Shown here piece after piece: positions 1 through 11,052 of a stretch of 11,052 bases of DNA. The position numbers and the translations under genes are program-made. The notes under the pieces are model-generated. The model ran no database searches. It saw nothing but the letters and a program-made list of their open reading frames with translations, and was not told the DNA's origin. The stretch is from a virus (taxonomy: Duplodnaviria; Heunggongvirae; Uroviricota; Caudoviricetes). The number at the start of each line of letters is the position of its first letter. Positions within the stretch are counted from its first letter, which is position 1. The DNA is taken from IMG/VR virus record IMGVR_UViG_2667528155_000009; one strand, given 5' to 3'.

Positions 1-57
1 ACCACCGCCTGCCGCTTCTTCGATCCGCGCCTGGCGTCGTCGATCACCATGCGTGGT
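1..57. other. GC-rich fragment of unknown origin, separated from the AT-rich phage sequence by an ambiguity-rich junction (N's at 58-86)
   Basis: About 65% GC against about 30% GC in the adjoining 100-900 region; ten scattered N's between 58 and 86; all three plus-strand frames are open, so no product can be assigned. Confidence 0.3.
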
Positions 58-86
58 NATNAGNTCACTGNGNCANANANACTTNN

Positions 87-879
87 TCCTGCAAAAGAAA
101 GTATCGCGTGTGTCATACTTCATGGCAAATCCAAAACCGACTTTTATGATGGATAACGTATGTATACTAAATGCAACATATGAAATGCAGCCAATAAGAA
201 ATAATGGGACGAAAACTGACATTAAATAGTTATTATCATCATCAGTTGGCGTTACTTTCCTTTTCTTTACTTTTGAGGGCATCAATATTAAACAAATAAT
301 GCAAACAAGGTAAATGATGCAATACAATATAAAAATAAAAAGTAATGCTACAACTGCCGTCATGAGTTTATTGAATGTAGCATCAAATGGAATGTCAAAC
401 AAATTGGAAATTAGCGAGCGTGCAATATAATATGAAATTAATGATACAATTACCCACACATATTTAATTCCCAGGTTAATTTTTATGGCTATGTTTTTTT
501 CTTCATTATCGAACGATTTTATGTGAGATGATATTGTGTATGTAATACACAATATCGTCACAAAAGCCAATGTATATGGAATGATGGTATTTATATAACC
601 AATAACGTTAAAGGAAACAATTGTTAATAAAAACAGAAATACCGACAACAGTGCGGCATCTTGCGTTTTTTTATAATTTTTTCGAAGGCGAACGGCCTGT
701 TGACTGGATGACTTTTTATTCCAATTATTTTGTACGATTAATCCGCTGAGAATAATCATACCAAACCAAATAAGAATGGGGTATACAGGATCACTCTGAG
801 GTATGATGACGAGCACTGCCATAAAAAACAATAAACTGTGAACAATCCCGAGGTGTAAGGAAGAGTATATACTTTTCAT
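87..879 (-). CDS. AT-rich polytopic membrane protein of unknown function, at least 265 aa, C-terminal end lost in the N junction; moron-like cargo gene
   Basis: ATG at complement 877-879 with AAGG about 7 nt upstream and an in-frame upstream stop at 907-909. I scanned the frame by hand and found no stop down to the N's. Translation MKSIYSSLHLGIVHSLLFFMAVLVII... contains about 7 hydrophobic helix-length segments with K/R-rich loops. Not in the supplied ORF track because no stop codon is reached. Confidence 0.5.
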
Positions 880-990
880 CGATGACCTTTTTAATAATGG
901 GTTATTCTATTGGAATTAGAAAAACCACCAGCAGGCCATTACTGTCAAGCCCGGACGCTGTCTGTTTTATCCGTAGCACACGTACATAAA

Positions 991-1016
991 CGCGCCATCC
1001 GAACCACGATGGCGCG
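991..1016 (-). terminator. Candidate intrinsic terminator for the minus-strand early operon
   Basis: Perfect 9-bp GC-rich stem CGCGCCATC/GATGGCGCG with an 8-nt loop; on the minus-strand transcript it is followed by UUUAUGU. Sits 11 nt downstream of the stop of the 56-aa gene. Confidence 0.4.
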
Positions 1017-1026
1017 ACAGTACATC

Positions 1027-1197
1027 TTACAGTTGGTCAGACTTTCCTTCAGGGCGTATCAGCTCGTCCCGTGATTCAGGCGTTATTACAATCTGATGAC
1101 TCAGCAATGGCACGACCACGAACTCACCAGAACTGAGTACGTATACAAGATATCTGCCAGGAACTTTCAACATTCTCAACAGTTCATCTGTATTCAT
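1027..1197 (-). CDS. Hypothetical small protein (56 aa, MNTDELLRMLKVPGRY...)
   Basis: ATG at complement 1195-1197 preceded by GGAG with a 7-nt spacer. The supplied ORF extends to a TTG at 1260, but that longer form has no comparable RBS. Confidence 0.45.
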   Translation of the reverse strand: MNTDELLRMLKVPGRYLVYVLSSGEFVVVPLLSHQIVITPESRDELIRPEGKSDQL

Positions 1198-1323
1198 ATT
1201 TTTGCTCCGTTGGTTAACAGATTCCCTTTCGGGAGCATTCCCTTTCATCCCTGTGCACAATCTTTTTAAAACAGTGCCGGTACGCGCATACAGGTTTGTT
1301 AGAATGTCTGTTAATAGAGCAAA

Positions 1324-1530
1324 TCAGATATCACTCTCCCCAAGGCTCCTGCATTCAAAGTTCTCCAGTTTCACATGTTCACCGGCAGTACGGCCCGCCT
1401 CTTTAGGCTTATAAAAACGCATTTCGCACTGTTTCTGGGTCAGTCTGGTTTCGGAGTAAAATGACCAGGCCACAGGCGGATTGCCTGCTTTATGGATAGT
1501 TGCTGTAATTTTGTATTTTTTCCCTTTCAT
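1324..1530 (-). CDS. Hypothetical small protein (68 aa)
   Basis: Open frame filling the gap between flanking minus-strand genes; weak RBS (AGTAAGT); conserved element B lies 35-80 nt upstream. Uncertain. Confidence 0.25.
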   Translation of the reverse strand: MKGKKYKITATIHKAGNPPVAWSFYSETRLTQKQCEMRFYKPKEAGRTAGEHVKLENFECRSLGESDI

Positions 1531-1560
1531 ACTTACTGCCGAAAAATGTGTTGATTATTT

Positions 1561-1607
1561 ACACAGATTCGTATCACAAGCAGCCAGGAGTATCCAAGCA
1601 GGATATG
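1561..1607. repeat. Conserved intergenic element, copy B (ACACAG..ATTCGTATCACA..GCAGGATATG)
   Basis: Shares ACACAG, ATTCGTATCACA and GCAGGATATG blocks in the same order with copy A at 6661-6709; the copies differ by indels. Confidence 0.6.
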
Positions 1608-1645
1608 AAGGTAACCCAGTATGTTACCTTCACTGTCTGATATCA

Positions 1646-2386
1646 TCATTCGGTACTAAGCCCCTGCCACAACGCCCTGTTACCAGGTTTATGCACTTGC
1701 CGGGAAATCTCACGGCACTTTTTCAGACGTTTCAGTTTTGCTTCCGTCCTGCGAATTTCAGCGCTGATCGCCCGTGGTGTAGGGATGACAACGTCGTCGT
1801 GCCGCCGTTCTGTGAATGACGGTATCGACTGAATAAGGTCTGCAACGTTATCTGTTGAGGCTTCAGCAGCAGTTACTGATGCCGCTAACTTTATTGCTTC
1901 AGGTTGCGGCGCAGGATTATCGTCGCGCCCCATGGCTGAACAGGCTTTCTGTTTCTCCGGTAAACCATCATCAGGCAGACTGTAACGAAACTTGCCATCA
2001 TGATTAATCCGCAAAAGACGCCCCTTTCCCGTAGCCATCGCCAGCGTGGAGGCAACCTTCCTGGCTGTTGTGCTGAAGCGCCTGGACAGTTCATCCGCCG
2101 TCTGTGGGCCGTGTTTTCGGATAGCGTCTGTCAGCTGCTTCTCATCGATTTTCATAACCGTTTCCACTGGTGTTACAGGGTTCACTATTTTTTCTTTGGC
2201 AACGTCAGTCAGTTCCTTTTCCGGTCCGGACAGAGACCAGTAGCCGTTCAGGAATATCACCCTGCCTGAGTCTTCCTGCTCACGCAGCATTTCCAGAACA
2301 TCTTTTGTCTCGATGAGCAGGCGTGCTGCGACCTCGCGAGCAGTGGCTTTTCCCATCGCTTTCAGTGCATCAGTCACTGTTTCCAT
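1646..2386 (-). CDS. Hypothetical phage protein with two tandem winged-helix-like segments (246 aa)
   Basis: Start moved from the ORF-track TTG/ATG at 2461 to the ATG at complement 2384-2386 (METVTDAL...), which has AGGAGA 8 nt upstream and no longer overlaps the DnaC-like gene. Two similar segments (ATAREVAARLL...GRV and QTADELSRRF...GRLLRINHDGKF) look like wHTH DNA-binding domains; this is inference from sequence pattern only. Confidence 0.6.
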   Translation of the reverse strand: METVTDALKAMGKATAREVAARLLIETKDVLEMLREQEDSGRVIFLNGYWSLSGPEKELTDVAKEKIVNPVTPVETVMKIDEKQLTDAIRKHGPQTADELSRRFSTTARKVASTLAMATGKGRLLRINHDGKFRYSLPDDGLPEKQKACSAMGRDDNPAPQPEAIKLAASVTAAEASTDNVADLIQSIPSFTERRHDDVVIPTPRAISAEIRRTEAKLKRLKKCREISRQVHKPGNRALWQGLSTE

Positions 2387-2409
2387 TGACAATTTCTCCT
2401 GTGATTCAG

Positions 2410-3150
2410 TCAGGGCCGGTTGACGTTTTTTCGCCAGCTTTCCCAGCCAAAATTTACCCATCGGCCACCGTTCATGGACATTCTGTCCATCACCCGCTGA
2501 CCTGCCAGCTTAGTCAGTGCATCATGGTTCAGGTTGGTCAGCATTCCGACGCTGCGCAGGGATGCGGTCCGGCGATCAACAATCTGGTGCAGGATGACCT
2601 GCTCGTTGCGTGTCTCACGCTGCACACCAACCTCATCAAGGATCAGCAGGTCCACTCCGCACAGCTCCTTCAAAAATTTTTCACCCGAATTTCCATCATC
2701 GTACCCGGCATGAAGCGCACTCATCACGTCGGCGACGGTGATAACAATCACACTGCGTCCGGCGTTCATCAGGCGGTTACCTATGGCGGCGGCCAGATGA
2801 TTTTTGCCGGTACCAGGCTTACCGCTGAACACAAAATTTGTACAACCGGTATCCAGTTCAGCAGCTATGGATTTGGCCTGGCTGAGCGCATGCTTCTGGC
2901 CGTCATTCTGCACCCGGTAATTCTTGAACGAGCATCTGCGATGCAGTGGCTGAATACCGGCCCGACCGAAGATTTTTTCGGCCCTGGTCTGGCGGTTAAG
3001 TCGGTCAATTTCCTCGCAGCGTCTGCGCCCTTCGGCTAGCTGCCATTCCCGCCACTCCCCCGGCGTCCGGAACGGTGCGGAACTGTTGGCCGACCGTGGC
3101 GCCAGTTTCCTGATGCGGGCCAGAATCCCGGTATCTGCGATGTTTCTCAT
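2410..3150 (-). CDS. DnaC-like replicative helicase loader (IstB-like AAA+ ATPase)
   Basis: Walker A GKPGTGKNHLAAAIG, Walker B DLLILDEVG, and downstream QIVDRR...GMLTNLN...LAGQRVMDRM closely parallel E. coli DnaC as I recall it. ATG at complement 3148-3150 with GGGGGTG 7 nt upstream; sits 6 nt downstream of the O-like gene stop. Confidence 0.9.
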   Translation of the reverse strand: MRNIADTGILARIRKLAPRSANSSAPFRTPGEWREWQLAEGRRRCEEIDRLNRQTRAEKIFGRAGIQPLHRRCSFKNYRVQNDGQKHALSQAKSIAAELDTGCTNFVFSGKPGTGKNHLAAAIGNRLMNAGRSVIVITVADVMSALHAGYDDGNSGEKFLKELCGVDLLILDEVGVQRETRNEQVILHQIVDRRTASLRSVGMLTNLNHDALTKLAGQRVMDRMSMNGGRWVNFGWESWRKNVNRP

Positions 3151-3156
3151 GGCTTG

Positions 3157-4074
3157 TCACCCCCTGAAACCCGGTGGAATGGTTGTGTCCGGTGGCGAAA
3201 TATCCTGAATCCTGGTCGGGCTGTCGCGGCCACGATTGCCTCCCCGGTCCTGGTCTTTTGCCAGCCAGCCGGTGATAAATTTCCTGATGCCTCGGGCGGT
3301 TTTTCGTCGTCGTCGTTCGCTGAGCAGCCATCCGCGCTGATTACGCAGTGCCTGCCGGACGTCGACCGCCGGATACAGCGTCTCAAACTCGACAACCATC
3401 GATTCGGTCACGGAAAATTCAGAACCGTCGTTGAGCGGAAGCCGAATAAACTCAGGGTCATCAGGCGGTGTTGATGGCACACCAGCGCTCAGAGGCCGAC
3501 GCTCAGGTCCGACATGGGCTGGTCCGGTACCATCGGGCAAACTCGCACCCTGTGACCCGAAATTTTCATCCAGTTGCGTGGGGCTGATTTTTTCAGCTCC
3601 GCGCAAGAGGTTTTGATCTTTTAGATCTGTTTCTTTATCTTTATCTGGATCTTTATTAGTTGCCTTTGTGTTGGGCTCCTGTTCAAACACAGAACCAACA
3701 CCTGTTGAACATGTGTTATTTTCGCTGGCAGATTGTGCTTCCTTCCTGTTCCTTCTTGACTGAACAGATGCTTTTCCTGCTGCAGACTTTTTCGCTAAGG
3801 TTTCCCTGACCGAATGAAGATCATCTTCAATACGCTTGTGAACCCACTCCGTGCCGTTATCAGTAAAAAATTCTCTCAACGACTCTTCTACGGCTCCCCA
3901 ACGCTCACTGCTAACCCGGGCAATCTTTGCCAGCCTGTTTTTCGGTATAGCCCTTCCGGTCTGCCAGTAATTGAACATCAGCAGTAAATAGGCCCCATGC
4001 TCCTCGGTTGAAAGATGCATTGTGTCAGCCAAGTAATCAGCGATATAAAGCTGCATGTATGGAAGTGCCGCCAT
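3157..4074 (-). CDS. DUF1376/YdaU-like phage replication protein with a long low-complexity linker and a C-terminal domain
   Basis: N-terminus MAALPYMQLYIADYLADTMHLSTEEHGAYLLLMFNYWQTG matches the YdaU/DUF1376 pattern from memory; position immediately upstream of the DnaC-like gene is typical of an O-like initiator. GAGG 4 nt upstream of the ATG. Confidence 0.7.
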   Translation of the reverse strand: MAALPYMQLYIADYLADTMHLSTEEHGAYLLLMFNYWQTGRAIPKNRLAKIARVSSERWGAVEESLREFFTDNGTEWVHKRIEDDLHSVRETLAKKSAAGKASVQSRRNRKEAQSASENNTCSTGVGSVFEQEPNTKATNKDPDKDKETDLKDQNLLRGAEKISPTQLDENFGSQGASLPDGTGPAHVGPERRPLSAGVPSTPPDDPEFIRLPLNDGSEFSVTESMVVEFETLYPAVDVRQALRNQRGWLLSERRRRKTARGIRKFITGWLAKDQDRGGNRGRDSPTRIQDISPPDTTIPPGFRG

Positions 4075-4124
4075 AACGCCTCGCTACGCTCTTTTCCGTT
4101 CGGTCTGAATACAAAAATTAATAC

Positions 4125-4141
4125 TCACTGGTCATGTCTCT
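4125..4141 (-). repeat. Boundary motif copy 2 (minus-strand reading AGAGACATGACCAGTGA)
   Basis: Identical 17-mer to 4714-4730; one mismatch to the plus-strand copy at 7842-7859. Confidence 0.7.
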
Positions 4142-4152
4142 CTGTTTGGTGC

Positions 4153-4212
4153 CGAACCTCCTGCTGGTGCTAGCCTGCTGATTCCCCAACCAACAGAACC
4201 ACAGGAGGTTCG
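4153..4212 (+). promoter_or_regulatory. Long-range stem sequestering the ribosome-binding site of the 70-aa gene
   Basis: CGAACCTCCTG at 4153-4163 is the perfect reverse complement of CAGGAGGTTCG at 4202-4212, which contains the GGAGG Shine-Dalgarno 6 nt before the ATG at 4215. Pairing can extend to within 2 nt of the start codon. Confidence 0.4.
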
Positions 4213-4214
4213 AC

Positions 4215-4427
4215 ATGTCAGATACAAAACTTAAAAATGGATTAACGCCTGAACAAATGGCACACGATATCGCTATGGTGCTCATCGGGAACCCATCCCA
4301 TGAATGGCTTTCGGATAATGCGACCAAAACTCGTAGCACTGAATTAGCAATGAGCGCTGTAGCAGAAGAAGTCATGAACATGGAAAAACATCTTGCTGCA
4401 GCTCTTCATCAGTACACGGAGAACTAA
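4215..4427 (+). CDS. Hypothetical small protein (70 aa), encoded antisense to the surrounding early operon
   Basis: Strong RBS (GGAGG, 6-nt spacer), ATG start, intrinsic terminator immediately downstream, and protein-like composition. The overlapping minus-strand ORF 4118-4381 has no RBS and an odd composition. Confidence 0.6.
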   Translation: MSDTKLKNGLTPEQMAHDIAMVLIGNPSHEWLSDNATKTRSTELAMSAVAEEVMNMEKHLAAALHQYTEN

Positions 4428-4438
4428 TCCGCATCAAA

Positions 4439-4463
4439 GGTCGCTGAGTTCGCGACCTTTTTT
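4439..4463 (+). terminator. Intrinsic terminator downstream of the 70-aa gene
   Basis: Stem GGTCGC/GCGACC with a 6-7 nt loop, followed by TTTTTT at 4458-4463. Confidence 0.5.
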
Positions 4464-4684
4464 CAGTCCACTCCAGTAGGCATCCCCAACCATTTTTTTA
4501 TATCGCTATAACTCAGCGTTATGGGCTGATTTTTGCCGGACTCTTCAACCGGTATGGTATGTTCCTCTTCAAATTTCTTTTCGAAGGTACGCATGTGCTC
4601 ACGCCAGGCATTTCGATCTTCGATCGCTTCTTCCCTCCGGTTCAGTCTGGCGTAATACCGTTCCTGCTCAGTCAACGTTTTCAT
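4463..4684 (-). CDS. Hypothetical small protein (73 aa, MKTLTEQERYYARLNRRE...)
   Basis: ATG at complement 4682-4684 with AGGAG and a 5-nt spacer; charged helical composition. The ORF-track extension to 4717 overlaps the upstream gene and lacks an RBS. Confidence 0.5.
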   Translation of the reverse strand: MKTLTEQERYYARLNRREEAIEDRNAWREHMRTFEKKFEEEHTIPVEESGKNQPITLSYSDIKKWLGMPTGVD

Positions 4685-4700
4685 TACTTCTCCTGCATGG

Positions 4701-5204
4701 TTACAACAGATGGTCACTGGTCATGTCTCTGATACTGCTGGCGGTAACTGCTTCGTAGCGTCTGTATTGCTTGTATGGCTTCATCACACTCCCGTTCAAA
4801 ATCCGTAACAGGCGCACCAAGAAGTACCGCATTTGCCACTGCGGTTTTTTTAAAAACTGTGTAAGCAGATACTCGATGCTATGCCCTGCCGTGACCTGCT
4901 TATGCAGCTCCGGCGCGTGTATCCGGATTGCTTCAAGAACTGCGGGGATTAGCGCTGAAAACTTTTCGCGGTGCTCTGTCGTTTCGAGTTTTCGCCATCG
5001 CTGAAAAATGTTTATACGATTCCGGCGCCATGCTTCGTAATCCACCGTTCCGTCATCACGTTCTATACGGTGGACAGCAATATCTGGTCTCACTTGCTGT
5101 TCCAGAAAGGCGCGGGTGATCAACTGTGTTGCACTTTCCTGACTCATTGCGGGTGTAGCCAGCCAGGATGACAGTGCTTTGTTGGCATCCTCAGGGGTGA
5201 TCAT
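4701..5204 (-). CDS. YdaT-like protein (167 aa), occupying the cII-equivalent position
   Basis: Immediately downstream of the Cro-like gene; segments LITRAFLEQ and SALIPAVLEAI resemble Rac YdaT as I recall it. GAGGTG 7 nt upstream of the ATG; the start overlaps the end of the Cro-like gene (translational coupling). Confidence 0.55.
   Translation of the reverse strand: MITPEDANKALSSWLATPAMSQESATQLITRAFLEQQVRPDIAVHRIERDDGTVDYEAWRRNRINIFQRWRKLETTEHREKFSALIPAVLEAIRIHAPELHKQVTAGHSIEYLLTQFLKKPQWQMRYFLVRLLRILNGSVMKPYKQYRRYEAVTASSIRDMTSDHLL
4714..4730 (-). repeat. Boundary motif copy 1 (encodes the YdaT-like C-terminus RDMTSDHLL)
   Basis: Plus-strand TCACTGGTCATGTCTCT; identical 17-mer at 4125-4141. 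Confidence 0.7.
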
Positions 5205-5466
5205 CGTTGTTCACCTCTCTCGCATCCTTTAGTGGTAGATTTTGATGGCTAGGCAAAGCATCCGTTGGATTAGGGTAAAGAACTGAGTCGAGCTGATGCG
5301 GTGTAACTGCATACCCTACGGCCTCACAAAAAGGAATAATTCGTCGCGGTGGGAATTTTCCTGTTGTAACCCATAGACTTACGTTTTGCTGACTAGTTTT
5401 AAGACGTCGGGCGATCTCGGTCTGATTAGTGATGCCGAATAGTCGGCTCCTGGTTTTAAATTCCAT
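5191..5466 (-). CDS. Cro-like / YdaS-family HTH regulator (91 aa from the ATG at 5466)
   Basis: HTH segment ITNQTEIARRLKTSQQNVSLWV; C-terminal IIPFCEAVGYAVTPHQL resembles the YdaS pattern. GGAGG 4 nt upstream of the ATG at complement 5464-5466; the ORF-track start at 5484 is a GTG. Divergent from the repressor gene. Confidence 0.7.
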   Translation of the reverse strand: MEFKTRSRLFGITNQTEIARRLKTSQQNVSLWVTTGKFPPRRIIPFCEAVGYAVTPHQLDSVLYPNPTDALPSHQNLPLKDAREVNNDDHP

Positions 5467-5484
5467 ATATCCTCCAAATGTCAC

Positions 5485-5565
5485 ACTTGTATAAATACAG
5501 CATGAACTTGTATTTTACAAATTTAAATTTGTGTGACGCTAACAAAATTTACTTGTAAAATATGA
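5485..5565. promoter_or_regulatory. Immunity switch region: three operator-like dyads with divergent PR-like and PRM-like promoters
   Basis: Dyads ACTTGTATAAATACA (5485-5499), ACTTGTATTTTACAA (5506-5520) and ACTTGTAAAATATGA (5551-5565), core TTGTA-N3-TACAA. Minus-strand promoter TTGTAA (5515-5520) N17 TATTTA (5492-5497) faces the Cro-like gene. Plus-strand promoter TGTGAC (5532-5537) N18 TAAAAT (5556-5561) faces the repressor. Confidence 0.5.
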
Positions 5566-5568
5566 GGT

Positions 5569-6003
5569 ATGAAAAAAAACAACGAATCAGCTCAATACGA
5601 GACTTCAGCCAGAAGGATCAAACAGGTCCTGTATGAATTAGGCTGGAACCAAAGTCGCCTGGCTAAAGAAATTGGGGTTTCAGCTCAGGCGGTACAACAA
5701 TGGGCAAAAGGTACTTCTCGACCGAATGGCCCTAATCTAACTCGACTTTCTGAAGTCACAAGCAAACCTGAAGCATGGTTTTTCAGTGATGTCAGCGGGT
5801 TATCTGAGAGTCATGCAGTACATTTACCAGAAAGTAATGGTTCAGACTTTCTCCCGCTTAGCGATGAAGAGATCAGACTGCTAACTGTCTTCAGGAAATT
5901 TCCTTCTGTAGAGAGTAAAAACATGCTGTTAGCGTTTGAGATGAGACTTCAGGAGATAAAAGAATACTATTCCAAATACGCTAATCCCAATAAAAACCGA
6001 TAG
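5569..6003 (+). CDS. DicA/RacR-like prophage repressor (HTH_XRE, 144 aa, no S24 peptidase domain)
   Basis: HTH NQSRLAKEIGVSAQAVQQWAKG; C-terminal LSDEEIRLLTVFRKFPSVESKNMLLAFEMRLQEIKEY parallels DicA as I recall it. Divergent from the Cro-like gene across the operator region. Confidence 0.8.
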   Translation: MKKNNESAQYETSARRIKQVLYELGWNQSRLAKEIGVSAQAVQQWAKGTSRPNGPNLTRLSEVTSKPEAWFFSDVSGLSESHAVHLPESNGSDFLPLSDEEIRLLTVFRKFPSVESKNMLLAFEMRLQEIKEYYSKYANPNKNR

Positions 6004-6029
6004 TCTCCTTCTTTCCTCCCCCAACAATC

Positions 6030-6056
6030 ACAAGCCTGCTTGAAATGCAGGCTTGT
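6030..6056 (+). other. Perfect 10-bp hairpin just after the repressor stop (ACAAGCCTGC-ttgaaat-GCAGGCTTGT), no U-tract
   Basis: Direct reading; shares its GCCTGC/GCAGGC stem core with hairpins at 7401-7415 and 7768-7785. Confidence 0.5.
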
Positions 6057-6128
6057 TACACCTCGCATAATAAAACACTTAAATTTCATACAATTAAAAA
6101 TTTTTAGTGATTTTCTCACTTTAAACAC

Positions 6129-6157
6129 TTGTATTTATCAAATCCATTTTGTAGATT
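6129..6157 (+). promoter_or_regulatory. PL-like promoter with overlapping operator-like site
   Basis: TTGTAT (6129-6134) N17 TAGATT (6152-6157); the -35 is embedded in AACACTTGTATTTATCAA, which repeats the ACTTGTA operator core. A second operator-like copy, ACACTTAAATTTCA, lies near 6073-6090. Confidence 0.35.
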
Positions 6158-6239
6158 GATTGTACAAATCCTCTAGCAACACATGCGCGACAGGTAAACG
6201 TTCCGCCGACGGGCGTAAAACAAAGATGAGGACGACAGA

Positions 6240-6428
6240 GTGGACAAGACTGAACTGAAACACATTATCGCCCTGCTCCTGGAAGATGCAAAACGTCTTC
6301 AGCAGGTTGAACCAAATGCAGGCACTGAGGCCCGCATATGGTTGGCTAATAAAACACTTAATTCATTCAGAGAGTTAAGCGGTTTTGCAAGAGGGTCAGG
6401 TATCTCTACCGAACACCAACTTTCTTAG
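6240..6428 (+). CDS. Hypothetical small protein (62 aa, GTG start)
   Basis: GAGG 8 nt upstream of the GTG; first ORF downstream of the PL-like promoter. Overlaps the convergent minus-strand zinc-ribbon ORF by 23 nt. Uncertain. Confidence 0.3.
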   Translation: MDKTELKHIIALLLEDAKRLQQVEPNAGTEARIWLANKTLNSFRELSGFARGSGISTEHQLS

Positions 6429-6594
6429 CTAGCGCCTCCATAATAATAGAATGTCGTTCGCTAAGAATGCCGATTGCCGCCCCGCAAAGTGCACACTGAA
6501 CGAAGTGAATAATGTGACTGCAATTTTTCACTGAGGAATTGGTTTTTAACTCAAAAGAAGTTGATGGGCATTTTGGACAGGTTGTTACAGCCAT
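6406..6594 (-). CDS. Small zinc-ribbon-like protein (62 aa; CPKC ... CALC)
   Basis: Very good RBS (GGAGGG, 6-nt spacer, ATG at complement 6592-6594); Cys pairs CxxC and CxxC about 25 residues apart; conserved element A lies upstream on the minus strand. Confidence 0.45.
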   Translation of the reverse strand: MAVTTCPKCPSTSFELKTNSSVKNCSHIIHFVQCALCGAAIGILSERHSIIMEALAKKVGVR

Positions 6595-6660
6595 ATTTTA
6601 CCCTCCACGGGGTCGATGTTGGTGGAGTTCCCGACGGACGAGGTCGGGAATGTGCGCCGG

Positions 6661-6709
6661 ACACAGGTATAAATCCGGCATACGAAATTCGTATCACATG
6701 CAGGATATG
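6661..6709. repeat. Conserved intergenic element, copy A; contains the perfect 15-bp palindrome ATACGAAATTCGTAT (6680-6694)
   Basis: Same ordered blocks as copy B at 1561-1607. The palindrome is formed only in copy A. Confidence 0.6.
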
Positions 6710-6728
6710 TATTTAAACACGAGCACAT

Positions 6729-6803
6729 AACCGAAAACGCACTACGCAGAACCTTCCTTGTCGGGTCTGTCGTTAAATTTACTGCGATAGTGCGTTTCCG
6801 GTT
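6729..6803. repeat. Long imperfect inverted repeat (about 21-bp arms, about 32-nt spacer)
   Basis: AACCGAAAACGCACTACGCAG (6729-6749) against the reverse complement of CTGCGATAGTGCGTTTCCGGTT (6782-6803); one mismatch and one bulge. Confidence 0.55.
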
Positions 6804-6824
6804 ATGAGTGAAAATCATAACAGT

Positions 6825-6887
6825 GCTGTGTGTAGTCTTTGACGGTATCCGTTAACAAAGTTTTCCTGGCTGATACCGTCCTTTTTC
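6825..6887 (+). ncRNA. Candidate DicF-family sRNA with intrinsic terminator
   Basis: TTTGACGGTATCCGTT is close to the DicF core TTTGGCGGTATCAGTT as I recall it (14/16). Stem GACGGTATC (6841-6849) / GATACCGTC (6872-6880) is followed by CTTTTTC. Lies in the PL-like operon downstream of a DicA-like repressor, the position where dicF sits in Qin. Confidence 0.4.
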
Positions 6888-7071
6888 AGAATGAATTTTA
6901 TAGTGTGGTGAATGCGGCTCAGCGCACGTGACACAGTTAAAAACATGTCAGTCCTTCATCTGTTGATGGGTGGGAATGTTCGTCGGCAGTAATGGTTAGC
7001 TGTTTACTGTCACCGGGAGGCACCCGGCACCACACTCCAAAATTCATTGTGTTACCAGAATGGAGACAACT

Positions 7072-7362
7072 ATGCCAGTTACACCTGAAATAAAACAAAA
7101 CTCAGACTGGATGCGGCGCAACAAATCTGAACAAACCGCCCCTGCCTGTAAGCCTGGTATTATTCAGAAAATATTAAGTACGCTGAACCAGAAAGGTGAC
7201 CCCACCCTTATTCCTTGCGCTTATTGTGGCAAAGCCATCAACAAAAGTGAAATCGTGGAGCATGAACTTATTTATATAAACGGAAGTCAGCTCGCAAGAA
7301 AAACGAATCTATATTGCAGTAAACGATGTGCCGAATATGACCAGATGGCACATGAATCTTAA
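7072..7362 (+). CDS. Zinc-ribbon-like hypothetical protein (96 aa; CAYCGK ... CSKRC)
   Basis: GGAG 5 nt upstream of the second ATG at 7072; the ORF-track start at 7060 lacks an RBS. Confidence 0.55.
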   Translation: MPVTPEIKQNSDWMRRNKSEQTAPACKPGIIQKILSTLNQKGDPTLIPCAYCGKAINKSEIVEHELIYINGSQLARKTNLYCSKRCAEYDQMAHES

Positions 7363-7400
7363 TAGCTGAAAGTTTAACACTGCATTAACCCTGAAACTAT

Positions 7401-7415
7401 GCCTGCAATGGCAGG
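7401..7415 (+). other. Intercistronic hairpin GCCTGC-aatg-GCAGG
   Basis: Same stem core as the hairpins at 6030-6056 and 7768-7785; lies between the 96-aa and 110-aa genes. Confidence 0.4.
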
Positions 7416-7445
7416 ATATCACTCACCCTGAAAAGAGAATATAAA

Positions 7446-7778
7446 ATGAGAAAGACACCGAGCGAATCAGTAATTAATGAACTCAACAAACGAGCAAAGG
7501 AAATTCTTGAACTGTGTGAGAAAAACGATATTCCGGTTGTTTTTTGTTACTCATTCGAATTAAGCCGGAATGAAAATGGATATTTAAACAACAAATCCAT
7601 TACAGCTTATATCAATAAAGAGAAAGGAGCATGGGATTCAACAATAGCCGCAGCCAGCATGATCCTGCGGATGAAAGAGGTTCCTGAGATAGCTATCCAT
7701 GCAATGGCTGAAATGGCTGCGATTTGTGACATCACACGGACTGCATCCGGTACTTCAGATGAAAAAAGCCTGCACTAA
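7446..7778 (+). CDS. Hypothetical protein (110 aa)
   Basis: ATG with an A/G-rich upstream region (AAGAGA); protein-like composition; in the PL-like operon. Confidence 0.5.
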   Translation: MRKTPSESVINELNKRAKEILELCEKNDIPVVFCYSFELSRNENGYLNNKSITAYINKEKGAWDSTIAAASMILRMKEVPEIAIHAMAEMAAICDITRTASGTSDEKSLH

Positions 7779-7790
7779 GGCAGGCATTTT
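7768..7790 (+). terminator. Candidate intrinsic terminator overlapping the 110-aa gene stop, upstream of the RecE-like gene
   Basis: Stem GCCTGC (7768-7773) / GCAGGC (7780-7785) with loop ACTAAG, then ATTTT; a second T-run follows at 7796-7800. Confidence 0.4.
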
Positions 7791-7841
7791 CCCGGTTTTT
7801 ACATCCCGGCGATGCTGAGGTGGGCGACCAAACCCACCGAC

Positions 7842-7859
7842 AGAGACATGACCAATGAG
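7842..7859 (+). repeat. Boundary motif copy 3 (AGAGACATGACCAATGAG), 56 nt upstream of the RecE-like start
   Basis: One mismatch to the minus-strand copies at 4125-4141 and 4714-4730; shares the upstream ACCAAAC with copy 2. Confidence 0.7.
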
Positions 7860-7914
7860 CACCAGAGGTGATCACCGATCGCCTCATTCTAAACAGAAGT
7901 GAGGTTAAAAAACA

Positions 7915-10900
7915 ATGAGTGATAAGAAAGAAGATTTCGCGCTGTACTGCCCTGTTAAAAATGAAGAGGCCAGGAAACGACTTGGAATAAAAGCAGGCTT
8001 TTTCTGGGCAACTGCAAAAAAATTATCTGTGGCTGTTTCCCGCTGTATTGCTGCTATGGACGATAAGGGGTATGACGAGGATGACTTTAAAAAACCTGTT
8101 CGCGTCAATTACCCCGTCGTTAACGACCTGCCTCCTGAAGGCGTGTTTGATACTGAATTCTGCAACCGTTACGAAAAAGGCGGTCAGGGTGGTATCACAA
8201 TGGTACTTATCCCCGGCGCTGTTCCCGCCGATCCAATGCACGGCGAAGTCGGCAGGGATATTACTGGCAGCGGCAACGCAGACGCAGACGCAGACGCAGG
8301 CACAGACGCAGATAATGCTACGGACAATACCGAAAGTACGCTCCTCCCCGCTTACGCTTATAACGTCAACGGCGAACTGATGTCGGAAGTGGAAAAGGAA
8401 ATGTCGCAGCCTGTTTCAGGACTAAGTCTGCCACTTCGTTTCCTGGCGCAATTTAATAACGACTGTCCACAACATCAGGTCACACCAGAGCGTTTACGGG
8501 AGTTAAACCTTACAGAGCAGGATCCCGACAGTCGTACCGGAACTATTTTACTCGCCATCCAGAACAGAAAGGAACAGCTCGAAAAACTGGACACAAAAAA
8601 CCTGCATCCTTTGGCGACGTACATTGAAAAAGTATTTCCCTGCGGAAAACGACCACAACTCAATGATGTCATTAATTTTATCGATGCCGTACTTAATACA
8701 GACTATGTCGATCGCGGACTGCTCGTTAAGGAATGGTGCGAAGGTCGTCGAGCCGCGTGCGTAGAGCATGTAACAGCACCAGAAACCAGGCGTGATAATA
8801 CTGTGTCAGCGCAGACGGAAACGAAGACTACTGTCACTGAACGTCCGCGTCGTAGCGAAAAAACAACGCACCGGACGATTAATTATGAAATTGGCTGTGG
8901 CTTATATGACGGCGAGCTGGATCTTCATAACCTGAGGGAACCGCTGGATTTTGCGAAACGCATTATGGCGAAAGACCGGGAAGACTGGAAAGTATGGTCA
9001 GACACAATCAACTGCATCCCTGGCATCCTGAATTATGACCGCCAGACCATTATCGAGATGGTACGAAAAGCCCCCACCCCGACTTATCACAGTGCTGCAC
9101 TGCGCCGCGAGTGGTGTGATTCTTATCTGCGAGCCTGGGGACGGCTCGATCCCGACTGGAGCCAGAGCGCCGCTGTCAAAACAGCAGAGTCACATGAAGA
9201 TGTCTGTGCTGATATCAGGAAGGCCGGAAAGCGCCTGCGTGAAATTGAATCAGGAGTTGGGATCAATGAAGAAAAACAGACGACACAGGGAGAACTGGCA
9301 GATGAACCGTCAGCGCCTGAATCAGTGGAACCGGCTTCAGCTGAACATCAGCAGAATACGCAGCCGCTGGATGCTGAGGCATCTGTAAACACCACTAAAA
9401 CGGAATTCGATGTATTTGCTCTAATGCAGAACTCATCTGTTTATGGCAGCAAAAACACACAGGAGACGACCAGCAATGTGCAGGTTCAGGACGCTGAAAA
9501 GGATGAAAAACAGGCTGGTACTGAAGTTCAGTCAGGCGAAAGCAGTCTGGGAACTGGTGAAGAGTCAGATACCAGACAGCAAGCCGATGTAAACCAGAAT
9601 ACGGATTCTGTCGCCCAAAATAGCGATTCTGTAAACCAAACTGAACCAGTTTTGGCACAAACCGAGCCAGAAGTGCAATCTGACGAACCGGCTGTTGTTT
9701 ACCCCGCTTACTTCGAACCAGGCCGCTATGAGGGTCTGCCGAACGAGGTTTATCACGCAGCCAACGGTATCAGCTCGACAATGGTAAAAGATGCGCGGGT
9801 GAGCCTGATGTACTTCAATGCGCGCCACGTAGAGAAAACCATTATCAAAGAACGCTCTCCTGTACTGGATATCGGTAACCTGGTGCATGCACTGGCGTTG
9901 CAGCCAGATCAACTCGATGAAGAATTCAGCATTGAACCCGTAATTCCGGAAGGTGCATTTACCACCACGGCAACGATCCGCGCGTTTATTGATGAGCACA
10001 ACGCCAGCCTGACAGCGATGCTGTCAGCCGACGACATCAAAGCACTGTTAGAAGAGTACAACGCCACCCTTCCTGCTCAGGTTCAGTTAGGTGGTTCCGT
10101 GGAGGAAACTGGCCAGAGCTATATGTCGCTGCCAGAAGAGTTCCAGCGTCTCGAAGCGGACAAGAAGCAGACCGCAGCGGCAATGAAAGCCTGCATCAAG
10201 GAATACAACACCACACTGCCTGCACAAGTGAAAATCAGCGGTAGCCGTGATGCGTTACTCGAGCAGTTAGCAATCATCAATCCTGACCTGGTGGCGCAGG
10301 AAGCGCAGAAGCCCGCGCAGTTGAAAGTGTCCGGCACCAAAGCGGATCTGATTCAGGCCGTGAAGTCTGTTAATCCTGATGCCATCTTCGCCGACGAACT
10401 GCTGGATGCGTGGCGCGAAAATACGCAAGGGAAAGTGCTGGTCACCCGCCAGCAACTGAGCACTGCACTGAGCATTCAGAAAGCCCTGCTCGAGCACCCT
10501 ACAGCGGGCAAGCTACTGACACACCCGAGCCGCGCCGTTGAGGTGAGCTACTTCGGTTTTGACGACGAAACCGGTCTGGAAGTCCGCGTTCGTCCCGACC
10601 TTGAGATCGATCTTGACGGGGTGCGCATCGGCGCCGACCTGAAAACCATCAGCATGTGGAACATTAAACAGGAAGGTCTGCGCGCCAAACTGCACCGCGA
10701 AATCATCGACCGTGACTACCACCTGAGTGCTGCCATGTATTGCGAGACCGCAGCGCTTGACCAGTTCTTCTGGATTTTCGTCAACAAAGACGAGAACTAC
10801 CACTGGATCGCCATCATCGAGGCATCCGCCGAACTTCTGGAACTGGGCATGCTGGAGTACCGCAAGGCAATGCGCGCCATCGCTACCGGCTTTGACACTG

Positions 10901-10977
10901 GCGAGTGGCCAGCGCCGATCACCTCCGGTAACTCCGATGAAATAGCCGACTACACCGACGAACTGAACGATTTCGAC
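7915..10977 (+). CDS. recE: RecE-like exodeoxyribonuclease VIII, 1021 codons with no stop; 3' end replaced by the chimeric junction
   Basis: C-terminal PD-(D/E)XK-like block RVRPDLEIDLDGVRIGADLKTIS; position at the distal end of the PL-like operon of a Rac-like immunity region; GAGG 10 nt upstream of the ATG. The reading frame runs into N's and 16S sequence after codon 1021 (DFD). Family call is from recall, not a search. Confidence 0.7.
8275..8310 (+). repeat. In-frame tandem hexanucleotide repeat (GACGCA-like, 6 units) encoding a D/A-rich low-complexity tract
   Basis: AACGCA GACGCA GACGCA GACGCA GGCACA GACGCA, translating to NADADADAGTDA. Confidence 0.7.
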
Positions 10978-11052
10978 NCNTGCCATCNGANGNGCCCAGA
11001 TGGGATTAGCTAGTAGGTGGGGTAACGGCTCACCTAGGCGACGATCCCTAGC
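10978..11052 (+). rRNA. 16S rRNA gene fragment (about 75 nt, enterobacterial, corresponding to roughly positions 220-290 of E. coli 16S); not native to this locus
   Basis: TGCCATCNGANGNGCCCAGATGGGATTAGCTAGTAGGTGGGGTAACGGCTCACCTAGGCGACGATCCCTAGC matches the conserved 16S region as I recall it. Abrupt junction with N's at 10978, 10980, 10988, 10991 and 10993, inside what would otherwise be the RecE-like coding frame. Confidence 0.8.

Follow-up and report, generated by a model that had tools for sequence, protein, structure and literature searches.

An AT-rich cargo gene encoding a predicted seven-helix membrane protein of an orphan family in a lambdoid prophage of Escherichia coli

The gene, its truncation and its transcriptional setting

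The window analysed here, a stretch of 11,052 nucleotides recorded in IMG/VR as the virus IMGVR_UViG_2667528155_000009 (Caudoviricetes), carries near its left end, on the minus strand, the first part of a gene for a membrane protein (88-879; codons 1-264 of 346), identified through its translation, comparison with full-length copies, transmembrane (TM) helices and dN/dS. The ATG lies at 879-877, with a Shine-Dalgarno-like AAAGG 5' of it at 890-886, and the frame runs from 879 to 88 through 264 unambiguous codons without a stop, codon 265 already containing N's. With a stop probability of 0.069 per codon, the probability of meeting no stop is ~6e-9, and none of 20,000 shuffles kept the frame open, so that a chance frame can be discarded. 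The GC content is 0.324 in the gene (87-879) and 0.489 in the remaining phage DNA (1017-11052). These values agree well with a preliminary description of the sequence, which had reported a gene of about 30% GC in a phage backbone of about 50%, and had seen in it, without giving the strand, the coding sequence of a protein of at least 265 aa with about seven predicted TM segments.

The first 57 positions of the window (1-57, plus strand) are unrelated to the prophage. They match, with 57/57 identity, a segment within E. coli polB, the gene of DNA polymerase II; the match is found in 3,975 complete E. coli genomes. This chimeric end is followed by an assembly junction (58-87), delimited by a three-way comparison of window, polB and prophage, that contains ten N's (58, 61, 64, 71, 73, 76, 78, 80, 85 and 86). 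Up to about 63 its readable bases are those of polB, from about 65 they are those of the prophage gene, and from position 87 on, 14 of 14 bases agree with the prophage. A clean consensus of two overlapping reads was discarded as the origin of the N's, since only eight of the ten fall at differences between polB and prophage, and the non-N bases change source at about 64/65. The right end is likewise chimeric: N's at 10978-10993 are followed by 59 bases of 16S rRNA (10994-11052), cutting recE. The record is therefore flagged as chimeric at both ends, a point that matters to users of the assembly.

The same prophage occurs in six E. coli draft assemblies (L001-L006), with 99.4% identity over positions 65-10867 of the window (blastn), and all of them continue through the whole gene, which is complete at 345 or 346 amino acids. 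The 345-aa variant (P0001) is found in 49 contigs and the 346-aa variant (P0085), which has one extra Asp in a cytoplasmic loop and is carried, for example, by GCA_012854855.1, in 27; intact full-length copies are thus present in at least 76 E. coli contigs, in addition to many other genera. The window fragment aligns over 100% of its length with residues 1-264 of P0001 (E 4e-161), and its allele agrees with P0085 at the Asp-Asp-Asp indel and across the segment compared. It spans the complete set of seven TM helices and continues for ~20 residues into the C-terminal domain, among them the invariant Cys262, and the ~81 codons absent from the window represent nearly all of this conserved domain.

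Thus, the window holds, from 879 to 88, the 5' three quarters of an intact gene under selection, cut by a chimeric join to polB, and the missing 3' end is explained by this artificial join. The preliminary description had rightly located the loss of the 3' end in the run of N's (58-86), and the full gene, which it had suggested recovering from the source assembly or reads, is found in the six draft assemblies, where the frame continues past the junction. It had also raised the concern that the AT-rich segment might be chimeric with the phage region. Six independent assemblies show that the segment is truly contiguous with the phage, and the concern holds only for the junction at 58-86, where polB has been artificially joined.

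Upstream of the ATG, on the strand of the gene, there is a terminator-like hairpin (991-1016), as judged by a terminator scan, its predicted fold and the gene order in one of the full contigs (L003). A GC-rich stem of 9 bp with a loop of 8 nt precedes the sequence UUUAUGU, the folding energy is -25.7 kcal/mol (z = -3.65), and the hairpin begins 11 nt past the last open reading frame of the replication module (56 aa, 1197-1027), in a position that we take to be analogous to that of lambda tR2. The preliminary description had correctly placed the gene just past this hairpin, which is real, although its proposal that the gene forms a separate transcription unit is not supported in this prophage. 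The rightward order in the full contigs is a cro-like gene, YdaT, DUF1376 (O-like), DnaC-like, DUF1627, DUF1187, the 56-aa reading frame, the hairpin, the membrane-protein gene, DUF1367, YbcO, a Q-type antiterminator and the lysis genes. Since Q is encoded further downstream on the strand of the gene, early-right transcription has to pass both the hairpin and the gene before it arrives there. Consensus scans revealed no promoter-like site from the hairpin to the ATG and no terminator-like site from the gene to DUF1367; a TTGACA at 948-943 was rejected as a promoter because no acceptable -10 element follows 16-18 nt downstream. The transcription-unit model for this prophage is corrected accordingly: the gene lies inside the early-right operon, with DUF1367-ybcO-Q following it.

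The 5' leader that remains of the transferable cassette, 35 nt long (AATAGAATAAC...AAAGG; 880-914, minus strand), was delimited by blastn of L003 against a Citrobacter locus (L012) and by an upstream alignment of 11 loci. Homology to the other family loci ends at 914, 35 nt before the ATG. In eight of the 11 loci, ~130 nt of upstream sequence are conserved, among them an extended -10-like TGTTATAAA located ~55 nt before the ATG. This native promoter-like region is present in the Citrobacter and Salmonella copies, as judged by consensus scans only, and in the prophage of the window it has been replaced by phage sequence. As a consequence of this loss, transcription of the gene would probably accompany that of the delayed-early genes, with polymerase reading through the hairpin mainly on induction and not constitutively in the lysogen, in which its expression is doubtful because the promoter is missing.

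An orphan family with a conserved C-terminal domain

When 1.84 billion representative proteins were searched exhaustively with a HMMER profile, only 33 clusters of homologues were recovered, whose full-length members have ~310-390 aa and a common architecture: ~245 residues with seven membrane helices, followed by a C-terminal domain of ~100 residues. All the named members belong to the Enterobacterales (Escherichia, Salmonella, Citrobacter, Kluyvera, Enterobacter, Kosakonia, Cedecea, Jejubacter, Shimwellia, Pantoea/Mixta, Serratia, Brenneria, Affinibrenneria, Pectobacterium and Symbiopectobacterium), and in every source they are annotated as 'hypothetical protein'. Many of the Salmonella database entries are partial, and the partial entries sit at contig ends. 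Pairwise dN/dS values of 0.1-0.45 in both halves of the protein indicate purifying selection, and the invariant residues are kept even at 14% pairwise identity. Members can be recognised by the C-terminal pattern [DE]-[ST]-x-x-x-F-x-C … Y-R … R-L-x-C … P-x-Y, in which both Cys are invariant; the fragment in the window reaches the first of them only, and full-length copies of the same prophage supply the remainder of the domain.

Comparison with known families gave negative results throughout. Against Pfam-A and NCBIfam (hmmscan, curated cut-offs), the best scores were 7-9 bits for DUF898 (cut-off 28) and 12.5 bits for PRK02251 (cut-off 120), and no family recurred across the 33 members. PADLOC-DB 2.0.0, whose library dates from 2023 and covers the systems known by then, returned no family for P0001 or for any of the 33 members, and PHROGs v4, which includes SieA, RexB, Imm and Fun(Z), gave only chance-level matches, each in one member. 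A sequence profile search of the PDB produced chance matches to helical membrane proteins only (E ≥ 0.07). The window fragment found no match by tblastn among 50,697 phage records, and the gene and both of its flanks found none by megablast in 5,426 complete E. coli genomes and the same phage records. A literature search with six accession numbers of family members retrieved no paper.

The preliminary description had been unable to recognise a family, which these searches confirm for Pfam, NCBIfam, PHROGs, PADLOC and the PDB, and had offered superinfection exclusion, abortive infection, O-antigen modification or transport as possible functions. The known families behind these four labels are excluded by the sequence searches. 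By sequence comparison, then, the protein falls outside every known Sie, Abi, Gtr, acyltransferase or PADLOC family and is the founding member of a small orphan family. This family is now defined as a compact group of 33 clusters, so far confined to the Enterobacterales and with no known fold.

A confident structural model was obtained with AlphaFold from 33 diverse sequences (pLDDT 81.5, pTM 0.72), the model from 17 close homologues being too poor for use (pLDDT 48.6). It predicts helices at residues 10-25, 32-57, 66-96, 100-123, 130-161, 172-199 and 211-238, an interfacial helix at 240-255 and a C-terminal domain made up of beta strands between 260 and 313 and a long helix at 317-340. Hydropathy agrees with the seven TM segments. 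Averaged over the 33 sequences, loop 2-3 carries a net charge of +6.2, loop 6-7 one of +3.2 and the N-terminus one of +1.9; in loops 1-2, 3-4 and 5-6 the charge is close to zero or negative. Under the positive-inside rule, this pattern argues for a cytoplasmic N-terminus and a periplasmic C-terminal domain.

The C-terminal domain is the best conserved part of the protein. It contains the only two invariant Cys columns, C262 and C302, which probably form a periplasmic disulfide that stabilises the domain. Other invariant or near-invariant positions are R286, F260, Y266, Y285, R299, L300, P307 and D162, the last of which, Asp162, is near-invariant and lies in the TM5-TM6 loop. Since both this loop and the C-terminal domain are predicted to be periplasmic, the conserved face, and with it the active face of the protein, would be the periplasmic one. 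Foldseek found no related structure in the PDB (best E 0.19, TM-scores below 0.25) or among the viral models of BFVD (best E 0.34); weak local likenesses to AMPK, Sub1 and Ivy domains, seen for the C-terminal domain, were dismissed as noise (E > 0.5).

The gene as a mobile cargo cassette

The gene behaves as an AT-rich, single-gene cassette of ~1.13-1.26 kb. The E. coli and Citrobacter braakii proteins share 76% amino acid identity, and nucleotide homology between the two loci is confined to the stretch from 35 nt before the ATG to ~50 nt after the stop codon. Between the copies in Citrobacter and Salmonella, 96% identity is limited to 1,264 nt, which begin 178 nt upstream of the gene and end 48 nt downstream of it. 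Across seven contexts the gene has a GC content of 0.30-0.36, with flanks there of 0.35 to 0.57.

The contexts themselves are diverse. The prophage of the window carries the gene in the variable slot between the replication module and DUF1367-ybcO-Q. A Citrobacter prophage has it downstream of, and convergent with, Q (Pfam Phage_antitermQ, E 1e-52), that is, at a different classical cargo site and in the opposite orientation, so that lambdoid prophages carry the cassette at two different sites and in both orientations. A Shimwellia homologue is placed at the end of a prophage. Homologues are also found on 40 plasmids overall, including an ehx virulence plasmid and IncF plasmids, in which they come just after parM/parR, and one is located on an integrative conjugative element (ICE), adjoining a VirB type IV secretion system. 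Solitary chromosomal homologues lie by ychF (Jejubacter), by bcsG (Affinibrenneria), by exbD (Pantoea) and between GNAT and AraC genes (Kosakonia). The distribution is patchy and strain-specific. Together, these comparisons of sequence and context show the gene to be a mobile cargo cassette.

In several loci, the ends of the cassette coincide with copies of a repeat (…TCCGCTCCTCGCTCAAAGCrGACTGTCAGATTTGAT…, with the core …TCGCTCAAAGCAGACTGTCAGATTTGAT…). In the E. coli prophage its core is matched at 18/18 nt, 35 nt past the stop; in Citrobacter the repeat, matched at 28/29 nt, follows the stop by 41 nt, and the opposite side bears an inverted partner of 44 nt that is 77% complementary; in Kluyvera there are copies on both sides of the gene. 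The window itself lacks the repeat, its 3' end having been cut and its 5' flank replaced. The same sequence is annotated in GenBank AJ512680.1 as the 'right inverted repeat' of the P2-EC46 Z-region, in which left and right inverted repeats enclose two 'putative lysogenic conversion' ORFs. This repeat was found in 57 phage records, almost all P2-like, and in at least ~105 contigs of IMG/VR; the DNA on one of its sides is variable and that on the other side conserved. In 2004, Nilsson and co-workers reportedly put forward the hypothesis that site-specific recombination lies behind the transfer promoted by the repeats. The GenBank entry presumably belongs to that work (Nilsson et al. 2004, Mol Biol Evol 21:1), which is cited, in a passage of Rousset et al. 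(PMC9122126), for a variable P2 locus that includes anti-phage genes.

In these loci the cassette resembles in part those of the P2 Z-region, in that an AT-rich cargo ORF is bordered by the same repeat core, and differs from them in its host elements, which here are lambdoid prophages and chromosomal islands. The family was absent from all 120 repeat-bearing viral loci sampled (mostly P2-like in size), the repeat was not found around the more distant homologues, and Rfam gave no match at the cassette border.

In related phages without the gene, the slot upstream of DUF1367-ybcO-Q is filled with other cargo. In vB_EcoS-683R6 it carries IetA/IetS (PADLOC E 9e-143 and 1e-298); in Rac-SA53, a cII-like gene, a beta-like protein (PD-Lambda-2_C, E 1e-41), hok/mok and IS1; and in Gifsy-2, dinI. 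The gene is thus comparable to the IetAS, gop-beta-cII/PD-Lambda-2-like and hok/mok cargo in occupying the slot immediately upstream of DUF1367(irsA)-ybcO-Q in Rac/Gifsy-like phages. Unlike the known defence cargo of this slot, which consists of cytoplasmic multi-gene systems or small toxins, it encodes a single large membrane protein, unrelated to them and without any PADLOC match.

Defence genes are also found near some of the other copies. PD-Lambda-2 B and C (E 4e-180 and 1e-157), together with a Phd/YefM-family antitoxin gene and an IS110, are found 6-8 kb away from the Salmonella copy. The neighbours of the Serratia copy include genes for ThsB-like TIR proteins, for a caspase and a subtilase, and for a type I restriction-modification system. 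Four contexts have no defence neighbours. The association of the family with defence is suggestive but anecdotal, because several homologues are solitary among ordinary chromosomal genes.

The preliminary description had interpreted the gene as a prophage moron. Like the morons of the lambdoid nin and Q-S regions, it has a foreign composition (32% vs 49% GC) and occupies a slot whose contents vary between related phages; it is not needed for phage functions, and the Citrobacter copy is self-contained, with its own promoter-like region and antisense to the phage genes. Unlike morons, the copy in the prophage of the window has no promoter-like site or terminator of its own and lies upstream of Q in the early-right operon, and the same cassette also lives outside phages. 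Of the features used to define morons (Hendrix/Juhala), composition and a variably filled insertion slot are therefore found in this prophage, whereas an own promoter and terminator are not, and the earlier interpretation is partly supported. The gene is accessory cargo of mobile elements, of a familiar kind and with an unusual fold that has no match.

Possible roles of the protein

The explanation that best accounts for the gene as a whole, to which we would give a probability of about 0.4, is that of an orphan cassette with seven TM helices that provides protection at the level of the cell envelope. Within it, exclusion of, or defence against, incoming phage or other mobile DNA at the envelope would be the most likely role (about 35-40%), by analogy with proteins of similar location and carriage. 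The protein would stop incoming genomes at the inner membrane, in the manner of known superinfection-exclusion and entry-exclusion proteins, or, alternatively, it would sense entry and then collapse the membrane.

P22 SieA, T4 Imm and the F TraS/SXT Eex proteins are likewise single polytopic inner-membrane proteins encoded on mobile elements, and each acts without partners, as is proposed for the orphan protein. The analogy is functional only, and there is no sequence similarity to any of them in PHROGs or Pfam. P22 SieA is a protein of ~162 aa with 3 TM helices, whose conserved motif faces the cytoplasm, and SieA-type proteins in general have ~160-200 aa, 3-4 TM helices and the cytoplasmic motif FxRYPxEAxxFNK (PMC10883804). 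This motif is absent from the protein and from the consensus of the family alignment. With 345 aa, seven TM helices and a conserved domain on the predicted periplasmic side, the orphan protein departs from the SieA type in size, number of TM helices, motif and side of conservation.

Several points count against exclusion or defence as the role of the protein. PADLOC and PHROGs gave no match above chance in any of the 33 members, and some homologues are solitary in the chromosome. The periplasmic domain is its most conserved part, and diversification would be expected if it faced fast-evolving phage proteins; in addition, the known Sie and Eex proteins are much smaller. A more specific version, which we hold to be somewhat doubtful, would make the protein a new kind of single-gene membrane determinant, whose disulfide-bonded periplasmic domain intercepts the delivery of phage or conjugative DNA, or senses it and depolarises the cell, and which spreads on cassettes bordered by P2 Z-region repeats among lambdoid prophages, IncF plasmids, ICEs and defence islands. 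If defence or exclusion were indeed its role, the protein would constitute a structurally new single-protein system acting from the periplasmic face of the inner membrane, and P2-type repeat-bordered cassettes would be shown to circulate through lambdoid prophages, plasmids and chromosomal islands.

The conservation of the periplasmic domain fits a second explanation, less probable than protection and nevertheless the strongest of its competitors. The gene may serve lysogenic conversion or host fitness, its product modifying or transporting an envelope component such as LPS, peptidoglycan, a lipid or a small solute through the conserved polar residues of TM5 (Lys139, Arg154) and the periplasmic domain. 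A conserved host substrate would suit the strong conservation of this domain and of the TM5-TM6 loop, and solitary homologues are placed by envelope or transport genes (bcsG, exbD with a TonB receptor, MFS transporters), in line with the name 'putative lysogenic conversion protein' that GenBank gives to the P2 Z-region cargo. Against such a function, Pfam and NCBIfam reveal no likeness to transporters, acyltransferases, glycosyltransferases, PAP2 or other enzymes, no solved fold matches the model, no obvious catalytic triad appears among the invariant residues, and the gene has no conserved GtrA/GtrB-like partners alongside.

Immunity proteins to pore-forming colicins are polytopic proteins of the inner membrane. 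By this resemblance, the protein could be an orphan immunity protein, carried on mobile elements and guarding its host from competitors that use membrane-acting toxins such as pore-forming bacteriocins or effectors of CDI, Rhs or T6SS, a role we regard as improbable. The patchy, strain-specific distribution would agree with it, as would an Rhs toxin locus, followed by small ORFs, that lies 2 kb upstream of the Serratia copy. In the other contexts, however, no toxin gene is conserved alongside, no Pfam immunity family was matched, and a protein of 345 aa with a structured periplasmic domain is far larger than the known immunity proteins to pore-formers.

Still less credit can be given to the gene being a delayed-early (nin-region) gene of the phage cycle, involved in anchoring replication, in the timing of lysis or in blocking re-adsorption or superinfection during lytic growth. 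In the prophage of the window it is co-oriented with the replication genes and Q, without a promoter of its own or a terminator after it, and on this basis its expression with the delayed-early genes would be expected. A phage-cycle function is made unlikely by the Citrobacter prophage, where the cassette lies downstream of Q and convergent with the phage genes, by the homologues on plasmids, on an ICE and in plain chromosome without phage genes, and by the related phages that dispense with the gene and carry other cargo in the slot.

Finally, that the gene is a non-functional remnant, either an AT-rich pseudogene or an assembly artefact, as its truncation and fusion to unrelated DNA in the window, the absence of its native promoter and the many partial Salmonella entries might suggest, is largely refuted by the intact copies in at least 76 E. 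coli contigs and many other genera, by dN/dS values of 0.1-0.45, by invariant residues maintained down to 14% identity and by the location of the partial entries at contig ends.

Mobile cassette and its insertion slot

The slot that the membrane gene occupies, upstream of DUF1367, is a cargo hotspot among Rac/Gifsy-like phages, and the equivalent interval in related phages (L033 1194-4587, L032 1161-4440 and L034 3791-4918) carries different contents. vB_EcoS-683R6 has IetA/IetS at this site, Rac-SA53 has IS1, a cII-like gene, a beta-like protein (PD-Lambda-2_C) and hok/mok, and Gifsy-2 has dinI.

The cassette carrying the membrane gene or its homologues is bordered by a repeat of ~45-60 nt (…TCGCTCAAAGCrGACTGTCAGATTTGAT…). 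GenBank record AJ512680.1 annotates this element as the left/right inverted repeat of the P2 Z-region. Its copies were located in the E. coli draft contig L003 (11072-11091), in the Citrobacter prophage locus L012 (7797-7840, 9068-9111 and 14019-14038) and in two further comparison loci, L015 (1570-1589 and 2937-2956) and L026 (7883-7902), with none lying within the window. The repeat occurs in 57 phage records and at least ~105 IMG/VR contigs, the DNA on one side of it being variable in every case, and a comparison with Rfam gave no match.

A promoter-like element, TTCCT…TCTGTTATAAAAA, in which the TCTGTTATAAAAA part is an extended -10, is kept ~55 nt 5' of the ATG in 8 of the 11 homologue loci (L012 7870-7960, with equivalents in L007, L008, L013, L014, L015, L024 and L027). 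In the window this element is missing 5' of the membrane gene, and phage sequence with a lone TTGACA (948-943) stands in its place.

Homologues in plasmids and Salmonella

E. coli and Salmonella IncFIA/FIC/FII plasmids (L028 5415-8011; L029; L031) carry an intact homologue of 340 aa, with 34% identity, which is left unannotated in several PLSDB records. This homologue lies directly 3' of parM/parR, and is followed by a hypothetical gene on the opposite strand (334-364 aa) and then by a RelE/ParE toxin-antitoxin pair.

In the Salmonella Kentucky/Mbandaka chromosome, the homologue is hosted by a variable island located after yfgG-yfgH-yfgI (L035 10001-19221), which also contains DUF8209/DUF1493 genes, a gene for a Phd/YefM-family antitoxin, an IS110 and a PD-Lambda-2 B+C pair. 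Many database entries for the membrane protein from Salmonella are partial and lie at contig ends; therefore, assembly from short reads must often be interrupted within this AT-rich gene.

E. coli alleles and the right end of the window

Loop 6-7, which is predicted to be cytoplasmic, contains either Asp-Asp or Asp-Asp-Asp owing to a 3-nt indel polymorphism at about 226-234 of the window (codons 213-215). This polymorphism distinguishes the 345-aa from the 346-aa E. coli alleles, the window having the 346-aa form. Dozens of draft contigs from E. coli carry the prophage. When 5,426 complete E. coli genomes were searched by megablast, neither the DUF1187-side flank (window 880-1560) nor the DUF1367-side flank (L003 11060-11900) found a match, and the prophage lineage is thus rare or missing in finished genomes.

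The window is chimeric at its right end too (10978-11052), where N's occur at 10978, 10980, 10988, 10991 and 10993 and the next 59 bases match 16S rRNA without a mismatch. Because of this join, the recE-like ORF (7915-11013), which encodes 1,038 aa in reference contigs, is interrupted.

Follow-up and report, generated by a model that had tools for sequence, protein, structure and literature searches.

Morons are autonomous accessory gene cassettes of lambdoid phages (the HK97/HK022 concept). In the Rac prophage of E. coli, the antitoxin RNA of the type I toxin-antitoxin system RalR/RalA lies antisense to ydaC and base-pairs with the ralR mRNA via a 16-nt repeat (PMC4041452). The window analysed here, a stretch of 11,052 nucleotides, corresponds to the immunity and early region of a lambdoid prophage of Salmonella enterica that resembles Rac: its gene content comprises recE, a member of the YdaE family and racR-, ydaS-, ydaT-, ydaU-, ydaV- and ydaW-like genes. 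It contains two similar intergenic sequences, copy A and copy B (Table 1). They resemble RalR/RalA in that a direct repeat of roughly 16 nt accompanies a ydaC-family gene and a small zinc-ribbon gene, and transcription of the repeats from opposite strands would yield complementary RNAs. However, these repeats lie in upstream regions and neither within a toxin reading frame nor within an RNA internal to ydaC. Membership of the zinc-ribbon protein in Lar/RalR could not be demonstrated, and among relatives the copies occur without each other and vary independently. Copy A, with its palindrome near the immunity region, also resembles the immunity operators of lambdoid phages and Rac (RacR-YdaS region), but it is a single site and is unaffected by the immunity swap found in the related prophage L004. 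As with morons, prophages that are otherwise collinear may have or lack the zinc-ribbon gene, which is oriented against the early operon, and the DUF1187 (YdaC-family) gene keeps its own upstream promoter region in prophage, integrative-element and island contexts. Unlike morons, neither gene has an intrinsic terminator that we could find downstream, and the DUF1187 gene runs in the same direction as the early-right operon. The reading that we prefer, to which we give about even credence, is that copy B would be a weakened native promoter of the small ydaC-family gene and copy A a 23-base look-alike patch, derived from B, ahead of the zinc-ribbon gene.

Table 1 Positions of copies A and B and of neighbouring features in the window
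Feature	Position	Strand	Remarks and basis
DUF1187 (YdaC-family) gene, 68 aa	1324-1530	minus	Pfam PF06688, E = 1.3e-18; conserved protein alignment
Copy B	1561-1607	minus	Upstream region of the DUF1187 gene; shares homology with the promoter conserved in this gene cassette (alignments, six lineages)
TG-extended -10-like TGTGATACG of copy B	1570-1578	minus	C-TGTGATA invariant in the alignment; weight-matrix scores
-35-like hexamer TTGGAT of copy B	1592-1597	minus	TGG invariant in the lineage alignment; weight-matrix scores
Perfect 9-bp hairpin GAAGGTAAC...GTTACCTTC	1608-1632		Between the DUF1627 stop and copy B; no U-run (fold)
Zinc-ribbon gene, 62 aa	6406-6594	minus	CxxC...CxxC, then a C-terminal helix (alignment)
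Structured zinc-ribbon leader	6603-6679	minus	Three hairpins: 6656-6679, 6628-6650, 6603-6627
Copy A	6661-6709	minus	Lineage-specific spacer patch (6687-6709) and start of the conserved zinc-ribbon leader (6661-6679); L009 alignment
Palindrome ATACGAA-A-TTCGTAT (ATACGAAATTCGTAT)	6680-6694		7-nt arms around one central base
23-nt patch CATATCCTGCATGTGATACGAAT	6687-6709	minus	22/23 identical to copy B without the 18 nt between the CTGCTTG repeats
Candidate -35 TTTAAA	6712-6717	minus	16 nt upstream of GATACG of copy A; inferred
Long conserved hairpin, 19-bp arms, 43-nt loop	6726-6806		Directly upstream of copy A (minus-strand sense); compensatory changes in L009 and E. coli L001
Third GCAGGATAT	7411-7419	plus	Outside the two copies; coincidental overlap with a conserved hairpin; not kept in L001 or L009

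The coordinates of both copies, the three blocks that they share in identical order (ACACAG, ATTCGTATCACA and GCAGGATATG), the palindrome and the third GCAGGATAT were all found in the sequence as given in a preliminary description of this DNA. The placement of the copies upstream of minus-strand small genes also holds, with 30 nt from the end of copy B to the ATG at 1530 and 66 nt from the end of copy A to the ATG at 6594. A fourth collinear block, AATGTG, occurs at 1545 and 6649. The best alignment of the copies is the 23-nt patch, in which the minus strand of copy A, CATATCCTGC-A-TGTGATACGAAT, corresponds to copy B lacking the 18 nt that separate its CTGCTTG repeats, with one substitution; TGTGATACG lies inside the patch at 6698-6690 (minus). 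The indel falls precisely at a 7-nt direct repeat of copy B, and the 18-nt near-duplication previously ascribed to this copy is really that repeat (CAAGCAG), 18 nt apart. Copy A has GATACGAAT, which is specific to the lineage of copy B, and not the family consensus GATACTTTT; the position N in CTGC-N-TGTGATAC is T, G or A and varies freely among DUF1187 lineages. The similarity between the copies also takes in CATATCC and AAT, which other lineages do not conserve; this fits common descent and would also fit a sequence-specific function not seen elsewhere.

The DUF1187 protein is 49% identical to YdaC of phage Rac-SA53, and its nearest homologues bear names from Salmonella enterica. The region upstream of the gene was aligned across six lineages, namely this prophage, the ICE-like L027/L028 and L040, the island-like L024, and also L041 and L043; scans of species-representative genomes gave no match, and the alignment rests on these six. 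It is conserved only at TGG and C-TGTGATA, whereas the spacers are variable. In the five other Salmonella mobile-element lineages, only a TTGGCG-like -35 (TTGGCG, CTGGCG or TTGGCA) and a TG-extended -10 (TGnGATAnT, with the hexamers GATACT, GATATT or GATAAT) are conserved, 16-17 nt apart. The same arrangement of a -35-like hexamer and TG-n-GATAnT is typical of extended -10 (TGnTATAAT) sigma-70 promoters, and these are the only conserved islands among the diverged homologous regions, but both copies in the window deviate by a G at -7 and match the -35 poorly, which makes their activity doubtful. When scored with a rough weight matrix, the homologous site was the top promoter candidate of its 200-nt region in L027, L040, L041 and L043 and the second in L024; the sites in these five lineages lie between the 99.86th and 99.999th percentile of the window background, and the site of copy B itself at the 98.7th. 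The GATACG hexamer of copy B (1575-1570) has G at -7 where every other lineage has T, and a consensus promoter scan returned nothing at copy A or copy B. The gene upstream of DUF1187 is divergent in L027 and L028, and the DUF1187 gene therefore needs its own promoter. The hairpin at 1608-1632 keeps its stem in L021 and L023, with a variable loop.

From this pattern we infer that copy B is a sigma-70 promoter native to DUF1187 (YdaC-family) genes and carried along with them. Its ancestral form would have had a TTGGCG-type -35, a spacer of 16-17 nt and a TG-extended -10 of the GATAnT type, and in the present phage lineage it appears to have decayed to TTGGAT and GATACG, with G in place of the normally invariant T at -7. 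The DUF1187 gene lies at the end of the rightward early operon here and is probably read mainly from upstream. The promoter proposed earlier for both copies can be retained for copy B, on the strength of the -35 and TG-extended -10 homology in five other lineages, and not as a shared element. The alignment of homologous regions, which had been suggested as a check, revealed conservation of the -35 and -10 islands of copy B and none of block 3 or of the copy A core. That the sites in the window lack T at -7 and score poorly counts against the preferred reading.

The zinc-ribbon gene behind copy A occupies a position which we take to be that of sieB in E. coli K-12 Rac. The gene is absent at this position from L021, L022 and E. 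coli L001, and homologues of the protein were found in three protein clusters and no more. Its leader is predicted to be strongly structured (z = -3.18; none of 200 shuffles was as good): the ACACAG block of copy A is located in the loop and stem of hairpin 6656-6679, and in hairpin 6603-6627 CUCCAC would pair with GUGGAG and occlude the ribosome-binding site. All three hairpins are kept in L009, the middle one with a compensatory G-C to A-U change. Between the flanks of copy A, which are conserved there with compensatory changes, L009 carries about 135 unrelated nucleotides in place of the patch. The core of copy A is missing upstream of a zinc-ribbon gene whose protein is 92% identical, and the patch is absent from L009-L012. 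The palindrome, which occurs once in the window even with three mismatches allowed, is not kept in L009; its right arm is part of the patch and its left arm is an inverted copy that opens the 20-nt segment missing from copy B. The candidate -35 TTTAAA has a rough weight-matrix score of 4.3 and ranks fifth of 860 in its 200-nt region, which is weak evidence. The copy A core may thus be described as a 23-nt lineage-specific patch in a hypervariable spacer between the conserved long hairpin and the zinc-ribbon leader. It would correspond to the -10-proximal sequence of copy B after loss of the 18 nt between the CTGCTTG repeats, and a tiny duplication or recombination patch, probably transferred from B to A, is the most economical reading. 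Transfer of a 23-nt patch would be an unusual event, which also weighs against the preferred reading.

It is possible, if rather doubtful, that only copy B has a history as a promoter (a remnant of that of DUF1187) and that copy A is an unrelated spacer sharing a 12-mer and a 10-mer with it by chance, the pairing and the copy A core being functionless. The ungapped 16/17 match has a BLAST E of 0.04, which applies to a 300-nt query only and extrapolates to roughly 0.7 for the whole window, and the three blocks originally described (28 matched bases within 65 nt) are equalled in about one shuffle out of two. Of the four collinear blocks, ACACAG and AATGTG are ancestral to each locus separately, so that these matches are due to chance. 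The same applies to the third GCAGGATAT, since it is not conserved (relatives read GTAGGGATT and GCAGGGCCT) and falls in a separate conserved hairpin, CCTGC-AAT-GGCAGG. As judged by sequence comparison, all three matches arose by coincidence from what was already ancestral sequence at each locus, and the core of copy A is not conserved in L009. Pure coincidence is, however, at odds with the position of the indel exactly at the direct repeat and with the lineage-specific bases carried by copy A. Moreover, the 12-mer and 10-mer were collinear in just 45 of 8263 Markov simulations (about 0.005), and the score of the four-block chain including AATGTG (34) was reached in none of 200 whole-window shuffles and in 3 of 800 block shuffles. 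Because of these frequencies, the similarity between the copies exceeds chance modestly when a single window is considered. Across a genome-wide scan, about 0.5% per window leaves chance as a live alternative, a further point against the preferred reading.

It is highly unlikely that a phage or host protein, with the repressor, Cro, a CII-like protein and the zinc-ribbon protein as candidates, binds at both sites, to CATATCCTGC...TGTGATACGAAT or to the palindrome, and controls the two small genes together. Such an operator would fit the location of both sites upstream of minus-strand small genes with a hairpin directly before each, as well as the perfect 7+1+7 palindrome of copy A, but this palindrome has no second occurrence in the window, and only one of its arms is present in copy B. 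Palindrome and patch are both missing at the 92%-identical zinc-ribbon gene. Copy B is present in the near-identical prophages L021 and L022, from which copy A and the zinc-ribbon gene are missing, and its conserved core occurs in integrative-element and island lineages in which we saw no zinc-ribbon homologue. In L004, the repressor, cro and operator region have been swapped and the two copies left unchanged. Block 3 is polymorphic, differing between the copies within the L023 genome (T to A in copy B, unmatched by copy A), and other DUF1187 lineages do not conserve it. The immunity region has operator-like repeats of its own (ACTTGTAW / TTGTA-N3-TACAA at 5485, 5506, 5551 and 6127, clustered at 5485-5565 and 6127-6141), which are unrelated to the sequences of both copies. 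The motif of the copies was found in IMG/VR only in the window's own contigs and in three unrelated matches, apparently in coding sequence. The distribution of copy A, copy B and the zinc-ribbon gene among relatives therefore does not support a shared operator, nor the binding site for the zinc-ribbon protein that had also been suggested.

Control by a trans-acting antisense RNA, by analogy with RalR/RalA and with copies A and B as direct DNA repeats transcribed from opposite strands, seems still less probable. Either a leftward early transcript (copy A, plus sense) could pair with the DUF1187 leader (copy B, minus sense), or the zinc-ribbon leader could be the pairing target of a plus-strand RNA that runs through copy B, and the complementarity would be 16/17 plus 10 nt. 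Occluded ribosome-binding sites in structured leaders, such as that predicted for the zinc-ribbon gene, are common in type I toxin mRNAs. The DUF1187 gene is a homologue of ydaC, to which RalA is antisense in Rac (PMC4041452), copy A lies within the presumed leftward early transcription unit, and a strong promoter-like sequence (TTGCCT-17-TGTAAT, plus strand, 1481-1509) is directed through copy B. This sequence, however, is not retained at synonymous positions in other lineages, and the plus strand has no terminator after copy B. L021 and L022 retain copy B without a partner, L009-L012 retain the zinc-ribbon gene and a DUF1187 gene without a matching repeat pair (best match a 12-mer, E = 0.17), and the change in copy B of L023 is uncompensated in copy A. 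A relationship of the zinc-ribbon protein to RalR/Lar could not be demonstrated (Pfam E = 0.007, which misses the cut-off; hhalign probability 4.8%). Least credible of all is a recombination linker or scar, serving as a short boundary for module exchange or as a substrate for deleting the 5.1 kb between the copies, because, although the window is strongly mosaic and the copy A core lies exactly where the homology to L009 is interrupted, the mapped breakpoints (5217/6182 in L004; 6476/7081 and 4710/4699 in L021; 4070/3618 and 2399/1884 in L023) are not at copy A or B, and another repeat, the 17-mer AGAGACATGACCAGTGA, does occupy such breakpoints.

Copies A and B are not one repeated regulatory element, and the observation is largely ordinary. 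If the patch of copy A was derived from copy B, it may, together with the new -35 (TTTAAA), be a weak promoter for the zinc-ribbon gene.

The window covers the immunity and early region of a Rac-like lambdoid prophage, with a gene order that recurs in a Rac-like locus of E. coli. NCBI assembly GCA_000939335.1 has a contig identical to the window (100%), two IMG/VR contigs correspond to it, and Salmonella enterica is the organism named for the nearest DUF1187 homologues. The final 51 bases (11002-11052) match bacterial 16S rRNA (model positions 237-287). This fragment, which lies directly after masked N bases within the 3' end of recE and is present in the source IMG/VR contig as well, explains why 5416 of the 5426 E. 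coli genomes gave matches. The contig end may be chimeric or stitched; N bases are also found near its start (53-110).

Features of the window and DUF1187 homologues used for the upstream comparison
Feature	Coordinates	Strand	Setting
DUF1187 gene	1324-1530	-	
Copy B	1561-1607	-	ahead of DUF1187 gene
DUF1627 gene	1646-2461	-	
DnaC/IstB-like gene	2410-3150	-	
DUF1376 replication gene	3157-4074	-	
YdaT / CII-like gene	4701-5204	-	
YdaS/Cro-like gene	5191-5484	-	
HTH repressor gene	5569-6003	+	
62-aa ORF	6240-6428	+	
Zinc-ribbon gene	6406-6594	-	
Copy A	6661-6709	-	ahead of zinc-ribbon gene
Palindrome	6680-6694		within copy A
23-nt patch	6687-6709	-	core of copy A
YdaE-family gene	7060-7362	+	
110-aa ORF	7446-7778	+	
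recE	7915-11013	+	
DUF1187 homologues L027, L028			ICE-like loci with TraU and TraG genes
DUF1187 homologue L024			island-like locus with integrase gene
DUF1187 homologues L041, L043			two further chromosomal loci
DUF1187 homologue L040			metagenome contig; single lineage added by metagenome scan

DUF1187 is the YdaC family (49% identity between the window protein and ydaC of phage Rac-SA53), and its sequences clearly indicate a protein-coding family. Homologues in non-phage Salmonella contexts share 63-73% protein identity. Their upstream regions could not be aligned with copy B apart from two islands at a fixed spacing, (T/C)TGG(C/A)(G/A/T) and, after 16-17 nt, C-N-TGTGATA(C/T/A)(T/G). The invariant columns are TGG and C-TGTGATA, and the spacers vary. 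To judge from this alignment, the islands represent a classic promoter footprint. L027 and L028 have a divergent gene upstream, so that in them a promoter must be located within the DUF1187 upstream region. The homologous sites consist of TTGGCG or TTGGCA, 16 or 17 nt and TGtGATA(C/T/A)T, and the −10 hexamers outside the window phage are GATACT, GATATT or GATAAT, each after TG-n. When scored with a rough sigma-70 weight matrix built on approximate base frequencies, the sites of the five lineages fell between the 99.86th and 99.999th percentile of the window background. Within its own 200-nt region, the site ranked first among promoter candidates in L027, L040, L041 and L043, and second in L024.

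Both copies resemble sigma-70 extended −10 promoters in having hexamers 16 nt apart (16-18 nt in the type) and TG at −15/−14, and conservation among the diverged DUF1187 upstream regions is confined to the two hexamers, as in such promoters. They differ from the type, which has A at −11 together with T at −7, in that both carry GATACG with G at −7, whereas T is found at −7 in all five other lineages. Copy B reads TTGGAT-16-TGtGATACG (98.7th percentile; rank 19 of 860 in its own region), and a simple consensus promoter scan detected nothing at copy A or copy B. We infer that copy B is a decayed promoter in the window lineage. The DUF1187 gene follows the same-strand DUF1627 gene with only a 9-bp hairpin without a U-run between them, which makes its transcription from upstream plausible. 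Of the possible shared promoter in the preliminary description, a promoter origin is supported only for copy B, a homologue of the conserved DUF1187 promoter, though decayed; copy A appears to be a look-alike patch.

Scanning species-representative genomes with the DUF1187 protein and then with its alignment gave no match. Among E. coli genomes, nothing matched either the copy B region or the promoter region of L027. IncI2 plasmids and several prophages offered nothing for the upstream comparison, since in them the DUF1187 gene directly adjoins the preceding gene. DUF1187 genes are widespread on conjugative IncI2-type plasmids (L038, IncI2 plasmid NZ_CP034798.1; 531 plasmid records), where their sequence runs into the end of a gene for a CaiF/GrlA-family regulator; the L024 island likewise has a CaiF/GrlA gene.

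The sequence features of the two copies listed in the preliminary description were all correct. In the most economical alignment on the minus (gene-sense) strand, copy B is CATATCCTGC[TTGGATACTCCTGGCTGC]TTGTGATACGAAT-CTGTGT and copy A is CATATCCTGC-ATGTGATACGAAT[TTCGTATGCCGGATTTATAC]CTGTGT. The 18 nt unique to copy B are flanked by the 7-nt direct repeat CTGCTTG, and without them 22 of 23 bases are identical to copy A. The 20 nt unique to copy A start with an inverted copy of the preceding ATACGAA, which creates the palindrome. There is nothing remarkable in the ungapped 16/17 match, which has E = 0.04 with a query of 300 nt. By a permissive chance statistic (collinear exact blocks of at least 6 nt within 65 nt), the three blocks originally described score 28, a value attained in about half of the shuffles. 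Including a fourth block, AATGTG, gives 34, which none of 200 whole-window shuffles and 3 of 800 locally composition-preserving ones attained; among 8263 Markov simulations, 45 produced a collinear 12-mer plus 10-mer. For a single window the similarity is therefore real at about the 0.5% level, which is not overwhelming for a genome-wide scan.

Comparison with relatives divides this similarity further. ACACAG and AATGTG of copy A belong to the ancestral zinc-ribbon leader (comparison with prophages L009-L012) and the DUF1187 upstream region is the ancestral setting of TCTGT in copy B (lineage alignment), so these block matches are coincidental. The third GCAGGATAT, at 7411, is indeed present, but it is not part of a repeated element: relatives have GTAGGGATT and GCAGGGCCT instead, the site overlaps with another hairpin, itself conserved, and its occurrence is a coincidence. 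IMG/VR scans for ATTCGTATCACANGCAG and CTGCNTGTGATACNNNTCTGT returned only the window's own contigs and three unrelated, apparently coding-sequence matches.

The informative comparison for copy A is that with L009-L012, whose zinc-ribbon protein is 92% identical. The leader is kept in them from ACCTGTGT to the ATG. Between the leader and a long hairpin, the 51 nt that carry the palindrome and copy A's blocks 2 and 3 give way to about 135 nt of unrelated sequence. What remains specific to the A-B pair is the 23-nt patch alone. In common with copy B it has the lineage-specific GATACGAAT, where other lineages have GATACTTTT, GATATTTAA and so on, which suggests that the patch derives from copy B of this lineage via loss of one CTGCTTG-bounded unit. 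On this comparison, copy A appears as a short lineage-specific look-alike in a variable spacer, either derived from copy B or matching it by chance.

The zinc-ribbon leader (6603-6679, minus strand) contains three hairpins that are kept in L009-L012 (fold z = −3.18). The middle one shows one compensatory change from G-C to A-U in L009, and in the last one CUCCAC pairs with GUGGAG of the ribosome-binding site. Occluded leaders are common for toxin-like or tightly controlled small genes. With TTTAAA 16 nt upstream, the patch forms a weak promoter-like site, TTTAAA-16-TGtGATACG (score 4.3, rank 5 of 860), from which a transcript would start just ahead of the three conserved hairpins. Its role as a promoter for the structured leader is suggestive but unproven. 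Two ORFs overlapping copy A, 6539-6730 (+) and 6585-6818 (-), were rejected as genes; the L009/L010 equivalent is disrupted by a 5-nt indel. The hairpin at 6726-6806 (19-bp arms, 43-nt loop) is kept with compensatory changes in L009 and in the E. coli locus L001. Its non-Watson-Crick positions are G-U pairs only when the minus strand is read, which points to a structured RNA from the minus strand that does not depend on the zinc-ribbon gene.

The zinc-ribbon gene belongs to a very small family (three protein clusters) and is absent from the same position in the near-identical prophages L021 and L022 and in L001. The module thus shares with morons their presence or absence between collinear phage genomes. 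Unlike morons, neither it nor the DUF1187 gene has its own downstream terminator: on the minus strand, no terminator-like site followed either 6406 or 1324. In the 62-aa ORF, only the first 42 residues match PHROG families, themselves unequal in length; the E. coli nucleotide homology stops at 6358, and the tail runs into the 3' end of the zinc-ribbon gene, which is convergent with it. The original C-terminus of the ORF was apparently replaced when the module was inserted. The zinc-ribbon protein consists of a generic zinc ribbon and a following helix. AlphaFold modelled it with low confidence (pLDDT 62), and the fold search matched only generic zinc ribbons (E at least 0.6). Nothing significant was found among solved structures by sequence search, and deposited phage genomes gave no match.

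In Rac, ydaC hosts the antisense RNA RalA, which pairs with ralR via a 16-nt repeat (PMC4041452), and an analogous trans-antisense model was therefore considered for the copies. The 23-nt patch would then be kept for RNA complementarity (16/17 + 10 nt) between opposite-strand transcripts: either a leftward early RNA would pair with the DUF1187 leader, or a plus-strand RNA through copy B would pair with the structured zinc-ribbon leader. The direct-repeat geometry of the copies allows such complementarity. However, comparison among relatives indicates that they neither co-occur nor co-vary; in L023, copy B is CATAACCTGC and copy A is CATATCCTGC, so that block 3 differs between them. The L009-type phage was examined for a matched repeat pair of its own upstream of the two genes, as a sign of RNA pairing or a shared regulator, and has none. 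Moreover, the toxin of the RalR/RalA type I system belongs to the Lar/RalR family (PF14354), whereas the zinc-ribbon protein is not demonstrably a member (Pfam 17.0 bits, cut-off 28.6, E = 0.007; TIGR03655 score 17.5, cut-off 39.6; no BLASTP alignment; hhalign probability 4.8%). Searches over copy B for a small RNA, a promoter-terminator pair or an Rfam family found none. A strong plus-strand promoter-like site, TTGCCT-17-TGTAAT with an upstream TG (1481-1509), lies inside the 5' part of the DUF1187 gene and is directed antisense across copy B. Its weight-matrix score is the second best in the window, but the site is present in only some DUF1187 lineages and may be a by-product of codon choice, which weakens the pairing model further. 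We regard a RalA/RalR-like link as very improbable; if true, it would connect in trans two accessory genes lying 5 kb apart in two early operons.

The idea of a repeated regulatory element or shared operator is unsupported, although the observation behind it was accurate. The core of copy A is absent from L009-L012, and copy B shows no relation to the sequence upstream of DUF1187 in L009, so that the copies are not both kept in relatives that keep the genes. Nor do they co-occur throughout, L021 and L022 having copy B without copy A. A binding site for the zinc-ribbon protein is unsupported, given the presence of copy B in the same two prophages, which lack the gene, and the missing palindrome beside the 92%-identical protein. 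Integrative-element and island lineages that showed no zinc-ribbon homologue also carry the conserved core of copy B. Inspection by eye gave no convincing fit at either copy to CRP (TGTGA-N6-TCACA), LexA, IHF, DnaA-box, lambda CII (TTGC-N6-TTGC) or P2 Ogr (TGT-N12-ACA) sites. A role as immunity operator is likewise unsupported, since both copies are those of the window in L004, in which a segment with another repressor, cro and operator replaces window 5218-6181.

Operator-like repeats of the immunity region (ACTTGTAW / TTGTA-N3-TACAA) occur at 5485, 5506, 5551 and 6127. They form clusters in the repressor-cro intergenic region (5485-5565) and downstream of the repressor's terminator-like hairpin (6127-6141; hairpin at about 6034-6058), which are likely the right and left operators. 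The 17-mer AGAGACATGACCAGTGA is found three times in gene sense, at 4125-4141 (-), 4714-4730 (-) and 7842-7858 (+), two copies being exact and one having one mismatch. The copies lie at or about 50 nt upstream of module starts (DUF1376 replication gene, 84-aa ORF, recE), and mosaic breakpoints relative to L021 (4710/4699) and L023 (4070) adjoin them. This repeat, which holds a possible mini-ORF (ATG ACC AGT GA...), is statistically stronger than the likeness of copies A and B and may be a module-boundary or translational-coupling sequence. Upstream of the YdaE-family gene, sub-threshold Rfam matches were obtained for STnc100 (6880-7084, plus strand; 39.5 bits, gathering score 47, E = 7.6e-6) and for a DicF-like RNA (6827-6881, plus strand; 24 bits, E = 0.11). 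Region 6764-7074 is 71% identical to a non-coding stretch upstream of E. coli kilR. The leftward early operon thus probably has a structured leader or small-RNA region here that is conserved.

The overall importance of these findings is modest. The shared operator or zinc-ribbon binding site, a tempting idea, has been removed as unsupported, and the hairpin at 6726-6806, the zinc-ribbon leader that occludes the ribosome-binding site and the module-boundary 17-mer look more promising than the two copies. Should the 23-nt patch be a true micro-duplication, it would be a small case of promoter-fragment reuse within one phage genome. Copy B is best regarded as a decayed member of an ordinary promoter accompanying YdaC-family genes. 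A probable promoter has thus been identified that travels with DUF1187 genes among prophages, integrative elements and genomic islands, and that appears to have decayed where the gene sits inside a phage early operon.

Follow-up and report, generated by a model that had tools for sequence, protein, structure and literature searches.

Along the early region of this Rac-like prophage, one short asymmetric sequence recurs at gene boundaries, which raises the question of what such a sequence does there and why it is kept. The window, i.e. the whole stretch of 11,052 nucleotides that was analysed, holds three copies of this sequence, AGAGACATGACCARTGA. Most likely, the motif is a shared translation start/stop cassette at which gene modules are swapped.

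Occurrence of the motif

As claimed in the original prediction, the motif is found three times at gene boundaries along the direction of transcription; all three copies are exact, with 0 mismatches each, and co-oriented with the local operon, that is on the minus strand in the cro/ydaT/O arm and on the plus strand in the recE arm (Table 1). No additional site appears in the window even when up to 3 mismatches are allowed. The view that such a recurrence is not due to chance holds, as 0.01 sites are expected and 0 of 200 dinucleotide-preserving shuffles reached three copies. The distances announced to the next start codons were also borne out (29, 50 and about 55 nt), all three window copies being of a leader type located 29-55 nt before an annotated start, and the upstream ACCAAAC attributed to the copies at 4125 and 7842 is seen in both. 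Just beyond the window, the same prophage carries a fourth exact copy (L219 16706/16719), the ATG of which is the start codon of a DUF1233 excisionase-like gene. The consensus reads (R)GAGACATGACC, followed by 0-2 A and then RTG(A).

Table 1. Coordinates of the motif copies and associated features in the window.
Feature	Position	Strand	Remark
Motif copy	4125..4141	-	O-like (DUF1376) replication gene follows after 50 nt
Motif copy	4714..4730	-	3' end of the ydaT/cII-like gene
Motif copy, A variant	7842..7858	+	recE-like leader, single-stranded between two conserved hairpins
Insertion	4142..4713	-	Bounded by two minus-strand motif copies
Extension upstream of the 4125 copy, CAGGCTAGCACCAGCAGGAGGTTCGGCACCAAACAG	4142..4177	-	Also present at the right end of the L035 insert
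ORF opened by the motif GTG	4463..4717	-	In frame with the called 73-aa gene
Mini-ORF from the motif GTG, 14 codons	4084..4128	-	TAG ends 9 nt before the O-like ATG 4074
Mini-ORF from the motif ATG, 15 codons	7855..7902	+	TGA overlaps the GAGG Shine-Dalgarno sequence of the recE-like gene
Terminator-like hairpin, GC-rich	7768..7785	+	After the 110-aa gene
Hairpin H1, GGTGGG cgaccaaa CCCACC	7819..7838	+	Adjoins the motif on the upstream side
Hairpin H2, GAGGTGATC acc GATCGCCTC	7865..7885	+	Adjoins the motif on the downstream side

Distribution in related prophages

The exact 17-mer is present in 97 stretches of IMG/VR prophage contigs, where two copies typically face outward on either side of the immunity region, some 3 kb from each other and on opposite strands of the divergent arms. 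For the 11-nt core, exact matches were counted in 56 distinct contexts among related Rac-like prophages, those of Pseudescherichia and Scandinavium included, and one relative (L093) bears 5 motif copies within a single co-directional operon. In the prophage sequence examined, which takes in little of the late regions, all copies found sit in early regions. The expectation that lambdoid phages would carry the motif generally failed, since E. coli K-12 Rac lacks it and almost no GenBank phage record contains it, the sole relevant match being a 5.1-kb Salmonella fragment; the recE leaders of Rac-type phages match from the motif ATG onward only. Chance matches dominated when 185,579 species were scanned with a 15-base pattern, only 2 relevant genomes being recovered, and a literature search for the motif sequence returned unrelated primers only. 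The chromosomal sequence flanking the prophage gave no megablast match in complete E. coli genomes.

Start and stop codons within the motif

Within the motif, a start codon (ATG or GTG) occupies positions 14-16 and TGA stops of the other two frames occupy positions 8-10 and 15-17; with a weak Shine-Dalgarno-like GAGA and a C/A-rich spacer, all these signals are packed into about 17 nt. In 25 of the 56 distinct core contexts, the internal ATG or GTG opens an ORF of at least 60 codons (start offset of 12 in 14 contexts, 5 in 8 and 13 in 3), and the genes so started span some 8-10 families, including helicase-like, 277-aa, 93-aa, MTTKNGN and excisionase-like ones. In another 30, the three window copies among them, a co-oriented ORF of at least 80 codons begins 20-100 nt downstream. 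Altogether, a co-oriented gene start lies inside or downstream of the motif in 55 of the 56 contexts, with neither arrangement in the remaining one. In one homologous gene pair, the motif start is ATG in L089 and GTG in L070, and CTG replaces RTG with the core kept at L093 4820, L038 1969 and L042 9869. As for the upstream ORFs, they end at the TGA of positions 8-10 (the O-like gene in L093), at the TGA of positions 15-17 (YdaT) or at most 17 nt upstream of the motif. Besides, the motif GTG is in frame with and open to a downstream gene having its own Shine-Dalgarno sequence 33-42 nt away in all 3 contexts of this sort. Because the motif often holds the next start or the previous stop, it is tied to translation initiation and coupling rather than being a free-standing leader element. 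The earlier proposal of a cis-acting RNA element placed before selected genes thus pointed in the right direction but was too vague, the next gene's start lying so often within the motif itself. In practice, several gene starts are corrected, the genes beginning at the motif ATG or GTG, and short leader ORFs upstream of the recE-like and O-like genes are flagged.

The peptide RDMT(S/N)(D/E), which had been proposed as common to the three copies, can indeed be read in one frame of each but is a by-product of nucleotide conservation; since the frames differ between contexts and the nucleotides alone are constant, peptide conservation was rejected as an explanation. RDMTSDHLL had also been taken for the C-terminus of the YdaT-like protein; in this gene, the RDMT frame is a non-homologous 0-frame tail, whereas the conserved ending ...QRHDQ* is in the -1 frame, where the TGA 4716-4714, i.e. 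the last 3 nt of the motif, terminates the homologous product. On a separate matter, the ydaT/cII-like gene probably undergoes a programmed -1 frameshift.

The ydaT junction and module exchange

At the ydaT junction, the GTG 4717-4715 overlaps the YdaT TGA stop and shares the reading frame of the 73-aa gene that comes next, which is called from an ATG at 4684 with its own GGAG; the same in-frame arrangement is found in L091 and L035. The two minus-strand copies, which are 589 bp apart, flank a 589-bp insertion encoding the 73-aa product on the minus strand and a 70-aa product on the plus strand. This insertion is missing from the relatives L096 and L050; at its site, L035 carries another insert, whose right end of about 36 nt is shared. 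The corresponding extension in the window bears a partial resemblance to what precedes the 7842 copy (GAGGTnnGGCRACCAAAC), and the 4125 copy with its downstream leader corresponds to the ydaT-O junction of relatives devoid of the insertion.

Considering two ydaT alleles and two unrelated replication modules, all four combinations are present in a four-gamete test (U1D1, U1D2, U2D1 and U2D2). The only block identical in all four is 26 nt long, namely the motif plus 9 nt, the flanks having 94-100% identity inside a type and 62-66% from one type to the other. It is inside this motif-containing block, or at its edges, that modules recombine. That mosaic breakpoints would coincide with the motif was supported, the similarity breakpoint falling at the motif and the insertion borders at its copies. 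The idea of a linker for module exchange stands for this phage family, on account of the four gametes and the 589-bp insertion, but not as that of a general lambdoid linker.

RNA features of the motif and of its leaders

The motif-initiated mini-ORFs preceding the O-like gene and the recE-like gene (ATG at 7915) may act as coupling relays. Such mini-ORFs mostly end from -8 to +22 nt relative to the downstream ATG; their sequences are not conserved, 13 codons stay open by chance in about 50% of cases and only 4 codons are found in the relative L080.

In the recE-like leader, the terminator-like hairpin covaries among relatives (GCCTGC/GCAGGC, GCCCGC/GCGGGC and GGCCGC/GCGGCC). Compensatory variants are likewise observed for H1 (GGTCGG/CCGACC and GGTGAG/CTCACC), and stems equivalent to H2 occur in relatives as GAGGCG/CGCCTC, GGAGGCG/CGCCTCC and GAAGGCG/CGCCTTC. 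It is at this copy only that hairpins flank the motif, and the predicted accessibility of the motif is 0.49 vs. 0.44 for the flanks, a marginal signal. Regarding ribosome recruitment, the Shine-Dalgarno/anti-Shine-Dalgarno pairing of the motif is weak at -2.9 kcal/mol, the median for 28 genes of this prophage lying at about -6 to -7, and the motif is thus not simply a strong ribosome-binding site, a candidate that was rejected. Wider complementarity to 16S rRNA gave a best duplex of -14.7 kcal/mol, weaker than the shuffle median of -17.9. Duplex scans for an antisense partner in the window recovered the motif's own antisense strand only, the next best duplex (-19.1 kcal/mol) being within the shuffled-motif range, and no complementary 9-mer is present in 20 kb of the prophage; a target site for a phage-encoded sRNA, which calls for a complementary seed in phage RNA, was rejected over this same extent. 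Rfam returned no match at any copy, even at E<=1, and no sigma-70-like promoter was detected at or adjoining the copies.

Possible roles of the motif

On balance, we lean towards the motif being a family-specific start-associated junction cassette of a Rac-like lambdoid prophage subgroup, which also serves as a recombination linker, and the motif sequence itself would drive or regulate initiation and coupling. Ribosomes finishing the upstream gene would terminate inside or just before the motif, and these ribosomes, or new ones, would initiate at its RTG. At tight junctions, the next gene would begin at this RTG; ahead of large key genes, namely the recE-like and O-like genes, it would open a mini-ORF of 13-19 codons ending at or near the real ribosome-binding site, to which translation would be relayed. 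In addition, the repeated 17-26 nt or so, being common to many junctions of phages that encode RecE/RecT, would supply short homology for module exchange and cassette insertion. If so, one conserved cassette of about 17 nt links the translation of neighbouring early genes in this enterobacterial subgroup and doubles as a seam for swapping or inserting replication, recombination and accessory modules, which would offer a concrete and testable case of the long-debated linker idea for lambdoid mosaicism.

The same junctions could be read as mere recombination linkers or scars without any role in expression, kept and spread by RecET-type recombination as short homology, the repeated use of which would leave a copy at the edge of each exchanged module. 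The confinement of the crossover to the shared 26-nt block by the four-gamete pattern, the direct motif copies flanking insertions in the window and in L035, the partial copying of the longer upstream extension at several junctions and the presence of recE/recT in these phages are all in line with this reading. Still, it is unlikely: the 11-nt core stays invariant over 56 contexts from several genera whereas flank identity falls to about 62-66%, which implies purifying selection on the sequence itself, and the fixed start-codon register, including the ATG/GTG substitution, as well as the built-in stops are unnecessary for a homology patch. Conservation far in excess of what Shine-Dalgarno pairing needs would also suit an mRNA operator, by which a trans-acting regulator, be it an sRNA or an RNA-binding protein of the phage or of the host, would repress or activate in a coordinated manner the translation or stability of delayed-early genes for replication, recombination and excision. 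In lambda, the genes for these three functions need delayed-early control, and T4 RegA and Mu Com are translational regulators acting at initiation regions. Two covarying hairpins frame the recE-leader motif as though to display it, GACCA/ACCA repeats cluster around the motif, the genes concerned are those under delayed-early control in lambda and a small zinc-finger gene of the YdaE family belongs to the same operon in every motif-bearing locus with ORFs listed. Against it, neither the window nor 20 kb of prophage yielded a complementary RNA, and E. coli Rac has ydaE without the motif. An operator of dedicated translational control, with GAGACAUGACC read by a phage protein, e.g. the YdaE-family zinc finger, or by a host factor, is accordingly rather improbable, as is the wider proposal; were it true, the reader of GAGACAUGACC would switch the replication, RecET and excisionase genes on and off together, as a translation-level counterpart, in this prophage family, of lambda N antitermination at the transcription level.

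Two readings at the level of transcription fare less well than this operator. If the motif were an asymmetric DNA site akin to the L5 stoperators, the protein it binds would block RNA polymerase at junctions or modulate it, depending on orientation. The asymmetry, multiple copies and constant co-orientation of the motif, which lies in short intergenic spaces or overlaps start and stop codons, agree with this. We regard it as very unlikely, as an exact start-codon register is unexpected for a transcriptional roadblock and as the ACTTGTA-type repeats of the immunity region, which are putative repressor operators (in the divergent promoter region, with one more following the cI-like gene), bear no relation to the motif; a stoperator of the L5 type should equal the repressor operator and was rejected on that ground. 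Hardly probable at all is an antitermination site of nut or put type, the RNA of which would modify RNA polymerase for terminator read-through in both early operons. The outward-facing pair does flank the immunity region like nutL and nutR, and the recE-leader motif has conserved hairpins around it and a terminator-like stem nearby, but this stem is upstream of the copy, not downstream. Moreover, up to five copies occur in one operon, many lie within translated sequence or are themselves start or stop codons, the ydaT copy being read in two frames, and neither boxA/boxB nor an Rfam match was seen, nor was an N-like gene recognised among the ORFs scanned. It is because the copies are translated and too numerous that such a site was rejected.

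Comparison with known systems

Lambda-type nut sites combine boxA with a boxB hairpin in untranslated RNA, once per operon, and go with an N-type antiterminator gene; the put sites of HK022 type consist of two adjacent stem-loops acting in cis on RNA polymerase. With nutL/nutR, the motif shares a near-identical pair of about 17 nt, one per divergent early operon, but it has neither boxA nor boxB, its copies are translated and exceed two per phage, and it occurs at many junctions. The stoperators of L5 and Cluster A are asymmetric 13-17 bp sequences, present in multiple copies at intergenic junctions and co-oriented with transcription. The motif resembles them in all these respects, whereas stoperators match the repressor operator of the early promoter and the motif differs from the putative operator repeats of the immunity region. 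The PeSLs (promoter-early stem-loops), reportedly described by Arbiol et al. in 2010 as mobile regulatory cassettes of T4-type phages, are also repeated beside small genes and double as recombination substrates for modular shuffling; they are longer and transcriptional, with a promoter and a stem-loop, whereas the motif has no promoter features and would operate at the level of coding junctions.

The modular theory of lambdoid phage evolution, with its linker or boundary sequences, is said to go back to Susskind and Botstein, and linkers were later invoked in comparisons of HK620-type phages. Like them, the motif is a short conserved sequence at module borders where homologous exchange joins different modules, the similarity breakpoint lying there in different module combinations. 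Its sharing does not extend to lambdoid phages generally, as judged from K-12 Rac and GenBank phages, but is restricted to one Rac-like prophage subgroup, and its link to start and stop codons sets it apart from a neutral spacer.

Lastly, the start-associated sequences (SAS) of Cluster K mycobacteriophages, of consensus GGGATAGGAGCCC, contain a strong AGGAG, lie 3-7 nt upstream of the start and number 11-19 copies per phage (Pope et al., 2011, PMC3203893, where the stoperators of mycobacteriophage L5 are also mentioned). Both SAS and the motif are short asymmetric repeats in several copies (4 in this prophage, 5 in L093), in a single orientation with the genes; both precede unrelated gene families, in some cases include the stop codon of the gene before, and show more conservation than rRNA pairing would account for, with a putative function in each case. 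Closeness to the start codon, within a few nt, is seen for the motif in 25 of the 56 core contexts, and, whereas SAS sit in the non-structural part of the genome, the motif copies found so far are in early regions of the mostly early sequence examined. The motif differs by an unrelated sequence and host, by 2-5 copies per phage, by a weak Shine-Dalgarno-like part and by itself carrying the start codon and stops in two frames, with structured leaders placing about half of its copies 40-65 nt ahead of the gene. Since sequence and host differ, it was rejected as a homologous member of the Cluster K SAS and would rather be an analogue of this known kind of element, i.e. an enterobacterial counterpart, if the favoured reading is true, in a host easy to handle for genetics and ribosome profiling.

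Recurrence and genomic setting of the motif

The motif, AGAGACATGACCARTGA, is present in the window as three exact copies, at 4125-4141 (-), 4714-4730 (-) and 7842-7858 (+), and the pattern search gave no further site with up to 3 mismatches. As 0.01 sites are expected by chance and 0 of 200 shuffles reach three, the three-fold recurrence announced in the original prediction is borne out, and so are the orientation of each copy with the transcription of its operon and the distances to the next annotated starts.

The window belongs to a Rac-like lambdoid prophage, whose early region it represents (gene content in the table below). On the plus arm, DicF (24 bits; 6827-6881, +) and STnc100 (39.5 bits for a gathering score of 47; 6880-7084, +) gave Rfam matches below threshold; these sit in the pL-side operon, as they do in Qin/Rac-type prophages. 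The window ends (1-~100 and ~10977-11052) do not match L219, the assembly with the window's own prophage, which is near-identical elsewhere, and are joined on by N-containing stretches; the final ~50 nt derive from a bacterial 16S rRNA (fragment matching Rfam RF00177, model positions 237-287). The ends of the window have a chimeric or padded appearance, and the RecE-like ORF is truncated at the window end.

Genes and gene groups of the window (positions in nt)
Feature	Position	Strand	Remarks
70-aa gene	4215-4427	+	in insert 4142-4713; strong GGAGGT RBS
73-aa gene	4463-4684	-	in insert 4142-4713
ydaT/cII-like gene	4701-5204	-	putative frameshift region 4826-4856
cI-like repressor	5569-6003	+	
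Minus-arm genes		-	cro/YdaS-like, YdaT/CII-like, DUF1376 O-like, DnaC-like
Plus-arm content		+	DicF/STnc100-like RNAs, YdaE-family gene, 110-aa gene, RecE-like gene

Occurrence and register in related prophages

The motif is conserved in related prophages, where it keeps its orientation and its register relative to start codons. An exact-match scan of IMG/VR gave 97 stretches with the motif. Most loci have a pair of copies ~3 kb apart, facing outward around the immunity region; one lies at the ydaT-like 3' end, with the leader of a replication gene immediately after it, and the other lies within the leader of the recE-like gene. The window's prophage, also found in NCBI and Logan assemblies, has a fourth exact 17-mer ~6.3 kb past the right end of the window (L219 16706-16722), the ATG of which was called as the start codon of an excisionase-like gene (DUF1233). 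Upstream of this copy stands GGTCAT, complementary to ATGACC of the motif; GGTCAT likewise precedes the excisionase-like genes of two related loci (L089 and L070).

Further contexts came from mismatch-tolerant scans of the loci of the IMG/VR scan and of two species-scan genomes, namely Pseudescherichia (L123) and Scandinavium (L140). The exact 11-nt core, GAGACATGACC, was found in 56 distinct contexts, in 25 of which an ORF of 60 codons or more starts within the motif (ATG in 21, GTG in 4), at an offset from the core start of 12 (n=14), 5 (n=8) or 13 (n=3). In 30 of the 56, a co-oriented ORF of 80 or more codons begins 20-100 nt downstream, and a single context has neither. Genes beginning at the motif include those for helicase-like, 277-aa and 93-aa proteins as well as excisionase-like genes; the N-termini of homologues align at the motif's start codon, which in one homologous pair is ATG in L089 and GTG in L070. 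Regarding the upstream genes, the O-like gene of L093 stops at the motif's TGA 8-10 and YdaT at TGA 15-17, while others stop at most 17 nt before the core. Up to five copies were found within one co-directional operon (L093).

The motif is absent from E. coli K-12 Rac, the recE leader of which retains only ATGAACAGTG and the hairpin after that, and the ydaT-ydaU junction of which is unrelated. Among GenBank phages, it is confined to one 5.1-kb Salmonella fragment, and in Rac-type E. coli phages the match to the majority recE leader begins only at the motif's ATG. The chromosomal flank beyond the integrase (L219 18300-20333) has a G+C content of only 34%, and megablast against 5,426 complete E. 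coli genomes gave no match; hence, the host of the prophage is not E. coli.

Reading frames and leaders at the individual copies

The ydaT-like gene has the copy at 4714-4730 within its 3' end, where two frames are open: the 0 frame terminates with RDMTSDHLL and the -1 frame with QRHDQ, the latter stopping at the TGA of the motif. Homology to single-frame YdaT relatives, and likewise to the CII-like PHROG profile, carries on in the -1 frame only; with the frames fused, the profile match rises from 99 bits (residues 1-129) to 112 bits (residues 1-151). The motif's GTG (4717-4715, -) overlaps this TGA and shares its frame with the following gene, called from an ATG at 4684. Further upstream in the gene, a slippery heptamer A AAA AAA (4851-4845) is directly followed by the hairpin ACCGCAgtggcaaaTGCGGT (4845-4826), and the conserved YdaT C-terminus continues in the -1 frame as TAVANAVLLGAPVTDFERECDEAIQAIQTLRSSYRQQYQRHDQ up to the stop; L035 has a dnaX-type A AAA AAG at the same position. 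Most relatives share the two-frame form, the single-frame form being that of L070, L093, L042 and L038. From these sequence features, a programmed -1 ribosomal frameshift is probable at 4826-4856 (-).

At the other two copies, the motif opens mini-ORFs: the GTG at 4125-4141 one of 14 codons, the stop of which ends 9 nt before the O-like ATG, and the ATG at 7842-7858 one of 15 codons, the TGA of which overlaps the GAGG of the recE-like gene. The architecture of the recE-like leader is kept across diverged relatives and comprises, in order, a covarying terminator-like hairpin, a conserved box, the hairpin H1, the motif, the hairpin H2 and a small hairpin abutting the RBS. H1 shows compensatory variants (GGTGGG/CCCACC, GGTCGG/CCGACC, GGTGAG/CTCACC), and the H2 stems covary as well.

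Recombination at the motif

Recombination has taken place at the motif. In L096 and L050, a single copy leads from the ydaT end to the O-like leader with nothing between; in the window, two direct copies are separated by 589 bp, which encode the 73-aa gene and the oppositely oriented 70-aa gene, and L035 carries a different insert at the same place, its right end (~36 nt) being the same as in the window. Neither of the two convergent insert genes matches Pfam or PHROG. The RBS of the 70-aa gene falls within an 11-nt inverted repeat, CGAACCTCCTG ... CAGGAGGTTCG (~4213-4203, ~4163-4153). Besides, two ydaT alleles (66% identity across the final 41 nt) and two replication modules unrelated to one another (62% identity over 200 nt) exist in all four combinations, across which only the motif and 9 nt are identical; as the combinations share this 26-nt block alone, at least one crossover must have occurred within it or at its edges.

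Interpretation

Several roles can be weighed for such an element. A repressor operator was considered and rejected, the immunity-region repeats taken as operators (ACTTGTA-type) being unrelated to the motif. These ACTTGTA(T/A)-type repeats, probably repressor operators judging from their sequence, lie in the divergent promoter region (5485-5568), with one more downstream of the cI-like gene (6120-6145). A nut- or put-like role is unlikely, since the copies, of which an operon may have as many as five, are translated and serve as start and stop codons. No promoter-like match and no Rfam family was found at the motif copies, nor any antisense partner, whether within the window or over 20 kb of the prophage. 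The motif has no special complementarity to 16S rRNA. Its anti-SD pairing (only -2.9 kcal/mol) is among the weakest when set against 28 genes in the same prophage, and its predicted accessibility is raised only marginally.

We lean, if only slightly, towards a start-associated junction cassette that acts at the mRNA level, which is the best-supported reading. Two of the frames would get a stop from such a cassette and the third a start codon, the latter preceded by a weak SD-like GAGA and then a C/A-rich spacer; at tight junctions it would make up the entire intercistronic region, and a short relay ORF would begin at it ahead of the O-like and recE-like genes. The motif may thereby play a causal part in initiation or coupling, possibly through a trans-acting reader. 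This cassette model is weakened by the CTG variants, by the weak SD and by the non-significant openness of the mini-ORFs. Being identical at many junctions, the motif also provides the homology for module exchange among these RecE/RecT-encoding phages.

Comparison with known systems

In the literature searched, nothing relevant to the motif sequence turned up. Its closest analogue is found in Cluster K mycobacteriophages, whose start-associated sequence is asymmetric, multi-copy, in one orientation and beside the starts of unrelated genes, with a function still unproven (PMC3203893). The motif is likewise asymmetric, multi-copy and of one orientation, and in 25 of its 56 contexts it lies at a gene start; it is not homologous to that sequence and itself carries start and stop codons. 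It also fits the old 'linker' concept of lambdoid mosaicism, but within one prophage subgroup only.

Follow-up and report, generated by a model that had tools for sequence, protein, structure and literature searches.

A small antisense prophage gene follows a portable promoter-leader cassette with a conserved segment complementary to its ribosome-binding site

The 70-aa gene and its inserted module

The window, by which we mean the whole 11,052-nucleotide stretch of viral DNA analyzed here, carries a 70-codon gene on its plus strand (4215-4427). This gene lies antisense between a ydaT-like gene and an 83-codon gene on one side and a DUF1376 replication gene on the other, all three on the minus strand. 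The replication gene (YdaU-like; 3157-4074; Pfam DUF1376, E = 3e-24) is the next early gene and is divergent from the leader of the 70-aa gene, hereafter the cassette. The 83-aa ORF (4463-4717), a small early-operon gene probably encoding 74 aa from an ATG at 4686, is convergent and matched no family in Pfam, NCBIfam, or PHROGs. Its end coincides exactly with the end, at 4463, of an intrinsic terminator on the plus strand (4439-4463), which consists of GGTCGC (4439-4444), a 7-nt loop, GCGACC (4452-4457), and six T residues (4458-4463). This terminator was read directly from the sequence and was absent from the list produced by a consensus scan. Different hairpins followed by T-runs occupy the same place after homologues in four lineages (L001, L003, L178, and L184), so that the 70-aa gene has a terminator of its own at a conserved position.

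Two copies of a 17-nt direct repeat bracket a 589-bp module that includes the 83-aa gene. The first copy (TCACTGGTCATGTCTCT, 4125-4141) lies immediately left of the cassette and the second (4714-4730) within the 3'-terminal part of the ydaT-like gene; the boundary motif that an earlier reading of the sequence alone had placed beside the stem described below is thus real. On the minus strand the first copy reads ...RDMTSEY*, similar to the ydaT-like ORF at its C terminus, and appears to be a remnant of the 3' end of that ORF. The GC content of the 70-aa coding sequence is 43%, compared with 50-56% in the ydaT-like, O-like, and DnaC-like neighbors. The repeats, the change of cargo or of neighbors at this slot among related prophages, and the low GC content together mark an inserted element of deviant composition, as expected of a moron.

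The 70-aa gene is conserved and protein-coding. Homologues with 32-52% identity occupy the same antisense slot in five lineages, and a comparison of codons 5-25 with the L001 homologue revealed nine synonymous differences and one non-synonymous difference, all ten at third codon positions. By contrast, an 87-aa ORF on the minus strand (4118-4381) was rejected as a real gene because it is not open in homologues. The sequence-only reading had described a self-contained gene on the plus strand, embedded in the early operon and complete with a terminator, and both the coding conservation and the homologues in the slot bear this out.

The encoded protein is hydrophilic and acidic (GRAVY -0.44, pI 5.1). 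An AlphaFold model (pLDDT 72) predicts three helices (residues 12-25, 30-38, and 42-69), which are amphipathic, and no hydrophobic segment. Profile searches, which had been proposed as a check, assigned it to no family in Pfam, NCBIfam, or PHROGs and did recover a few homologue clusters: an HMM search of 1.84 billion representatives returned only four. Foldseek against the PDB gave nothing below E = 5, tblastn against phages gave no match, a scan of representative genomes anchored on the protein found nothing, and megablast of 3900-4700 against phage GenBank records and complete E. coli genomes was likewise negative. PADLOC reported a weak PDC-M18A match (E = 5e-4, 17.6 bits), which we treat as a lead and not as evidence.

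A portable cassette and its conserved stem

Upstream of the gene, 4153-4163 (CGAACCTCCTG) matches the reverse complement of 4202-4212 (CAGGAGGTTCG) perfectly over 11 nt, as the sequence-only reading had pointed out, and the arms in fact extend to 14 nt. A repeat finder delimited them as 4150-4163 and 4202-4215, 93% complementary with one mismatch and 38 nt apart. Arm A (TGCCGAACCTCCTG, 4150-4163; inverted repeat I1) is the anti-RBS segment. Arm B (CAGGAGGTTCGACATG, 4202-4217) is the translation initiation region, with the Shine-Dalgarno (SD) sequence GGAGG at 4204-4208, 6 nt before the ATG (4215-4217). Because a G.U pair extends the helix into the AU of the start codon, the SD sequence, the spacer, and the start codon are all covered. 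Eleven base pairs of the 14-bp stem are perfect and GC-rich. RNA spanning 4146-4220 has a predicted folding energy of -26.8 kcal/mol (z = -2.64), which 2 of 200 shuffled sequences matched; the longer span originally suggested for folding, 4120-4230, gave z = -1.9. About 10% of shuffled windows contain a perfect 11-nt inverted repeat with a loop of at most 60 nt, so the stem alone is not rare. What makes it real is conservation rather than rarity: across 55 distinct cassettes, 90.8% of cells are paired.

These cassettes are versions of a single unit, as the whole leader (4146-4217) is a portable promoter-leader-RBS cassette of about 68 nt. A search with arm A and GGAGG alone returned 114 viral-contig stretches, nearly all reading ...AGAACCnnAGGAGGTTCGACATG before different genes; AGGAGGTTCGACATG also recurs before unrelated genes, although the search required just arm A and GGAGG. 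The 55 versions come from prophages of E. coli, Salmonella, Klebsiella, Izhakiella, and a more distant 3.65-Mb genome, and the commonest is present in 569 of 5426 complete E. coli genomes. Their surroundings comprise 16 cargo clusters, 9 upstream neighbor clusters, and 14 downstream neighbor clusters. Given that at least 16 unrelated cargo families share this leader, it is better described as a generic expression module than as the gene-specific gate that the sequence-only reading had envisaged. The cassette is nearly always antisense in the early-right operon, adjoining a replication, Rha, or CII gene, with the DUF1376 family as its upstream neighbor in 95 loci; in the L178 lineage it is located in a pL-side operon. 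Conservation begins sharply at 4146, and the left flanks belong to nine different gene clusters. Identical cassette and cargo accompany two different cI types, which makes involvement of the immunity repressor unlikely. Rfam searches of the window found nothing relevant and no match to a thermometer family, and literature string searches for the cassette motif found nothing relevant. The prophage sRNA HnrS (PMC13502914) was considered and set aside, being encoded in the late region and unrelated to the cassette.

We then asked how the two arms vary. In the alignment of the 55 cassettes (A3), conservation reaches at least 90% in the columns of both arms, and the loop between them diverges. One variant is the L178 lineage (GTCGAATCTCCT/AGGAGATTCGAC), which was retrieved through protein homology and not through the motif. 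It carries a C:G to T:A double change (pair 13-75, CG to UA), its stem is a perfect 13-bp helix around an unalignable loop, and both of its arm A differences restore or extend the pairing with arm B. Scans for each single change of this pair returned the double change alone. This is the one independent compensatory event found; the motif-anchored searches fix one arm and are therefore blind to double changes. Elsewhere, the same C x A mismatch was closed by two separate changes, GGTGTC (L127/L130) and TTCGGC (L014 type), and the arm A variants CCTTCC and CTTCCT keep pairing solely through G.U or a bulge. Several variants weaken the stem without compensation: TTCAAC in L021, GGCTCG in L060, CCAAACC in L157, and L129 and L136, which have lost the anti-SD part. 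Wobble-type substitutions were tried as an indicator of the strand on which the long stem acts and dropped, as the counts were balanced and uninformative. Taken together, the alignments indicate that complementarity to the ribosome-binding site is under selection.

The complementarity might instead be a functionless relic, for example of an inverted RBS duplication, with the two arms constrained separately as promoter spacer and RBS. Such a relic would account for the tolerated uncompensated disruptions, for the minimal covariation, which follows from arms that hardly vary, and for a perfect 11-nt inverted repeat that is a 1-in-10 event per window. Promoter spacers are normally without sequence constraint, however, whereas arm A stays conserved across bacterial families as the loop drifts; the arm A differences of L178 and the twice-closed C x A mismatch also run toward pairing. 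We therefore regard a relic as the most improbable of the explanations weighed here.

Probable promoter position and two predicted kinds of transcript

The cassette also contains promoter-like elements on the plus strand. A -35-like hexamer, TTGGTG (4146-4151), forms the left edge of the conserved region, and promoter scoring placed the -35 here in most variants. An extended -10, TGcTAGCCT (4168-4176; hexamer 4171-4176), lies within the stem loop, so that arm A falls in the spacer between the two. In alignment A3, the T, A, and final CT of the -10 hexamer are nearly invariant while the middle positions vary; the resulting TAnnCT lies 17-19 bp past (T)TGGTG, and all class II variants, to which the window belongs, read TGnTAG(C/T)(C/T)T. 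In about 43 of 78 distinct regions, the in-loop -10 outscored every other promoter position. In the window itself, the promoter score of 6.4 is weak, approximately the median of the best site in a random 225-nt window, and TAGCCT, with a 19-bp spacer from TTGGTG, is rescued only by the upstream TG, so that homology carries most of the weight in placing the promoter. A consensus scan of the window found no plus-strand promoter-like site upstream of the cassette. Two other candidate elements were discarded: a sigma-E promoter (CGAACCT-N16-TGTGA), the -10 part of which is not conserved among variants on inspection of the alignment, and a LexA box in the loop (CTGT-N12/13-ACAG), which has the wrong spacing.

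Published Cappable-seq data for E. coli O157:H7 EDL933 (PMC10469882, Tables S6 and S7) provide mapped starts for a homologous cassette, that of the ECs1072 family. Its main start, 1257177, predominates in six of the eight uninduced conditions (PMC10469882) and lies in the loop, downstream of arm A and 8 nt past TATAAT. A second start, 1257310 (PMC10469882), is 99 nt upstream of the cassette, reads into it, and is the main one in stationary minimal medium. Position 1257177 corresponds to column 41 of alignment A3 and to 4183 in the window, 7 nt past the -10, which gives a predicted start at 4183 (about +/-2 nt). Since the main start of the homologous cassette falls between the arms, the mRNA of the 70-aa gene should lack the locking arm; most likely it starts near 4183 and has an open RBS. 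The gene would thus have its own promoter, with conserved -35 and -10 elements and a start mapped in the homologous cassette and carried over to the window by alignment. Activity of that cassette in uninduced EDL933 cultures also fits the earlier suggestion of a lysogeny-expressed accessory gene. ECs1072 is, in addition, among the genes significantly regulated in a Sakai microarray time course.

Folding predictions distinguish the two kinds of transcript. Over 59 cassettes, the mean unpaired probability from SD to AUG is predicted to be 0.49 in the native mRNA, 0.18 in read-through RNA, and 0.32 in read-through RNA with a shuffled arm A; for the window type, the predicted values are 0.58 for native mRNA versus 0.14 for read-through RNA. 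The RBS is thus predicted to be open in the native transcript and closed in read-through, the pattern expected of fold-back inhibition. For the native leader, the predicted folding energy is only -7.7 kcal/mol (z = +0.7). The minimum free energy structure of 4183-4260 is a local 5-bp hairpin in the native 5' UTR, GAACC-ACAGGA-GGTTC (4196-4211), with AGGA in its loop. It is paired in 98.2% of cells, all six of its one-sided changes give G.U pairs, and the AGAACC box of the native 5' UTR is nearly invariant. A terminator scan flagged the same hairpin on the minus strand.

The explanation that we favor, at somewhat better than even confidence, is that 4146-4463 is an autonomous, lysogen-expressed moron with an insulated promoter-leader-RBS cassette, the stem of which silences read-through and not the native mRNA. 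The moron would consist of the roughly 68-nt cassette, the 70-aa cargo gene, and the intrinsic terminator, inserted antisense in the early-right (replication) operon of a Rac-type lambdoid prophage. A sigma-70 promoter formed by TTGGTG, the spacer, and TGcTAGCCT would start transcription most likely near 4183 and yield a CA-rich, weakly structured 5' UTR of about 32 nt with a strong, largely open GGAGG RBS. Arm A, being in the promoter spacer and upstream of this start, would be absent from the native mRNA and carried only by RNAs that begin farther upstream, antisense promoters within the replication gene being one possible source. In such read-through RNA, a helix of about 14 bp and -27 kcal/mol would bury the RBS, and the RNA is predicted on thermodynamic grounds to go untranslated. 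The stem would thereby insulate the cargo from read-through translation, like the fold-back inhibition of IS10 and IS50, and place no gate on the native message. The start site in the window, the silencing of read-through, and the purpose of that silencing are what we infer here.

The sequence-only reading implies a different arrangement, in which the mRNA would start upstream of 4150, hold both arms, and be translated only once the stem is opened by processing, a trans-acting RNA, a change in temperature, or ribosome read-through, in the manner of type I toxin or riboregulated mRNAs. The strength of the stem, its conservation, and the one compensatory change agree with such a gate, as do the weak in-loop -10 of the window, the L178 lineage, which keeps the stem without a -10 at the homologous position, and the EDL933 RNA from the upstream start. 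Nevertheless, the main EDL933 start lies in the loop, arm A falls between the -35-like hexamer and the -10, and TAnnCT is conserved in the loop. The sequence upstream of the cassette is wholly unconserved, which leaves no room for an upstream promoter common to the cassettes. A gate specific to this gene is also hard to reconcile with a leader common to so many unrelated cargo families, with a hydrophilic, acidic product, and with the lack of an Rfam family match. We consider a silent native mRNA of this kind unlikely.

The position of the arms on either side of the -10 and the start raises another question, namely whether they act as DNA. They could be half-sites for a phage or host regulator of the cassette promoter, one in the spacer and one at about +20 to +33, with the complementarity reflecting operator symmetry. 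This geometry is common for operators, the conservation of the arms exceeds what is usual for a promoter spacer, matched arms such as those of L178 would also be maintained in a symmetric operator, and in some loci a palindrome resembling the YdaT operator (PMC9986795) lies about 20 bp upstream of the cassette. On the other hand, the centre-to-centre spacing of the arms ranges from 45 to 57 bp among variants, and identical cassettes occur with different cI repressors and with different cro, cII, or ydaT neighbors. Arm B consists of SD, spacer, and AUG and arm A is its exact complement, for which RNA pairing is the simpler explanation; pairing through G.U or a bulge only, as in the CCTTCC and CTTCCT variants, is moreover a property of RNA. 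An operator function therefore appears very unlikely to us.

We also weighed a role in the early region itself, in which the hairpin, situated just 5' of the RBS of the next early gene, acts in the minus-strand early (pR-type) transcript by processing, stabilizing, or pausing, or in which an oop-like convergent promoter damps leaky transcription of the replication genes, with the cargo being secondary. In 122 of about 154 loci, 10-19 nt separate the left edge of the cassette from the divergent early gene's start codon; the helix forms equally well in the complementary RNA, the site between cII/ydaT-like and replication genes matches that of lambda oop, and the promoter, as judged from the EDL933 cassette, is active in uninduced lysogens. 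Against this, the cassette travels with the start codon of its cargo while the downstream neighbors vary (DUF1376, Rha, CII, and others, with a pL-side location in L178). The cargo is under purifying selection and has terminators of its own that end transcription short of the convergent gene. A distance of 74 nt separates the hairpin from the ATG of the replication gene in the window. Wobble substitutions favor neither strand for the long stem and the plus strand for the local hairpin. A primary role in the early transcript thus seems improbable.

Comparison with known systems and implications

Fold-back inhibition of read-through operates in IS10/Tn10 and IS50/Tn5. There, a segment just upstream of the element's own transcription start complements the SD sequence and AUG, so that outside transcripts are untranslatable while the native transcript is open. 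The cassette resembles these elements in having arm A in its promoter spacer, arm B as the RBS, and, by homology, the start in the loop. It differs in that its host element is a prophage moron rather than a transposase gene, that the device is a conserved module reused by many unrelated genes, and that its silencing is a prediction. IS200 provides a further example, with an SD-sequestering stem and a terminator acting against impinging transcription (PMC4513863).

The unit also shares features with the morons of lambdoid phages (lambda bor and lom; HK97 and HK022): a supernumerary gene that separates genes contiguous in related phages and has a promoter and a terminator to itself, a GC content below that of its neighbors, and direct repeats at the insertion boundaries. 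Like morons it may also be transcribed in the lysogen, as the homologous EDL933 cassette is. Unlike classical morons, which are mostly in the late region, it lies antisense in the early replication operon. To our knowledge, one conserved promoter-leader-RBS cassette common to many cargo families has not been described for morons. The one homologous locus with mapped starts is that of the ECs1072 family in the E. coli O157:H7 prophages Sp4 and CP-933M (NCBIfam name; EDL933_RS32100), which has the same cassette in its TATAAT-in-loop class and likewise lies antisense in a slot between ydaT and a replication gene. It differs from the window in its unrelated cargo of about 151 aa, in having no 83-aa convergent gene, and in its perfect TATAAT -10 in place of TGcTAGCCT.

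Lambda oop, a 77-nt non-coding RNA overlapping the 3' end of cII, is similar as an antisense unit between cII-type and replication initiator genes with its own promoter (pO) and intrinsic terminator. The unit in the window, in contrast, encodes a conserved protein, and its terminator, ending at 4463, stops before the convergent gene. The likeness to type I toxin mRNAs (hok, tisB, and zorO) and RNA thermometers, on which the sequence-only reading had drawn, extends to the long-range helix over SD and AUG and to the small prophage ORF. Type I toxins are small, hydrophobic, membrane-active peptides with a sequestering fold in their own primary transcript that processing relieves, and with a cis- or trans-encoded antisense sRNA as antitoxin, whereas the 70-aa protein is hydrophilic and the upstream arm would, by homology, lie outside the native transcript; the Rfam searches of the window gave no sign of an antisense sRNA partner. 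The toxin likeness does not hold. Thermometers of the ROSE or fourU kind have imperfect, weak stems in the 5' UTR that melt at 37-42 C. The GC-rich helix of the cassette, at about -27 kcal/mol, is far more stable, and the putative start leaves arm A upstream of the 5' UTR, so that the comparison with thermosensors fails as well.

Our best guess is that the 70-aa protein is a lysogeny-expressed exclusion, defense, or host-modulating factor. A broader interpretation, which we put forward tentatively and with low confidence, is that the cassette is an exchangeable expression module marking a hypervariable, lysogen-expressed accessory slot in Rac/Qin-type prophages across Enterobacterales, comparable to the defense hotspots in P2/P4-like elements. 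The anti-RBS arm would then limit translation to messages from the module's own constitutive promoter, and the 70-aa protein together with 15 or more other cargo families would represent novel factors that act in superinfection exclusion, against phages, or on the host. In such an exchangeable slot, the AGGA-loop hairpin could add post-transcriptional control, for example by CsrA.

Our analysis replaces a gated, toxin-like reading of this locus with a constitutive but insulated one. If it is correct, the signature (T)TGGTGYCGAACCT...TAnnCT...AGAACCnnAGGAGGTTCGACATG would mark prophage genes that are switched on in the lysogen, a class that covers at least 15 other uncharacterized families besides the ECs1072 family, itself present in about 10% of complete E. 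coli genomes, and would offer a direct handle on lysogenic-conversion, exclusion, or defense genes. It would also mean that a reusable phage promoter-RBS module contains the fold-back device with which transposons guard against transcription from outside. Such a module would in effect be a compact natural insulator part in which a promoter carries an anti-RBS in its spacer, and its existence would change how antisense transcription in the early regions of prophages is interpreted.

A small antisense gene in a Rac-type early region

The window covers the early region of a lambdoid prophage of the Rac type, probably from an Escherichia-like enterobacterium. On the plus strand it encodes a racR/cI-like HTH protein (5569-6003) and a RecE-like exonuclease (7915-11013), and on the minus strand ydaS/cro-like (5484-5191) and ydaT-like (5204-4701) genes, an 83-aa ORF (4717-4463), a DUF1376/YdaU-like replication gene (4074-3157), a DnaC/IstB-like ATPase gene (3150-2410) and a DUF1627 gene (2461-1646). 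At the right end, the final 72 nt (10981-11052), which abut or overlap the end of the recE-like ORF, show a 95.8% match to E. coli 16S rRNA, and at the left end bases 4-67 show a 93.8% match to E. coli polB; because of these terminal matches, the window looks like either an assembly chimera or the remains of a heavily deleted prophage between host fragments.

The plus-strand 70-aa ORF flanked by the 83-aa gene and the replication gene (4215-4427) is a real gene. Across codons 5-25 it differs from its homologue at prophage locus L001 in 10 codons, all at third positions and 9 of them synonymously, and from that at L003 by 10 synonymous and two non-synonymous differences. A long minus-strand ORF that overlaps it was rejected, as this reading frame is not open in the homologues. 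The terminator assigned to the gene by the sequence-only reading is present at 4439-4463 on inspection of the plus strand (GGTCGC, a 7-nt loop, GCGACC and T6). The family is tiny: a search of 5.8 billion proteins gave three clusters, an exhaustive HMM search gave four, and one additional member was met downstream of the leader described below; all members lie antisense within a prophage early operon with their own terminator downstream. The protein is acidic and hydrophilic (pI 5.1, GRAVY -0.44), and AlphaFold models it as three helices (pLDDT 72). No relatives were found in Pfam, NCBIfam, PHROG or PDB, and a single weak PADLOC match was given no weight. From genomic context, we would guess at a lysogen-expressed role in exclusion, defence or host modulation.

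The coding sequence has 43% GC, compared with 50-56% in neighboring genes. What had been noted as a boundary motif is a 17-nt perfect direct repeat (4125-4141 and 4714-4730, by repeat finder), bracketing a 589-bp module that contains the leader, the 70-aa gene, its terminator and the 83-aa minus-strand gene. The copy at 4714-4730 forms the 3′ terminus of the ydaT-like ORF; that at 4125-4141 looks like a duplicated remnant of it, an arrangement that suggests insertion by recombination.

A promoter-leader-RBS cassette before unrelated genes

Since the leader of the 70-aa homologues is better conserved than their coding sequence, a search was run with the leader alone. This ~68-nt unit (window 4146-4217, hereafter the cassette) has two arms, an anti-RBS segment (arm A, 4150-4163) and the SD-to-ATG segment (arm B, from 4202), separated by a loop. 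A two-arm pattern search found it before unrelated ORFs in Izhakiella, Salmonella and Klebsiella genomes. With arm A and GGAGG as the only requirement, 114 viral-contig stretches matched, nearly all of which read on as ...AGAACCnnAGGAGGTTCGACATG and thereafter into different genes; another search required only arm B and AGAACC, leaving arm A free to vary. In total, 55 distinct cassettes (aligned as A3) precede 16 clusters of cargo genes, almost all uncharacterised, including a ~151-aa "ECs1072 family", a ~97-aa family, a BssS-like protein and the 70-aa family.

The left edge of the cassette is sharp, with conservation from (T)TGGTG onward and unrelated left flanks. The divergent gene encodes the DUF1376 replication protein at 95 loci, Rha at 31 and CII (CP76) at 14; in 122 of ~154 loci, 10-19 nt separate its start codon from the edge of the cassette. 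The commonest variant occurs in 569 of 5426 complete E. coli genomes, sitting in O157:H7 exactly between ydaT and the replication gene, and is virtually absent from sequenced free phages. The sole matching GenBank phage record is Actinobacillus phage vB_Apl-pPE4 (PP818812.1; 73 nt, 91.9%), an unexpected host for an enterobacterial prophage motif. Rfam holds no family corresponding to the module, and a literature search with the motif and ECs1072 returned nothing beyond a microarray listing.

Eight loci (L014, L061, L062, L064 and relatives) carry GGTTCGGCATAAAC instead of GGTTCGACATG, which removes the canonical ATG and, through an A to G change, gives the stem an extra C-G pair; this may be a decaying or re-purposed cassette. 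At L024, L038 and L056, TTGATTtatgtcAATCAA lies ~20-40 nt upstream and fits TTGATT-N6-AATCAA, the consensus published for the YdaT operator (PMC9986795), without a mismatch, which hints that YdaT might control the cassette promoter or the divergent gene in some prophages.

Pairing between the arms

The stem lies exactly where first proposed, 4202-4212 being the reverse complement of 4153-4163 (CGAACCTCCTG). By repeat finder the arms are longer, 14 nt with a single mismatch (4150-4163 and 4202-4215), and the helix, counting one G.U pair, reaches the AU of the ATG. The RNA of 4146-4220 has a predicted folding energy of -26.8 kcal/mol (z = -2.64). Since ~10% of shuffled windows contain a perfect, short-looped inverted repeat of 11 nt, the stem is suggestive, not compelling, from the window alone.

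In A3, each arm is at least 90% conserved while the loop drifts, and 90.8% of cells are paired over 14 pairs, an alignment with too little variation for statistics and built from motif searches that each hold one arm fixed. One lineage (L178, from a 3.65-Mb genome and also in two viral contigs) was recovered purely by protein homology. Its arms read GTCGAATCTCCT and AGGAGATTCGAC around a loop that is not alignable, and differ from the consensus by a C:G to T:A double change; a further C to T substitution closes the C x A mismatch, so that the helix has 13 uninterrupted base pairs. When each half of the double change was scanned for on its own, the only matches carried both. The mismatch is closed independently in two further ways, GGTGTC (L127/L130) and TTCGGC (the L014 type). 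Speaking against selection, the stem is weakened without compensation at L021, L060, L157 and L129/L136. On balance, a few independent events suggest that arm complementarity is under selection; that the stem is a functionless relic seems improbable to us.

The arms might instead form a symmetric operator. Loci L004 and L005/L006 share an identical cassette, 70-aa gene, 83-aa gene and ydaT beside immunity repressors of two types (HTH_3, 144 aa; Phage_CI_repr, 125 aa), a clear case of mosaic exchange in the region of immunity. Since the same cassette and gene occur with two cI types, repressor action on the arms is unlikely, and we give the operator reading little credence.

The transcription start site and the reach of the stem

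Within the loop, 17-19 bp beyond (T)TGGTG, is a motif conserved in the manner of a -10 hexamer: its T, its A and its two final positions hardly change, and the central ones differ between variants (TATAAT/TAATCT, TATCCT, TATTCT, TAGCCT and others). Window-type cassettes all read TGnTAG(C/T)(C/T)T, an extended -10. Cappable-seq settles the start point in the homologous cassette of E. coli O157:H7 EDL933, which precedes the ECs1072-family gene EDL933_RS32100 (1256691-1257146, minus strand). Minus-strand start site 1257177 was detected in six of eight conditions (Table S6 of PMC10469882), and Table S7 names it as the principal start of gene 32100 in the same six (relative read scores 19-52). The site follows TATAAT by 8 nt and precedes the ATG by 31 nt, on the downstream side of arm A, and aligns in A3 with window 4183, 7 nt after TAGCCT. 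With the start site downstream of arm A, the native mRNA of the window cassette would lack arm A.

This start site between the arms argues against the original proposal of a silent native mRNA locked by the stem. The weak -10 of the window-type cassette favors such gating, as does L178, which keeps the stem and has no -10 at the homologous position, but given the EDL933 start site we judge a gated native mRNA unlikely. The suggested likeness to type I toxin mRNAs and thermosensors was not borne out either, and the unit is not an oop-like RNA.

Accessibility was computed as the mean probability that the 15 nt from SD to AUG are unpaired. Across 59 distinct cassettes it was 0.49 for transcripts from the inferred start site, 0.18 for those begun 60 nt upstream of the cassette and 0.32 with arm A shuffled; the window-type values were 0.58, 0.14 and 0.26-0.31, respectively. 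The native leader inferred for the window has little structure (-7.7 kcal/mol, z = +0.7) and forms only a local 5-bp hairpin, GAACC-ACAGGA-GGUUC (4196-4211; A3 columns 62-78). Over 55 cassettes this hairpin (GAACC-(6-7 nt)-GGUUC) is 98.2% paired; its AGAACC arm is nearly invariant, changing only to G.U-compatible bases, and all one-sided changes yield G.U pairs. The loop holds AGGA and overlaps the SD. A GGA in a short hairpin loop over the SD is the classic CsrA-binding layout.

A second EDL933 start site, 1257310 (L183 22311), depends on growth conditions and is the main one in stationary minimal medium (PMC10469882). It lies within the 5′ part of the replication gene, antisense to it and 99 nt upstream of the cassette. 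Its RNA includes arm A and would be just the kind of read-through transcript open to silencing by the stem; within the window, no upstream plus-strand promoter was seen. A role of the stem in the minus-strand early transcript, or oop-like interference, has in our view only a slight chance of being correct.

The evidence best supports a moron that brings a promoter, a strong RBS and a terminator of its own, given its lower GC content, the bracketing direct repeats and the transcription in uninduced lysogens predicted by homology with the EDL933 cassette. Because the stem straddles the promoter, it could act only on read-through RNA, the arrangement by which IS10 and IS50 achieve fold-back inhibition. 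The 70-aa unit would work like a moron with added transposon-style fold-back insulation, and the one conserved ~68-nt promoter-leader-RBS module common to many unrelated, uncharacterised prophage genes in a fixed antisense slot appears to be undescribed.

Follow-up and report, generated by a model that had tools for sequence, protein, structure and literature searches.

A Rac/Gifsy-like immunity switch with candidate ACAA-N7/8-TTGT operators and a probably leaderless repressor mRNA in a lambdoid prophage of E. coli

What kind of switch occupies the 102-nt gap at positions 5467-5568, the exact interval between a minus-strand cro-like open reading frame (ATG 5466) and a repressor ATG at 5569, which DNA would its repressor bind, and where would the repressor mRNA begin? 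These questions were addressed in the window, i.e., the whole 11,052-nt stretch of DNA that was analysed (Table 1). Positions 5150-6250 had no megablast match in phage records or in complete E. coli genomes, and since the nucleotide search had given none, homologous loci were reached via the repressor protein. One of these loci, L079 (GCA_037004945.1), does not differ from the window over positions 5437-6260. Rfam gave no hit anywhere in the window. The prophage itself is widespread among E. coli draft genomes.

Table 1. Positions of genes, promoters and candidate operators of the switch in the window
Feature	Position	Strand	Remarks
YdaT/CII-like gene	4701-5204	-	downstream of cro-like gene; YdaT core motif shared, BLASTP 3e-8
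Cro-like (YdaS-family) gene, 91 aa	5191..5466	-	open reading frame list; same gene called in loci L076-L079
Shine-Dalgarno GGAGGA of cro-like gene	5471..5476	-	4 nt from ATG 5466; read from sequence
Extra TTGTA half-site	5487..5491	.	with TACAG 5496-5500 forms site 1 (N4), straddling PR -10; read from sequence
Predicted PR-like promoter	5492..5520	-	-35 TTGTAA (reverse complement of 5515-5520), 17-nt spacer, -10 TATTTA (reverse complement of 5492-5497); start near 5484-5486
Proposed operator O1, TACAGC-ATGAA-CTTGTA, 17 bp	5496..5512	.	in PR spacer; overlaps first 2 nt of PR -10
Perfect dyad of the earlier note, TTGTA-TTT-TACAA	5508..5520	.	read here as O1 right half plus O2 left half
Proposed operator O2, TACAAATTTAAATTTGTG, 18 bp	5516..5533	.	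overlaps PR -35, abuts PRM -35; centre -44.5 from ATG 5569
PRM-like repressor promoter	5533..5561	+	-35 GTGACG 5533-5538, 17-nt spacer, -10 TAAAAT 5556-5561; promoter scan
Proposed operator O3, AACAAA-ATTTA-CTTGTA, 17 bp	5541..5557	.	in PRM spacer; overlaps first 2 nt of PRM -10
Predicted transcription start	5568..5569	+	at A of repressor ATG or 1 nt before; inferred
Repressor gene, 144 aa	5569..6003	+	N-terminal HTH_3 and DicA/Gifsy-type C-terminal domain
Terminator-like hairpin after repressor gene	6030..6056	+	10-bp stem, 7-nt loop, weak T tract; repeat search
PL-like promoter	6129..6157	+	-35 TTGTAT 6129-6134, 17-nt spacer, -10 TAGATT 6152-6157; start expected near 6163-6165; inferred
Proposed OL operator, ATCAAA-TCCAT-TTTGTA, 17 bp	6137..6153	.	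in PL spacer; overlaps -10 by 2 nt
First open reading frame of leftward (PL) operon, 62 aa	6240..6428	+	GTG start; GAGGA 6 nt upstream
RecE-like exonuclease VIII	7915-11013		further downstream in leftward (PL) operon

The locus is very probably an immunity switch of the OR type, belonging to a lambdoid E. coli prophage of the Rac/Gifsy kind. In lambda, a tripartite OR lies between the divergent promoters PRM and PR, with one operator abutting the PRM -35 and further operators repeated at PL. The window resembles it in its proposed tripartite OR, in a candidate operator against the PRM -35 and in copies at PL; repressor and cro genes diverge, their promoters are overlapped by repeated dyad operators, and the predicted starts are ~83 bp apart, compared with the textbook 82 bp for the PRM and PR starts of lambda cI/cro. 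The earlier note had proposed an immunity switch with back-to-back promoters overlapping dyads, and a lambdoid immunity switch with divergent promoters is supported. The cro-like gene opens the rightward lytic operon, and the GGAGG of its Shine-Dalgarno sequence is conserved among homologues; GTG 5484 was rejected as its start because it lies upstream of that sequence. The Pfam YdaS match to the 91-aa Cro-like protein is weak (E=2e-5, 24.6 bits, below the cut-off of 30), and BLASTP of this protein against K-12 YdaS found no similarity. For the YdaT-like gene, a precomputed PF06254 match is present on the identical gene. The YdaS-like and YdaT-like genes are divergent from the repressor, as in a Rac-type immunity module, and with DUF1376/DnaC-type replication genes on the same side and recE on the other they follow the order found in Rac and CP-933P.

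Pfam detects HTH_3 alone in the 144-aa repressor (E=3.5e-10, residues 18-71), and the PDB matches are the N-terminal domains of P22 C2 and 434 repressor. Gifsy-2 GtgR shares 37% identity with it over 117 aa (E=8e-22), and DicA 28% over 123 aa (BLASTP 3e-12). The DicA model of NCBIfam matches residues 11-134 with 48.7 bits, below the curated cut-off of 101 for a DicA orthologue (NF007257). As judged from these comparisons, the repressor is a relative of DicA and no DicA orthologue. Homology includes the C-terminal domain (the region of the L-x-x-x-E-x-x-L-L-x-x-F-x-x-x-P motif), since the C-terminus is included when the protein is aligned with DicA, GtgR and 13 relatives. A Pfam search for Peptidase_S24, the LexA/CI-type autocleavage domain, gave no match in the 144-aa protein, which falls within the size range of short repressors devoid of this peptidase (~135-145 aa). 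The earlier description of a short DicA-type repressor without a protease domain therefore holds, with HTH_3 only, no S24 and DicA homology from end to end. Unlike lambda CI, the protein has no RecA-dependent autocleavage domain, and its C-terminal domain bears no relation to the S24 fold. Recognition helix 3, (S/T)(A/P)QAVQQWAKG, is nearly invariant across the repressor family, and its Gln40 and Gln44 align with Q29 and Q33 of 434 repressor, which contact the outer ACAA of the 434 operator ACAA-N6-TTGT. The textbook 434 operators, read by these glutamines of helix 3, are 14 bp long, whereas the dyads in the window measure 17-18 bp with ACAA-N7/8-TTGT.

Several characterised switches share parts of this design. 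GtgR is the closest characterised homologue of the window repressor and belongs to the GfoR/GtgR pair of Gifsy-1/-2 in Salmonella; the Gifsy repressors and the window repressor are ~136-144 aa long and have no cleavage motif (PMC3121763). Gifsy also has recE downstream in the leftward operon, and the promoter geometry of Gifsy-2 (TTGTAAAAT, 6 nt, ATG) is identical to that of the window. The operators differ, which would follow from the differing helix 3 (SHTSVRKW there, SAQAVQQW here), and the Gifsy Cro and CII analogues are unlike YdaS/YdaT. Antirepressor control is proven for Gifsy (PMC3121763), whereas a search within the window for an antirepressor gene or a LexA box found neither. Perfect LexA boxes are absent and none lies near the switch; the similar CTTGTATAAATACAG was rejected for its N6 instead of N8 spacing. 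An ORF6N-domain gene sits elsewhere in the prophage (locus L076). In the DicA-DicC system of the cryptic prophage Qin of E. coli K-12, DicA is homologous to the window repressor over both domains and is a non-cleavable protein whose repression the antirepressor Rem lifts (PMC10448788, PMC4681348), but its operators are of the TTAGC/GCTAA type, unlike those of the window, and DicC is not YdaS-like, unlike the Cro-like protein here.

The gene order of RacR-YdaS-YdaT in the cryptic prophage Rac, including the DUF1376 replication and DnaC-like genes, is that of the window, its gap has three inverted repeats, as many as the dyads proposed here, and its strongest racR promoter yields a leaderless transcript (PMC9638921). 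The racR -10 is located 6 nt from the ATG. However, RacR shows no significant similarity to the window repressor (E=0.027), and its operators are (T/A)TAGGC-n3-GCCTA(T/A) in a gap of 123 bp (PMC9638921), compared with 102 bp here. The PaaR2-YdaS-YdaT locus of CP-933P/Sp12 in E. coli O157:H7 has a short repressor divergent from ydaS-ydaT across a gap of 97 bp, likewise compared with 102 bp, back-to-back PRM/PR-like promoters under repeated dyads and a distal PL-like promoter with operator (OL) copies (PMC8630535). The likeness to PaaR2 is one of locus layout. Its repeats are GTTTAGTAA-type 18-bp palindromes in place of the ACAA/TTGT of the window, and the paaA2-parE2 toxin-antitoxin pair that follows paaR2 is absent here.

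To locate the start of the repressor mRNA, the promoter was compared among relatives. The PRM-like -10 TAAAAT at 5556-5561, already pointed out in the earlier note, is present with GTGACG 17 nt upstream. All five close homologues retain TGACG and, at the same 17-nt spacing, TA(A/G)A(A/C)T, and the layout of -35, 17-nt spacer and -10 is invariant across five loci with 59-70% identical repressors (four diverged homologues by another count). The distance from the -10 to the ATG is 7 nt in the window, 6 nt in Gifsy-2 and in four close homologues, and 6-7 nt in all 15 distinct distant loci, 14 of which have 7 nt. In Gifsy-2, the ATG at that distance yields a 136-aa product, which matches the reported length of the Gifsy-1/-2 repressors (PMC3121763). 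ATG 5569 is the sole possible start, given the in-frame TGA at 5563-5565 and homologue N-termini that align from its Met. No functional Shine-Dalgarno sequence is found at normal spacing, and the predicted mRNA is free of structure over its first 30 nt. Given the conserved spacing between -10 and ATG in relatives and the lack of a usable Shine-Dalgarno sequence, the mRNA of the repressor probably has no leader, so that the same suggestion of the earlier note gains comparative support.

Such a start would not be unusual. Lambda cI is leaderless when transcribed from PRM and also has leadered transcripts from PRE. The leaderless short-repressor switch is an ordinary design, already documented for DicA, RacR, PaaR2 and lambda cI. 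By dRNA-seq, dicA, racR and ymfK mRNAs are leaderless (PMC4681348); a leaderless racR transcript arises from the PracR3 promoter (PMC9638921); and for paaR2, 5' RACE placed the start at the AUG and the N-terminus was sequenced (PMC8630535), whereas leaderlessness in the window is predicted. It could be argued instead that the repressor mRNA is mainly leadered, its transcription beginning further upstream at a constitutive or a YdaT/CII-dependent, PRE-like promoter, with GAGG at 5564-5567 as ribosome-binding site. This GAGG is retained in 4/5 close homologues, RacR has two further upstream promoters (PMC9638921) and YdaT positively regulates paaR2 (PMC8630535), as would suit an additional leadered source. 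However, GAGG stands 1 nt from the ATG, compared with the usual 5-9 nt, and is missing in the Hafnia homologue and distant relatives; the sole conserved sigma70-like promoter on the plus strand ends 7 nt before the ATG; and a search for a TTGC-N6-TTGC box of the lambda CII type found none nearby. A mainly leadered mRNA is thus unlikely. Leadered transcripts may accompany the predicted leaderless mRNA, given the additional promoters that RacR has upstream (PMC9638921).

For the opposite strand, the PR hexamers and their 17-nt spacing are conserved in homologues (TTGTCA-17-TATTTT; TTGCAT-17-TAATTT). Because the consensus match in the window is weak (7/12, with a -10 TATTTA that lacks the usual final T), the position of the PR-like promoter is given as a prediction. 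An alternative PR (-35 GCGTCA, -10 TAAAAT, reverse complement of 5512-5517), whose fit to the consensus is equal or better and whose hexamers are not conserved in homologues, was rejected.

Beyond the repressor gene, homologues carry a hairpin of other sequence at the place of the terminator-like hairpin, followed by a T run. The PL-like promoter is kept in 5/5 homologues, which have TTGTAA or TTGCAT, 17 nt, and then TAGCCT, TAATCT or TAAGTT. Another candidate (TTCTCA 6113-6118, TATCAA 6136-6141) fits the consensus equally well or better and was set aside, its hexamers not being conserved in homologues. The proposed OL lies within the spacer, in the same geometry as O1 at PR and O3 at PRM, and is flanked by the half-sites TTGTA 6129-6133 and TACAA 6163-6167. 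Operator copies at a distal PL are thereby represented by a 15-of-17 copy at 6127-6143 and the in-spacer dyad of the conserved promoter at 6129-6157. From the OL/OR-like arrangement claimed earlier, the recurrence of the half-site at a PL-like promoter stands, while the coordinates do not, the conserved promoter at 6129-6157 overlapping 6073-6142 only in part. RNAalifold of the conserved PL leader found no convincing structure, the only hairpin being one of 4 bp with a single compensatory pair.

TTGTATTTTACAA (5508-5520) is a perfect 5+3+5 dyad, and the 17-mer ACTTGTATTTTACAAAT (5506-5522) has a second copy, differing at 2 positions, at 6127-6143; 0.03 matches of this kind are expected from shuffles, and none of 200 shuffles gave two. 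All four ACTTGTA 7-mers of the 11-kb window fall within the OR and PL regions. Using dinucleotide-preserving shuffles drawn from the AT-rich OR and PL regions themselves, TTGTA/TACAA was found 4 times at OR against 1.04 expected (reached in 26/2000 local shuffles) and 4 times at PL against 0.45 expected (0/2000). TTGTA-N3-TACAA with up to 2 mismatches is not enriched window-wide (6 found, 5.45 expected). The claim of three such dyads did not survive: only 5508-5520 is a true one, since the first site (5487-5500) reads TTGTA-N4-TACAG and is symmetric at 1/5 positions in homologues, and the third (5553-5565, TTGTAAAATATGA) has an arm match of 3/5 and again 1/5 symmetry in homologues.

How the half-sites are paired is a question of register. 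Three 17-18-bp dyads can be drawn at OR, alongside the extra half-site at 5487-5491 and an alternative register. At the position of O1, the loci L063, L067 and L070 have the perfect 6/6 dyad TACAAAATGAATTTGTA, and the half-site 5487-5491 is missing from them. O2 contains a perfect 16-bp palindrome (5517-5532; repeat search), a result reached in 9/2000 local shuffles, and its ACAA-N8-TTGT is retained in homologues. O3 lies at -28 to -12, the location of perfect TACAAG-N5-CTTGTA dyads in distant relatives; its symmetry in close homologues is 4-5 of 6. In the window alone the same half-sites serve both registers, which are therefore about equal in score. Across the wider family, represented by 34 unique intergenic regions, ACAA-N7-TTGT occurs 38 times and TTGT-N5-ACAA 8 times, and the 17-bp ACAA-N7/8-TTGT register is moderately favoured over TTGTA-N3-TACAA. 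Some features run against it. At the PL of homologues, the opposite register forms a perfect dyad of 16 bp, CTTGTA-GCCT-TACAAG, across the -10, and site 1 (5487-5500) of the window straddles the PR -10 in the same manner; furthermore, the spacing of O2 is N8, not N7, and the left half of OL, ATCAAA, is weak.

The competing arrangement of the earlier note would have three 13-bp TTGTA-N3-TACAA operators (5487-5500, 5508-5520 and 5553-5565) bound by repressor and Cro, with a fourth at 6129-6141. The dyad at 5508-5520, perfect in the window, is still 4/5 symmetric in homologues and agrees with 6129-6141 at 11/13 positions; the dyad at the PL -10 of homologues has this orientation; and the proposed sites would straddle the PR -10 (site 1) or overlap the PRM -10 and the ATG (site 3), much like the RacR O3 over its own ATG (PMC9638921). 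Its spacing is inconsistent, however (N4, N3, N3, plus N9 at the second PL site of the window), sites 1 and 3 have the poor arm symmetry in homologues already described with the left half of site 1 deleted there, its TTGT-N5-ACAA spacing is about five times rarer family-wide than ACAA-N7-TTGT, and distant relatives that share the helix form perfect dyads at the O2/O3 positions (the PRM half) only in the 17-bp register. Three 13-bp operators are therefore an unlikely solution.

It has also to be considered that the TTGTA repeats are mainly promoter context, i.e., -35-like TTGTAx and TTG before a TAnnnT -10, with operators that differ or are split between two proteins or registers. Each TTGTA of OR and PL falls on a predicted -35 hexamer or a -10 edge. 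Even Gifsy-2, with its different recognition helix 3, retains the TTG directly upstream of TA(A/G)AAT, within TTGTA(A/G)AAT, and so do the group B/C relatives, whose other dyads are clear TGAAAA-N5-TTTTCA; because of this conservation, the right half of O3 may be promoter context instead of operator. For PaaR2 and YdaS, reading of two registers by two proteins has been suggested, their footprints overlapping two repeat kinds (PMC8630535). On the other hand, the partner ACAA half-sites at fixed N7 spacing are no promoter hexamers, perfect 16-17-bp palindromes are improbable by chance, and in group A as well as in the window family, conservation of helix 3 goes together with sites of the ACAAG type. 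Promoter context as the main explanation of the repeats is accordingly quite improbable.

With the 17-bp register preferred, a Rac/Gifsy-like OR switch with 17-18-bp operators and a leaderless repressor mRNA is the likely explanation as a whole. In this model, repressor dimers would bind the three dyads O1, O2 and O3, (T/A)ACAA(A/G)-N5/6-(C/T)TTGT(A/G), and a related site at the PL-like promoter (6137-6153). O1 and O2 would cover the PR spacer, -10 edge and -35, so that cro/ydaT, the replication genes and the lytic genes would be shut off. O2, abutting the weak repressor -35 and centred at -44.5, might activate PRM; in lambda, CI activates PRM from OR2, which is at that position. O3, inside the repressor promoter, would provide negative autoregulation. 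Presumably the Cro-like protein is a competitor for this DNA, the pairing of each protein with a register being conjectural. Transcription from the repressor promoter (-35 5533-5538, -10 5556-5561) would start at A5569 or 1 nt before it and lead to leaderless translation. Having no autocleavage domain, the repressor is presumably inactivated by an antirepressor encoded elsewhere.

A bolder reading, rather doubtful at present, is that the PRM cassette is a conserved module of heteroimmune prophages of Salmonella, Klebsiella, Cronobacter, Hafnia and E. coli, with specificity coming from other dyads or a second register. The cassette may comprise CTTGTA(A/G)AAT, 6-7 nt and a leaderless ATG, with the helix QAVQQWAKG almost invariant outside Gifsy-2, and dyads of the ACAAG or TGAAAA type may then set the immunity specificity, unless the Cro-like protein does so through a second register. 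If this were true, heteroimmune prophages residing in one cell could act on each other's PRM/O3 through their repressors, or two operator codes could be interleaved on the same half-sites. In any case, the locus extends the DicA/Gifsy/PaaR2 class of non-cleavable prophage repressors by one immunity type, and its coordinates can be used for annotating the switch in this prophage. What is new in the window is the operator specificity, for which ACAA-N7-TTGT is the candidate, while the leaderless promoter-to-ATG geometry is conserved class-wide and supports leaderless translation as a general trait of such repressors.

The stretch 5467-5568, described in an earlier note as a compact immunity switch, is the entire 102-nt gap (OR) separating two divergent genes. 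The switch is real, and the earlier description was right in outline. The 91-aa minus-strand protein gives a weak YdaS-family match in Pfam. For the 167-aa product of the next gene, a Pfam scan returned no family at E<=0.01, and the BLASTP match to K-12 YdaT was confined to a core of 29 aa (E=3e-8); a precomputed table assigns PF06254 (YdaT_toxin) to the identical gene of L077 and L079, loci of the same prophage. Replication genes (DUF1376 and DnaC-like) lie beyond it, and small ORFs and a RecE-like exonuclease VIII lie downstream of the repressor. A hairpin with a weak T tract follows the repressor gene and is probably its terminator; in homologues this position is occupied by a hairpin of other sequence and then a T run. 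Loci with an identical repressor show the order integrase, recET, repressor, replication genes, Q-like antiterminator and holin, a full lambdoid prophage. The element is often carried by E. coli draft assemblies, and 168 indexed assembly blocks contain the exact repressor. No megablast match to 5150-6250 was found in the phage collection or in 5,426 complete RefSeq E. coli genomes, a collection from which one indexed record, the 5.1-Mb CP046278.1, was evidently absent. The translation of 53-229 contains X residues, reflecting ambiguous bases near the window's left end.

Coordinates of genes, predicted promoters, proposed operators and the putative terminator
Feature	Position	Strand	Description
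YdaT-like gene	4701-5204	-	next after cro-like gene; YdaT core motif shared; 167 aa
cro-like ORF	real start ATG 5466	-	SD GGAGGA 4 nt upstream; 91 aa
Repressor ORF	ATG 5569 to 6003	+	144 aa
PRM (predicted)	-35 5533-5538, -10 5556-5561	+	GTGACG, 17-nt spacer, TAAAAT; consensus scan; O3 fills spacer
PR (predicted)	-35 rc 5515-5520, -10 rc 5492-5497	-	TTGTAA, TATTTA; O1 in spacer
PL (predicted)	-35 6129-6134, -10 6152-6157	+	TTGTAT, TAGATT; dyad ATCAAA-TCCAT-TTTGTA 6137-6153 in spacer
O1 (proposed)	5496-5512		TACAGC-ATGAA-CTTGTA
O2 (proposed)	5516-5533		TACAAATTTAAATTTGTG
O3 (proposed)	5541-5557		AACAAA-ATTTA-CTTGTA
Hairpin (probable terminator)	6030-6056		after repressor gene; 10-bp stem

Pfam assigns the repressor an HTH_3 domain but detects no protease domain in it. 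Among characterised proteins, GtgR, the Gifsy-2 repressor, is its nearest relative (37% identity, E=8e-22). It can also be aligned from end to end with DicA of Qin (28% identity, E=3e-12), and the NCBIfam DicA model spans residues 11-134 with a score under the model's cut-off. Similarity to RacR was not significant. The short Gifsy repressors have no Ala-Gly/S24 cleavage module, and antirepressors inactivate them (PMC3121763); DicA, also without this module, is inactivated by the antirepressor Rem (PMC10448788). The window's repressor belongs to this Gifsy/DicA class, so its earlier characterization as short, DicA-type and free of a protease domain is correct.

The gaps of four diverged homologous loci (Cronobacter, Hafnia and two others), with repressors 59-70% identical, were aligned with the window. 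The -35 TGACG and the 17-nt PRM spacer are invariant, the -10 reads TAAAAT, TAAACT or TAGAAT, and the distance from -10 to ATG is 7 nt in the window versus 6 nt in all four homologues. Among 59 distant loci with repressors 35-43% identical, representing 15 distinct sequences, TTGTA(A/G)AAT lies upstream of the aligned Met, 7 nt away in 14 sequences and 6 nt in one. The Gifsy-2 counterpart reads TTGTAAAAT-GTGAAT-ATG, and the ATG at 6-nt spacing yields 136 aa, the length published for the Gifsy-1/-2 repressor (PMC3121763). The deposited Gifsy-2 annotation (L080, NC_010393.1) starts the repressor at GTG 1468 (139 codons), with ATG 1474 lying 6 nt after the TAAAAT -10; because ATG 1474 gives this length and spacing, the annotated start is probably two codons too long.

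ATG 5569 is the sole possible start, since it is preceded by an in-frame TGA two codons away and the N-termini line up from this Met. GAGG at 5564-5567 stands just 1 nt before the ATG and is absent from the Hafnia homologue and the distant relatives, and the predicted mRNA is A-rich and unstructured over its first 30 nt. Because T5568/A5569, 7-8 nt past the -10, is an ideal pyrimidine/purine pair for initiation, transcription is predicted to begin with the A of the AUG or 1 nt earlier. There are strong experimental precedents: dRNA-seq of E. coli K-12 found only five leaderless mRNAs, dicA, racR and ymfK among them (PMC4681348), the strongest racR promoter gives a leaderless transcript (PMC9638921), and 5' RACE, N-terminal sequencing and mass spectrometry showed the same for paaR2 (PMC8630535). 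The conserved spacing, sole ATG and precedents support the earlier suggestion of a leaderless repressor mRNA, which is quite probable with the start position itself a prediction. By analogy with RacR, extra upstream repressor promoters are possible.

The TTGTA half-site is real. All four copies of ACTTGTA in the 11-kb window fall in OR or at PL, and 6127-6143 is a second copy of the 17-mer 5506-5522, differing from it at two positions (0.03 expected). Against dinucleotide-preserving shuffles of these AT-rich regions themselves, TTGTA/TACAA occurs four times at OR (1.04 expected; reached by 26/2000 shuffles) and four times at PL (0.45 expected; 0/2000). The three TTGTA-N3-TACAA operators proposed earlier are not borne out. 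A true N3 dyad exists at 5508-5520 only; the arms of 5487-5500 are N4 apart, the second being TACAG, 5553-5565 is 3/5 symmetric, and in homologues the latter two fall to 1/5 symmetric positions. Over the whole window, the degenerate pattern shows no enrichment (6 found vs 5.45 expected).

Successive half-sites point in opposite directions (TTGTA 5487, TACAG 5496, TTGTA 5508, TACAA 5516, TTGTG 5529, AACAA 5541, TTGTA 5553), and pairing them the opposite way yields the dyads O1-O3. Inside O2, between the two -35 elements, lies a perfect 16-bp palindrome, ACAAATTTAAATTTGT (5517-5532), on which the earlier note was silent and which was reached in 9/2000 local shuffles. O1 is a perfect 17-bp palindrome, TACAAAATGAATTTGTA, in three homologues, where O3 symmetry is 4-5/6, and distant relatives carry perfect TACAAG-N5-CTTGTA dyads precisely at the O3 position, -28 to -12. 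Across 34 unique family gaps, ACAA-N7-TTGT occurs 38 times vs 8 for TTGT-N5-ACAA. Repressor helix 3, (S/T)(A/P)QAVQQWAKG, is nearly invariant among relatives and aligns with TQQSIEQ of 434 repressor, keeping the Gln equivalents of Q29 and Q33. The 434 repressor uses these residues to read the outer ACAA of ACAA-N6-TTGT operators. The 434-like Gln residues would fit dyads with ACAA outside, a lead and not a test.

Judged from the window alone, one register fits about as well as the other, and the site at 5487-5500 straddles the PR -10 as the homologues' PL dyad straddles the PL -10. The family comparison tilts us modestly towards the 17-bp register for the candidate operators; on that reading, 5508-5520 is a junction of the O1 right half and the O2 left half. 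Part of the TTGTA signal is likely promoter context, because TTG before the -10 persists in Gifsy-2 despite a different helix 3 and in relatives with TGAAAA-N5-TTTTCA dyads and an unchanged helix 3. For PaaR2/YdaS, the authors found two overlapping repeat types that they could not assign (PMC8630535).

Several side observations concern these sites. The O1 centre ATGAA (5502-5506) is invariant in all five aligned homologues, although dyad centres can usually vary. In L077 and L078, natural variants of the same prophage, G5531A disrupts the right TTGT half of the 5517-5532 palindrome and may be an operator polymorphism. In the relatives that form groups B (L029, L030, L041) and C (L053, L059), which share the recognition helix TPQAVQQWAKG, the stretch ~80 to 12 nt before the repressor ATG has clear TGAAAA-N5-TTTTCA dyads upstream and a hybrid TGAAAG-N5-CTTGTA or pure ACAAG-type site at the O3 position; this points to mosaic exchange within the gap or to different sites being read by two proteins.

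The predicted PRM, PR and PL have a common layout, with a spacer-filling 17-bp dyad that ends TTG|TA and whose TA opens the -10. The PR layout is kept in homologues (TTGTCA-17-TATTTT and TTGCAT-17-TAATTT), and that of PL in 5/5 loci. O2 overlaps the PR -35 and adjoins the weak PRM -35, and its centre at -44.5 is comparable with that of lambda OR2 at -42; the predicted PR and PRM starts are ~83 bp apart. PR would be repressed from O1 and O2, PRM may be activated from O2, and O3 would serve autoregulation of the repressor, the same logic as in lambda.

The predicted PL-like promoter with the operator core, placed earlier at 6073-6142, lies mostly outside that range; among homologous loci 6073-6124 is poorly and 6125-6170 strongly conserved. 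In homologues a perfect CTTGTA-GCCT-TACAAG, in the orientation of the earlier proposal, straddles the -10. Just past the PL -10, at 6154-6162, the window carries 5 nt more than the four homologues (GATTG/ATTGA duplication), an insertion that turns their CTTGTA-N4-TACAAG (perfect in the homologue L063) into N9 spacing. The insertion also makes a new palindrome, TTGTACAA, at 6160-6167. In the PL leader (6189-6222), a block GCGACAGGTAAACGTTCCGCC...GGCG with a small CGCC/GGCG hairpin is kept in 5/5 loci; it has no Rfam match and just one compensatory pair, and may act as a leader element, nut-like or of another kind.

The PaaR2/YdaS/YdaT switch has the same architecture: its gap is 97 bp, its repressor is leaderless, and OL sites accompany its PL (PMC8630535). 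The switches of RacR and DicA match as well. What is new here is only the immunity specificity, that is the operator sequence, and the class-wide conservation of the promoter-to-AUG cassette.

Follow-up and report, generated by a model that had tools for sequence, protein, structure and literature searches.

The window, by which we mean the whole 11,052-nt stretch of DNA analysed, covers the early region of a lambdoid prophage resembling Rac. Its gene order (repressor, the hairpin studied here, a small RNA (sRNA), a YdaE-like ORF and RecE) matches that of the K-12 prophages Rac and Qin (Table 1). No credible ORF was found on the plus strand between positions 6595 and 7059, and the hairpin lies within a non-coding leader of ~470 nt. 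By blastn, this leader is ~70% identical at the DNA level to the non-coding leader located 5' of kilR in E. coli Rac-type prophages. A megablast search of positions 6400–7100 against complete E. coli genomes returned no match, and the kilR leaders were recovered by blastn only. As RNA, the whole leader is unusually structured (z = −5.3).

Table 1. Coordinates of genes and RNA features in the early region of the prophage.
Feature	Position	Strand	Details
YdaS/Cro-like gene	5191–5484	−	Divergent from the HTH repressor
HTH repressor	5569–6003	+	Immunity side
Hairpin 5' arm	6726–6749	+	CAUAACCG-A-AAACGCACUACGCAG; A6734 is the invariant mismatched A
Apical loop	6750–6781	+	32 nt; motif GUCGUUAAAUUU at 6770–6781; TAAATT at 6774–6779 resembles a −10 hexamer
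Hairpin 3' arm	6782–6806	+	CUGCG-A-UAGUGCGUUU-C-CGGUUAUG; A6787 bulged; C6798 is the invariant mismatched C
Linker	6807–6823	+	A/U-rich, single-stranded; between hairpin and sRNA seed
KilS-type sRNA core	6824–6886	+	Seed UGCUGUGUGUAGUCUUUG at 6824–6841; weakly DicF-like
sRNA intrinsic terminator	Stem 6841–6849 / 6872–6880; U5 6882–6886	+	From folding
STnc100/PasD-like domain	6880–7084	+	From the sRNA terminator to the first ORF; closing stem ~6889–6906 / ~7033–7050
YdaE-like ORF	7060–7362	+	First ORF past the leader; 96 aa with PF27493 as called in identical contigs
110-aa ORF		+	Between the YdaE-like ORF and RecE
RecE	7915–11013	+	1032 aa

Neither a kil nor a dicB ORF follows the leader in the window; the corresponding leader of E. 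coli Rac leads into kilR and then ydaE. A 62-aa ORF on the minus strand (6406–6594), with two CxxC pairs and weak Lar/zinc-ribbon-like Pfam matches, occupies the place of sieB in Rac, and an identical protein was found in 99 blocks of the assembly collection. A plus-strand ORF that also encodes 62 aa (6240–6428) overlaps it convergently by 23 nt. Two further minus-strand ORFs, 6585–6818 (77 aa) and 6815–6946 (43 aa), extend over the hairpin and the sRNA; we treated them as spurious because they run across a covarying RNA structure and have no established family match. On the plus strand, two more hairpins precede the repeat (6627–6651 and 6652–6683). Both are common to the Qin and TOE17 leaders and missing from the K-12 Rac and PEC41 leaders, and the first of them shows compensatory changes, with CCCGAC/GUCGGG here and CUCCAC/GUGGAG in E. 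coli. Fifteen N characters are scattered near the window ends, at 58–86 and 10978–10993.

The hairpin and the adjacent sRNA

The sequence and its minimum free energy folds define a hairpin, CATAACCGAAAACGCACTACGCAG – 32 nt – CTGCGATAGTGCGTTTCCGGTTATG, whose stem comprises 24 Watson–Crick pairs (arms 6726–6749 / 6783–6806), with one A·C mismatch (A6734·C6798), one bulge (A6787) and a 32-nt loop as its irregularities. A repeat finder reported the ungapped arms as 6726–6744 / 6788–6806, 19 nt long and 95% complementary; reading past the bulged A6787 adds five more pairs, and the stem then reaches 6749/6782. The first-pass annotation had described an inverted repeat at 6729–6803 with arms of about 21 bp and a 32-nt spacer, which is essentially right, the stem being 3 bp longer at its base. 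In the whole 11-kb window, no other inverted repeat combines 18 or more complementary bases out of 19 with a loop of up to 63 nt, and the best inverted repeat obtained in 200 dinucleotide-preserving shuffles of the window reached 16/19.

Folded as plus-strand RNA, the hairpin has a free energy of −35.1 kcal/mol (z = −4.7), and as minus-strand RNA one of −39.3 kcal/mol (z = −6.1); on either strand, 0 of 200 shuffles equalled it. The slightly better fold of the minus strand, which had been anticipated from a G-U pair, arises because the A·C mismatch becomes a G·U pair there. We rejected an identity as an intrinsic terminator: the loop is 32 nt long, the stem is followed by AGUGAAAAUCAUAAC without a U-run, and a terminator scan of the sequence did not return the hairpin.

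The sRNA seed starts 17 nt beyond the hairpin. At gathering thresholds, no Rfam family matched anywhere in the window, and at permissive thresholds none matched the hairpin itself. The DicF, RprA and STnc100 models do not contain the hairpin, and their sub-threshold matches flank it. DicF (RF00039) matched 6827–6881 with 24.1 bits against a gathering threshold of 48, short of the score for DicF membership; RprA (RF00034) matched 6767–6888 with 30.1 bits against 70; and STnc100 (RF02076) matched 6880–7084 with 39.5 bits against 47. At the equivalent position of the Rac prophage, E. coli K-12 has an annotated 98-nt sRNA, KilS (b4833), described by Bar et al. 2021 (PMC8175672). The sRNA of the window aligns with KilS over the seed and terminator, and does so better than with DicF, and it is therefore a KilS-type sRNA. 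Thus, the repeat does lie immediately upstream of an sRNA, as the first-pass annotation had stated, while the likeness of that sRNA to DicF is weak and KilS fits better.

For 18 nt, the seed has the same sequence as the 3' part of RprA, an sRNA of the core genome, and the prophage sRNA may therefore mimic part of the targeting region of RprA. A literature search found no paper mentioning both KilS and RprA.

Conservation, strand and the level of action

In a five-way alignment, the same hairpin was found 5' of KilS in K-12 Rac and 5' of DicF in K-12 Qin. Prophage loci gathered from IMG/VR by patterns anchored on the sRNA seed or on the 3' arm contained 79 distinct hairpins, which fall into about seven sequence lineages. 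The hairpin precedes KilS-type seeds by 4–22 nt and DicF-type seeds by ~124 nt. The overall length of the element is 82–95 nt across lineages, and its loop varies between them in both sequence and length, with the motif GUCGUUAAAUUU common to the window, Qin, Rac and several other lineages. The breadth of the family, as sampled, covers Escherichia and IMG/VR prophages. A pattern applied to genome contigs, CGAARRCGCR N{30,60} YGCGYYTCCRGTT, was too degenerate: nearly all of the 120 matches listed were chance matches in unrelated phyla, and four true hairpins, from Escherichia and Shigella, were among them.

We assessed covariation in an alignment (A3) of 46 distinct versions, with 18 pairs in a register common to all lineages; the tallies count sequences and not evolutionary events. 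Canonical pairs occupied 96.1% of the cells, compared with 88.6% for shuffled partners, and none of 500 shuffles scored as high. Sliding the partner by 1–3 columns left 27–47% canonical. Changes on both sides were seen in 9 of the 18 pairs, the compensatory examples including C-G to U-A (n = 11), A-U to G-C (n = 9) and U-A to G-C (n = 14), and RNAalifold independently predicted the identical helix. The A·C mismatch was invariant (46/46), and its flanks were almost so.

A covariance model, R1, was derived from alignment A5, which holds 35 hairpins from other lineages and excludes the window type and its closest relatives. R1 matched the window at 6722–6810 on the plus strand with 69.6 bits (E ~1e-16), compared with 26.8 bits on the minus strand, and the next unrelated match in the window scan scored 8.6 bits. 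Since the model was built without the lineage of the window and nevertheless matches it, family membership is established independently of the window. The window also bears the family signature, an A·C mismatch flanked by C-G/G-C below and by A-U above, with a G/C-rich core four pairs up. The core pairs C6738–G6794, G6739–C6793 and C6740–G6792 are present, and one core pair is A-U versus G-C, with both sides changed. Judged by sequence comparison, the copy in the window is a divergent member, at ~70% identity, of the family of hairpins upstream of DicF and KilS.

The Qin DicF hairpin shares with that of the window a homologous stem, its register, the A·C mismatch and the GUCGUUAAAUUU loop motif. 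Both lie on the strand of the sRNA, in a leader between the immunity region and the division-inhibitor/recE side, and in both an STnc100-like domain follows the sRNA terminator. Unlike the window, Qin has a structured insert of ~115 nt between the hairpin and the sRNA, which places the seed 124 nt on as opposed to 17 nt. Its seed is of the DicF type, whereas that of the window is of the KilS type, and the downstream gene is dicB. In the Qin stem, moreover, a base is bulged after CAUAAC, and this bulge is missing from the window.

The Rac KilS locus resembles the window throughout its layout: hairpin, short A/U-rich linker, seed UGCUGUGUGUAGUC, terminator, STnc100-like domain and first ORF. KilS itself, located in the kilR 5' UTR, starts in the 3' arm of the hairpin. 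The Rac copy differs in its loop, which holds the extended −10 TGTTAAATT and a mapped transcription start site (TSS), where the window has CGTTAAATT. Its upper stem is of another sequence and uses U-G wobbles, and the leader is followed by kilR, whereas in the window it is followed by the YdaE-like gene.

The pattern of base pairs bears on the strand. On the plus strand, three positions alternate between C-G and U-G (in 15, 19 and 13 of the 46 sequences), and the 57 plus-strand wobble cells, spread over five or more positions, would be C·A mismatches on the minus strand or in DNA; these cells therefore argue for RNA and for the plus strand. Apart from the invariant A·C, wobble cells number 57 on the plus strand versus 17 on the minus strand, and with the A·C counted both strands are ~91% canonical. 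The Qin hairpin is part of the ydfABC-dicF-dicB operon, whose genes all run in one direction with none leftward, and plus-strand RNA must therefore be the relevant one there.

The better minus-strand fold in the window could suggest that the functional RNA is instead a minus-strand transcript, forming a 5'-UTR or regulatory structure of a divergent gene (the 62-aa ORF at 6406–6594 here, sieB in Rac). In keeping with this, the invariant A·C would be an invariant G·U on that strand, and a leftward gene starts 130–170 nt from the hairpin in both the window and Rac. The Qin-type copies, however, which are the most numerous, sit in the ydfC–dicF operon, where such a gene is missing. The wobble cells and the R1 scores also point to the plus strand, on which the mapped ends of DicF and KilS lie, and a promoter scan found no minus-strand promoter to the right of the hairpin. 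A minus-strand function is thus very improbable in our view, and we favour plus-strand RNA as the functional form; the genomic context settles the matter, and the invariant A·C leaves a small doubt.

The first-pass annotation had given equal weight to a DNA-level site for protein binding or recombination. A near-perfect inverted repeat in a prophage regulatory region could indeed act as a palindromic operator or as a site of recombination or cruciform formation, or could represent the terminal repeats of a miniature transposable element. Such a reading does not fit pairs that persist through compensatory changes and through T-G intermediates, which are mismatched in DNA, nor a spacer that varies between lineages in an element of 82–95 nt whose position relative to the sRNA is fixed. 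An operator or recombination site would be recognised by conserved half-sites, fixed spacing and no T-G, and here the arms covary. We rejected the transposable-element reading since the repeat occurs as a single copy in the window, with no flanking target duplication. Taken as a whole, a DNA-level role is exceedingly improbable, and the hairpin is better regarded as an element of plus-strand RNA.

Probable RNase III processing and a possible promoter in the Rac loop

Host RNase III cuts long imperfect hairpins in phage early transcripts, as at the lambda N-leader, sib and T7 R1.1-type sites, and thereby separates functional RNA segments; the lambda and T7 sites typically have internal mismatches or loops close to the scissile bonds. 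The window hairpin would share their working principle and has no sequence homology to them, and they differ from it in use, as they process mRNAs or control decay and do not release an Hfq-type sRNA.

Cleavage by RNase III 5' of DicF has been known since 1990 (Faubladier et al. 1990). In Qin, DicF is excised from the polycistronic dicBF transcript (Faubladier et al. 1990, as described in bioRxiv 10.1101/2023.04.14.536235). The preprint describes a 190-nt DicF species whose 5' end, "between positions 813 and 814", depends on RNase III and which is gone in an rnc mutant, and a 53-nt DicF that needs RNase E; it reports that no internal promoter was found. Counted back from the DicF 3' end, the 5' end of the 190-nt species corresponds to position 946 of our Qin locus L123 (GTGCG|CTTCC). 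If 813 nt are counted from the predicted start point of the dicBp-like promoter TTGACC-17-TAATCT, which lies between dicA and ydfA, it corresponds to ~950–952. Both placements fall inside the 3' arm of the hairpin (L123 932–957), with an accuracy of about ±5 nt, and they rest on the reported length and on an unexplained numbering.

The top of the 3' arm is where the annotated 5' end of KilS (1418502) falls in Rac, and the A/U-rich linker that separates hairpin and seed there contains an RNase E site (1418471). A table comparing wild type with an rnc mutant (Gordon 2017) includes the Rac position 1418510, in the kilR–sieB spacer, among the sites covered only in the mutant. This position falls in the hairpin loop; the table is long and noisy, with 41 reads at 1418510 and hundreds of similar entries.

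By homology to the Qin mapping, the cut in the 3' arm of the window is predicted at G6794|U6795, and the usual 2-nt 3' overhang would put the cut in the 5' arm at G6739|C6740. Between these predicted cuts lie two pairs, the C-G and G-C of the core, which are almost invariant (45/46 and 46/46), in agreement with the published in vivo rule for E. coli RNase III, according to which the positions between the cuts are paired and G/C-rich.

We propose that, upon read-through transcription of the early operon, the arms would pair on the plus strand into a duplex of ~24 bp, a length sufficient for host RNase III. By a staggered cut in the invariant G/C-rich core, at 6739|6740 and 6794|6795, the enzyme would then sever the upstream mRNA from an sRNA precursor of ~90 nt, running from the 3' arm to the terminator near 6886. 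With the new 5'-monophosphate and the A/U-rich linker available, RNase E would trim this precursor to a short sRNA with an exposed seed, the linker probably being the RNase E entry site that gives the short mature form. On the combined evidence, the hairpin is likely to be the RNase III processing hairpin found upstream of DicF and KilS, at which the host enzyme would cut an sRNA precursor from the phage transcript. The proposal of the first-pass annotation that the duplex resembles an RNase III processing site thus gains support from the homologous hairpins, from the 5' end of the Qin 190-nt species, and from the KilS 5' end and rnc-dependent site in Rac. We infer the same cleavages, and their exact positions, for the organism carrying the window by analogy with these prophages.

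A second site may lie on the other side of the sRNA. The 3' end of a 72-nt DicF in Qin was reported as made by RNase III, and it maps in the long closing stem of the homologous STnc100-like domain, so that an RNase III duplex appears to stand on each side of the sRNA. By analogy, the closing stem of the STnc100/PasD-like domain in the window is probably a second RNase III site, 3' of the sRNA. This arrangement suggests that DicF and KilS sRNAs are flanked in this way, by the hairpin on the 5' side and by the closing stem on the 3' side.

The repeat is thereby given a concrete, testable function. The RNase III site that was mapped 5' of DicF in 1990 extends beyond E. coli K-12: it belongs to an RNA module, conserved and covarying, that many enterobacterial prophages carry ahead of at least two kinds of sRNA, DicF and KilS. 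Precursor boundaries thus become predictable, which helps the annotation of prophage sRNAs. The mechanism is not new, and its understanding is unchanged by the hairpin; the family-wide covariation, the invariant A·C and the occurrence of one module at both DicF and KilS loci are useful details.

The conservation of the A·C (46/46) and of its near-invariant flanks exceeds what a generic double-stranded RNA target needs. This could mean that the plus-strand hairpin serves mainly in something other than RNase III cleavage, such as protein docking through the A·C and the CGAA/UCCG flank as a specific determinant, or helping RNA polymerase in cis past the sRNA terminator into the genes beyond it. 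The latter role would answer to an early operon that has no recognisable N-like antiterminator, yet whose transcripts must pass the terminator at 6841–6886. The put RNAs of HK022, which act in cis on RNA polymerase, are two adjacent stem-loops just 3' of an early promoter, unlike the single long stem here. No Rfam family matches the hairpin, however, and the literature documents the RNase III dependence of the homologous Qin site. We therefore consider a main role of this kind quite unlikely, and retain RNase III processing as the preferred function.

A different route to the sRNA is indicated by the Rac prophage. In K-12, a mapped TSS and the 5' end of KilS are the same nucleotide (1418502), and the authors judged KilS to be capable of independent transcription (PMC8175672). 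Because this end is recorded as a TSS and not as a processing site, the Rac-type sRNA can arise without the hairpin forming. The Rac sequence TGTTAAATT, a good extended −10, lies inside the hairpin loop, 7 nt 5' of the TSS, and one lineage therefore seems to carry a promoter within the loop of its processing hairpin. The extended −10 was seen in the Rac-type loops of L124 (K-12 Rac, 1418502–1418520), L001 and L021. The window and Qin types have CGTTAAATT in the loop, in which TAAATT is kept, CG stands instead of TG, and no −35 is recognisable.

Extended to the window, this route would make TAAATT the −10 element, with transcription starting ~7 nt on, near G6786, and yielding the sRNA as a primary transcript with the 3' arm alone. 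The role of the 5' arm would then be limited to upstream DNA or to occasional read-through transcripts. Besides the Rac TSS and the extended −10 in front of it, the motif GTCGTTAAAT, common to several hairpin lineages including that of the window, is consistent with such a promoter. Against it stand the CG before TAAATT and the lack of a recognisable −35 in the window and Qin types, a promoter scan of the window that returned nothing at the hairpin loop, and the Qin 190-nt species, which is lost without RNase III at a site where no internal promoter was found. Moreover, three lineages keep the stem with unrelated loops that lack a −10-like hexamer, and the compensatory changes between arms 40–60 nt apart would be left unexplained. 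We consider this origin of the window sRNA unlikely. The substitution of CG for TG, the lack of a −35 and the three lineages with unrelated loops thus indicate that an internal promoter is probably lineage-specific and not the reason for the conservation of the stem, for which RNase III processing remains our preferred explanation.

The promoter and RNase III routes may coexist in Rac-type elements. In a dual-use arrangement, a weak or conditional loop promoter would make the sRNA as a primary transcript under repression of the prophage, while the arms would act as an RNase III site in read-through transcripts after induction, with nearly the same sRNA 5' end from both; the A·C would then be a specific determinant, of cleavage geometry or for a factor. 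We hold this arrangement to be conceivable though rather doubtful.

Among 96 distinct loci with a KilS seed, the hairpin was found upstream of the seed in 41, an STnc100-like domain took the place directly upstream in 19, and another sequence was present in 36; the hairpin is therefore not required for making the sRNA. The leaders of the KilS-seed loci (L003–L122) are built from shuffled modules, and in one of them, L025, an STnc100-like domain begins with the very bases that form the 3' end of the hairpin (GUUGUG).

Follow-up and report, generated by a model that had tools for sequence, protein, structure and literature searches.

A Rac-type prophage terminator and candidate small RNA with an RprA-like 5' arm and a DicF-related hairpin

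Positions 6825-6887 of the viral DNA analyzed here (a stretch of 11,052 nucleotides, called the window throughout) form, as judged from their sequence and conservation, a real small-RNA/terminator module that is conserved and lies in the early operon of a Rac-like prophage. Our main reading, to which we give a probability of roughly 55%, is that the element is a Rac-type module of the DicF superfamily whose targeting region is RprA-like and not DicF-like, and that it serves as a terminator and as a candidate Hfq-type sRNA. DicF is the textbook example of a prophage sRNA; RprA, a core sRNA that has been studied in depth, belongs to the Rcs envelope-stress response. The features of the window are as follows.

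5191-5484, minus strand: YdaS/Cro-like gene
5569-6003, plus strand: DicA/RacR-like HTH repressor gene (Pfam HTH_3, 3.5e-10; PHROG transcriptional repressor families)
6240-6428, plus strand: small phage ORF of 62 aa between the repressor gene and the element (phrog_30817, 8e-21)
6805-6841, plus strand: RprA-like single-stranded 5' region, TGAGTGAAA...TGCTGTGTGTAGTCTTTG, equivalent to RprA nt 45-80
6816-6887, plus strand: whole candidate RNA according to the family model, about 60-72 nt, 5' end variable
6824-6837, plus strand: invariant 14-nt box TGCTGTGTGTAGTC, the proposed seed, identical to the conserved 3' box of RprA
6841-6880, plus strand: terminator hairpin with a 9-bp stem, GACGGTATC/GATACCGTC, and a 22-nt loop, from folding and covariation
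6882-6886, plus strand: T5 tract, the predicted termination point and presumed Hfq-binding 3' tail
6880-7084, plus strand: STnc100-like structured leader (Rfam RF02076), running into the start of the next gene
7060-7362, plus strand: YdaE-family gene in the kil/dicB position (phrog_6751, 1.5e-32; PF27493 YdaE in related contigs)
7915-11013, plus strand: gene for a RecE-like exonuclease VIII of 1032 aa, downstream in the same operon (Pfam Exonuc_VIII, DUF3799)

Gene context and hairpin of the element

By its gene content, the window is a Rac-like lambdoid prophage. The repressor gene lies upstream of the element on the same strand, and its exact protein is present in E. coli and Salmonella. Replication genes on the minus strand encode a DUF1376 protein, an IstB/DnaC-like ATPase and a CII-like activator. 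The 62-aa ORF is also called as a gene in related contigs. Gene callers place the start of the YdaE-family gene at 7072, for a product of 96 aa (96-100 aa overall) that is neither KilR nor DicB; with this gene in the kil/dicB position, the prophage may lack a known division inhibitor there. An ORF of 110 aa, also on the plus strand, separates it from the RecE-like gene, which has 83% DNA identity to recE of phage HK225. The first-pass annotation had located the element between a DicA-like repressor and the recombination gene, in a PL-like operon comparable to the setting of dicF in Qin. Both points are borne out: HTH_3 at 5569-6003 and the RecE-like gene at 7915-11013 flank the element, and the gene order is that of dicA...dicF-leader-dicB, with the same STnc100-like leader following and with the DicF-typical placement in the early-left operon after the repressor.

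The element is identical in 8-9 near-identical prophage copies found as related contigs. Exact matches to window proteins in draft genomes of E. coli and Salmonella enterica point to one of these species as the host. Complete E. coli genomes gave no near match to the window, and its own lineage was not among the results of the scan of species-representative genomes. A prophage copy that is near-identical in other respects (L169, 3908-4917) departs from the window 477 nt past the repressor gene; there, a 283-aa Ash/pRha-domain gene replaces the element and leader just before the YdaE-family gene.

The 9-bp stem and U tract described in the first-pass annotation are present. On the plus strand, GACGGTATC (6841-6849) and GATACCGTC (6872-6880) form a stem free of mismatches that encloses a 22-nt loop, and a C followed by TTTTT (6882-6886) lies directly 3' of the stem. 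Folding 6825-6887 as RNA reproduces just this hairpin and leaves nt 1-16 of the segment single-stranded; its energy is -15.4 kcal/mol (z = -2.78), a stability matched by 2 of 200 shuffles. Since no T tract follows the stem on the reverse strand, we assign the element to the plus strand only. The pair A6842-U6879 is changed on both sides from the usual G-C, giving GACGG/CCGUC in the window versus GGCGG/CCGCC, and the stem arms GACGGUAUC/GAUACCGUC with U5 make up a GC-rich terminator of the GGCGG/CCGCC type known from DicF. A simple terminator scan of the window did not list the element, whose U tract has 5 U only and whose 22-nt loop is long for a terminator. Sequence and covariation support the terminator structure, from which we infer termination itself.

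A scan for consensus promoters upstream of the box was empty, -10/-35 candidates picked by eye were unconvincing, and no convincing RNase E site was seen just upstream of the element in the window. The context AACGA(C)AUUG of RprA and Rac reads AACAGUG in the window. A coding role for the segment was considered and rejected. The minus-strand ORFs at 6815-6946 and 6585-6818 have no protein-family match, 1-nt indels occur among the homologs, and the 12-codon plus-strand ORF at 6804-6842 has no ATG in Rac-type homologs.

The STnc100-like leader scores 39.5 bits against RF02076 (E 9.6e-7 with 4227 families counted), narrowly missing that family's gathering score of 47. It is also found between dicF and dicB and between the Rac element and kilR. 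One leader hairpin shows a compensatory change, with CCGGG/CCCGG here versus CCTGG/CCAGG elsewhere (CCGGGAGGCACCCGG versus CCTGGAGGCACCAGG).

Resemblance to RprA and to DicF

The 5' region at 6805-6841 aligns to RprA nt 45-80 with a local score of 40, versus 15.1 +/- 2.1 for shuffles. A Rac-like copy in Citrobacter matches RprA nt 48-81, the window and Citrobacter together scoring 40-45. Across six elements, scores against RprA nt 45-80 run from 33 to 45, with shuffles at about 15 +/- 2, a separation of more than 10 SD. The box together with the adjoining TTTG is identical at 18/18 positions (6824-6841) to the Rfam RprA consensus box UGCUGUGUGUAGUCUUUG; it is invariant in every Rac-type sequence (alignments A1, A3 and A5) and unpaired in the minimum-free-energy fold. 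Relative to E. coli Rac-type copies, the window carries a 6-nt insertion (6805-6814) that creates UGAGUGAAA, equal to RprA nt 45-53, and this is the only portion of the RprA 5' stem-loop and central targeting region that it has. The Rfam RprA model (RF00034) gives 30.1 bits at 6767-6888 (E 0.097 with 4227 families counted), short of its gathering score of 70; authentic rprA scores 118.5 bits against the same model. The RprA-like nature of the unpaired 5' part, evident from the 18/18 box and the alignment score, had escaped the first-pass annotation.

The central targeting region of RprA (nt 31-69) pairs with the narP TIR, and the hdeD seed hairpin begins at nt 31. UGAG, which lies inside UGAGUGAAA, is needed for the RprA-narP pairing (PMC9262595). 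A processed form of RprA, consisting of the last 47 nt, coexists with full-length RprA and is active alone in vivo (PMC9262595). The processed sequence is AAUUGCUGUGUGUAGUCUUUG followed by the terminator. No STnc100-like match occurs downstream of rprA, so the RprA homology is confined to the RNA itself. The window holds no complement of the box elsewhere along its length, and hence no phage-encoded target was found in it.

The candidate assignment to the DicF family had been made in the first-pass annotation from a motif close to the DicF core. The Rfam DicF model (RF00039) does find the element, at 6827-6881, with 24.1 bits and an E of 0.0034 in a 351-nt search corrected for 4227 families. 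This targeted DicF search is clearly better than chance though under the curated threshold, the gathering score being 48; the lack of a hit at that level is half of what had been named as counting against the assignment. Across the whole window, every Rfam family stays below its gathering score. As for the core, TTTGACGGTATCCGTT at 6838-6853 agrees at 14/16 bases with TTTGGCGGTATCAGTT of authentic dicF (E. coli O157, E2348/69); the motif is the 5' arm of the terminator, not the targeting part of DicF, and the reported closeness of the 5' part to DicF holds for that arm only. Relative to the DicF type, this arm has a G-to-A change, for which a C-to-U change in the 3' arm compensates.

The 5' end of DicF, UUUCUGGUGACG, pairs with xylR and pykA. 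This seed is missing in the window, where AACAGUGCUGUGUGUAGUC stands in its place. Also missing is UUUUACUCCGUGACUG, the loop of DicF that forms its ftsZ-pairing region (PMC5069750), the loop of the window being unrelated (CGUUAACAAAGUUUUCCUGGCU versus UUUUACUCCGUGACUGCUCU). With both known pairing regions missing, canonical DicF function is unlikely. Duplex energies computed against the E. coli ftsZ initiation region, for full-length RNAs and for 16-nt windows, do not separate true DicF from shuffled controls. Through its hairpin and position, which are shared, the element is related to dicF in both location and sequence; this much of the family assignment stands, and the part resting on model score, 5' seed and ftsZ loop does not.

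Two further observations concern dicF loci themselves. The RNA annotated as dicF_1 in EPEC RIL-seq data is canonical DicF and is therefore uninformative on box-type elements. In dicF-dicB loci (L177 600-860, minus strand, and L004), the leader downstream of the DicF seed GGTGACGTT contains its perfect complement, AACGTCACC. This complement sits at the foot of the CCTGGAGGCACCAGG hairpin and might form a long-range duplex with the DicF seed, possibly a processing site. The box of the window has no such complement in its own leader.

Homologs, family models and alternative seeds

Over about 300 nt, the region 6765-7075 is about 72% identical to the DNA that immediately precedes kilR, both in Rac-like phages and in E. 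coli K-12 Rac; of 5426 complete E. coli genomes, 4327 contain homologs of the region. The E. coli Rac-type homologs score 35-41 bits by the DicF model and 31-44 bits by the STnc100 model. The presence of dicF-like sequences in Rac was reportedly described by Faubladier and Bouche in 1994. An alignment of the window, three Rac-type loci and one dicF-dicB locus shows a stretch common to all from the terminator arm (TTGGCGG) to the downstream start codon. It spans the leader of about 190 nt, and the gene that follows is dicB, kilR or a YdaE-family gene. Upstream of the stem the aligned loci differ: DicF has TTTCTGGTGACG, and the window and Rac type have ATTGCTGTGTGTAGTC.

A pattern search for the box plus the start of the stem, run on one genome per species, returned 39 loci, nearly all in Enterobacterales; genera with the box include Escherichia, Shigella, Citrobacter, Enterobacter, Klebsiella, Raoultella, Serratia, Erwinia, Mixta, Buttiauxella, Izhakiella and others. 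The 46 distinct box-bearing sequences that we collected include E. coli K-12 Rac and represent 15 enterobacterial genera or more. In 46/46 the box lies 2-3 nt before the terminator stem and a run of at least 4 T is found downstream; of 45 sequences folded as far as the T tract, 43 have this run immediately 3' of the hairpin. The hairpins are GC-rich and of variable length. Among 14 members other than the window, 97.5% of stem cells are paired, and 4 pairs contribute 14 double-changed cells; none of 500 shuffles reaches the observed value, and every slid control is at most 64% paired. Box-type elements also come from assemblies labeled Martelella, Chryseobacterium, Pseudomonas lundensis, Nanosynbacter and further non-enteric names (L009, L012, L014, L016, L019, L031, L034 and L037). 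The flanks of several of these are identical to E. coli Rac or Serratia-like, which likely reflects assembly contamination.

Two covariance models relate these sequences to one another. Model R1 was built from DicF-type and third-seed elements, free of the box, and finds the window at 6816-6887 with 18.5 bits (E 0.044) and K-12 Rac with 37.5 bits. Model R2 was built from 14 box-type elements with the window left out. It scores the window at 59.9 bits (E 1.4e-13), the sole strong match there, and also recognizes nt 54-106 of chromosomal rprA (32 bits, E 1e-6) and canonical dicF (27.3 bits, E 1e-5). We define from this analysis a family of Rac-type prophage modules consisting of an RprA box plus terminator. 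The window element has the invariant box, the 2-3 nt spacing, the covarying terminator, the U tract and the location in a lambdoid early-left operon that characterize the family. By these features and its R2 score, it is a clear member of a family bridging DicF and the 3' half of RprA, and it is the most DicF-distant member examined.

Viral contigs were also scanned for a conserved piece of the leader, and the sequence upstream of the leader was compared. This position is taken by canonical DicF, the RprA-box type, hybrids, a third seed, or no terminator at all. In the hybrid at L050, CATGTGTAGTC stands on a DicF terminator, and variant boxes occur in L089 and L053. The third seed, CATGTTGATTACC, is found in L115, L125, L154 and L048. 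Loci in which differing 5' arms stand on related terminators before the same leader (L050, L053, L066, L089, L115, L125, L154, L048 and L085) look like the outcome of seed swapping by recombination. The inner stem and loop of the window resemble those of L125 and L048, so the element itself looks recombinant, its RprA-type 5' arm joined to a different variant of the terminator.

PasD1 of EPEC is an abundant sRNA stabilized by Hfq (PMC8550237). In E. coli E2348/69 (L176, 361-533), it begins with STnc100-like sequence, GGTGAATCC...GGAGGGGC, and continues with UUGUGAGUUCUGGCUGCG and a terminator. The PasD seed UGUGAG, deduced from RIL-seq targets, aligns with the box position under R2 in a weak match of 13.7 bits, an alignment that ties PasD to the box-type modules. 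In loci that we call type B (L006, L033, L036, L039, L041 and L044), the RprA box and terminator come right after an STnc100/PasD-like 3' hairpin. Both the PasD seed and the type B box lie just before the terminator, which suggests that this is where seeds sit in the family. In a type C (L007, L008, L011, L013, L021, L027, L030, L042 and L043), a terminator hairpin of 60-68 nt is followed by a different structured leader, ACACAACAGAAAAGGGCATCACCGGGCGACGGGC..., and then by YfdP/YfdQ-like (DUF2303) genes. In the type B and C loci that were checked (L011, L039 and L041), the box and terminator lie downstream of a same-strand cI-like repressor gene.

Possible roles and comparison with known systems

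Under the main reading, the early-left operon would be transcribed rightwards, on the plus strand, once repression is lifted or by read-through from the repressor gene, as synteny with Rac and Qin suggests. Some polymerases would stop at the hairpin and U tract (6841-6886), with partial termination expected at 6882-6887. The 5' end would be produced by RNase E-type processing upstream of the box, as it is for DicF and processed RprA; DicF itself arises by termination combined with RNase E/III processing and is Hfq-dependent. The product of about 60-70 nt would have an unpaired 5' arm with UGCUGUGUGUAGUCUUU, one hairpin and a U tail, and would bind Hfq. The putative seed box probably acts on RprA targets instead of DicF targets; it would pair with mRNAs that have GACUACACA-like sites, and the mRNAs reached would be targets of the RprA 3' domain. 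That domain reportedly activates ricI in Salmonella, a result attributed to Papenfort et al. in 2015. Polymerases that read through would continue into the STnc100-like leader, the YdaE-family gene and recE, and the hairpin would meter the expression of these.

The box and hairpin might instead work in cis only, as an early-left intrinsic terminator or insulator like tL, the box assisting termination, processing or factor loading for the downstream leader or gene. We regard this as a serious alternative and still as rather unlikely. It would explain why the unit is always found within an operon, between an immunity repressor gene and a structured leader plus genes, in three contexts, and why the first stem arm GGCGG is conserved along with the box. 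It would not account for the sharing of the box and about 20 upstream nt with RprA, a stand-alone trans-acting sRNA whose gene has neither such an operon context nor an STnc100-like leader. DicF and PasD, relatives with the same layout, are proven trans-acting Hfq sRNAs, and seed swaps among homologous modules fit targeting regions rather than a fixed cis signal. Against the sRNA reading counts the fact that the Rac copy is in a normally silent operon, and box conservation could reflect a cis function or repeated phage recombination instead of selection by trans targets. A more specific cis mechanism is attenuation, in which the box, paired with the terminator's 5' arm, would make an antiterminator, and read-through into the kil-position gene and recE would be switched on or off by a factor that binds the box. 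RNAalifold, run on alignment A3, proposes pairing of GCUG/UGU with (U/C)A(C/U)CAG of the 5' arm, and the box resembles the 3' arm of the Rac terminator (GCUGAUGU). The alternative hairpins, however, reach only -5 to -7 kcal/mol with z from -0.7 to +0.6 (window, Rac, type B and DicF), one proposed pair is broken in the window (U-C), none shows changes on both sides, and the box is unpaired in the full-length fold. We therefore rejected an antiterminator as the main function, its energy being weak and no better than that of shuffles, and think attenuation improbable.

The element could also be an ordinary DicF ortholog that represses ftsZ and the known DicF metabolic targets. The sub-threshold Rfam match, the genomic context and the 14/16 agreement in the terminator arm would all be expected of one; a score of half the gathering score, a replaced 5' seed and an unrelated ftsZ-pairing loop would not, and we hold such an ortholog to be, if anything, a shade less probable than attenuation. 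That a chance hairpin lies beside a chance match and has no biological meaning might be argued from the shortness of the motifs and the sub-threshold database scores. The independent family model R2, the conservation in at least 15 genera, the compensatory changes in the stem and the RprA alignment scores far above shuffles all speak against it. We treat the chance reading as excluded by these comparative data (covariation, R2 and RprA alignments) and as very improbable indeed.

A tentative proposal, which we consider less likely than not, is that the RprA 3' half and the Rac-type prophage elements share ancestry, that the box is a mobile seed module, and that prophages encode a mimic of processed RprA. 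Such a mimic would be present in prophages from Escherichia to Serratia and Erwinia, K-12 Rac included, and induction would plug the phage into the host RprA regulon, with its control of envelope stress, biofilm and conjugation. Either rprA would have taken its 3' domain from a prophage module, a concrete origin story for part of RprA, or phages would have taken theirs from rprA. DicF, the RprA-box elements and PasD would form one superfamily swapping seeds on a common terminator scaffold, and a phage would be able to imitate a host regulator instead of sponging it.

The combination of an RprA-type arm and a DicF-type terminator, found where dicF would lie, suggests seed exchange on a shared scaffold as a way in which phage sRNAs diversify, and the copy in the Rac prophage of E. 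coli K-12 makes the idea easily testable. For annotation, DicF-superfamily elements with other seeds slip under Rfam thresholds. Terminator sequences of the dicF-like kind have been known in other prophages since the 1990s. The full-text literature searched, with the box sequence among the terms, has no mention of an RprA link of the prophage element, and an earlier description may exist.

Among known systems, the Rac element upstream of kilR in E. coli K-12 and Rac-like phages is a direct homolog: its 14-nt box is identical, its covarying terminator follows at the same distance, and it precedes the same leader. The window differs from it in the type of terminator loop and inner stem, which are near those of L125 and L048, and in scoring lower by DicF models (24 versus 35-41 bits with Rfam, 18.5 versus 37.5 with R1). 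With DicF of the Qin dicB operon, the element shares its place: both lie in the early-left operon past a DicA-like repressor gene, and the STnc100-like leader of a small host-directed gene comes immediately after. Also shared is the terminator of GGCGG...CCGCC plus U tract, with 14/16 agreement in the 5' arm, and R2 recognizes dicF. Unlike DicF, it carries an RprA-like region instead of the 5' seed UUUCUGGUGACG, an unrelated loop, and a downstream gene of the YdaE family rather than dicB.

Like processed RprA, the element consists of an unpaired box, a UUU spacer, a terminator hairpin and a U tail. Unlike RprA, it has no 5' stem-loop and no AUCCCCUG of the central targeting hairpin (nt 31 onwards), its terminator sequence is different, and it sits in a prophage operon, whereas rprA is a stand-alone Rcs-controlled core gene between ydiK and ydiL. 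Like PasD1 and PasD2, it has its putative seed just before the terminator, and type B relatives have the RprA box in that PasD position. In PasD, however, the order is the reverse of that in the window, where box and terminator come first and the STnc100-like element then serves as the leader of a gene, and PasD is located in the late region, before a holin gene.

Follow-up and report, generated by a model that had tools for sequence, protein, structure and literature searches.

The recE-family gene in the window (the whole stretch of 11,052 nucleotides of viral DNA that was analysed) encodes a Gifsy-type RecE of the exonuclease VIII family. A Rac-like prophage carries it in its early-left operon, where a RecT-family annealase is encoded immediately downstream. 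The nuclease domain of the protein has the RecE fold and carries, inserted in one of its loops, an array of helical units of SAP ancestry, the number of which varies among relatives. In K-12 RecE the equivalent loop (residues 665-698) juts out at the rim of the DNA channel and has been proposed to capture dsDNA (PMC11611040). We consider it reasonably likely that the array of the Gifsy-type RecE captures dsDNA ends at the mouth of this channel; by analogy, it may bind DNA and may affect processivity.

The recE gene and its prophage context

The features of the recE region, in window coordinates and with the corresponding residues of RecE, were as follows.

7446..7778, + strand: upstream gene of 110 aa from the ORF list, occupying the position of racC in K-12 Rac
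7901..7904, + strand: Shine-Dalgarno sequence GAGG, 10 nt 5' of the ATG, within the 20-nt block identical to K-12
7915..11013, + strand: recE-family ORF from the ORF list, 1032 codons
8074..8496, + strand, aa 54-194: Exonuc_VIII (PF06630), the RecE N-terminal family, 41-43 bits (cutoff 25)
9262..9696, + strand, aa 450-594: acidic low-complexity linker rich in Q, T and S, net charge -24
9697..9942, + strand, aa 595-676: N-terminal part of the nuclease domain, aligning to 3H4R chain residues 5-99
9943..10428, + strand, aa 677-838: SAP-derived repeat array of 162 aa, inserted within the nuclease domain
10429..10923, + strand, aa 839-1003: C-terminal part of the nuclease domain, with E876, D895, D908 and K910 (D...D-x-K active site) and Y935
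10924..10977, + strand: start of the conserved C-terminal tail, SGNSDEIADYTDELNDFD...
10978..11052, no strand assigned: foreign sequence outside the recE gene, a junction riddled with Ns and then a 16S rRNA fragment

The authentic part of the recE ORF is 7915-10977 only, which holds codons 1-1020 in full and the opening bases of codon 1021. Both ends of the window are chimeric and contain Ns, and the 16S rRNA fragment at 11002-11052 corresponds to positions 237-287 of the Rfam SSU model (E 2e-7). Such ends could suggest that the extra length of this RecE is itself an artefact, arising from a wrongly called start, faulty assembly or a chimeric junction inside the gene, and the original prediction had named a mis-called start or assembly error as grounds for abandoning it. 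We rejected this explanation and give it practically no probability. Positions 65-10977 of the window match an E. coli locus (L001) without a break at 99.4% nucleotide identity, and the 1020 readable codons are identical to those of an E. coli protein of 1034 aa (P0272). Identical or near-identical full-length proteins were found on independent contigs (14 for P0272, 48 for P0271 and 10 for P0273), and the start region, the 20 nt TGAGGTTAAAAAACAATGAG together with the ATG, has the same letters as the start of K-12 recE. These results indicate that the ORF is real and encodes a RecE-family exodeoxyribonuclease of a Rac-type prophage.

The complete gene encodes 1034 aa, in agreement with the prediction that this RecE exceeds the 866 aa of K-12 RecE. 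The protein had also been called unusually long, which did not hold. Members of its clade typically have 985-1055 aa, and a homologue search gave 7967 matches among 8000 scored candidates, the best 120 of which were 940-1079 aa long; its length was therefore counted as normal for the clade. The true C-terminal tail runs on past the window as TRRLEALRTAQGE, and in L001 a recT gene (349 aa, PF03837) starts 3 nt after the recE stop codon, confirming that recT is missing from the window only because the 3' end is chimeric. The gene order of L001, recE-recT-...-integrase-ttcA-dbpA, is that of K-12 Rac, and the ttcA integration site was seen downstream of the integrase. The allele was not found in 5426 complete E. 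coli genomes, save for its C-terminal 1.5 kb at <=89% identity, and the upstream gene and leader gave no blastn match in complete E. coli genomes. The 110-aa ORF was considered as a RacC homologue and rejected, since BLASTP gives no alignment to K-12 RacC.

The protein consists of an N-terminal region (aa 1 to ~450), the acidic low-complexity linker (~450-594) and a PD-(D/E)XK nuclease domain (595 to ~1003). Y613, G654 and H658 are invariant columns in the N-terminal part of the nuclease domain, and in an alignment of 99 sequences H658, E876, D895 and D908 were invariant and K910 nearly invariant. The equivalent active-site residues of K-12 RecE are H652, D748, D759 and K761. As judged from sequence, the H...D...D-x-K active site is intact and a RecE-fold nuclease domain is present. 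Membership of the RecE family would make the protein a 5'-3' dsDNA exonuclease, putatively a processive toroidal tetramer.

The SAP-derived array and its possible role

Alignment to the K-12 nuclease domain (3H4R) with phmmer was split in two (query 611-706 and 838-1003), and residues 665-698 of K-12 RecE sit where the window RecE carries its insert. The repeats had been placed upstream of the nuclease domain in the original prediction; the 3H4R alignment and a MAFFT alignment of homologues put them inside it, between aa 676 and 839. The array replaces a K-12 loop of ~20-30 aa at residues 665-698 and, together with the longer C-terminal tail, makes up nearly all of the ~170 residues that this RecE has beyond the K-12 protein. 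It amounts to three copies of the SAP-type unit and is divided as follows.

aa 685-698: A, helix 1 of the outer unit
aa 703-747: unit B
aa 751-799: unit C
aa 800-835: D', helix 2 of the outer unit

The protein repeats (nt 10021-10419) are far beyond chance. Alignment scores were 73 for B with C (shuffle mean 20 +/- 4), 63 for C with D' (20 +/- 4) and 45 for A with C (19 +/- 4), and 0 of 2000 shuffles reached any of them. Similarity among the units at the DNA level is low, suggesting that they are old and have been maintained. An AF2 model built on 30 close homologues had a poorly predicted core (pLDDT 63), and the 99-sequence alignment was used instead, with which the blocks of the array had mean pLDDT values of 85-98. 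Each unit was predicted as a helix, a linker of about 10 residues and a second helix (H115-128/H139-147, H164-177/H188-198 and H95-108 with H219-229, in fragment numbering). The turn before helix 2 reads SGSR (C'), SGTK (D') and, in degenerate form, GGSV (B'). A SAP motif is expected to pair its helices through an extended linker, helix 2 being preceded by a conserved Gly and a polar or basic turn, and the predicted structure has this form. The motif positions N-x-[TS]-L-P, S-G-[ST]-[KR] and N-P-D are kept in distant members of the MAFFT alignment.

The window sequence by itself matched Pfam SAP (PF02037) below the cutoff (16.6 bits, E 0.006, cutoff 23.9) and over the second half of the motif only (profile positions 19-33, aa 803-817), and the SAP assignment was therefore made through intermediate sequences. 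The loop site of a relative with one unit (P0237) scored 33.4 bits against the same Pfam cutoff. Pfam SAP was matched at E<=0.01 by 13 of 35 loop segments (best 1e-12), and loop segments also matched SAP_new25, FANC_SAP and LEM. Aligned with hhalign to the one-unit class, A+D' gave a probability of 99.2%, C of 96.3% and B of 35%, while B against C gave 90%. The best PDB match of the loop profile was the SAP domain of MKL1 (2KVU, E 8e-4); whole-model structural searches returned no SAP structure among their matches. These profile comparisons bear out the earlier suggestion that the repeats are akin to SAP or HeH motifs. They indicate that the array originated from one helix-extended linker-helix SAP motif, seated in this loop in many relatives. 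The ancestral unit has been split, its helix 1 being A and its helix 2 being D', with B and C nested between them. Unit C is well preserved, and the second helix of unit B is degenerate and acidic.

Relatives carry 0, 1, 2, 3 or 5 SAP units at the loop site, and among 89 cluster representatives the loop lengths fell into classes of 15-35, 39-73, 93-113, 131-142, 161-171, 187 and 213-215 aa. One relative (P0147) has one unit fewer than the window protein, apparently by fusion of B and C, another that is 85% identical (P0121) has two units more, and a third (P0149) has A+D' only. Standalone nucleases may have a multi-unit array (P0216, P0251 and P0261), one SAP unit (P0237 and P0255) or none (P0250). 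Copy number thus varies in standalone nucleases and long RecE alike, whatever the N-terminal domain. In another clade the same loop holds an unrelated 23-aa repeat, (KPTDKQIxxYExWxxAGKPEPYxG)n, which together with the range of 0-5 SAP units suggests that the site is generally permissive. The 162-aa form is constant in length over representatives whose nuclease domains are from 49% to ~86% identical.

The position of the array at the channel mouth follows a review on K-12 RecE and its structure (PMC11611040) rather than a tetramer model of the window protein. Given the location of the K-12 loop, four arrays would form one crown at the channel mouth. This crown could capture or hold a dsDNA end, with units C and A/D' contacting DNA through the K-x-S-G-[ST]-[KR] turn. 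The array has a net charge of -9 and a pI of 4.6 (unit B -8, C +1, D' 0), which weakens the end-capture idea and speaks, at least in the case of unit B, against DNA binding by simple electrostatics.

The array could also be a functionally neutral expansion, in which a tolerant surface loop gained helical repeats by duplication and unequal recombination. The 0 to 5 SAP-like units of relatives, the unrelated repeat at the same place in another clade, the degenerate, acidic unit B and the fact that K-12 RecE is functional without any unit would all agree with such an expansion. On the other hand, the 162-aa length is constant down to 49% identity, AF2 predicts an ordered array, the motif positions are conserved in distant members and the units appear old and maintained, so that we regard neutral expansion as rather unlikely. 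The acidic character of the array, and of unit B above all, would suit a protein-interaction or regulatory module that does not bind DNA, such as a dock for the annealase or a host factor, a channel gate or a decoy shaped by host defence. The type of nuclease domain switches together with the downstream annealase, which is in keeping with such a module; the locus L003 has a divergent nuclease domain and, where RecT would be, a 403-aa gene without a Pfam match. A retron defence system senses K-12 RecE and the neighbouring racC counteracts it (bioRxiv 10.1101/2020.06.22.160242), making arms-race pressure on RecE plausible. However, copy number varies in standalone and long forms whatever the N-terminal domain, and the array occupies the very loop that has been proposed to capture dsDNA. 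In addition, the ancestral motif is SAP, the domain family best known for DNA binding, and a module that only binds protein seems unlikely to us.

Capture of dsDNA ends remains our preferred role for the array. Distinctly less probable, and put forward as speculation, is that the array forms an evolvable crown on the DNA-entry face in which gain and loss of units tune end engagement and acidic unit B acts as a DNA mimic or gate, possibly driven by conflict with host sensors or competitors of RecE (retrons, RecBCD).

Short in-frame repeats and the upstream hairpin

Two further features, one within the N-terminal region of recE and one at the end of the upstream gene, had been singled out in the original prediction.

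7768..7785, no strand assigned: G+C-rich hairpin, stem 7768-7773/7780-7785 with a 6-nt loop
8276..8312, + strand: (GACGCA)n tract encoding (Ala-Asp)n, detected by TRF, a VNTR of polymorphic length within an acidic linker that is itself variable

TRF described the tract as having period 6, 6.2 copies, 87% matches and a score of 60, and it encodes N-ADADAD-AGTDAD (aa 121-133). Three proteins, P0282, P0272 and P0273, are identical but for 2, 3 or 4 AD dipeptides (found on 1, 14 and 10 contigs, respectively), and the tract differs from that of L001 by a 6-nt indel. As had been predicted, its length therefore varies by slippage-sized steps. The alleles with 2, 3 or 4 AD units each encode a full-length protein. 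A role of the tract as a phase-variable switch was considered and rejected: the 6-nt unit stays in frame, and the tract thus cannot switch recE off. The linker at 9262..9696 contains a 21-nt repeat (9588-9640) and an 18-nt duplication polymorphism at 9440/9441. Like the other short in-frame repeats of recE, the (GACGCA)n tract is a linker sequence prone to slippage and alters linker length only.

The hairpin stem has 6 bp, five of them G-C pairs (-10.3 kcal/mol), and is flanked by A6 (7762-7767) and AUUUU (7786-7790); the end first given for it, 7790, takes in this short U-run. The upstream 110-aa ORF has its stop codon within the loop. It had been proposed that this hairpin is a sense-strand intrinsic terminator that silences recE in the lysogen. 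The G+C-rich stem followed by AUUUU, the UUUUU at the same place in a Salmonella relative (L003) and the hairpin that likewise follows racC in K-12 Rac would be compatible with termination. However, a consensus terminator scan called a site on the - strand only, where the antisense U6 passes the criterion, and the AUUUU of the sense strand fails it. L003, L004 and K-12 all keep the stem and the A-run before it, whereas a sense U-run occurs only in the window and L003 and is lacking in L004 and K-12 Rac. With z = -1.6, the fold energy of the region does not stand out. Moreover, the usual explanation for the silence of recET in Rac lysogens is that the early promoter is repressed; in lambdoid phages, repressor silences the early-left genes at the promoter. 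The hairpin is thus real and conserved; since the sense U-run is not conserved, silencing by it is unsupported, and we consider a sense-strand terminator improbable. Neither strand showed a sigma-70-like promoter between 7000 and 8300, so that nothing supports an antisense promoter feeding the hairpin. As a further speculation of low probability, the antisense U-run and the unusually conserved 5' leader of recE might mark an antisense or leader RNA control element.

Comparison with known RecE, phage exonuclease and SAP proteins

RecE/RecT is a workhorse of recombineering, yet structural work has, to our knowledge, been confined to the RecE of K-12 Rac, whose DNA-capturing rim loop is for the most part disordered in the structure. 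In the commonest natural type of RecE, the Gifsy-like one of thousands of Salmonella and E. coli prophages, this loop has been swapped for an ordered SAP-derived array. The natural series of 0, 1, 2, 3 and 5 units offers material for probing end capture and processivity and could help in choosing or engineering RecE variants. No account of a SAP insertion in RecE was found in the searchable, incomplete literature, and this is weak evidence of novelty. The length of the gene, its DA tract and the missing recT are the ordinary parts of this locus.

K-12 Rac RecE (nuclease domain PDB 3H4R) comes from the same type of prophage, with the same ttcA integration site and gene order. The two proteins share the N-terminal Pfam family (PF06630) and the H/D/D-x-K active-site residues, and their translation start regions are near-identical. 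They differ in sequence, being ~28% identical over the N-terminal part and ~25% over the nuclease domain, and in length (866 aa in K-12 and 1034 aa in the window type), the latter having the 162-aa array in place of rim loop residues 665-698 and a longer C-terminal tail. The gene upstream of recE is not racC, and the 349-aa RecT partner has no BLASTP similarity to K-12 RecT.

The closest named relatives are annotated as exodeoxyribonuclease VIII. Those of Salmonella Gifsy-1 and Gifsy-2 and of coliphage mEp237 show 51-57% identity over 98% of the query and that of coliphage HK225 61% over 84%. The C-terminal domains of mEp237 and HK225 have 82-83% nucleotide identity across the array region, and a Gifsy-type locus (L004) has the upstream hairpin and gene order of the window. 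The N-terminal and middle modules of the window allele, on the other hand, form a mosaic different from that of the Gifsy, mEp237 and HK225 proteins; one relative (P0002) has a K-12-like middle module. Array-bearing members also exist among the standalone DUF3799/RecE-like PD-(D/E)XK phage exonucleases of ~260-430 aa (e.g. PDB 3L0A), which lack the ~590-aa N-terminal region and linker of RecE.

With the SAP domain (PF02037; solved in MKL1, 2KVU, and SIZ1, 2RNN), a member of the helix-extension-helix group, the units share the order helix, extended linker, helix and the conserved G-[ST]-[KR] turn that precedes helix 2. In contrast to SAP domains, the motif of the array sits in a loop of a nuclease domain and not at a terminus, its ancestral unit is divided in two by a pair of nested units, its linkers are longer (N-x-T-L-P-x-x-[VL]-K), and the window's own sequence falls under the Pfam threshold. 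Typical SAP domains are basic, whereas the array is net acidic.

The recE-family gene and its length

The gene under study was delimited as follows.
7915..11013, + strand: recE-family ORF, of which only 7915-10977 is authentic

Among Pfam families, its product hit Exonuc_VIII at aa 54-194 (41 bits) and DUF3799, a RecE-type PD-(D/E)XK family (45 bits). It is a known kind of protein that carries the annotation 'RecE family exodeoxyribonuclease'. Positions 65-10977 are 99.4% identical to L001, a locus of an E. coli draft genome. Both ends (1-64 and 10978-11052) are foreign and unrelated to the prophage, with short N-peppered joins at 58-86 and 10978-10993, and the final 51 bases correspond to positions 237-287 of bacterial 16S rRNA; the ends look like an artificial or mis-assembled chimera. 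The 1020 readable codons were identical to those of P0272, an E. coli protein of 1034 aa found on 14 contigs, and the true C-terminus is ...DELNDFDTRRLEALRTAQGE. The start is correctly called: GAGG lies 10 nt 5' of the ATG, in a start region that shares an identical stretch of 20 nt with K-12 recE.

The original prediction described the gene as unusually long. The product is indeed longer than K-12 RecE (866 aa), but its length is ordinary for its own clade. A homology search gave 7967 significant proteins out of 8000 scored candidates, the best 120 of which measure 940-1079 aa and are mostly Salmonella prophage proteins; full-length homologues are encoded by Gifsy-1, Gifsy-2, mEp237, HK225, SPN3UB and several Klebsiella prophages. 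Together, N-terminal region and linker span about 595 aa in K-12 RecE and 594 aa in the window protein, and the approximately 170 extra residues belong to the nuclease domain and to the C-terminal tail.

A SAP-derived array inside the nuclease domain

The tandem motifs had been placed upstream of the nuclease domain. phmmer aligned the window RecE to PDB 3H4R, the K-12 nuclease-domain structure, in two pieces (611-706 with chain 5-99, and 838-1003 with chain 91-252), indicating that the array (aa 677-838) is instead an insertion within this domain, where it takes the place of K-12 RecE residues 665-698. The array is predicted to be ordered (pLDDT block means 85-98) and built of helix, linker of about 10 residues, helix elements. 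Local alignments between units scored 73, 63 and 45, compared with 20 ± 4, 20 ± 4 and 19 ± 4 in shuffled controls, and 0 of 2000 shuffles attained the real scores.

Searching the cluster representatives exhaustively with HMMER revealed 2893 relatives. Among the 89 of 150 listed representatives in which both loop flanks could be located, loop lengths were 15-35, 39-73, 93-113, 131-142, 161-171, 187 and 213-215 aa; the window belongs to the 161-171 class, most members of which have exactly 162. Many members of the class with a single unit carry a canonical SAP motif, and P0237 passes the Pfam threshold (33.4 bits, gathering score 23.9). SAP matched 13 of 35 loop segments at E<=0.01 (best 1e-12), other segments matching SAP_new25, FANC_SAP or the LEM family, and the top match of the loop profile among PDB sequences was the MKL1 SAP domain 2KVU (E 8e-4). 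The window's own sequence reached 16.6 bits over half the Pfam SAP motif, under the threshold, and thus falls outside PF02037 in the strict sense; the SAP ancestry of the repeats, which had been noted to resemble HeH/SAP motifs, is still well supported by P0237, 2KVU and the profile comparisons.

In the MAFFT alignment helix 1 of the one-unit class pairs with unit A (TTATIRAFIDEHNA; 685-698) and helix 2 with unit D' (QLKVSGTKADLIQAVKSVNPDAIFADELL; 800-835), with B (703-747) and C (751-799) between them. hhalign gave probabilities of 99.2% for A+D' and 96.3% for C against the one-unit class; B matched C at 90% and the one-unit class at only 35%. These profile comparisons support a layout in which B and C are nested between outer A and D'. 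Even close relatives differ in unit number: P0149 has A+D' only, P0147 has one unit fewer with an apparent B/C fusion, and P0121 (85% identical) has two more than the window. At the DNA level the only likeness among the window units was one 20-nt match of 85%, and the units are, judging from sequence, old. What is uncharacterised in the gene is this SAP-derived array, nested and variable in copy number, in the loop proposed to capture DNA; no published description of the insertion was found in an incomplete search of the literature.

In another clade (P0178, P0191, P0206, P0183) the same loop holds 3-8 tandem copies of an unrelated repeat of about 23 aa, KPTDKQIxxYExWxxAGKPEPYxG, one degenerate copy of which the short K-12-type loop (NRRTNAGKEEEKAF) resembles.

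On the best reading, four arrays would form a crown where DNA enters the tetramer, and this crown would help to hold the duplex end. The chief reservation is charge: the array is acidic (net charge -9, pI 4.6), unit B carrying -8 while C and D' are close to neutral, and protein docking, gating or neutral expansion are therefore live alternatives to holding the duplex end. The unrelated repeat of the other clade shows that this site can accommodate expansions.

Linker repeats, hairpin and leader

The remaining elements of the gene and its upstream flank are listed below.
7768-7785, no strand assigned: hairpin, 6-bp stem with 5 GC, -10.3 kcal/mol, overlapping the stop codon of the upstream gene
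8276-8312, + strand: period-6 (GACGCA) array (TRF)
9440/9441, + strand: site of an 18-nt in-frame tandem duplication (SSVYGD-SSAYGS), duplicated in L001 and the protein P0001, single-copy in the window
9588-9640, + strand: 21-nt in-frame repeat, 2.5 copies, encoding VNQNTDS / VAQNSDS in the acidic linker

The GACGCA tract encodes N-ADADAD-AGTDAD within an acidic stretch highly variable among homologues, and the window has one unit more than L001. Slippage had been suggested, and a genuine length polymorphism of the slippage type was found: P0282 (1032 aa), P0272 (1034 aa, the window form) and P0273 (1036 aa), members of one 90% cluster each on independent contigs, differ only in having 2, 3 or 4 Ala-Asp dipeptides. 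Since the unit is in frame, it alters linker length only and no on/off switch is possible. Further downstream, the acidic Q-rich linker (aa 450-594), in which both the 18-nt site and the 21-nt repeat lie, has a net charge of -24.

The hairpin, flanked by A6 and AUUUU, is real and conserved: its stem and upstream A-run are kept in two Salmonella loci, and an altered form follows racC in K-12 Rac. The proposal that it silences recE was unsupported, since it passed a terminator consensus scan on the antisense strand only and the sense-strand U-run is absent from the Gifsy-type and K-12 counterparts; a repressor acting at the early promoter, as in lambdoid regulation, is the ordinary explanation for silencing. 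The fold of the region was unremarkable (z = -1.6). It looks like a terminator of the antisense strand or of both strands, or else like a hairpin that protects a 3' end; a promoter scan found no antisense promoter for it. The counterparts lie at 7762-7790 in the window, 3848-3876 and about 3847-3878 in the Salmonella loci L003 and L004 (Gifsy-type, stem lengthened to 8 bp), and 8459-8481 in the K-12 locus L002; on the antisense strand the conserved A-run becomes a U-run.

In this prophage, in two prophages of Salmonella and in K-12 Rac, the approximately 75 nt 5' of the recE ATG are strongly conserved (window 7840-7934 against L002 8385-8460, minus strand), including an identical 20-nt block, TGAGGTTAAAAAACAATGAG, despite only about 28% identity between the N-terminal parts of the encoded proteins. 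This stretch may represent a conserved leader or an element of translation control.

The recET module and its prophage

As predicted, recT lies downstream: in L001 a 349-aa RecT-family gene begins 3 nt past the recE stop, followed by DUF977, Ead/Ea22, an excisionase-like gene and integrase, with ttcA and dbpA adjoining. YdaE, an HTH repressor and YdaT-, YdaU- and YdaV-like genes lie 5' of recE. For STnc100, an sRNA family of Rfam, a full-length but sub-threshold hit (39.5 bits, gathering score 47, E 7.6e-6) lies 5' of the YdaE-like gene in this early-left region (6880-7084, + strand).

A blastn comparison with 5426 complete E. coli genomes left the 110-aa gene upstream of recE and the leader (7440-7935) unmatched in all, and the C-terminal 1.5 kb of recE was the sole part matching, at <=89% identity, in 868 of them. 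These results indicate that the recET allele is rare in E. coli and nearer to those of Salmonella prophages. In L003 the RecE N-terminal part is 95% identical to that of the window, the nuclease domain only 51%, and a 403-aa gene with no Pfam match (7108-8319) sits 3' of recE in the place of RecT. It seems that nuclease domain and annealase are exchanged as a pair.

Some E. coli isolates carry, on long contigs, split or truncated alleles of the P0001 cluster (P0274, P0275, P0279, P0281, P0284): one a 484-aa N-terminal fragment, others C-terminal ORFs of 569-595 aa starting in the linker, two with a frameshifted tail. These alleles recall the active N-terminally truncated forms of K-12 RecE.

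Compared with the K-12 Rac prophage, the 110-aa gene is no homologue of RacC, BLASTP detected no similarity between the RecT proteins of L001 and K-12, and the window RecE shares only about 25-28% identity with K-12 RecE. On the other hand, gene order and integration site are the same, indicating that the window derives from a Rac-type prophage with a different recET module.
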